This document shows, piece after piece, positions 1 through 34,574 of a DNA stretch of 34,574 bases (within the stretch, counting starts at the first letter, position 1; the number at the start of each line of letters is the position of its first letter). Source of the stretch: Candidatus Babelota bacterium. GTDB lineage: Bacteria > Babelota > Babeliae > Babelales > UASB340. Both the position numbers and the translations under genes were made by a program. The stretch spans positions 1 to 34,574 of the forward strand of contig JBHPBZ010000003.1 of the NCBI GenBank assembly GCA_042576165.1, in the 5' to 3' direction. The notes beneath the pieces were generated by a model. It was not told the DNA's origin and ran no database searches. It was given only the letters and a program-made list of their open reading frames with translations.

Positions 1-160
1 TTCACTAATTAAATGAAGTAAAAAAATTATAAAATAAAATAAAATTTAGCTATATAATTACACATATTCAAAAAATAATTTTTCATGTTTGACAAAAAGT
101 CTTTTATCCCTAATCCTAGGAATTTCCCTAATTCTTTTTCATTTTTTATAAGGAGCTTTT

Positions 161-2215
161 ATGTCCTCTTTTTTTGCACAAAAAAATACTTACAAAATAG
201 TGTTAGTTAATACATTATTAATAACATCGTTTTTCTTAAATTTTAATGCATTTTCTACTAATAAAGTTCACAGAACGCTAGACGAAAATGAAAATTTATT
301 ACCACAAACATTATTAGTAGAACAAACATATCTTTATGACCAACAATTGGACAAAAAAGAAAGAATAACCTTCAAAAAAGGTGACCTCGAAGCAATCTTT
401 GGTGGTATGATAAAAGTAGAATATTATTTTTATGACGATTTAACTTTTTTAAATAAGCACATACCAGAACAGATTGGTGCTTTTAAGCAAACTATAGATT
501 TAACCAGTAATATAATTTTTGGTAAAAAAAAATATGGTCATAAAGCTTTTGAATCATTTCTAGATTTAAGAAGTAAACAAAAATGGGGTGTTGTTGGCGC
601 ATACCGAAATACAACAGAAACAGAGGTAAAGTTAAATGATGTATCACTAGGTGAACACACACACTACAGCAGTAGACCCGTACCCTGGTTTAAAGATGCA
701 TGGATGAAAATTAGTTGGAATTCTATCTTGAGTTTAAAAACAAAAAATTTGCATAAAATTAAATTCGGATGGTTCCCATTTGCTTTCGGAAGAGGAATTG
801 CATTAGGTTCAGCTTATGCGACAATATATGAGGGACTTGGATTATACAATTATTTTGCAGATTCATCCGCCCCAGGAATCAAACTTAAAGGTGAAATAAT
901 TAAAAGCATATTAAAATATGATCTTTATTATGCAAAATTTGAAGATAAAAGTATATCCTGTAGAGATACTTTTAACACTGTAAAAAAAAATCATGTTGGA
1001 AGAAAATATAATCCATGGAGGGGTGTTGCTAAAGATGATGAACTATGGGGTGCAAGATTAAGATGGAAAGCATACGATAATAAATATGGATGCTTAAAAT
1101 TTGAACCTTATTTTTTTTATGATGAAGCTTCAGATCAAAAAGTCGAAGTTAAAAACGATGCTCACACAGAATTTGGGTCTTATGGACTAAGAACTAATTA
1201 CACAAAAGGCGGTTTTGAATTTGATGCTGAATTTGCTTTCAATTACGGACACGAAGATCTTGCAAATATTGATAGAAATTCCGTTGTAATCAATTTTAAT
1301 AATTTAGGTAATTTAGAAAAACAATATAGTCATATTGTGGATGAAAATGGAAACAAAATCATCATTTATGACTCTAGTCAAACTTTAGTAAATAATTCTA
1401 CTGACTACCAAAATAGTTCAAAAATAGGAACCTTAGATGATTACCCACACAAAACAACCCCTGTAGACGTTTATAACAATTCAAATCGTTTTAGACCTGC
1501 ATTCCGCAATAAATTAGATGGATGGATGTGCGTATCAGATATTTCTTATACTGTTAATGATTGGAATTTAACATTTGCAACAGAACTTGCTTATGCCTCT
1601 GGAGATTACGATCCTCATGCCTTAGACAGAGAATACAACAAAACCTTTAAAGGGTTTGTTGGTCTGCACGAAATTTTTCACGGCAACAAGGTACGAAGTG
1701 CAATACTTGCTGGTGAACGAGAAATAAATGTACCTTTAAGCTTAGAAGCAAATAAATATGAAAAAGATGGTTATTATGTAAGAGGTAATCCTGTTTTTAA
1801 TGATAAAAAATATATTGGTTTTTCTTTAAATTGGAAACCTAAAAAATTAACTCTAAATCCAAATGTAATTTTCTTTTGGAAAACATCGGAATCATACAAA
1901 TACCTTCTTGATATAGAACATCCGGACAATAGTCACTCTTCAGCAACAGAAAAAGCAAGTAAATTTATTGGAACTGAGGCTAACATAATTATGAGTTATG
2001 AAATGCTTGCCGATTTAAAAATTAGTGCAGTGTTTGCATTCTTCTTTCCTGGAACTTATTACAAAGATGTAAAAGGTGTCCCACTTAAAAATGATTACTA
2101 TAGAAAAGAGATTGGCTTGAGTGACCCACCTCCACCAGGCGTTAATATAGCCAACTATAGAATAAGCGATGACACAGCATTTTTCCTTAATGTTGGTGTA
2201 AGTTATATGTTCTAA
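161..2215 (+). CDS. Putative outer-membrane beta-barrel protein (alginate-export/AlgE-like features)
   Basis: 684-aa ORF; AAGGAG RBS at 150-155; hydrophobic N-terminal signal-like segment; alternating aromatic/hydrophobic beta-strand pattern; YASGD, GTEAN and FFPG segments; C-terminal VGVSYMF (BAM-type terminal Phe). The family assignment is inference. Confidence 0.6.
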   Translation: MSSFFAQKNTYKIVLVNTLLITSFFLNFNAFSTNKVHRTLDENENLLPQTLLVEQTYLYDQQLDKKERITFKKGDLEAIFGGMIKVEYYFYDDLTFLNKHIPEQIGAFKQTIDLTSNIIFGKKKYGHKAFESFLDLRSKQKWGVVGAYRNTTETEVKLNDVSLGEHTHYSSRPVPWFKDAWMKISWNSILSLKTKNLHKIKFGWFPFAFGRGIALGSAYATIYEGLGLYNYFADSSAPGIKLKGEIIKSILKYDLYYAKFEDKSISCRDTFNTVKKNHVGRKYNPWRGVAKDDELWGARLRWKAYDNKYGCLKFEPYFFYDEASDQKVEVKNDAHTEFGSYGLRTNYTKGGFEFDAEFAFNYGHEDLANIDRNSVVINFNNLGNLEKQYSHIVDENGNKIIIYDSSQTLVNNSTDYQNSSKIGTLDDYPHKTTPVDVYNNSNRFRPAFRNKLDGWMCVSDISYTVNDWNLTFATELAYASGDYDPHALDREYNKTFKGFVGLHEIFHGNKVRSAILAGEREINVPLSLEANKYEKDGYYVRGNPVFNDKKYIGFSLNWKPKKLTLNPNVIFFWKTSESYKYLLDIEHPDNSHSSATEKASKFIGTEANIIMSYEMLADLKISAVFAFFFPGTYYKDVKGVPLKNDYYRKEIGLSDPPPPGVNIANYRISDDTAFFLNVGVSYMF

Positions 2216-2224
2216 AAAAACTTT

Positions 2225-2277
2225 GTCATGAAATTAAAAATGCTTGCGTTAAACACAAGCATTTTTAATTTCATGAC
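2225..2277. terminator. Long hairpin, probable intrinsic terminator between convergent genes
   Basis: Perfect 22-bp inverted repeat GTCATGAAATTAAAAATGCTTG (2225-2246) / CAAGCATTTTTAATTTCATGAC (2256-2277), followed by TTTT. Confidence 0.7.
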
Positions 2278-2299
2278 TTTTGTCTATTTTGTCTTTACG

Positions 2300-2340
2300 T
2301 TTGATCTTTGTTGCTTTTTGATTTAACCAAAAAGATCAAA
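2300..2340. terminator. Second weaker hairpin just downstream of the rpe stop
   Basis: TTTGATCTTT (2300-2309) / AAAGATCAAA (2331-2340) inverted repeat. Confidence 0.35.
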
Positions 2341-2341
2341 A

Positions 2342-2995
2342 CTAGATTTTATATAACTCTGCCAACGATTTTATATAATATTTTTGAGAAAAAATTGCGG
2401 AAGCAATTCCAAATTGATCAACTCCCAAATCAACTAGTTTTTTAATATTATTCTTACTAATCGCACCATCCATACCAATTTTAAATGAAAGATTTAATTC
2501 TTTTTTTTTATCTTTTATAGGTTTAATTTTACTCTCAACTTCAGACATATATTTTTGTCCCGAAAATCCAGGTTCAACTGACATAATTAAAATATTATCC
2601 AAATATTTTAAATAATCAAAAACAGATAATATCGTAGTTTTTGGATTAACTGCAACTCCAACTTTACAGTTTTTTTTATTTCTAACTTTTTTAATTAAAT
2701 CAATTGCTAATTCTGCAAAATCAAAAAGTTCTGCATGAAAAATAAAACAATCAATTTTTCGTAAATTAAGCCTATCAATCCATATTTGCGGATTTTCTAC
2801 CATCAAATGTATCTGGAGAGGTAATTTAGTAATATTTAAAATTGAATTTACAAACATTGGTCCCCAAGTAAGATTAGGCACAAAATGGTCATCCATGACA
2901 TCAATATGATAACCATCACAATTAGAATTTAAATTATTAATTATTTTTTCTAAATTCAAAAGATCTGAAGAAATTAAAGATGGAAATATCTCCAT
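2342..2995 (-). CDS. rpe: Ribulose-phosphate 3-epimerase
   Basis: Motifs PSLISSD, HIDVMDDHFVPNLTWG, IHLMV, MSVEPGFSGQ, MDG. Confidence 0.95.
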   Translation of the reverse strand: MEIFPSLISSDLLNLEKIINNLNSNCDGYHIDVMDDHFVPNLTWGPMFVNSILNITKLPLQIHLMVENPQIWIDRLNLRKIDCFIFHAELFDFAELAIDLIKKVRNKKNCKVGVAVNPKTTILSVFDYLKYLDNILIMSVEPGFSGQKYMSEVESKIKPIKDKKKELNLSFKIGMDGAISKNNIKKLVDLGVDQFGIASAIFSQKYYIKSLAELYKI

Positions 2996-3069
2996 TAATC
3001 TACCTTTTTTAACTTATAAAAAATTTATTAATTACCACAAAAACAATGATCAATTATTAATAAGCTGAA

Positions 3070-3972
3070 TTAATTAATAGCTTGTCCCATATTAACTTCT
3101 GTTTCAAATCCTAATGCAGAATGTTTTAAAAATATCTCTTTCGGCTGTATTATTCCTTGCTTGAATATTAAAGCAATTGTTGATCCTCCAAACTCAAAAT
3201 ACCCCATTTCACTACCTTTTTTGTATTTTTTATGTGGAATAAAAGTTTCATGTATCTTTCCCACTAACATTGCACCAACAATAATACATAATACTTCCGA
3301 AAAAATATCCGTTTGTAAAACAACTAAACGTCTTTCATTTTTAATTAGAGGCTGAATTCCGGATTTATAAACTATAGGATTAACTGATTCATATTTGCCA
3401 GGGATTTTTATAGATTTCGAAGCAATGCAATCAGTTGGAAAATGAAACCTATGATAATCATATGGAGCTAATCTAAACAACATCATAGTTCCATTAAAAT
3501 ATTCGTAAGCCAAATTTTTATTTTGTAAAAAAAACTCCAAATTAAATGTTTCATTTTTTACAAAAAATTCAATTTTTTGTGATAAGTCTGGAATAATAAG
3601 CAATTTGCTATCAGCAGTAGCAACTAAAGTATTAGTATTTTGACAAATACTTCTTGCTTCTGGTTGTAATTTACGTATAAAAAAGTCATTAAAAGATTTA
3701 AATTGAGAAGGTTTTTTTTCAAACTCAGATATATTAATATTGTGTTTTTTTATAAATGGTAAAATTTTCCTTCTGCTAAAAAAAGAATCTTGATAAATAC
3801 TATAAAACCTTGCACAAATTTTACTTGAAAAAAATCTACGCAAAATTTTTCCACAAAAACTTTTATATATAAAATTTAAAAACTTGCAACCTTCTACATT
3901 CTCCTTAACAAGCTTTCCATCTGTTGAAAAATAAAACTTGTTTTGTCCTTTAATATTTATCCAATTATTCAT
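3070..3972 (-). CDS. psd: Phosphatidylserine decarboxylase proenzyme (GGST type)
   Basis: SFNDFFIRKL, RLAPYDYHRFHFP, VGAMLVGKI and the self-cleavage motif GYFEFGGST. Confidence 0.93.
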   Translation of the reverse strand: MNNWINIKGQNKFYFSTDGKLVKENVEGCKFLNFIYKSFCGKILRRFFSSKICARFYSIYQDSFFSRRKILPFIKKHNINISEFEKKPSQFKSFNDFFIRKLQPEARSICQNTNTLVATADSKLLIIPDLSQKIEFFVKNETFNLEFFLQNKNLAYEYFNGTMMLFRLAPYDYHRFHFPTDCIASKSIKIPGKYESVNPIVYKSGIQPLIKNERRLVVLQTDIFSEVLCIIVGAMLVGKIHETFIPHKKYKKGSEMGYFEFGGSTIALIFKQGIIQPKEIFLKHSALGFETEVNMGQAIN

Positions 3973-4015
3973 TTTTCTATCTCAATAATCACTGCTATTG
4001 TCATAACTCTTATAA

Positions 4016-5044
4016 TCATTTATCAAATTTATTATCAATATCACTAATATCGCTTCCATTTTCTCTACTACACATTAAATCAATTAATTTATCACTAAGA
4101 TGGTCTAAAAAATTTCCTAGTTTTTCATGCAAGTAATCTTGTATAACCTGAAATACAACACTCAAAATCTTTTGAGTTAATTTATGATATAACATCTTAT
4201 TTATAAAACCAGATCTAATTTCTTGATCAGCTTGTTCTTCTATCTCTCGGTTTGCTTGTATAGCAACAATATTAGATGCCGTATTAAAAATAGTTCCAAA
4301 AATGCCCAGTACTCCCTGCTGCACGGGCTTCCCCGCAATCTTACCAGCCTGAACACAAATATTTGAAATTGCATTAAAAATATAAGCAGCTGTTTGTTTT
4401 TTTCTACTCTTATCTTTTTTTTGTATGCCATTAAAATCAAAAGACATTAAATCTTGAATATTCTGTTCTAAATTTTCTAAACATTGATAAATATATCTAG
4501 ATAATACCAAGAAAAAATCTTTTATAATTTCTATAATTTCTTTCGAATCCAAAAAATCGATTGACTGAATAATAAAATTATCTTTTTTATATTCGCTATC
4601 TAAACTGATAAATTTATTCCAAAAATAAAATTTTCTATCCACATATTCTTTTTGTATATCATCAAAATTTACTTTTTCAAATACATATATAGCCAAATCT
4701 GAAAATTCCTTTATTACAGCTTTGCGTATTTTATGTTTTTCAGAACAATTATAAAAATCCATAGTTAAAGAAAAAATATTTTGCAAATCAAAAAATACTT
4801 TGCCATAACTATCTACTTCAGGAATATTCAGTTTTTCAGTTAACAAAATTTCCCTAACCCCTAAATAACTTTGATCTATTAATGATAACAAGTTTAATGC
4901 ATATTTTTCCTCATAATTTAATAAAGTATCCTCATCAGCAGATAAAATTTTAGGATTAAAATCATCAATTATTTTAAATGAATTTTGTGACAATAGATTA
5001 CATCCATATAAAAAAAATATTATCATTAAAAATTTTTTCTTCAC
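4016..5044 (-). CDS. Hypothetical secreted, mostly alpha-helical protein
   Basis: 342-aa ORF; GTG start with AAGGAG RBS; MKKKF-hydrophobic signal-like N-terminus; no recognisable domain. Confidence 0.7.
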   Translation of the reverse strand: MKKKFLMIIFFLYGCNLLSQNSFKIIDDFNPKILSADEDTLLNYEEKYALNLLSLIDQSYLGVREILLTEKLNIPEVDSYGKVFFDLQNIFSLTMDFYNCSEKHKIRKAVIKEFSDLAIYVFEKVNFDDIQKEYVDRKFYFWNKFISLDSEYKKDNFIIQSIDFLDSKEIIEIIKDFFLVLSRYIYQCLENLEQNIQDLMSFDFNGIQKKDKSRKKQTAAYIFNAISNICVQAGKIAGKPVQQGVLGIFGTIFNTASNIVAIQANREIEEQADQEIRSGFINKMLYHKLTQKILSVVFQVIQDYLHEKLGNFLDHLSDKLIDLMCSRENGSDISDIDNKFDK

Positions 5045-5096
5045 AACTATCTCCTTTTAATTTTTTTCATACTTTAAAGAAAACCTAAATCAAAAT

Positions 5097-5669
5097 TCAA
5101 TAATATTTTCCTAAAAAACCTTCAATCGGGTAACCCAAGGACAAATCTAAATGATCATCATCTAAAAATTGATCGTTAACTAAAAAATAAGCAGTCTTAA
5201 ATTCCAAATTAGAATCCCGAATGGTTTTTAACATACTTTCAAAAAAATTCCACTTTTTAAAAATAGACCACTCTCTGTCTAAAGGATTACAATCAAATAA
5301 AAAAAATACTTGACTATCATTAGACAAAGCAACAGATTTCAAAAAAATCTTTTTTTGTAAAAATCTAACTTCATGTAAAAATGATAGCCAATTATTAATC
5401 AAATGCTTTAAATTCTCCGAATTATTCTTTACAAAAACAATAGTTTTATTTTCAAAAATAAACTTATTATTTCTCCAAAAATAAAATTTAACCACTTTAC
5501 GCTCAGAAATATTGCTATTTTTATGTTCCAAAATGGATTCTTGTTTTATTAAATTAAAGTTCCAATGAATAATCAAAAAGTTTCTATGAATTAATAAAAA
5601 AAATACCCCCATTGAAAATGAACAAATAATAAAAACCAGAAATAATCTAATTTTAATTTTTTTTTGCAT
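5097..5669 (-). CDS. Hypothetical membrane-anchored protein (possibly GerMN-like periplasmic domain)
   Basis: Single N-terminal TM helix after basic residues; ATG at 5669 lies 3 nt after the upstream gene's stop. The GerMN resemblance (VKFYF, ESMLKTI, FLVND) is weak. Confidence 0.6.
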   Translation of the reverse strand: MQKKIKIRLFLVFIICSFSMGVFFLLIHRNFLIIHWNFNLIKQESILEHKNSNISERKVVKFYFWRNNKFIFENKTIVFVKNNSENLKHLINNWLSFLHEVRFLQKKIFLKSVALSNDSQVFFLFDCNPLDREWSIFKKWNFFESMLKTIRDSNLEFKTAYFLVNDQFLDDDHLDLSLGYPIEGFLGKYY

Positions 5670-5672
5670 CAA

Positions 5673-6098
5673 TTAAAAACCAAGATCTTTTAGGTCAATT
5701 TTACCGCTAAGTTCACGTCTTATTGAATCTTCATCCATATGAAAAGTAGAAAACTCTATGATTTCAGTATCAACTATACCAGTAAACCTATGCCACATTC
5801 CAATTTCAATGTGTTTAACATCTCCAGTGGTCATTAATAAATTCTCCTTCTTACCTTCAAACTCAGTTTCTAATAAAATCTTACCGGATAAAATATAAAA
5901 CGTTTCATCTTTAATTTCATGCTTATGCATAGAACAACGCGTACCACTTTTAAGTACTAATTTTTTGCCACAATATTTTGGATTATTAACAATCCATTCT
6001 TCATGTCCCCAAACTTTTTCAACAAAATTTACCAATTGATCAACCTTAAATCTTCTCTGTGTTTGCTTTTTTCTCGAATTATTAAAATTTTCTAGCAT
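5673..6098 (-). CDS. Cupin-domain protein (mannose-6-phosphate/D-lyxose isomerase-like)
   Basis: KVWGHEEW, SMHKHEIKDETFYILSG and G-x-WHRF cupin metal-binding motifs. Confidence 0.8.
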   Translation of the reverse strand: MLENFNNSRKKQTQRRFKVDQLVNFVEKVWGHEEWIVNNPKYCGKKLVLKSGTRCSMHKHEIKDETFYILSGKILLETEFEGKKENLLMTTGDVKHIEIGMWHRFTGIVDTEIIEFSTFHMDEDSIRRELSGKIDLKDLGF

Positions 6099-6188
6099 AT
6101 AAAATATAACCTTGTTAAAACTTAAATTATAAAAACAGACATATAAAATATCATTTATAAACTATGTTATCAAACAAAGGATACTGAG

Positions 6189-7046
6189 ATGAAAAAAGAG
6201 GTAATTTTACTTGGTGCACACGTTTCGATAGCCGGAGGATTACATAAAGCAATAGAGCGAGGGGAAAAAATTGGAGCAACTGCAATTCAAATTTTTACAA
6301 AAAGCAGTCGTTCCTGGTTTGCAAAAAAATTAACTGAAAAAGAAACTGAACTTTTCAAGATAAAATTTAAAAAATCAAAGCAAATAAAAATAGTAATTGC
6401 ACACTCGTCATATTTAATTAACCTAGCAGCTAAAGATAAAGAAATAGAAAAAAAATCTATAAAATCCTTAATACTAGAACTAGAAAGATGCCATCTGTTG
6501 AAAATACCTTATTTAGTTTTACATCCTGGCTCACATGTTGGGCAAGGAGAAGAAGAAGGAATTAAAAAAATTGCCAAAAATTTGGATGCCGTTTTAACAA
6601 ATTTTAAAGAAAAAACTTCAATAATCCTAGAAACCACTGCTGGGCAAGGAACAACTCTTGGATATAAATTTGAACAATTAAAGAAAATTCTCTCTCTCTG
6701 TAAAAAAAAAAATAAAATAGGAATATGTATTGATACATGTCATATTCTTGCCGCAGGGTATAATATTAAGTCAAAAAAAACATACAACCAGGTTATGGAT
6801 AAGTTTGAAAAAATTTTAGGCAAAACAATTCTTAAAGTTATTCATCTTAATGATTCAAAAACAGATCTAAATTCTAGAGTCGATAGACATGCAAATATCG
6901 GTAAAGGAAAAATTCCTCTTTCTATTTTTAAATTAATTATGAATGATAAACGATTTCAACAAATTCCTAAGATTTTAGAAACACCTATACAAAATGAAAA
7001 CGATTTTATTTCTGAAATCGAATTGCTAAAAAAGATGATAAAATAA
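6189..7046 (+). CDS. nfo: Endonuclease IV (AP endonuclease)
   Basis: LGAHVSIAGG, HSSYLINL, HPGSH, LETTAGQG, DTCH, HLNDSK, DRHANIGKG, ILETP. Confidence 0.96.
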   Translation: MKKEVILLGAHVSIAGGLHKAIERGEKIGATAIQIFTKSSRSWFAKKLTEKETELFKIKFKKSKQIKIVIAHSSYLINLAAKDKEIEKKSIKSLILELERCHLLKIPYLVLHPGSHVGQGEEEGIKKIAKNLDAVLTNFKEKTSIILETTAGQGTTLGYKFEQLKKILSLCKKKNKIGICIDTCHILAAGYNIKSKKTYNQVMDKFEKILGKTILKVIHLNDSKTDLNSRVDRHANIGKGKIPLSIFKLIMNDKRFQQIPKILETPIQNENDFISEIELLKKMIK

Positions 7047-7106
7047 ACAAGAATCATTACGACTAGGGATTTGCGTAACAAATAGTATTGAGTAAAAAAA
7101 TTTAAA

Positions 7107-8096
7107 TTACCCAAATACCACAAAAAGCCAAATTAATAAGAATAAAACACCAAATAAAATTAGAGAATAAAAGTTCAAAAATCCTAGTAAAAATAATATT
7201 GCCACCGTCGATAAAAAAGTAGACATAACACCAACAAAAATTAATATTGAAGAAACTTTCCACCCTTTTCTTCTTAGATAAAGACAAAAATGATGAGGAC
7301 TACCATTATAAAAAGCAATTCCATTCCAAGTTCTTATAATAACAAGAGAAAAAACCTCTAAAAGAGGTATTGCTAAAATTATAACAGGGGCATAATAAGC
7401 ATCATATCTAAATTTATTCCATGGTATTAATAAAGGAATTGCAGCTAAAAAACCACCAATATACATAGAACCTGCATCTCCCAAATAAATTTTGGCTGAC
7501 GGTTTATTATAAAAAAAGAAAACAAATAGTGGTGCTAAAAATGCTAATAATAAAATTGTTATAGAATAACTTTTTAAATAAAAAGCAATCAGTAAAAATG
7601 TTAAACCTGAAACGATTGCCAATAAAGAAGAAAGCCCATCCATAACATCTACAAGATTGAATGCATTTATAACCGAAAGCATCCAAAATCCTGAAATAAA
7701 GAGATTAAAAAAATCTGACAAGAATTTGGTCTTCAAAGAAAAGCCACCCTTTAAAAAACAAATAACAGCTATTATTTGCCCAAATAATTTTTGCCCTGGT
7801 TTTAATATCTTAAGATCATCGATTAACCCAACAAACAATAACAGTGTTACACCAAGTATCATCCATAAAATATTATTCTCAAATGTATAAGCAACAGAAA
7901 TGGTTGCTATAAATGGAATATAAATAGCAAGACCACCAAGGTATGGGACTGCTCGTTTATGATTCTTTATTTTACCGTCAGGAACATCTAAAACATTTAA
8001 TTTAAAAGCGGCTTTAATTAAAAGAGGAATAAGATACAATGATAATAAAATTGGAAATACAAAAGAAAAAATATGACGAATAACAGTAATCTTCAC
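7107..8096 (-). CDS. Polyprenyl-phosphate N-acetylhexosamine-1-phosphate transferase (WecA/TagO/MraY family, GT4)
   Basis: Multi-TM protein; PYLGG, GLIDD, NAFNLVDVMDGL, IYLGDAGS, HH motif. Start moved to GTG 8096, which follows a GGAGA RBS and overlaps the lpxK stop (GTGA). Confidence 0.88.
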   Translation of the reverse strand: MKITVIRHIFSFVFPILLSLYLIPLLIKAAFKLNVLDVPDGKIKNHKRAVPYLGGLAIYIPFIATISVAYTFENNILWMILGVTLLLFVGLIDDLKILKPGQKLFGQIIAVICFLKGGFSLKTKFLSDFFNLFISGFWMLSVINAFNLVDVMDGLSSLLAIVSGLTFLLIAFYLKSYSITILLLAFLAPLFVFFFYNKPSAKIYLGDAGSMYIGGFLAAIPLLIPWNKFRYDAYYAPVIILAIPLLEVFSLVIIRTWNGIAFYNGSPHHFCLYLRRKGWKVSSILIFVGVMSTFLSTVAILFLLGFLNFYSLILFGVLFLLIWLFVVFG

Positions 8097-9226
8097 GACA
8101 ATTTCTCCCAAAATATATTGTTAAAAAAGAATCTTTCTTCTTCTTTTGTTAAAAATTCAAAACCTATCTTTAAAACATAAATTTTTTCTAACATTTTGTT
8201 GTTATTGTTATGTAAAAACTTTTTTAATTTTACCCAATCTTTTTGAGTTGTAACAGCACCATCCAAATTTTTCTTTTTTATTTTATCAAAAATAAAATCA
8301 ATATCATTTTTTTTATAATCAAAGTGATCCTTATATTGTATCGTATCACAAATATTAATATTTAATGTTTCTAGACTTTTTAAAAAAGAATCAAAAGAAC
8401 CAATTCCTGCAAATACCAAAAATTTTTTAATTTTTATTTCTGCAGTATTAACAAGTTTGGAATTTGATAAAAATAACCCCTGAATTTTATGTTTACCGCA
8501 AAATATTTTTCTACTGTCAAAATCATGCAAAATATTATCTTTAATAAATTTTAAGAAACTTTCATTAACCAAGTCTGCATGGGTTAAAATGATAGTATCT
8601 GTTCTAGAATAATCTTTCTCTCTCAATCTTCCTGCAGGCAAACAATGACCATTTTCTAAAGGTCTTCTCGCATCAAGTAATAAAATTTCAAAATCCTTTT
8701 TAACTGAGAAATTTTGATATGAATCATCAAAAACAGCAAAATCAATTTTAGGTACAATGTCATTTAGTATTTGGCATGACTTGAATCTTTTTTTACCAAC
8801 CACAACAAAAACCCCTAAGGATTCTGCCATCATAAAAGCTTCGTCTCCACAAAAGCTATGATCGCAAAATATATTTTTACCATCACTTACCAAAAAACTT
8901 TTACTAGTTTTAGAGCATTGACTTTGATATCCACGTAAAACAATGGCACTATTTAAATTATTTAAATGATTGACTAAAAATTGAACAAAAACAGATTTCC
9001 CAGTTCCACCAACCGAAAGGTTGCCGACTGAAACAACTTTAAAATTAAAATTAGCTTTTCTAGTTTTTTTTTTAAAAAAAATAATAACTAGAAAAGCTAA
9101 TTTATATAGAACTTCTAGAAAACATAATATCAAAAAGATAAATTTTTCAAAAAAACACAAATTTTTAAAATTTAAAGCTCTATTCCAAAAACCAACAAAA
9201 TAAGAAGTGATCTTATCATAAAACAT
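8093..9226 (-). CDS. lpxK: Tetraacyldisaccharide 4'-kinase
   Basis: VSVGNLSVGGTGKS P-loop, GDEA, DDSYQ, LPAGRLRE, FAGIG, DH, TTQKDWVKL. Confidence 0.92.
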   Translation of the reverse strand: MFYDKITSYFVGFWNRALNFKNLCFFEKFIFLILCFLEVLYKLAFLVIIFFKKKTRKANFNFKVVSVGNLSVGGTGKSVFVQFLVNHLNNLNSAIVLRGYQSQCSKTSKSFLVSDGKNIFCDHSFCGDEAFMMAESLGVFVVVGKKRFKSCQILNDIVPKIDFAVFDDSYQNFSVKKDFEILLLDARRPLENGHCLPAGRLREKDYSRTDTIILTHADLVNESFLKFIKDNILHDFDSRKIFCGKHKIQGLFLSNSKLVNTAEIKIKKFLVFAGIGSFDSFLKSLETLNINICDTIQYKDHFDYKKNDIDFIFDKIKKKNLDGAVTTQKDWVKLKKFLHNNNNKMLEKIYVLKIGFEFLTKEEERFFFNNIFWEKLS

Positions 9227-9244
9227 TTTTTAATAAAAAAAGTT

Positions 9245-11302
9245 TTATTTTTGTATATAACAATTCACTATGTCGTCTTCTCTCCAGTCAGTAAAACCAT
9301 CGCAAACGAAACCACATTCATAACCAGCATGAACTTGAGCAACAACCTTACCTTCTTTTTGCAAACTAGTAATGCGACCTTGCCCAACAATTTTGCCTCT
9401 GCGCATACATTCAACTTTGTTCCCCTTAGAAACAACACCTTCTTGCACACCACAACCAGCAACAATTCCTATTTTTTTAATATCAAATACTTTTTTGACT
9501 AAAAGTTGTGAAACTTTTTTCCAAACCTTTTCAACCTTTTTAGTCTTTTCTAAAATCTCTTCTAGATACTCAATCGCTCTGTAAATAATATCATAAATTT
9601 CAACTTTAACACCTCGAGTTTTAGCAAGAGAAACAGCATTTTTTTCTGTTTTAATATGTAAACCTAAAATGATCGAACCTGTTGAAGCTGCCATTTCTAT
9701 ATCGCTTTCAGAAATATCGCCTACTCCTATTTGAACAATACAAATTGATGAATAACCTTTTTTTAGTTTTTTCATCAATTTTAAAATTGAGCCCTCAAGA
9801 GCTTCTTTTGAGCCACGAGTATCTGTTTTTATAATTAAGTTTATTTGATTATCAATACTATCTTTTAGCGTGAATTTAGCTTGTGACCCAGATCTTGATG
9901 CAGCAGAAATGAAAGTATTTTTGGAAGACTTTGCTTTCAAGTATTCTTCTTTGGAGACAACTTGTAACCAGTCCCCAATCTCTGCAAAACCGTCAAAGCC
10001 AACAACCTTTACAGGAATGGAAGGACCTACTTCTTTTATTATTTTATTAAAACTATTTACTAATACACGAACTCTTCCCGTTCCAGAACCACATATAAAA
10101 AAATCTCCACGCTTAATCGTCCCATCAACACATATTACAGTTGCAACAGGTCCATGACCTTTCTCTAATTTTGACTCAAGAACAAAAGCCTTTGCGCGCA
10201 TTTTTGGTTCAGCCTTCAAGTCCATCATTTCTGCCTGAAGAACTATCATTTCCAAAAGATCGCCTACTCCTTCTCCAGTCTTTGCTGAAATAGGAACGCA
10301 AACAACTTCTCCACCCCAATCCTCAACAATTAAATCTTGATCAGCAAGCTGACGCTTAACTGTTTGCAAAGCAGTAGAAGATGAGGCTTTATCAATTTTG
10401 TTTATAGCTACAATGATAGGAACAGAAGAATCTTTTGCGTGCTTAATAGCCTCAATAGTTTGAGGTTTAACCCCATCATCAGCAGCAACAATTAATACTG
10501 CAATATCTGTAATTTTTGCACCACGAGATCGTATAAAAGAAAAAGCCTCATGGCCCGGTGTATCTAAAAATACGATTTTCCCATGAGAACTATCAACCTC
10601 ATATGCACCTAAATGCTGAGTAATACCACCTTTTTCTCTTGAAGCAGTATTCATTTTTCTAATAAAATCAAGAAGAGTTGTTTTTCCGTGATCAACATGC
10701 CCCATAACGACAACAATCGGCCAACGCTTCAACCCTTGATCTTGGCGAGTCTTTTCTACCTTAGGGCTTGAAAGTTCCTCTTTCGGATTTTTAATAGTTG
10801 CATCAATTCCAAACTGTTTTGCCAAAGCAATAATAACCTCAACAGGTAAAATATTATTCCTATTGCAAGCCATACCGCTTTTCAACAAAGCAACAATTAG
10901 ATCTCCTGAACTTTTCCCCATAACATCAGCCGCCTGAAAAAGTGGCATATTTTTTTCTATAACAATTTCAGTAATATCTTTCCTAACTTCTGGTAATGTT
11001 TTCGATTTTATAAAGACTCTTTTCTGAACATCCTTCTTAAAGCCACCACTCGCAGGCTTTACCACTTTTTTTATAGCCCCAAGCTCTTTTTTTACAGGCG
11101 CAATCTTAGCAGGAATAGGTTTCTTTTTAACCACTTCACGAGCAACTTGCTTTTTTACGCCTAATTTTTTTTCTATGTATGCAATACCTTCTTCAGGAAT
11201 AACAGACATATGACTAGAAAGATCTATCTTAGTCTTACTTAATAAGCCAAGAAGCTCTTTACTCGAAATTCCAAATTTTTTTGCAGCCTCATAAACCCGC
11301 AT
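9245..11302 (-). CDS. infB: Translation initiation factor IF-2
   Basis: MRVYEAAK N-terminus (ATG at 11302 with AGGA RBS), [31 protein letters not shown]. Confidence 0.97.
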
Positions 11303-11368
11303 GCTTATCCTATATAATTGATGAAAAATAAAATAGCACCCACACACCATACATAAAAAAGGATACTT

Positions 11369-12439
11369 TTACTCTTCTGCCAAAAATACTTCTTCTTCAT
11401 TCTTATCAAAACCACCTGGACTAGAAATTACATCTTGTAGTTGAATTTCAACCCCAGTCAATTTTGATGCCAATAATATATTTTGACCTTTTCTACCAAT
11501 AGCAATTGAACGCTGGTCTTCCGCCAACCAAACAACTGCCTTATTATCCGAAACCAACTCAACCTTATCAACCTCTGCAGGCTTTAAGCTAATTTTAACT
11601 AAATCCTCAGTAGAATCAACCCATTCAATTAAATCAATTTTTTCTTTTCCAAGCTCTCTCAAAATAGGTTTAATTCTAGAACCACCAACCCCAACACATG
11701 TTCCAACCGGATCAATTTCCTTGCTGGTTGAAATTACAATAACTTTTGTTTTATATCCAGCAATTCTTACAATTTTTTTAATTTCAACAATTCCTTCAAA
11801 AACCTCTGGAATTTCAATTTCTAAAAGACTCTTAACAAAGTCTGCAGATACTCTATCTAAAATAAGCTGATAATCACCTTTAGCAACAGCTAACACATCT
11901 TTCAATAAAGCTCTAATAGGATGGCCAATACGAATATTCTCTAGCGGAATGCAATTTTCACTAGATAAAATCGCCATAACATCACCAACCTTAACCACAA
12001 ATCCAATACGCTCTCTTTTGTGTACAATTCCACTTATAACTGTGCCTTTTTTTTCAATAAACTCTTTATAGACAGCATCTTGCTCTAAACTTCTAATTCT
12101 GCTTGCAATAAATTGCTTTGCAGCCAAAATCTCAATACGACCAACATCTTTTTGTTCAATAGGAACATTAATAGAATTGCCAATTTCAGCATTGGAATCG
12201 AAAGCCCGAGCTTTACGCAAAGATATTTCATCAAAGGGGCTTACAACATGAGAAACAATATTTTTTTCAGCATAAACTTCAACCTCTCCACTTTTTTTAT
12301 TATACAAAGCACTTAAAATTGAATCAGGAAACTTCTTCATAAACGCAGAAAGTACTCCCTCACAAACAACCTCTACAACCTTTTCTTTATCAAGGCCTCG
12401 TTCTTCAACTAGCCCTTCAATAACAGCGGAAAGTTTCAC
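11369..12439 (-). CDS. nusA: Transcription termination/antitermination factor NusA (short form)
   Basis: GRIEILAAKQ, S1 and KH domains, DPVGTCVGVGGSRI, AIGRKGQNILLASKLTG; upstream of infB. Confidence 0.96.
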   Translation of the reverse strand: MKLSAVIEGLVEERGLDKEKVVEVVCEGVLSAFMKKFPDSILSALYNKKSGEVEVYAEKNIVSHVVSPFDEISLRKARAFDSNAEIGNSINVPIEQKDVGRIEILAAKQFIASRIRSLEQDAVYKEFIEKKGTVISGIVHKRERIGFVVKVGDVMAILSSENCIPLENIRIGHPIRALLKDVLAVAKGDYQLILDRVSADFVKSLLEIEIPEVFEGIVEIKKIVRIAGYKTKVIVISTSKEIDPVGTCVGVGGSRIKPILRELGKEKIDLIEWVDSTEDLVKISLKPAEVDKVELVSDNKAVVWLAEDQRSIAIGRKGQNILLASKLTGVEIQLQDVISSPGGFDKNEEEVFLAEE

Positions 12440-12509
12440 TTTATATTTACCCTAATATTTATGTTTGAACAATTTAGCTAAGAATTAATCAACAGACAAA
12501 CAGAACTAA

Positions 12510-12538
12510 AGCTTACCTTAAGTATAGTTTAAGGTCAA
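12510..12538 (-). promoter_or_regulatory. Candidate sigma70 promoter for the nusA-infB operon
   Basis: On the minus strand TTGACC (12538-12533), 17-bp spacer, TAAGCT (12515-12510). Confidence 0.4.
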
Positions 12539-12724
12539 AACCAAAAAAGTGAAGTCTCCTTTGATTTTTTTCCTTTTTGGTTTATGTGGATTTTTTTAAA
12601 AAACTTCCACACCCATTATTAATTTATATATATATATAAATATATATAGTAATAGATGGGGCACTTTTTTGTTGATAACTCATTTTTTTCGGGTGAAAAC
12701 TGCCGTCTGGTAGAGCTATTCGTG

Positions 12725-12767
12725 TTCCGATAAATTGTTCATAACTTGTTCATAACTTGTTCATAAC
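12725..12767 (-). repeat. Left array: 3 x 11-bp TTGTTCATAAC plus terminal TTCCGATAAA
   Basis: Units at 12735-12745, 12746-12756 and 12757-12767; reverse complement of the right array. Confidence 0.97.
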
Positions 12768-12864
12768 TTTTTTTATTGTTCGATATTGCCGTCCCATAGC
12801 ACTTTACTACAGGGCCGCCGCTGTAACCCCCCTATTTAAGGAGGTATTCAAGGAGAGACAAAAA

Positions 12865-12918
12865 GTTATGAACAAGTTATGAACAGGTTATGAACAAGTT
12901 ATGAACAATTTATCGGAA
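12865..12918 (+). repeat. Right array: 4 x 11-bp GTTATGAACAR plus terminal TTTATCGGAA
   Basis: Units at 12865, 12876 (ends in G), 12887 and 12898; inverted relative to the left array. Confidence 0.97.
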
Positions 12919-12965
12919 TAGAAATGTTCCTGCGGATTTGTTTTTTGATTTATTCTAATTGTGAT

Positions 12966-13637
12966 TTATTTTGAGTTCTTTTTAAGATTTTTGAGGATTT
13001 TTTTCATATCTTCCCATACGTTTTTTTTTGCATTAGGATTTCTTAAAAGATAAGCTGGATGAAAGGTTGGAATTACTGTATAACCATTAAAATTAAAAGC
13101 CATTCCTCGTGCCTTTGTGATTTTTATGGATTTGCCTAATAAGGCTTGGGTTGCGCAAGAACCAAGGGTACATATTATTTTGGGTTTTATGATTTCAATT
13201 TCTTTAAATAGAATTAATTTTTTGCAAGTCTCGCTTTCTTGTGGAAGAGGAAGTCTGTTGTTTGGTGGGCGACATTTTACAACATTTGAAATATAAATAT
13301 CTTCTCTTTTTAATTCCATTGCTTCAATAATTTTTGTTAAAAGTTTTCCAGCTCTTCCGATAAATGGTATTCCTTGTATGTCTTCGTCCTTTCCTGGACC
13401 TTCTCCTATAAGCATTAGTTGTGCATTTGTATTTCCGTGTCCGAATACAATTTGAGTTCTGCCTTGTTGTGACAGGGGACATTCTTGGCAGTTTTTGTAT
13501 TTTGTATAAATTTTTTCTAATAGTTTTTTATTTTTCTCTTTGTTAACTTTTGTTTTTTCATCATCTTTATACAAAAATCCGGATGGTTGTTTTTTTAAAA
13601 AGTTTAAATAGTTTTTAATTTCTTTTATTTTTGTCAT
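12966..13637 (-). CDS. udg: Uracil-DNA glycosylase family 4 (Fe-S)
   Basis: CQECPL, IGEGPGKDED, PFIGRAG, NVVKCRPPNNR, TFHPAYLLR. Confidence 0.94.
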   Translation of the reverse strand: MTKIKEIKNYLNFLKKQPSGFLYKDDEKTKVNKEKNKKLLEKIYTKYKNCQECPLSQQGRTQIVFGHGNTNAQLMLIGEGPGKDEDIQGIPFIGRAGKLLTKIIEAMELKREDIYISNVVKCRPPNNRLPLPQESETCKKLILFKEIEIIKPKIICTLGSCATQALLGKSIKITKARGMAFNFNGYTVIPTFHPAYLLRNPNAKKNVWEDMKKILKNLKKNSK

Positions 13638-13685
13638 ATTATTTTTAATAAGTTAAAAAATGAAATATAAATTTTTTTTATTATC

Positions 13686-15098
13686 TTAACTTATCTTTTC
13701 TGGTTTTTCTAATTTATCAATATTTTTGTTATTGCGTGTTAATTTTATATATTTTTTTAAAAATTCAATCCATTTGGTTTTTTGAGCAAATATTGTTTTA
13801 GGATAAGATGAATGTATTTTCTTTTTTGGATAATAGAAAGATAGCCCCGATGCTTTTGGAAGATTTGGTCCACTTGTGTTTGCAATTATAGTTTGATTAA
13901 TGGTTTCTATTCCTTTTAATAAAAGATTTTGAAGACTATCTATTTTAAATTCGGTATAAATTTTACTGTCCAGTTTTTTGCTTTCTGATAATAAGCTTTG
14001 ATAAAAATGCTTATGATCTACATAGTTTTTATTGTCAAAAATGGTTGTGAGTTTGTCACTAGTTCTTATTTTTTTTAGTAACTCAATAATTTTTGTATTA
14101 TTAGATTGATTTAGTAAGTTAATTAAAAAGCTTGATATTTTGTTAAGGCAAGATTCAAGTTCGCTAAATTTTTCTAGATCGACAGCTGATTGGGTATGAT
14201 CTGCATAAGAGGTACTGTATTGTTTCCCATATGCTTTAACTATATTTATAGCAAATTCTTTAGGCGTTAGTGTTTTATTGGTGAATGGTTTTAAGACTGT
14301 TGTATAATTCCATCCGCTTCCAGGTTCTACTTCTTCAGATCCAACCATATATTTTGCGTCTTTTTTGATTTGTGTTCCAATTTCAAACATTGCCATGTGG
14401 CAGGCATCCATACCTAAAATATCTATTTTATTTCCTCTTAAAAGATCGGATTTTATTTTATGCAATGTCTTGCGTAATTCTTGGTTTGTTATATAGGTTT
14501 CAAAAACTTCGTTGAAAGCAATTCCGCGATCCTTTTTAGATTTTCTATTCAGTTCTAATAATCCTGTTTGTGAATTTATTGAAAAAATTTGATTTGAATA
14601 TTGAGAATCTTTTTTGCCCCAAATGGAAGGATCTTCTATCCCTGAGCCATGATTCCAAAGAATCAAGGCATGTTTTTTTGCTGGGTAATTTGTAACAGCC
14701 CATTCAGCAAAGTCGTACAAATTTTGCGGAGTTCCACTTATGCTTGCGGGAGAATCTTTTTCTAATTGCATTAAGTTTGCTCGTTCTTTTTCTATATAAT
14801 AACGGGCAATTTCGTTTTTTCCGTAAGTATCTTGTTGTATTAATATATTTAGATTTTTATTAGAACCGACTTTCATCATTTGTATTATATTGTTGATTGA
14901 ATCATTATATAAATTGTTATTTGATGTTATATAAACCATGAAATTCCAATCCTTGATGCATTTTTTTGGGGTTGATGTTGTTGGTTTTAAATCTAGTGGT
15001 TTTATTTCTAACTGATTGGCGTTAATATTAAATATTAGTTGTGTAATAGTAATTAAAACAACTCTTTTTATTGAAATCCTTTGAATAGACTTAAACAT
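13686..15098 (-). CDS. Clostripain-family (peptidase C11) cysteine protease, secreted
   Basis: WNFMVY-NNL, LILWNHGSG (catalytic His), GMDACHM (catalytic Cys), SEEVEPGSGWNY, GLSFYYP; ATG at 15098 preceded by GGGGAG; signal-like N-terminus. Confidence 0.88.
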   Translation of the reverse strand: MFKSIQRISIKRVVLITITQLIFNINANQLEIKPLDLKPTTSTPKKCIKDWNFMVYITSNNNLYNDSINNIIQMMKVGSNKNLNILIQQDTYGKNEIARYYIEKERANLMQLEKDSPASISGTPQNLYDFAEWAVTNYPAKKHALILWNHGSGIEDPSIWGKKDSQYSNQIFSINSQTGLLELNRKSKKDRGIAFNEVFETYITNQELRKTLHKIKSDLLRGNKIDILGMDACHMAMFEIGTQIKKDAKYMVGSEEVEPGSGWNYTTVLKPFTNKTLTPKEFAINIVKAYGKQYSTSYADHTQSAVDLEKFSELESCLNKISSFLINLLNQSNNTKIIELLKKIRTSDKLTTIFDNKNYVDHKHFYQSLLSESKKLDSKIYTEFKIDSLQNLLLKGIETINQTIIANTSGPNLPKASGLSFYYPKKKIHSSYPKTIFAQKTKWIEFLKKYIKLTRNNKNIDKLEKPEKIS

Positions 15099-15219
15099 AT
15101 TCCATCTCCCCTTTTGTTTTTGAATCACATTTTTTATGTTTTGAATTTTATCAATTCAAGAATAAATAAATTTTATCAGAGTTATGTTTGTTATTTCAAT
15201 AAATTTGTTTCTAAAGTGA

Positions 15220-16377
15220 TTATTTAACTAGTCCAAGTATTCCTAGAGTAAAAGCTAGATAAAAACTTAATTGAAAATCTAAGAAAAATAATTGTATTGG
15301 ATTAAATAGTAAGATTATTATGCACAATAAGCATAGCATGTGTAAAAAACTTGTTTGTTGATTATAGAATTTACCCAATTCATAAAAAATAAATATATAA
15401 AATGCTCGATAAAACGATATACTTGACCAGCTCAGCAGGCTGTAAATCATGCAAATAGATATTAAGACAAGTTGTTTTAGATATAAGCTAATCGGAATAA
15501 GGCTTAAAAGTATTTTCCAAATTAAAATGAATAAAATTACATGTAACCCTGAACGAGCAAGGTAGTGTGTAATTCCCCATTGGCCAAAATTACGACGAAG
15601 TTGATTGTTTTTGCCCGCTTTTTTATTTCCAAGGAAAATATATGAAAAATAATAAAAAGTTTGGGGTAGGAGTTTTTGGCGAATGTTTAGTAGTAGTTTA
15701 TTCTTCTTTTGATTTATCCATCTAAAAACATTGAACTTAGGTTTGTATTTGTTTTTGTAAAATAGTTTTTTGCAAAAGATTGAACACAAAACATTTTCTT
15801 TGATTTGATAATCAAGATAGTTTGGTTTTTTAATTAATGTTTGTTTAGGTTGTAGGTTTGGAATTTTGAAGTTTGTTAGTTTTATTTTGTCTCCAATTTC
15901 AATAGAACTTTTTGTTTGTGTGTAGTAATTAATATTAATATTTTTTATAGGAAGTTTTTTTGTTGTATAAAAAAATTGTTTTTTTTTATATGGAGTATTA
16001 TACGGGATGTATTTTATGCTCTTTATTTTTTTCAGGTTTAATTTGAATATTTCGCCATCTGTATTTTGCCTTTGTTCTTTATTTAGTACGATTGCTGTTG
16101 ATTTTAATCTTTTGTTTTGTAGATTTTTTAATAAACTTTGGTGATATTGCTTTTGATGTTGAATTAAGAATATTCCTGAAAAAAATATTGTTGAGCATAA
16201 AACTATTTGTAGACCATTTACTGTTGTATGATCTTTAAATAAAAATAATAAAATTCCTGCAAATATTATTGTTATTGCTAGGATTAAATTATTTAAACAA
16301 AAAAAAGTTGAACAACAAATTCCTAATAAAAGACTGAATTGAGGGAGAAATAATGGAGAAAGTTTATTTATGAACAT
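15220..16377 (-). CDS. comEC: ComEC/Rec2-family competence protein (short form)
   Basis: N-terminal TMs, OB-like region, GITHYLARSGLHV, RA and NP---DFQLSF motifs; no metallo-beta-lactamase domain. Confidence 0.8.
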   Translation of the reverse strand: MFINKLSPLFLPQFSLLLGICCSTFFCLNNLILAITIIFAGILLFLFKDHTTVNGLQIVLCSTIFFSGIFLIQHQKQYHQSLLKNLQNKRLKSTAIVLNKEQRQNTDGEIFKLNLKKIKSIKYIPYNTPYKKKQFFYTTKKLPIKNININYYTQTKSSIEIGDKIKLTNFKIPNLQPKQTLIKKPNYLDYQIKENVLCSIFCKKLFYKNKYKPKFNVFRWINQKKNKLLLNIRQKLLPQTFYYFSYIFLGNKKAGKNNQLRRNFGQWGITHYLARSGLHVILFILIWKILLSLIPISLYLKQLVLISICMIYSLLSWSSISFYRAFYIFIFYELGKFYNQQTSFLHMLCLLCIIILLFNPIQLFFLDFQLSFYLAFTLGILGLVK

Positions 16378-16666
16378 TAATTAAAGATATTACGGCACTT
16401 TTTAAAATTTCTATTTTTGATCCATCATGTAGTGTAATAATGATAGTATTTTCTAATATATTTTCTACTGTTCCTAGTATTCCGCCTTTTGTAATTACCT
16501 TATTTCCTTTTTTTAATTCATCTCGCATAAGATTAAGAGATTGTTGTTGTTTTTGTTGAGGTCTAATCAAAAAGAAATAAAAGATTCCAATTATTAAAAT
16601 AAATGGTAAAAATTGTGCAAATAATTTTAATATCATAGCTATTGTTGGATTTTGATAAATATTCAT
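16364..16666 (-). CDS. yajC: Preprotein translocase subunit YajC
   Basis: FYFFLIRPQQK, LKKGNKVITKGGILG. Confidence 0.95.
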   Translation of the reverse strand: MNIYQNPTIAMILKLFAQFLPFILIIGIFYFFLIRPQQKQQQSLNLMRDELKKGNKVITKGGILGTVENILENTIIITLHDGSKIEILKSAVISLINVHK

Positions 16667-16807
16667 TGATTTTTCCTTTTGGTTATTTATTTAATTAAGA
16701 AATAATAATAGTATATTTTATTAAAAAACTTAAAGTAGTTATAAAAAAACTTATTTTTATTATGTTTTAAGCTTTTATTTTGGTTAGTTATTTATTAAGG
16801 AATTAAA

Positions 16808-18067
16808 ATGAAGATAAAAAAAATTTGGGCATTGGAGATTTTAGATTCAAGGGGATTTCCTACAATTAAGTGTAATTTATTGCTTTCTAACGGCAAAAAA
16901 GTAAGTAGTTGTGTTCCATCTGGAGCATCTGTTGGCCAAGCAGAGGCATTAGAACTTAGGGATAGTGCAAAAAAAAGATATTTTGGAAAAGGTGTTTTAA
17001 GAGCCATAGAAAATATAGAAAAAAAAATATTCCCAATATTAAAAGATAAAGAACCTGATTTATTTTTAATGGATAAGGAATTAGTTGAACTTGATAAAAC
17101 GAAAAATAAATCGAATTTGGGTGCAAATGCAATTTTGGCTGTAAGTATGGCTGTTGCTAGAGCTCAAGCCGCTGCTCATAATATTCAATTATATGAATTA
17201 ATAAATAAATTAGGGAATTTATCAAATTATTTTATTCCTAAAGTTATGTTTAATATTTTGAATGGTGGCATGCATTCCGATAGTGGAATATGTTTCCAAG
17301 AATTTATGATAATGCCTCTAGGAAATAAAAGTTTTTCTGAAAAATTGAATCAAGTTGTGATGGTTTATCAAAAATTAAAAAAACTATTAGAGGAACATGG
17401 TTATTCTGTTGGGGTTGGAGATGAGGGTGGCTTTGCTCCAAAGCTTGCCAAAAAAAATGATTCTGGTGAAAAAAAGGCTTTAGATTTTTTAGTAAAAGCA
17501 GTAGATTGTTCGGGCTTGAAATTGGGTAAGGATATTGCATTTTGTTTAGATGTTGCGGCATCTCAATTTTATGATAAAAATAATGGCCTTTATTATTTAA
17601 AAGATCGTAAATTAACGGCTAAAGAAATGATTAATTTGTACGAAGATTTAATTTCTCAGTATCCAATTAATTCTATTGAAGATGGATTAGATGAACAAGA
17701 TTGGCAAGGCTGGAAAGAGATGACCGAAAATCTTGGGTCAAGAGTTCAGTTGGTTGGGGATGATATTTTTGCAACAAATACAAAACTTATAAAAAAAGGA
17801 ATTGATAATGGAATCGCAAATGCAGTATTGATAAAACCAAATCAAATAGGCACGGTGAGTGAAACTATAGAGGCAATTGGAATTTGTAAAAAAAATAAAT
17901 ATAAAACTGTTGTTTCGCATAGGTCTGGTGAAACTTGTGATGATTTTATTTCGGATTTAGCAGTTGGAATTTGTTCGGGGCAATTTAAGGCTGGAGCATG
18001 TGCACGGGGAGAGAGGGTTGCTAAATATAATCGATTATTAGAGATAGAATTCAATATAAATAAATAA
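16808..18067 (+). CDS. eno: Enolase
   Basis: EILDSRGFPT, VPSGAS, NGGMH, QEFMI, VGDEGGFAP, VGDD, SHRSGET, KYNRLLEIE. Confidence 0.97.
   Translation: MKIKKIWALEILDSRGFPTIKCNLLLSNGKKVSSCVPSGASVGQAEALELRDSAKKRYFGKGVLRAIENIEKKIFPILKDKEPDLFLMDKELVELDKTKNKSNLGANAILAVSMAVARAQAAAHNIQLYELINKLGNLSNYFIPKVMFNILNGGMHSDSGICFQEFMIMPLGNKSFSEKLNQVVMVYQKLKKLLEEHGYSVGVGDEGGFAPKLAKKNDSGEKKALDFLVKAVDCSGLKLGKDIAFCLDVAASQFYDKNNGLYYLKDRKLTAKEMINLYEDLISQYPINSIEDGLDEQDWQGWKEMTENLGSRVQLVGDDIFATNTKLIKKGIDNGIANAVLIKPNQIGTVSETIEAIGICKKNKYKTVVSHRSGETCDDFISDLAVGICSGQFKAGACARGERVAKYNRLLEIEFNINK

Positions 18068-34574: not shown

Follow-up and report, generated by a model that had tools for sequence, protein, structure and literature searches.

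The nusA–udg intergenic region of the contig studied here raises the question of whether the chromosome of this bacterium is replicated from a site that does not have dnaA among its neighbors. The window (the whole stretch of DNA that was analyzed) comprises the entire contig C3, 34.6 kb in length, of a 779-kb MAG assembly divided into 81 contigs. The MAG is 61% complete, has a G + C content of 28–29%, and belongs to Dependentiae (TM6)/Babeliales; LpxK, OmpA, and secretin were recognized by Pfam among the genes of C3, which indicates that the host is a diderm. A sequence-only reading of the window had placed an oriC uncoupled from dnaA at positions 12,440–12,965, where the strand composition switches. 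The analysis of the window and of related genomes led us to the same assignment: with a probability of roughly 0.93, judged from sequence data, this region is the DnaA-dependent oriC of the genome.

So that biases due to replication and to gene strand could be told apart, the GC3 skew (G − C at third codon positions) was used; it is always given for the + strand unless the coding strand is named. As a general rule, the leading strand is rich in G, and a switch from C-rich to G-rich composition marks an origin. The spot counts given earlier were reproduced exactly on recounting (C14/G5 at 12,001–12,060; G13/C4 at 15,841–15,900), and the GC skew in 1-kb sliding segments changed from about −0.39 (11,501–12,500) to +0.07 (12,501–13,500), being positive from there on. 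The flip had been described as independent of gene strand, and this was indeed the case, since the GC3 skew was below zero to the left and above zero to the right on either gene strand. To the left of 12.44 kb, it was negative in 10 of 11 ORFs, the exception having a value of +0.02; to the right of 12.97 kb, it was positive in 16 of 17 ORFs, with a single value of 0.00. The T–A skew at third positions of the window ORFs also flipped. The minimum of the cumulative G–C curve of the window was found at position 12,832, inside the nusA–udg gap.

Nine of the 11 ORFs on the left lie on the minus strand and are thus transcribed away from the switch point, as had been stated. The proposed contrast in amino acid composition between minus-strand proteins, with V, G, and F being more frequent on the left and K, I, N, Q, and T on the right, was borne out in part. 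It was clear for V (7.6% on the left vs. 4.2% on the right), F (7.5 vs. 4.5%), T (3.1 vs. 5.3%), Q (2.9 vs. 4.8%), and N (5.1 vs. 7.0%), and weak for G (5.9 vs. 5.0%), K (10.5 vs. 11.7%), and I (10.3 vs. 11.1%).

Elsewhere in the genome, the majority GC3 sign of the contig was carried by 520 of 549 ORFs and broken by 29 (contigs with at least three ORFs were counted, and C2, C3, C5, and C19 were left out). Since so many ORFs keep the majority sign of their contig, the switch in C3 is far from chance. Among the contigs of the assembly, C3 was the only one with a clean minus-to-plus GC3 switch. The other sign changes were plus-to-minus, in C2 and C19, or weakly minus-to-plus, at the end of C5, where the last two ORFs had values of +0.07 and +0.18.

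The genes on both sides of the gap were those named in the sequence-only reading, as Pfam searches confirmed. The nusA gene (11,369–12,439, minus strand; Pfam NusA_N and KH_5) is the first gene of a nusA–infB run and is transcribed away from the proposed origin, and the UDG-family gene, here called udg (12,966–13,637, minus strand; Pfam UDG), is transcribed toward it. The coding-strand GC3 skew was +0.46 for nusA and −0.43 for udg. As the composition shows, nusA would be a leading-strand gene of the leftward fork and udg a lagging-strand gene of the rightward fork. The reported absence of dnaA, dnaN, and gidA from the window was also correct, as no such family was detected by Pfam in the 28 ORFs scanned.

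The proposed oriC corresponds to the whole intergenic region of 526 bp (12,440–12,965), which has a G + C content of 31% and contains the cumulative minimum. The inference that had been drawn from composition was supported by the anatomy of the gap, in which an A/T tract, trinucleotides resembling DnaA-trios, a DnaA box at a suitable spacing, and two inverted arrays of phased boxes were found. The longest A/T-only run of the gap, a tract of 34 bp at 12,615–12,648, is a candidate DNA-unwinding element and lies 21 bp from the anchor box. It is followed by three DnaA-trio-like trinucleotides, TAG TAA TAG (12,647–12,655, + strand; 5′-TAR-3′ corresponds to 3′-GAT/AAT-5′ read backwards), and then by a 14-bp spacer, ATGGGGCACTTTTT (12,656–12,669), consisting of a G/C cluster and a T run. 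Adjoining this trio unit is a single anchor DnaA box, TTATCAACA (12,670–12,678, minus strand), which has one mismatch to the canonical TTATCCACA.

The first box of the left array is 66 bp, i.e., six steps of 11 bp, away from the anchor box. The left array (12,725–12,766, minus strand) is composed of three TTATGAACA boxes starting at 12,736, 12,747, and 12,758, in the same orientation as the anchor box, and of a degenerate but phased copy, TTATCGGAA (12,725–12,733), with a period of 11 bp. The right array (12,866–12,918, + strand) is inverted with respect to the left one and comprises four TTATGAACA boxes starting at 12,866, 12,877, 12,888, and 12,899, together with a degenerate TTATCGGAA (12,910–12,918). 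The start-to-start spacing of the boxes is thus 11 and 11 bp on the left and 11, 11, and 11 bp on the right, leaving 2-bp gaps between the 9-mers. Together, the arrays form an inverted repeat with 55-nt arms that are 91% complementary and 98 nt apart. They are separated by a 99-bp spacer (12,767–12,865), the G + C content of which (44%) exceeds that of the whole gap (31%). The spacer sequence varies among the relatives, and no significant fold was predicted for it (DNA fold z-score 0.19).

In total, eight putative DnaA boxes, seven TTATGAACA and one TTATCAACA, occur within 249 bp of the gap. The TTATGAACA boxes differ from canonical TTATCCACA at positions 5 and 6. The window contains eight matches to TTATGAACA, compared with 1.01 expected, and this number was reached in none of 100 shuffles. 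In the 779-kb assembly, TTATGAACA is present in 21 copies, seven of which fall within 172 bp at the gap and form its sole cluster. No GATC site is present in 12,440–12,965. Visual inspection revealed a further conserved motif, AAAAAAGTGAAG (12,543–12,554), which most relatives carry approximately 90 bp upstream of nusA; it may belong to the nusA promoter or leader, or it may be an element of the origin.

The possibility of an RNA gene in the gap was considered and rejected. No Rfam family was detected in the whole window at the gathering score, and a search of 12,400–13,000 at E-values of up to 10 returned only look-alikes of plant and animal miRNA hairpins far below their cut-offs (e.g., MIR821 with 59.9 bits, the cut-off being 249). 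These look-alikes are explained by the inverted arrays and not by an RNA gene. No tRNA was found in the window, and a scan for promoters and terminators gave nothing above shuffled sequences.

By analogy with other bacteria, initiation at this site would begin with the binding of DnaA to the TTATCAACA anchor box and to the seven phased TTATGAACA boxes of the opposed arrays. An oligomer of ATP-DnaA starting at the anchor box would then span the 14-bp spacer, reach the TAG-TAA-TAG trios, and melt the neighboring 34-bp A/T-only tract; the basal unwinding system (BUS) of Bacillus subtilis works in this way. Each of the inverted arrays may scaffold one of two DnaA oligomers that face opposite ways, an arrangement comparable to the left and right halves of the Escherichia coli oriC. 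Helicase loading would then be followed by bidirectional forks, and it is the departure of forks from the gap in both directions that we propose as the cause of the flip of the + strand from C-rich to G-rich.

The nusA–udg synteny, which had been named as a check, was examined in 40 related genomes by a search with the UDG protein, to which a NusA search of 21 of them was added. Both the gene order and the repeat layout turned out to be kept across many families of the order. The common order is nusA, a gap of 450–1,070 bp, udg, and then usually a C11 peptidase gene. Of the 20 udg loci fetched first, 18 had a gap flanked by nusA and udg, and L009 and L012 had no nusA within the 1.5-kb flank. 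The same flanks were found in 13 of 17 additional genomes in which the NusA search gave a match; of the remaining four, G016, G020, and G036 had nusA and the arrays with no udg match, and nusA of G023 was split over two contig ends.

A typical gap of the relatives contains four TGTGGATAAC, a variable spacer of 90–150 bp, and four or five GTTATCCACA, the boxes being mostly perfect TTATCCACA. Under a strict box definition, 6–12 boxes were present in 34 of 35 gaps; the 1,068-bp gap of G032 (L019) had no strict boxes. Three or more boxes in an uninterrupted run occurred on both strands in 24 of the 35 gaps, on one strand in eight, and on neither in three. The combination of an A/T tract, TA(A/G) trios, a spacer, and an anchor box was identified in 32 of 35 gaps, with a trio-to-box spacer of mostly 13–14 bp (range 0–39). 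At the matching place, the tracts of most relatives are A/T-rich, with 72–95% A + T over 40 nt. In 29 of 35 loci, the anchor box is 65–67 bp, i.e., six 11-bp steps, from the box that follows it. The skew flip is conserved as well: the coding-strand GC3 skew was positive for nusA in 28 of 34 cases and negative for udg in 29 of 31 and for the next gene in 21 of 24. No array was found with the strict three-box pattern in G003, G007, G013, and G026. These genomes had no nusA match, and udg was detected only in G026, as a fragment at a contig end; therefore, the origin region is probably unassembled in all four.

The relation of the arrays to the skew of a whole chromosome could be established in G027, a closed genome in a single contig of 1,525,295 bp. 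The cumulative GC skew of this genome is lowest at 520,076 and highest at 1,264,610. The DnaA-box arrays are located at 520,241–520,435, between nusA (518,890–519,894) and udg (520,509–521,039), so that 165 bp separate them from the whole-genome minimum. Nine of the 27 perfect TTATCCACA boxes of G027 fall in one 500-bp segment at the arrays, and every other segment of this size contains at most one. The co-orientation of genes with replication is weak in G027 (52.3%); for this reason, the assignment of fork direction rests on the G-rich leading strand and on the position of the boxes at the minimum and not at the maximum.

Other explanations of the locus have to be weighed against this evidence. 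The flip could mark a misassembly junction or the breakpoint of a recent inversion, with the repeats being incidental, and the fragmented, 61%-complete state of the MAG could be cited in favor of this. However, the gene order, the layout, and the skew flip recur in independently assembled relatives of many families, including single-contig genomes, and this conservation excludes a misassembly or a recent inversion for practical purposes. The chance is just as negligible that the 55-nt arms represent a mobile element (a MITE or an insertion sequence) or the iteron-type origin of an integrated plasmid or phage. Although a long inverted repeat and tandem 11-bp units resembling iterons are what such elements would show, the structure is single-copy in the assembly, its position between the same two housekeeping genes is fixed across the order, and its units are canonical DnaA boxes in the relatives, where they track the host DnaA sequence; moreover, Pfam detected no Rep, transposase, or phage family in the 28 ORFs of the window.

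A little more weight, though still very little, can be given to the view that the cluster is a DnaA-titrating or DnaA-regulated locus, either similar to datA/DARS or involved in the control of the nusA–infB promoter, the origin itself lying nearby or elsewhere. The nusA promoter must lie in the gap, so DnaA binding could affect nusA expression, and clusters of DnaA boxes outside oriC occur in E. coli and B. subtilis. For B. subtilis, eight stable DnaA sites have been described (PMC2533591). Nevertheless, a purely regulatory role fits poorly with a cluster that lies exactly at the skew switch and, in G027, 165 bp from the whole-genome minimum, and that is accompanied by an A/T-only tract and trios at BUS spacing. 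Furthermore, no second TTATGAACA cluster exists in the assembly, and no other 500-bp segment of G027 holds more than one perfect box. The assignment of the gap as oriC is thus the reading that we retain. Taken together, the sequence comparisons point to an origin that is of the ordinary DnaA type, far from dnaA, built from altered boxes, very regular, and situated at a lineage-specific place.

The predicted origin can be compared with those of well-studied bacteria. The E. coli oriC is arranged as DUE, R1, left array, R2, right array, and R4; it is flanked by gidA and mioC, and dnaA is 42 kb away. In relation to this layout, the gap likewise lies away from dnaA and has an A/T-rich region, next a box oriented as TGTGGATAA, and then two opposed arrays with 2-bp gaps between 9-mers and an 11-bp period. 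The two origins also differ in several respects. The array sites in the gap are identical and consensus-like for the lineage, whereas E. coli mixes strong and weak sites; the absence of GATC gives no sign of sequestration of the SeqA/Dam type; and the flanking genes are nusA and udg, with dnaA being hundreds of kilobases away in six relatives. Origins located away from dnaA are well known in general, with E. coli being an example (PMC6669920).

The published search rules for BUS elements include a box with at most two mismatches, a spacer of 0–16 bp (most commonly 13), and at least three NAN trios following the rule (.A.){3,}, with the consensus 3′-GAT-5′ (PMC8287927; Pelliciari, 2021). The box–spacer–trio unit of the gap agrees with these search rules in box mismatch, spacer length, and trio number: as in origins of the B. 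subtilis type, a box with one mismatch is followed by a 14-bp spacer, three trios matching 3′-GAT/AAT-5′, and then an A/T-rich tract. In B. subtilis, the orientation of boxes #6 and #7 is essential (Richardson, 2019; PMC6669920). In contrast to that co-oriented pair, the gap has one anchor box, which 66 bp separate from the next one.

Within the phylum, the origin of Chromulinavorax destructans was predicted from GC skew and the TTATCCACA box at 651,641–652,233 of 1,174,272 bp (Deeg, 2019; PMC6561590). Compared by published coordinates only, this stretch of approximately 590 bp resembles the region described here in having been placed by skew and a DnaA box. The part of that publication describing the origin does not deal with nusA or udg, arrays, trios, variant boxes, or where dnaA lies. 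Our search for literature on replication origins of Dependentiae/TM6, which did not extend to most journals on subscription or to the earlier genome papers on TM6, returned only this work, its preprint, and a general paper on the curation of MAGs.

The expectation that dnaA would be found elsewhere proved correct: a complete dnaA gene is present on contig C26 (5,715–7,136, minus strand), and its product has the N-terminal, AAA+, and C-terminal domains. C26 is 10 kb long and has a uniform skew; the neighbors of dnaA are an ORF without a Pfam family (downstream) and a gene for a TPR protein. No DnaA box was recognized by eye upstream of dnaA on C26, and dnaN (PF02768) was not found in the 61%-complete assembly.

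In relatives in which dnaA and the origin are on one contig, the two are separated by 457–693 kb (G022, G029, G020, G027, and G025) or by approximately 433 kb (G016), and by only about 21 kb in G037. The distance from dnaA to the plus-to-minus skew switch was 86 kb in G027, determined on the whole genome. In sampled stretches of 100–200 kb, it was 46 kb in G020, 58 kb in G025, 61 kb in G022, and approximately 47 kb in G029, where the skew switch coincides with a contig junction. For G010, which belongs to the same family as the studied genome, a sampled stretch of 100–200 kb likewise gave a distance of 41 kb from dnaA to the plus-to-minus switch. Six relatives, each from a different family and one of them from the family of the window, thus have a ter-proximal dnaA (41–86 kb). 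Alignment of the contigs of the studied genome with G010 around dnaA gave the order C60, C20, C38, C26 (with dnaA), C48, C62, C51, and C44, followed by C34 and C16. The skew sign of the aligned contigs changes between C44 and C34, as at the terminus of G010. On the basis of this synteny, dnaA of the studied genome is probably located a few tens of kilobases from the terminus. No match for a naturally ter-proximal dnaA was found in the literature searched, most subscription journals being outside the search.

The C-terminal domain of the DnaA of the studied genome was aligned to the domain IV chain of PDB 1J1V, and residues are numbered as in E. coli. In the 1J1V complex, base-specific contacts are made by R399, P423, D433, H434, T435, and H439 (PMC2533591; PMC7561715); according to a review, the helix 434–451 reads TnCACA and R399 reads TTA (PMC5742627). 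The DnaA of the studied genome has Asn at position 433, and its boxes are TTATGAACA. The genomes with Asn433 are G000, G014, G018, G029, and G026, the last of which was outside the box comparison, as its origin is not assembled. The boxes of these N433 genomes are TTATGAACA in G000 and G014, TTATCGACA in G018, and TTATGCACC/TTATCAACC in G029; N433 was thus accompanied by G-containing boxes in all four genomes with boxes identified. All 30 D433 genomes with boxes identified have TTATC[C/A]AC[A/C].

A second correspondence concerned residue 423. The boxes end in ACC in seven of seven genomes with R423 (those of G023 being mixed), and in ACA in all 27 genomes with Q, K, S, H, or N at this position. 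Even sister genomes differ in this respect, as G036 has Arg423 and ACC, whereas G016 has Ser423 and ACA. The variation of the boxes is concerted in the relatives compared, all copies in one origin sharing the variant. The covariation of residue 433 with box positions 5/6 and of residue 423 with position 9 was perfect across 34 genomes, with few independent contrasts. Counted on the well-supported branches of a quick DnaA tree, these contrasts agreed in 3 of 3 cases for N433 (sign test, p = 0.25) and in 2 of 2 for R423 (p = 0.5), numbers that are too few for a sign test. This gives good but not conclusive grounds for regarding the gap repeats as sites read by the host DnaA, the specificity of which would have been shifted in the studied genome. 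The correspondence can be read as co-evolution of the initiator and its sites, in which D433N and the change of the boxes from TTATCCACA to TTATGAACA would have occurred in concert. A precedent is provided by Thermotoga maritima, in which a divergent 12-mer DnaA box goes together with substitutions of contact residues of domain IV (PMC6669920; PMC7561715). As there, a contact-residue substitution accompanies an altered box. However, several residues are substituted in T. maritima and its box is altered throughout, whereas here single substitutions (D433N or R423) go with changes of one or two bases and recur within one order.

For the annotation of genomes of this order, these results mean that the origin should be sought upstream of nusA and not beside dnaA. 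An origin fixed in a fragmented Dependentiae MAG helps to orient contigs, to check assemblies by skew, and to estimate growth from ori/ter read ratios. The gap also offers a clean model of the two-array architecture, in which one anchor box with trios is followed by 3–5 and 4–5 identical phased boxes. Beyond the origin itself, the covariation of DnaA domain IV residues with the boxes and the position of dnaA near the terminus are worth following. They could be parts of one picture, for and against which we see the odds as even, namely that Babeliales have undergone repeated joint changes in the specificity of DnaA and of the origin, and that dnaA lies tens of kilobases from the terminus in most of the order. 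As part of this picture, a single substitution of a contact residue may accompany the rewriting of all eight or nine boxes of an origin; the change from Asp433 to Asn may go with G at box position 5 or 6, and Arg423 with C at position 9. If this is true, Dependentiae would provide a natural series of DnaA specificity switches together with a natural design in which dnaA is ter-proximal; being near the terminus, the dnaA region would be duplicated last, and its dosage would be uncoupled from the firing of the origin.

The C-terminal domain of DnaA from the genome under study (locus L001) and from 39 relatives was compared with the DnaA boxes found in the gaps upstream of nusA, and an association was observed between the base-contact residues 433 and 423 (E. 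coli numbering) and the box variants. Among genomes with known boxes, guanine at box position 5 or 6 was found in all four whose DnaA carried Asn433 versus none of the 30 with Asp433, and boxes ending in ACC occurred in every genome with Arg423 (7/7) versus 0/27 of the others; only three (Asn433) and two (Arg423) well-supported independent contrasts underlie this association.

Inside the gaps, the first array box was located 65–67 bp from the single anchor box in 29 of 35 cases (12670 to 12736 in the window). At a period of 11 bp this distance spans six steps, which would fit five array positions that lack a recognisable box. The window also contained a 16-nt direct repeat (12701–12716 and 12787–12802; pattern TGCCGTC, 3 nt, TAG, 1 nt, GC-like), with one copy about 30 bp past the anchor box and the other about 30 bp past the last box of the left array. 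Relatives carried repeated motifs of their own in both of these kinds of position, such as GGATCGATGTTTT, present three times in G037 (locus L188). The 16-nt repeat may be a site for a second factor. In addition, the motif AAAAAAGTGAAG (window 12543–12554), situated about 90 bp upstream of nusA, was kept across families in most relatives and occupied the same place in loci L003–L021 and L186–L203.

The nusA-udg gap of the relative G032 (locus L019; 1,068 bp) retained the A/T tract, the trios, and one TGTGGACAA box, and phased arrays were not found in it by the strict definition. This gap may represent a degraded origin, a relocated origin, or an assembly problem.

The position of dnaA was also compared with those of the terminus and oriC. 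In six relatives from six families (loci L058–L134 and L214–L263), the plus-to-minus skew switch (terminus) was 41–86 kb from dnaA, as determined from the whole genome for G027 and from sampled stretches of 100–200 kb for G020, G025, G022, G029, and G010. In relatives with oriC and dnaA on one contig, the two were separated by 433–693 kb, with the exception of G037 (~21 kb). Synteny with G010 would place C26, the contig carrying dnaA in the genome under study, a few tens of kilobases from the skew switch. In this genome, the sign of the GC3 skew also changed locally on contigs C2 (~12–14.5 kb), C19 (~8.8 kb), and C5 (24–31.6 kb). On C2 and C19 the direction was plus-to-minus, which can be read either as a change of the terminus type or as small inversions; on C5, 21 negative ORFs were followed by two last, weakly positive ones.

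Elsewhere in the window, a plus-strand ORF of 765 aa (22151–24448) encoded two tandem D-Ala-D-Ala ligase units, with Dala_Dala_lig_N and Dala_Dala_lig_C each matched in two stretches. A Pfam family was found for none of four plus-strand ORFs of 215–684 aa (161–2215, 25998–27548, 27545–29587, and 29726–30373). On the minus strand (30487–32392), the RNA ligase RtcB adjoined its activator archease, and together they constitute an RNA-repair pair within a reduced genome.

Follow-up and report, generated by a model that had tools for sequence, protein, structure and literature searches.

The segment at positions 12585–12679 of the DNA studied here is very likely the strand-opening end of a chromosomal replication origin (oriC). 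The DNA is a stretch of 34,574 nucleotides from Candidatus Babelota, referred to below as the window. On the right side of its AT-only core, the segment carries a module of the type of a basal unwinding system (BUS: DnaA box, GC-rich spacer, DnaA-trios, AT-rich element), and this is the only side anchored by a DnaA box. On the left side, it carries an arm that mirrors the trio tract with its GC patch and that is, as far as sequence comparison can tell, under selection. A first-pass annotation had proposed an origin unwinding site built from two opposed modules of this kind; the origin reading is upheld by a flip in strand composition, by a layout conserved in relatives and by the least stable duplex of the contig, while the left half of the proposal needs revision.

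The predicted origin and its surroundings

The segment lies in a 526-bp gap (12440–12965) between nusA and a gene encoding a family-4-type uracil-DNA glycosylase (udg). The features of this region are collected in Table 1, and all sequence strings quoted in the first-pass annotation were found where it had placed them. According to the list of open reading frames (ORFs), the gap contains none of 50 amino acids or more, and scans of the 34.6-kb window for tRNAs and Rfam families found none, indicating that the gap is not an RNA gene. From box0, the DnaA box nearest to the core, 55 bp lead to array A, and the GC-richer centre between the two box arrays measures 97 bp.

Table 1. Features of the nusA–udg region, with positions in the window
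Feature	Position	Strand	Remarks
nusA	11369–12439	−	Left flank; Pfam NusA_N, KH_5, KH_NusA_C; transcribed away from the origin
Conserved block AAAAAAGTGAAG	12543–12554		Between nusA and the unwinding element; near-intact in family-level relatives, recognisable further out
Small palindrome TGTGGA-T7/A6-TCCACA	12585–12611		Contains both left-hand 'boxes' of the first-pass annotation
TGTGGATTT	12585–12593		Left end of the small palindrome
ACTTCCACA	12603–12611		Minus strand reads TGTGGAAGT
TCCACA	12606–12611		Right end of the small palindrome
Left arm CCCATTATTAAT	12612–12623	−	Minus strand AAT TAA TAA TGGG: mirrored trios and GC patch
CCCATTATTA	12612–12621		Left flank quoted in the first-pass annotation
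Imperfect palindrome CCCATTATTAAT...TAGTAATAGATGGG	12612–12660		49 bp, with a 34-bp AT-only run at its centre
AT-only core of the DNA unwinding element	12615–12648		34 bp, rich in TA steps
DnaA-trio-like TAG TAA TAG	12647–12655	+	Three NAN trios, 14 bp from box0
TAATAGATGGG	12650–12660		Right flank quoted in the first-pass annotation
Spacer	12656–12669		14 bp: GC patch ATGGGGC (12656–12662), then a T-run
Box0, predicted proximal DnaA box TTGTTGATAAC	12669–12679	+	9-mer TGTTGATAA at 12670–12678; 12679 is the C of the 11-mer
Array A	12735–12767	+	Three TTGTTCATAAC boxes, 11-bp spacing, oriented like box0
Inter-array centre	12768–12864		GC-richer than its surroundings; about 95–120 bp in all relatives, sequence variable
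Array B	12865–12908	−	Four boxes (three TTGTTCATAAC, one CTGTTCATAAC), 11-bp spacing; inverted array in 25/25 relatives
udg	12966–13637	−	Right flank; Pfam UDG, 1.3e-35

Origin elements aside, nothing in the gap is better conserved among the relatives than the block AAAAAAGTGAAG, which may be part of the nusA promoter. A scan for sigma-70 promoters and terminators over 12400–13000 returned nothing useful: it did not call this block and did not clarify the nusA promoter, for which the candidate TTGACC-17-TAAGCT, read by hand, is a guess. Elsewhere in the window, a 765-aa ORF (22151–24448) matches both D-Ala-D-Ala ligase Pfam models, each in two stretches, and looks as though that enzyme had been duplicated in tandem or fused.

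Up to 13 kb the window has a negative GC skew, which turns positive beyond that point, and the cumulative minimum falls in the 12–13 kb bin. Since the sign flips while the flanking genes both lie on the minus strand, coding-strand bias does not explain the change. Two complete relatives show the same switch, with the polarity of an origin, at this locus. In G029 (1,228,744 bp), the skew is negative over 1–560 kb and positive over 596–1160 kb; its sole minus-to-plus flip falls at 595–596 kb, in the region upstream of nusA, with the nusA start at the flip. In G027 (1,525,295 bp), the minus-to-plus flip falls at 520 kb, just upstream of nusA, and the opposite flip between 1.19 and 1.28 Mb.

The DnaA of the window's genome is encoded on another contig (G000 contig C26; L001:976–2394, minus strand), and the protein DciA was present in all five relatives searched. 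In both of the complete relatives, dnaA and the origin are widely separated, at 47 kb versus 596 kb of 1.23 Mb in G029 and at 1178 kb versus 520 kb of 1.53 Mb in G027. The gene sits near the plus-to-minus flip, i.e., on the terminus side, and no skew flip occurs at dnaA itself.

To compare the locus among relatives, nusA neighbourhoods were fetched from 30 genomes. NusA was found in 26 of them, and the 25 loci in which the upstream region was present (L010–L034) were used; G023 was dropped, its gene being split over two contig ends. An origin lies upstream of nusA in 25/25, always with the same layout: an AT core with TTA-type repeats on the left and TAA/TAG on the right, then a GC patch and a T-run, then one box. 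The array plan is likewise shared by all 25, with usually four boxes in an 11–12 bp register, a centre, and four or five inverted boxes. Past the inverted boxes, most relatives have an open frame with the same reading direction as udg. The named public records that show the same double inverted array belong to Candidatus Babeliales or TM6.

Given this location, anatomy, conservation and skew, we predict that replication starts in the nusA–udg gap. The assembly of the window's genome comprises 779 kb and is 61% complete, so a second cluster of boxes may lie elsewhere. It is extremely improbable that the 11-bp repeats are instead operators of nusA, or the iterons of an element that is plasmid-like or integrated: iteron origins likewise have an AT-rich tract with phased repeats, both direct and inverted, next to it, but here no rep gene adjoins (the flanks being nusA and udg), 25 relatives keep the locus in synteny and have canonical DnaA boxes as its repeats, the whole-genome skew flips exactly at the locus in two complete relatives, and the window holds neither an RNA family nor a tRNA.

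For Chromulinavorax destructans (Dependentiae), a member of the same phylum, GC skew combined with TTATCCACA boxes has served to predict an origin; the region measures about 590 bp and is not at the point where the numbering begins (PMC6561590). The available part of that account gives the location only, and trios, a mirrored element, a double array and variant boxes do not appear in it.

Variant DnaA boxes and the recognition residue of DnaA

The boxes of the window depart from the canonical sequence. With up to one mismatch, the canonical TTATCCACA occurs 13 times in the window against 11.75 expected, which is the level of chance, so that origin finders based on canonical boxes would miss this origin. 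The boxes were recognised only through an 11-mer repeat and through the relatives. The 11-mer TTGTT[C/G]ATAAC, again with up to one mismatch, has 10 matches in the window against 1.63 expected, a number that none of 100 shuffles reached, and eight of the 10 are clustered at 12669–12908. Moreover, six of the seven exact copies in the whole assembly sit in the nusA–udg gap.

Box0 differs by one mismatch from the canonical TGTGGATAA and by one from the consensus of this genome, TGTTCATAA; the same position in the relatives holds TGTGGATAAC. This canonical TGTGGATAAC is also the box of most relatives, whose array A register consists of four canonical or variant boxes. The distance is constant as well, the first array box beginning 65–67 bp after box0, i.e., about six 11-bp steps, in all 26 loci (the window and L010–L034).

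Some further regularities were observed around the arrays. Their inverted symmetry runs into the outer flanks, TTCCGATAAATTG at 12718–12734 and CAATTTATCGGAA at 12909–12925, and a motif of the form ATC..AATAGA recurs among relatives immediately beyond array B. The inter-array centre of several relatives resembles decayed modules of the type 'GC patch, T-run, box'.

We examined whether the box type goes together with the protein that reads it. The recognition-helix motif of DnaA in the window's genome is R-N-H-S-T-V, with Asn at the position of E. coli Asp433. Gapless alignments place Asp at this position in the solved DnaA structures of E. coli, B. subtilis, A. aeolicus and M. tuberculosis, and Asp433 is among the residues that make base-specific contacts, as described in the accessible portions of two studies (PMC2533591, PMC7561715). 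The pairing of residue and box, examined order-wide, held in 36/36 genomes: Asn was found in all 10 with TGTTCATAA, TGTCGATAA or GGTGCATAA arrays, and Asp in all 26 with arrays of the TGTGGATAA, TGTTGATAA or GGTGGATAA type. In the first 26 genomes, four of four Asn-type DnaAs came with arrays of TGTTCATAA, TGTCGATAA or GGTGCATAA, and none of the 22 Asp-type DnaAs did. Ten further genomes were chosen by array type alone and their residue was predicted before DnaA was read; all ten predictions were right, and these genomes include contrasts inside one genus and inside one family. G026 was left out, as its origin is unassembled, its udg is cut by a contig end and the pattern search returned no array.

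It should be noted that the association rests on about five independent changes. On the DnaA tree the residue changes five times and the box class four times; independent pairs number four on the best tree and two on supported branches, all in the same direction and too few for a sign test. By this sequence evidence, the variant boxes are DnaA boxes whose type follows the recognition residue, and the boxes have drifted to TGTTCATAA with the DnaA recognition helix changing along. The chemistry would fit, in that the C-to-G change on the TTATCCACA strand swaps a hydrogen-bond donor for an acceptor and Asp-to-Asn does the reverse. The change from Asp to Asn together with that from TTATCCACA to TTATGAACA, TTATCGACA or TTATGCACC thus looks like a natural re-coding of DnaA specificity. 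If this code is true, domain IV of an Asn-type DnaA and its Asn-to-Asp mutant would show reciprocal preferences over TTATGAACA, TTATCGACA, TTATCAACA and TTATCCACA.

The unwinding core and its right-hand module

No 41-bp duplex of the 34.6-kb contig is less stable than the one that begins at 12615, with a nearest-neighbour dG of −33.0 against a mean of −47.3 (sd 3.8). The AT-only run within this stretch is only the third longest of the contig, and the genome has 37 such runs of at least 30 bp. The longest in the assembly, with 56 bp (26004–26059), stands at the beginning of an ORF without Pfam match (25998–27548).

The first-pass annotation had read the right flank of the core as a BUS-like module, and this holds in the window and in nearly all relatives under the published definition, which calls for a box with at most two mismatches, a spacer of 0–16 bp and at least three NAN trios (PMC8287927, as given in the accessible part of that paper). 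In the window, we found a box with one mismatch, a spacer of 14 bp and three trios, the last figure being the minimum of the definition. Among the relatives, 24/25 qualify (25/26 loci with the window) and carry 3–8 trios; L013 is the sole locus to fall short, on its trio run. Spacers of the 25 qualifying loci measure 9–16 bp, and 12–14 bp in 21 of them. The composition of the spacer, a GC patch followed by T5–6, recurs in relatives too.

The order of the elements also agrees with that of B. subtilis oriC, in which the BUS consists of DnaA-boxes 6/7, a GC spacer, the trios and an AT-rich element. A study of B. subtilis DnaD prints the strand complementary to the trios and names its box-distal end (PMC10201434, from the portion of the text at hand), from which the trio strand reads 5'-AT-rich, trios, GC, boxes-3'. 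The plus strand of the window has this same order of AT tract, TAG/TAA trios, GC patch and box, with the distance from box to trios and the number of trios within the limits given above. The right side most likely functions as a known BUS, as far as its sequence indicates.

The two origins differ in several respects. The proximal box is single here and a tandem pair in B. subtilis, and the box sequence here has changed to TGTTCATAA. Mirror trios are conserved on the far side of the AT core, and the origin does not lie beside dnaA. The loader here would be of the DciA type, found in relatives, whereas B. subtilis uses DnaD/DnaB/DnaI. The oriC of E. coli is similar in being separate from dnaA and in having its unwinding element at one end. 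Like the present locus, it has two groups of DnaA sites of opposed orientation. In contrast with E. coli, the arrays here consist of strong, identical boxes that keep strictly to an 11-bp register, the locus yielded no IHF site, and the unwinding element is a palindrome with trios.

We infer from these comparisons how initiation at this oriC would proceed, from DnaA binding through opening to helicase loading. DnaA-ATP would fill box0 and the two opposed, 11-bp-phased arrays. A DnaA filament would then grow from box0 over the GC/T spacer onto TAG TAA TAG of the plus strand, which it would stretch, opening the adjoining TA-rich core. A DciA-type loader would finally put DnaB on both strands.

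The mirrored left arm

The first-pass annotation had described the flanks of the core as an imperfect inverted repeat, and the relatives bear this out, the mirrored polarity of the trios being conserved over an order-level sample. Counted over the 26 loci, YTAYTA occurs 39 times in left halves and twice in right halves, whereas TARTAR occurs three times in left halves and 59 times in right halves. The arms were judged by these polarity counts and by comparing the pairing of a locus's own arms with that of arms from different loci; local alignment gave inconsistent arm boundaries. Arms of one locus pair better than arms across loci (13.2 versus 11.6, with 45 of 10,000 permutations as high), but cross-locus arms pair nearly as well, so most of the complementarity is generic. 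The outer, non-trio bases of the arms co-vary in about half of the loci (e.g., CTCAT/ATGAG, AGCTT/AAGCT and CCTCCC/GGGAGG). Conservation in relatives, which had been proposed as a check on both sides, thus extends to both sides for the mirrored trios and is confined to the right for the box. The left arm would place the same TAA-type motif on the opposite strand, at the bubble's far edge.

We then looked through 261 genomes of the order for cases in which a perfect TTATCCACA precedes a perfect TGTGGATAAC by 60–90 bp. Ten genomes matched, and nine of these are truly mirrored, i.e., a box, a spacer and an arm of the CTA/TTA type face a normal right module. The left spacers measure 12–14 nt in four (G067, G068, G128, G160) and 3–4 nt in five (G069, G070, G114, G141, G144). 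Both arrays still lie on one side only in these genomes, and none of the 11 genomes of the window's family is among them. The proposal of a symmetric, two-sided site thus describes a layout that occurs in nine of the 261 genomes, but in the window the left side does not qualify as a second BUS.

Beyond the order, we examined 80 box-array loci from many phyla. A one-sided BUS with at least four trios was found in 65 of them, and a strict two-sided BUS (box, spacer, mirrored trios, AT core, trios, spacer, box) in 10/80, a fraction that is no estimate of prevalence since the loci were picked for tandem canonical boxes. The ten (L071, L079, L103, L113, L136, L140, L144, L107, L088, L124) comprise five Poribacteria, two Clostridia, one Babeliales, one Chloroflexia and Moraxella oblonga. 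When the left module was read backwards as a control, 0/80 loci were two-sided.

As to the role of the left arm, we favour trios for the second strand over a same-strand site of the TTATT type or a hairpin partner, because boxes have repeatedly been gained next to this arm, correctly oriented and suitably spaced. Tentatively, the mirrored trios could be DnaA sites for both strands, each strand being held by one of the two opposed arrays, which the order conserves. Box0, together with array A, would take hold of the plus-strand trios directly, and array B would reach those of the minus strand by looping over the centre of about 95 bp; in the minority lineages, the mirrored box gained at the left arm would replace array B in this role. 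In B. subtilis, distal boxes that act through a loop offer a precedent (PMC6669920, as far as the available text goes), which makes the idea of opposed arrays each holding one strand testable.

The symmetry could also serve a hairpin or cruciform, in which melted or negatively supercoiled strands fold back and either stabilise the open state or present a structure to the loader, although we consider this rather doubtful. When the 95 nt preceding box0 are folded, the structure of minimum energy pairs both arms in most loci, with a z of −3.9 in the window and a median of about −2.4 as read off the 26 values, and the covariation of the outer bases and the better pairing of own arms point the same way. 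The hairpin of the 49-nt palindrome itself is weak in the window, however, with −6.9 and −6.2 kcal/mol (z −1.8 and −1.4; 14 and 18 of 200 shuffles fold as well), and the complementarity of the arms is largely of the generic kind noted above. Moreover, a hairpin fails to account for the repeated gain of a DnaA box at the left arm in the right orientation and spacing.

Another reading is that only the plus strand is bound, the left arm ATTATTAAT holding a TTATT so that one DnaA complex grips both ends of the bubble. In the unwinding element of E. coli, TTATT has been reported at the place that TAG takes in other origins (PMC10316083, in the part of the paper that is available), a likeness between that element and the present one. 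As TTATTA is the complement of TAATAA, plus-strand TTATT and minus-strand trios are the same sequence. We nevertheless hold plus-strand binding to be unlikely, since the mirrored boxes of the nine genomes face the minus-strand trios and are ill-suited to it.

Binding of both strands through trios, which we favour, might still involve a second BUS in this very genome, with the minus-strand TGTGGAAGT as a weak DnaA box from which a second filament forms on AAT TAA TAA. The first-pass annotation had taken the left side for such a module. Its mirrored trios, GC patch and conserved polarity stand; its box does not, as TGTGGAAGT has three mismatches to the canonical box and five to the array consensus TGTTCATAA of its own genome, beyond the limit of two, while the trios and the 4-nt spacer fit the definition. 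No box with up to two mismatches was found beside the left arm in any of the 25 relatives, nine of which belong to the same family. Four such boxes, in three loci, all lie at least 20 nt outside the arm, including a one-mismatch box about 26 nt away in L032. In addition, origins served by an Asn-type DnaA lack GG-type boxes in their arrays, so the TGTGGA core is probably a poor site for this DnaA. In the absence of a credible left box, the pair TGTGGAAGT/TGTGGATTT was not counted as a second BUS.

On the other side, TGTGGAAGT is correctly oriented, its 4-nt GC spacer matches that of the perfect left boxes in the five short-spacer genomes listed above, and strict two-sided loci do occur in several phyla with none in the control. 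As a three-mismatch match the site does not stand out clearly from chance; its TGTGGA core is rare in the genome (1.7e-4 per strand position), a point weighed only after it had been noticed. Rarity and geometry together leave room for a weak left box, and we regard a two-sided BUS in this genome, with both strands held in this way, as quite unlikely.

The inverted copy TGTGGATTT, which had been noted opposite TCCACA, forms with it a separate small palindrome and points the wrong way for a left BUS. As DNA, this palindrome folds at −6.4 kcal/mol (z −3.65), a value that none of 200 shuffles equalled, and its sequence is not conserved in relatives. Several of them have an unrelated, small GC-clamped hairpin at this position, e.g., GGGGTACCCC in L015 and GGGGTTTCCCC in L032.

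Mirror symmetry around an AT-rich unwinding element is familiar from archaeal origins, where inverted ORB elements are arranged in this way; the initiator there is Orc1/Cdc6, and the origins are not known to have a trio-type ssDNA motif. These origins resemble the two-sided model and the nine two-sided Babeliales origins, whereas the window has a box on one side only. In the accessible literature on DnaA-trios and on Dependentiae/Babeliales origins, we found no description of mirrored trios or a two-sided BUS; the supplementary BUS tables of PMC8287927 could list cases.

How a one-sided DnaA complex directs two helicases, one to each strand, has been posed as an open question (PMC10201434, in the text available). 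If the both-strand reading is true, the two-sided BUS would be a widespread and undescribed origin design that fixes the loading place of each helicase, seen in Babeliales, Poribacteria, Chloroflexia, Clostridia and Moraxella loci. An order-wide origin with trios mirrored on both strands, together with natural variants that have or lack the mirrored box, would offer a comparative and biochemical test bed for the loading of the two helicases.

Follow-up and report, generated by a model that had tools for sequence, protein, structure and literature searches.

The analyzed window, i.e., the whole stretch of DNA under study (34,574 nt), belongs to a 779,270-bp assembly (completeness 61%, G+C content 28%) of a Candidatus Dependentiae (TM6, Babeliales) bacterium. 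The bacterium is uncultured. A 526-bp intergenic region between nusA and a uracil-DNA glycosylase superfamily gene (udg) contains two arrays of short repeats, an isolated box and an AT-rich tract (Table 1). The whole window gave no match to Rfam families, so the GC-richer spacer between the arrays does not correspond to a known RNA.

Table 1. Features of the predicted replication origin, the adjacent genes and dnaA (positions are those of the window, except for dnaA, which is located on contig C26).
Feature	Position	Strand	Remarks
infB	9245-11350		after nusA; then lpxK
nusA	11369-12439	-	conserved left neighbor; Pfam NusA_N, KH_5, KH_NusA_C
AT-rich tract, presumed DNA-unwinding element	12612-12657		89% A+T over 46 nt
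DnaA-trio-like repeats TAG TAA TAG	12647-12655	+	GAT AAT GAT read 3'-to-5' away from the box
Spacer between trios and box, 14 nt	12656-12669		GC cluster (GGGGC), then T run
Isolated DnaA box TTATCAACA, R1-like	12670-12678	-	adjoins the unwinding element
Gap between isolated box and left array	12679-12724		length conserved among relatives
Left outer cap, degenerate in-phase unit TTATCGGAA	12725-12733	-	
Left array, 3 x TTATGAACA	12736-12766	-	11-bp period; same orientation as the isolated box
Inter-array spacer, 99 bp	12767-12865		length conserved, sequence not
Right array, 4 x TTATGAACA	12866-12907	+	11-bp period; orientation opposite to left array
Right outer cap, degenerate in-phase unit TTATCGGAA	12910-12918	+	
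udg	12966-13637	-	conserved right neighbor; Pfam UDG
C11 peptidase gene	13686-15128		follows udg; Pfam Peptidase_C11
dnaA	C26:5715-7172		only copy in the assembly; Bac_DnaA 223.7 bits, Bac_DnaA_C 90 bits

Direct reading and a repeat finder both recovered seven perfect TTATGAACA units, three in the left and four in the right of two inverted arms, with 11-bp spacing, which leaves 2 bp between neighboring 9-mers. The left units read TGTTCATAA on the plus strand (starts 12736, 12747 and 12758), and the right ones start at 12866, 12877, 12888 and 12899. The arrays, their degenerate caps and the isolated TTATCAACA are thus as the first-pass annotation, made from the sequence of the window, had described them. 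Its figure of 97 bp for the gap is right within its definition of the arms: the arms delimited by the repeat finder (12718-12772 and 12871-12925; 55 nt each, 91% complementary) lie 98 nt apart, and the innermost full boxes are separated by 99 bp. The distance from the isolated box to the first full array box is 66 bp (start to start). Eight boxes of the form TTATNAACA are found inside 238 bp, a DnaA-box cluster of the kind that characterizes an oriC.

The clustering is not due to chance. The window contains 8 copies of TTATGAACA, against 1.01 ± 0.99 expected, a number reached in none of 100 shuffles. A genome-wide count, suggested as a check in the first-pass annotation, gave 21 copies in the whole assembly, 7 of them in the arrays (within 172 bp), where the 14 copies outside the arrays lead to an expectation of 0.003; likewise, seven of the eight genomic occurrences of GTTATGAACA are in the arrays. 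When the intergenic region was compared with its own genome, the sole matches were the region itself and its inverted arm, so it is present in a single copy. Two findings that the annotation had named as fatal to a DnaA-box reading, dispersal in the manner of a MITE and a canonical box cluster elsewhere, are therefore both absent from the assembly, in which no cluster of TTWTNCACA (at least three within 200 bp) was found.

The isolated box is accompanied by the elements of an origin core. Within the intergenic region, A+T content peaks in the 40 nt from 12615 onward (97.5%), and the tract lies beside the box, as is typical of oriC; the relatives have an equivalent tract in the same place. Three or four TA[A/G] triplets occupy the same position in nearly all relatives compared. 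The spacers of the relatives (five counted) are 13-14 nt long, GC-rich, end with a T or A run and lie at the same place. The orientation of the box relative to the trios presumably matches that in B. subtilis. A trio consensus (3'-GAT-5') and rules for the spacer have been published, and the search program for the basal unwinding system (BUS) permits a spacer of up to 16 bp (PMC8287927); here, three or more trios whose middle base is A are placed within 16 bp of the box and are followed by AT-rich DNA, which corresponds to the BUS core.

The chromosomal position of the locus also points to an origin. The cumulative GC skew of the window reaches its minimum in the 12001-13000 bin, though the nearest genes on both sides are encoded on the minus strand. 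Two near-complete relatives were sampled in 20 stretches of 20 kb each. On the 790,653-bp contig of G022, every 20-kb stretch sampled between 276,501 and 652,000 has a negative skew and those from 656,001 onward have a positive one, with the arrays at ~655.1-655.3 kb; in G029 (1,228,744 bp) negative values extend to 595,000 and positive values begin at 596,001, with the arrays at ~595.3-595.7 kb. In the window as in both relatives, the arrays thus coincide with a change of the skew from minus to plus; dnaA of the two relatives lies nearer the other switch, the presumed terminus.

The udg-nusA gap has the same layout in 35 of the 36 relatives with a readable region upstream of nusA, in the order AT-rich tract, TA[A/G] trios, GC-rich spacer, box, ~57 bp, four-box array, ~100 bp and inverted array; the architecture that the first-pass annotation proposed to look for in related genomes is therefore general. 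No arrays were seen upstream of nusA in G032. In nearly all relatives the isolated box is placed 65-69 bp ahead of the array, and the inter-array spacer (20 genomes) is 96-130 bp long and has no conserved sequence. NusA is encoded beside the arrays in 18 of 18 of the relatives' loci and UDG in 17 of 18, and the chromosomal position of the arrays is conserved across the phylum. At the homologous positions most relatives carry the perfect canonical TTATCCACA, and together with the skew this bears out the earlier proposal of a lineage-specific variant of the DnaA box. An origin beside dnaA was rejected, since the flanking intergenic DNA of this gene (78 bp and ~32 bp) is too short and contains no boxes. 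In 29 genomes, the 400 bp upstream of dnaA contain essentially no DnaA boxes (four isolated hits), which leaves no second locus for following co-variation. From this anatomy, region 12612-12918 is predicted to be the single chromosomal oriC of the bacterium. Literature matches for Dependentiae and oriC included no description of this udg-nusA origin, and those for TM6 and the DnaA box consisted of the Chromulinavorax paper and its preprint only.

The first-pass annotation considered A at box position 6 to be the key change. This base is indeed present; the change that distinguishes the genome is G at position 5 together with A6, because TTATCAACA, which has A6 alone, is common in the relatives. 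A change from C to G in the boxes runs against the expectation from AT mutation pressure. Searches of the literature for the variant words TTATGAACA, TGTTCATAA, TTATGCACC and TTATCGACA gave no DnaA paper among the matches listed, which seemingly were unrelated primers or oligonucleotides.

The same annotation had advised inspecting domain IV of DnaA, and this proved informative. Base-specific contacts of DnaA are made by R399, P423, D433, H434, T435 and H439 (PMC2533591, PMC7561715). Alignment to E. coli domain IV (1J1V), in which RDHTTV corresponds to RNHSTV here, placed Asn at the position of D433 (residue 450 of the 485-residue open frame), so that the Asp of canonical box reading is replaced. 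R399, H434 and H439 are kept; P423 is replaced by Gln and T435 by Ser, at positions that also vary in relatives with Asp433. Asp433 is near-universal, and the four species in the hit list whose DnaA structure has been solved all have it; Asn433 is located at the start of the recognition helix. At the codon level, D to N is a G-to-A change, of a kind favored by AT pressure. In a 50-row DnaA alignment, column 433 alone partitions the rows perfectly, and it alone changes in all seven lineage comparisons, always from D to N. No literature was found on D433N in DnaA, and a search for Asp433/His434/Thr435 gave one, unrelated match.

Across the phylum, residue 433 tracks the box word. Of 261 genomes, DnaA was read in 60 and the origin in 54; Asp433 was read in 39 genomes, and the remaining D calls denote absence of the Asn codon pattern. 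In the 54 genomes read for both traits, G-rich arrays (a threshold of 40%, fixed after the data had been seen) occur in none of the 35 genomes with Asp433 and in 15 of the 19 with Asn433, and G boxes, counted from hand transcription, make up 3/308 and 98/166 of the boxes, respectively. About 11 changes between D and N were placed on the tree, the first version of which contained nine rows picked for their boxes. Seven independent pairs on well-supported branches gave, over 200 random pairings, a mean of 5.9 concordant, 0 opposite and 1.1 without difference (median sign-test p 0.031). In an unselected sample of 41 genomes, Asn was found in five, and all four of these with a known origin have G-containing boxes. 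As a test of prediction, genomes chosen solely by their G5 arrays (G111, G112, G164, G178 and, from genus g26, G248, G250 and G253) all proved to have Asn.

[quoted passage not shown] On the protein side, the Asn codon pattern was present in 27 of 261 genomes and confirmed inside dnaA in 22, this census having given nine false or unassignable matches (G074, G135, G146, G164:C110, G167, two in G176, G200 and G218). Five separate Asn433 lineages have TTATGAACA as their main or only array box (G000; G014 with G181; G111; G164, in which G boxes are 5/9; and G173), and this word is also among the boxes of genus g26. Two further Asn433 genomes gave no counts: arrays were not found in G054 (55% complete), and G026, with udg at a contig end, was left out of the origin reading.

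Four genomes with Asn433 have C/A boxes only or nearly so (G boxes 0/8 in G175, 0/8 in G176, 0/10 in G256 and 1/9 in G083). Asn is therefore insufficient for G boxes and remains functional with canonical boxes, which suggests that it probably came first and was permissive. For the same reason, a permissive or broadened specificity seems to fit the data better than a clean switch. The phylum contains the stages Asp with CC, Asp with CA, Asn with CC/CA, and Asn with GA, GC or CG boxes. The co-variation thus points to a change in the specificity of DnaA, and the joint reading, i.e., an oriC whose DnaA has had its specificity altered through Asn433, is given a probability of about 70%.

The most serious competitor, which we consider unlikely but worth weighing, is an ordinary oriC with unchanged DnaA specificity, in which the G/A boxes drifted neutrally and were homogenized by gene conversion, D433N being an unrelated, AT-driven replacement. 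It can draw on the Asn433 genomes with purely C/A boxes (G175, G176 and G256), on the codon change, which is G to A in a genome with a G+C content of 28%, and on the arms, whose 91% complementarity beyond the boxes shows that homogenization takes place. Moreover, box position 5 is reportedly without effect on affinity in E. coli and M. tuberculosis (PMC5043019), so Asp433 might tolerate G5 as well. Drift does not readily explain, however, why G-rich arrays and G boxes are so unevenly divided between Asp and Asn genomes, why G arrays are confined to the latter among 261 genomes (barring the one G171 box), why five separate Asn433 lineages arrived at the same TTATGAACA, or why no other DnaA column behaves as 433 does.

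A very improbable alternative is that the locus titrates or recycles DnaA in the manner of datA or DARS, the true origin being elsewhere, e.g., in the unassembled 39% of the genome. Oriented DnaA boxes likewise cluster in datA and DARS (PMC5742627), completeness of the assembly is only 61% and dnaA is far from the cluster; against this, the skew switches from minus to plus exactly at the cluster, both in the window and in the two near-complete relatives, its AT-rich tract and trios adjoin a box, the assembly contains no further box cluster, and the flanks of dnaA offer neither the length nor the boxes for an origin. Still less credible is an iteron origin, a parC/parS-like centromere or a MITE bound by a protein other than DnaA, part of which the first-pass annotation had kept as its alternative: inverted arms built from short tandem repeats are a typical trait of iterons and centromeres, yet the element is present in one genomic copy, is bordered by nusA and udg with no rep, par or transposase gene adjacent, keeps its chromosomal position across the phylum and is homologous to arrays of perfect DnaA boxes in the relatives.

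Initiation could proceed as follows. ATP-DnaA would form two oppositely oriented head-to-tail oligomers, one on each array, an arrangement for which the comparative evidence lends support to the symmetric scaffold suggested at first reading. The left oligomer and the R1-like box would engage the trios and the AT tract, and the duplex would open toward nusA. With Asn433, a G at box position 5 or 6 would become acceptable to DnaA and would probably be favored. The Asn substitution would have come first, after which gene conversion or slippage, combined with selection, would have altered the tandem boxes in concert, with TTATCAACA as an intermediate tolerated by both forms of DnaA.

Knowledge of box recognition by DnaA comes from a single crystal structure and from mutants. 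To our knowledge, natural changes of the DnaA code are few (Thermotoga, T5 of epsilonproteobacteria and G3 of mycobacteria), and each is single and ancient, so that cause and effect are inseparable. Dependentiae offer replicated natural experiments, with one base-contacting substitution at ~11 places in the tree, and the strong regularity of their origins (8-10 near-identical boxes) allows the preferred word to be taken directly from the genome. A recognition rule thereby becomes testable, in which Asp would accept C or A, as donors of an amino group, and Asn would accept G. In practice, origin finders that seek TTATCCACA-like words would score this origin poorly. More tentatively, and with odds that we place somewhat below even, Asp433-to-Asn may be a recurrent natural re-coding of the DnaA-DNA interface that arose ~10 times in Dependentiae, in which broadened reading was followed by conversion of entire origins to another preferred word (in at least five lineages, TTATGAACA); this would be initiator-origin co-evolution via a permissive intermediate, leading to partial incompatibility with sister lineages. 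Should the association be due to drift only, the finding shrinks to another copy of a known origin type. The origin itself is known in kind; what is new is Asn433 in its own DnaA and the association of this residue with G boxes.

Within the phylum, an origin of Chromulinavorax destructans (Dependentiae) was predicted at 651,641-652,233 of its 1,174,272-bp genome from GC skew and TTATCCACA boxes; the available part of that account makes no mention of the architecture, the udg-nusA position or a box variant (PMC6561590). The closest parallel for the box word is found in epsilonproteobacteria, which also show a lineage-specific preference at box position 5, an obligatory T attributed to N-terminal residues of helix 5 in domain IV, with binding tested (PMC5043019). 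In that group, Asp433-His434 is kept, other helix-5 residues differ and the change is one ancient clade-wide event (PMC5043019), whereas in Dependentiae Asp433 itself changes, ~11 times in one phylum, as judged here from sequences.

The origin core resembles the BUS of Bacillus subtilis in its box, GC-rich spacer, at least three middle-A trios (3'-GAT/AAT-5') and AT-rich tract, and differs from it in that a single box is proximal, where a tandem pair is commoner, and in a spacer of 14 nt, against a reported peak of 10-13 bp (PMC8287927). The overall plan is that of E. coli oriC, with (i) a terminal unwinding element, (ii) an adjoining R1-like box, (iii) a gap, (iv) a head-to-tail array in the same orientation as that box and (v) an opposite array (PMC13643167, PMC5742627), and it matches the Left and Right DnaA-oligomerization regions. 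The boxes within an array are 2 bp apart, within the 2-4 bp of E. coli (PMC5742627). The gap takes the place of the IHF site of E. coli oriC; the IHF consensus, taken as WATCARNNNNTTR, had no match in 12679-12735, the genome encodes one HU/IHF-family protein, and HU-mediated bending of the gap region is possible. The E. coli middle R2-like box has no counterpart in this genome. The two origins further differ in their neighbors (here udg and nusA), in the box word, in DnaA residue 433 and in the place of dnaA, which is here far off and, in both sampled relatives, closer to the other switch of the skew. Finally, E. coli mixes high- and low-affinity sites, whereas seven of the nine array units described here are near-identical copies of one strong word.

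The 526-bp gap between nusA and the uracil-DNA glycosylase gene is filled by an element that we identify, with a probability of about 95%, as the chromosome origin. The first-pass annotation had described two inverted arrays of a variant DnaA box with degenerate caps, as well as an isolated box, and all of these units were confirmed by direct reading and with a repeat finder: both direct families are spaced by 11 bp, and the two 55-nt arms, inverted relative to each other and 98 nt apart, are 91% complementary. The isolated box is separated from the DnaA-trios by a spacer of 14 nt.

Features of the predicted origin and its neighbours in the window
Feature	Coordinates	Strand	Basis or remark
nusA, then infB and lpxK	11369-12439	minus	left neighbour
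Trios TAG TAA TAG (3'-GAT AAT GAT-5' leading off from the box)	12647-12655		direct reading
Isolated box TTATCAACA	12670-12678	minus	direct reading
Degenerate caps TTATCGGAA, in phase with each arm	12725-12733 and 12910-12918		direct reading
Left array, 3 x TGTTCATAA	starts 12736, 12747, 12758		direct reading of sequence
Inter-array spacer	12767-12865		length, not sequence, kept among relatives
Right array, 4 x TTATGAACA	starts 12866, 12877, 12888, 12899		direct reading of sequence
Uracil-DNA glycosylase gene (udg), 3' end facing the element; then C11 peptidase gene	12966-13637	minus	right neighbour

The box cluster far exceeds chance. The array box word occurs 8 times in the window (1.01 +/- 0.99 expected; 8 reached in 0 of 100 shuffles), and, as the first-pass annotation had anticipated, its copies cluster at the element: 7 of the 21 counted over the 779,270-bp assembly fall within 172 bp, for which the density elsewhere in the assembly predicts approximately 0.003 copies. 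The same 172 bp contain 7 of the 8 assembly copies of GTTATGAACA. The sole additional TTATGAACA of the window (16368-16376), placed within coding sequence at the comEC/yajC junction, is probably due to chance, and no Rfam family matched anywhere in the window. The similarity of the arms runs beyond the caps into the flanks (12718-12735 and 12908-12925), which suggests recent homogenisation (gene conversion) between them. The left arm is devoid of the inner fourth unit typical of most relatives, a T run is found at 12769-12777, and the spacer has a G+C content of 44% (vs. 28% for the genome).

The assembly (81 contigs, 28-29% G+C, estimated completeness 61%), of which the window is the entire contig C3, belongs to a bacterium whose NusA has its closest homologues among named public records in Candidatus Dependentiae (TM6, Babeliales). 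No true origin located elsewhere was found in the 61% complete assembly, which lacks 39% of the genome: it contains no cluster of canonical TTWTNCACA boxes (at least 3 within 200 bp) and no other box cluster, and its sole dnaA gene (contig C26, 5715-7172) is flanked by only 78 bp and approximately 32 bp of non-coding DNA. Dispersal of the element in many copies, in the manner of a MITE, was not seen in the assembly, from which the same 39% is missing.

GC skew in the window is negative at 2-13 kb and positive at 13-20 kb, and the cumulative curve reaches its lowest point in the 12001-13000 bin, even though both flanking genes are on the minus strand. With the usual G-rich leading strand, a switch from negative to positive skew marks the origin. 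In the Dependentiae genome G022 (790,653-bp contig), the skew of the sampled 20-kb stretches is negative throughout from 276,501 to 652,000 and positive from 656,001 onwards and round to 257,000, while the arrays are found at approximately 655.1-655.3 kb; in G029 (1,228,744 bp), it is negative to 595,000 and positive from 596,001 to 1,100,000, with arrays at approximately 595.3-595.7 kb. The arrays of both genomes are thus located at the minus-to-plus switch. Their dnaA genes (G022, 198 kb; G029, 47 kb) are closer to the other switch than to the arrays.

The dnaA gene of Dependentiae is situated roughly across the chromosome from the origin: approximately 60-80 kb from the plus-to-minus switch (the presumed terminus) in G022, and within approximately 175 kb of it in G029, where this switch is bracketed between approximately 1.10 Mb and the contig ends. 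In G020, G025 and G027, a distance of 590-690 kb separates dnaA from the arrays on contigs of approximately 1.1-1.5 Mb. Essentially no DnaA boxes (four isolated matches) are present in the 400 bp preceding dnaA, as read in 29 genomes (loci L074-L103), and the autoregulatory boxes usual before dnaA elsewhere seem to be missing in the phylum.

Related genomes were searched for this architecture, as proposed with the original description. The intergenic region matched 18 of 40 relatives in blastn, and direct reading revealed the same architecture upstream of nusA in 35 of the 36 relatives having the region assembled (the locus is unassembled in G003, G007, G013 and G026); the sole exception is G032, whose region contains no arrays upstream of nusA. 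In the first-round loci the arrays neighbour genes for NusA (18/18) and uracil-DNA glycosylase (17/18). Among 51 loci of named records, 21 are from Dependentiae (L023-L042 and L072), 17 of them with arrays; no arrays were found in L032, L034 and L036, whose records carry little or no sequence upstream of nusA, or in L038, which has a full flank. The common plan comprises: (i) an AT-rich tract followed by three or four TA[A/G] triplets; (ii) a GC-rich spacer of 13-14 nt with a terminal T or A run, followed by one box; (iii) a head-to-tail array, usually of four boxes, in the orientation of that box and 65-69 bp from it (start to start); and (iv) a spacer followed by an oppositely oriented array of four or five boxes. 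In the window and 19 relatives the latter spacer is unconserved in sequence and has a length of 96-130 bp, mostly 97-100 bp, which places the innermost boxes approximately ten helical turns apart.

Most relatives carry perfect TTATCCACA boxes, mixed in some genomes with TTATCAACA; one group uses TTATCCACC, TTATGAACA is present in the window's genome (G000) and G014, TTATCGACA in G018, and TTATGCACC alternates with TTATCAACC in G029. The base-contacting residues of DnaA domain IV, which the first-pass annotation had proposed for inspection, do differ: in an alignment with the E. coli domain (1J1V), RNHSTV of the window's DnaA stands opposite RDHTTV, so that Asp433 (E. coli numbering) is replaced by Asn. 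The alignment places Asp at this position in E. coli, B. subtilis, Aquifex and M. tuberculosis. D433 is counted among six base-specific contact residues (PMC2533591 and PMC7561715, citing Fujikawa 2003) and the pair 433-434 is described as highly conserved (PMC5043019). Asn433 occurs in 5 of the 41 genomes of an unselected set (G000, G014, G018, G026 and G029), four of them have a readable origin, and these same four are the ones whose boxes contain G at position 5 or 6 (G boxes). In a 50-row DnaA alignment, column 433 alone changes in all seven lineage comparisons (D to N every time), and only this column partitions the rows perfectly.

TTATCCACC has C at position 9 (11-mer unit TTATCCACCAC) and was found in the origins of G019 (L119), G022 (L145), G033 (L132), G036 (L147), G040 (L146), G200 (L251) and G256 (L249), all with Asp433 except G256; G146 (Asp433) carries five TTATTAACA boxes. 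In this phylum, then, the box is labile at each of positions 5, 6 and 9.

The association was approached from both sides in 261 Dependentiae genomes. Three 11-bp-spaced units, the first with G at position 5, were matched in 16 genomes. DnaA was newly read in nine: Asn is present in G111, G112, G164, G178, G248, G250, G253 and G256 (the last a genus-mate included without a pattern match), and Asp433 in G171, which matched through just one G box out of its nine. Codons for [R/K]-N-H-[S/T]-T-V-x-[H/Y] were matched in 33 genomes, a census from which only a minimum count of Asn genomes follows; by coordinates, 22 matches fall within dnaA, five more from genus g26 are the same codon string (dnaA coordinates being confirmed for the other 22 only), and nine were rejected as false or unassignable. 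Arrays with G at position 6 occur phylum-wide only in G018, G084 and G086, all with Asn433; the remaining eight matches of this search were single, with a frequency equal to that of a reversed-pattern control. Among further Asn433 genomes, G boxes make up 6/10 in G173 and 9/9 in G181 (both TTATGAACA), 0/8 in both G175 and G176 (CC and CA at positions 5-6) and 0/10 in G256 (TTATCCACC). In three Asn433 genomes of f12 genus g55, TTATCGACA accounts for 1/9 boxes in G083 (L246), 4/9 in G084 (L244) and 6/9 in G086 (L245), the others being TTATCAACA; the series looks like snapshots of unit-by-unit origin conversion.

Both traits were read in 54 genomes. With G-rich defined as at least 40% G boxes, a threshold set after the data had been seen, Asp433 genomes comprise 0 G-rich and 35 not G-rich, and Asn433 genomes 15 and 4, respectively. 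G boxes account for 3 of 308 boxes in Asp genomes vs. 98 of 166 in Asn genomes, as transcribed by hand from a sample partly chosen by box type. On a DnaA tree calculated with the recognition-helix columns left out, 11 changes of the D/N state are counted, and seven independent pairs on well-supported branches gave means of 5.9 concordant, 0 opposed and 1.1 without box difference (median sign-test p 0.031 over 200 random pairings).

G-rich arrays thus occur only with Asn433, which is also found with C/A-only boxes, and on the tree G256 branches off before the G-box members of its genus, and G175 and G176 stand beside G178. The simplest order is therefore Asp, Asn, then G boxes: (i) Asp433 would have acted on CC boxes, at times drifting to CA; (ii) Asp433 would have changed to Asn; and (iii) G-containing boxes may then have arisen and spread among tandem units by conversion. 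In each of the lineages G000, G014/G181, G111, G164 and G173, TTATGAACA independently took over as the main or only word of the arrays, and genus g26 has it among its boxes too, which suggests preference beyond mere tolerance. A possible chemical rationale is that the carboxylate would take hydrogen bonds from amino groups on C or A, and the amide could donate to O6/N7 of G. Against a change of specificity, AT pressure favours the D to N direction. Overall, Asn433 probably alters which bases DnaA accepts at positions 5 and 6 of the box; that its preference has truly switched, with co-evolution, is a more tentative proposal, which we rate at slightly below even.

The left end of the element matches the order of the basal unwinding system, outlined in PMC8287927 as a box, a GC-rich spacer of at most 16 bp, at least three trios (central A, consensus 3'-GAT-5') and an AT-rich tract. 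The whole plan matches E. coli oriC as portrayed in PMC13643167 and PMC5742627: after the unwinding element, the left-region boxes R1, R5M, tau2, I1 and I2 share one direction, a site for a bending protein separates R1 from R5M, the right-region boxes are reversed, 2-4 bp separate the boxes of an array, and two head-to-tail ATP-DnaA sub-complexes have opposite orientation. From this match we infer that two oppositely oriented DnaA oligomers would form on the arrays, the left of which, with the R1-like box, may open the AT tract in the direction of nusA. Unlike in E. coli, the gap between the isolated box and the left array contains no match to the IHF consensus; the assembly encodes one protein of the HU/IHF family. 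HU is able to replace IHF in E. coli (PMC13643167). For the Dependentiae isolate Chromulinavorax destructans, PMC6561590 describes an origin predicted on the basis of TTATCCACA boxes and GC skew. The origin itself is of a known kind. The freely accessible literature searched contained no report of Asp433 being repeatedly replaced by Asn in association with G-containing boxes, and this recurrent link appears to be new.
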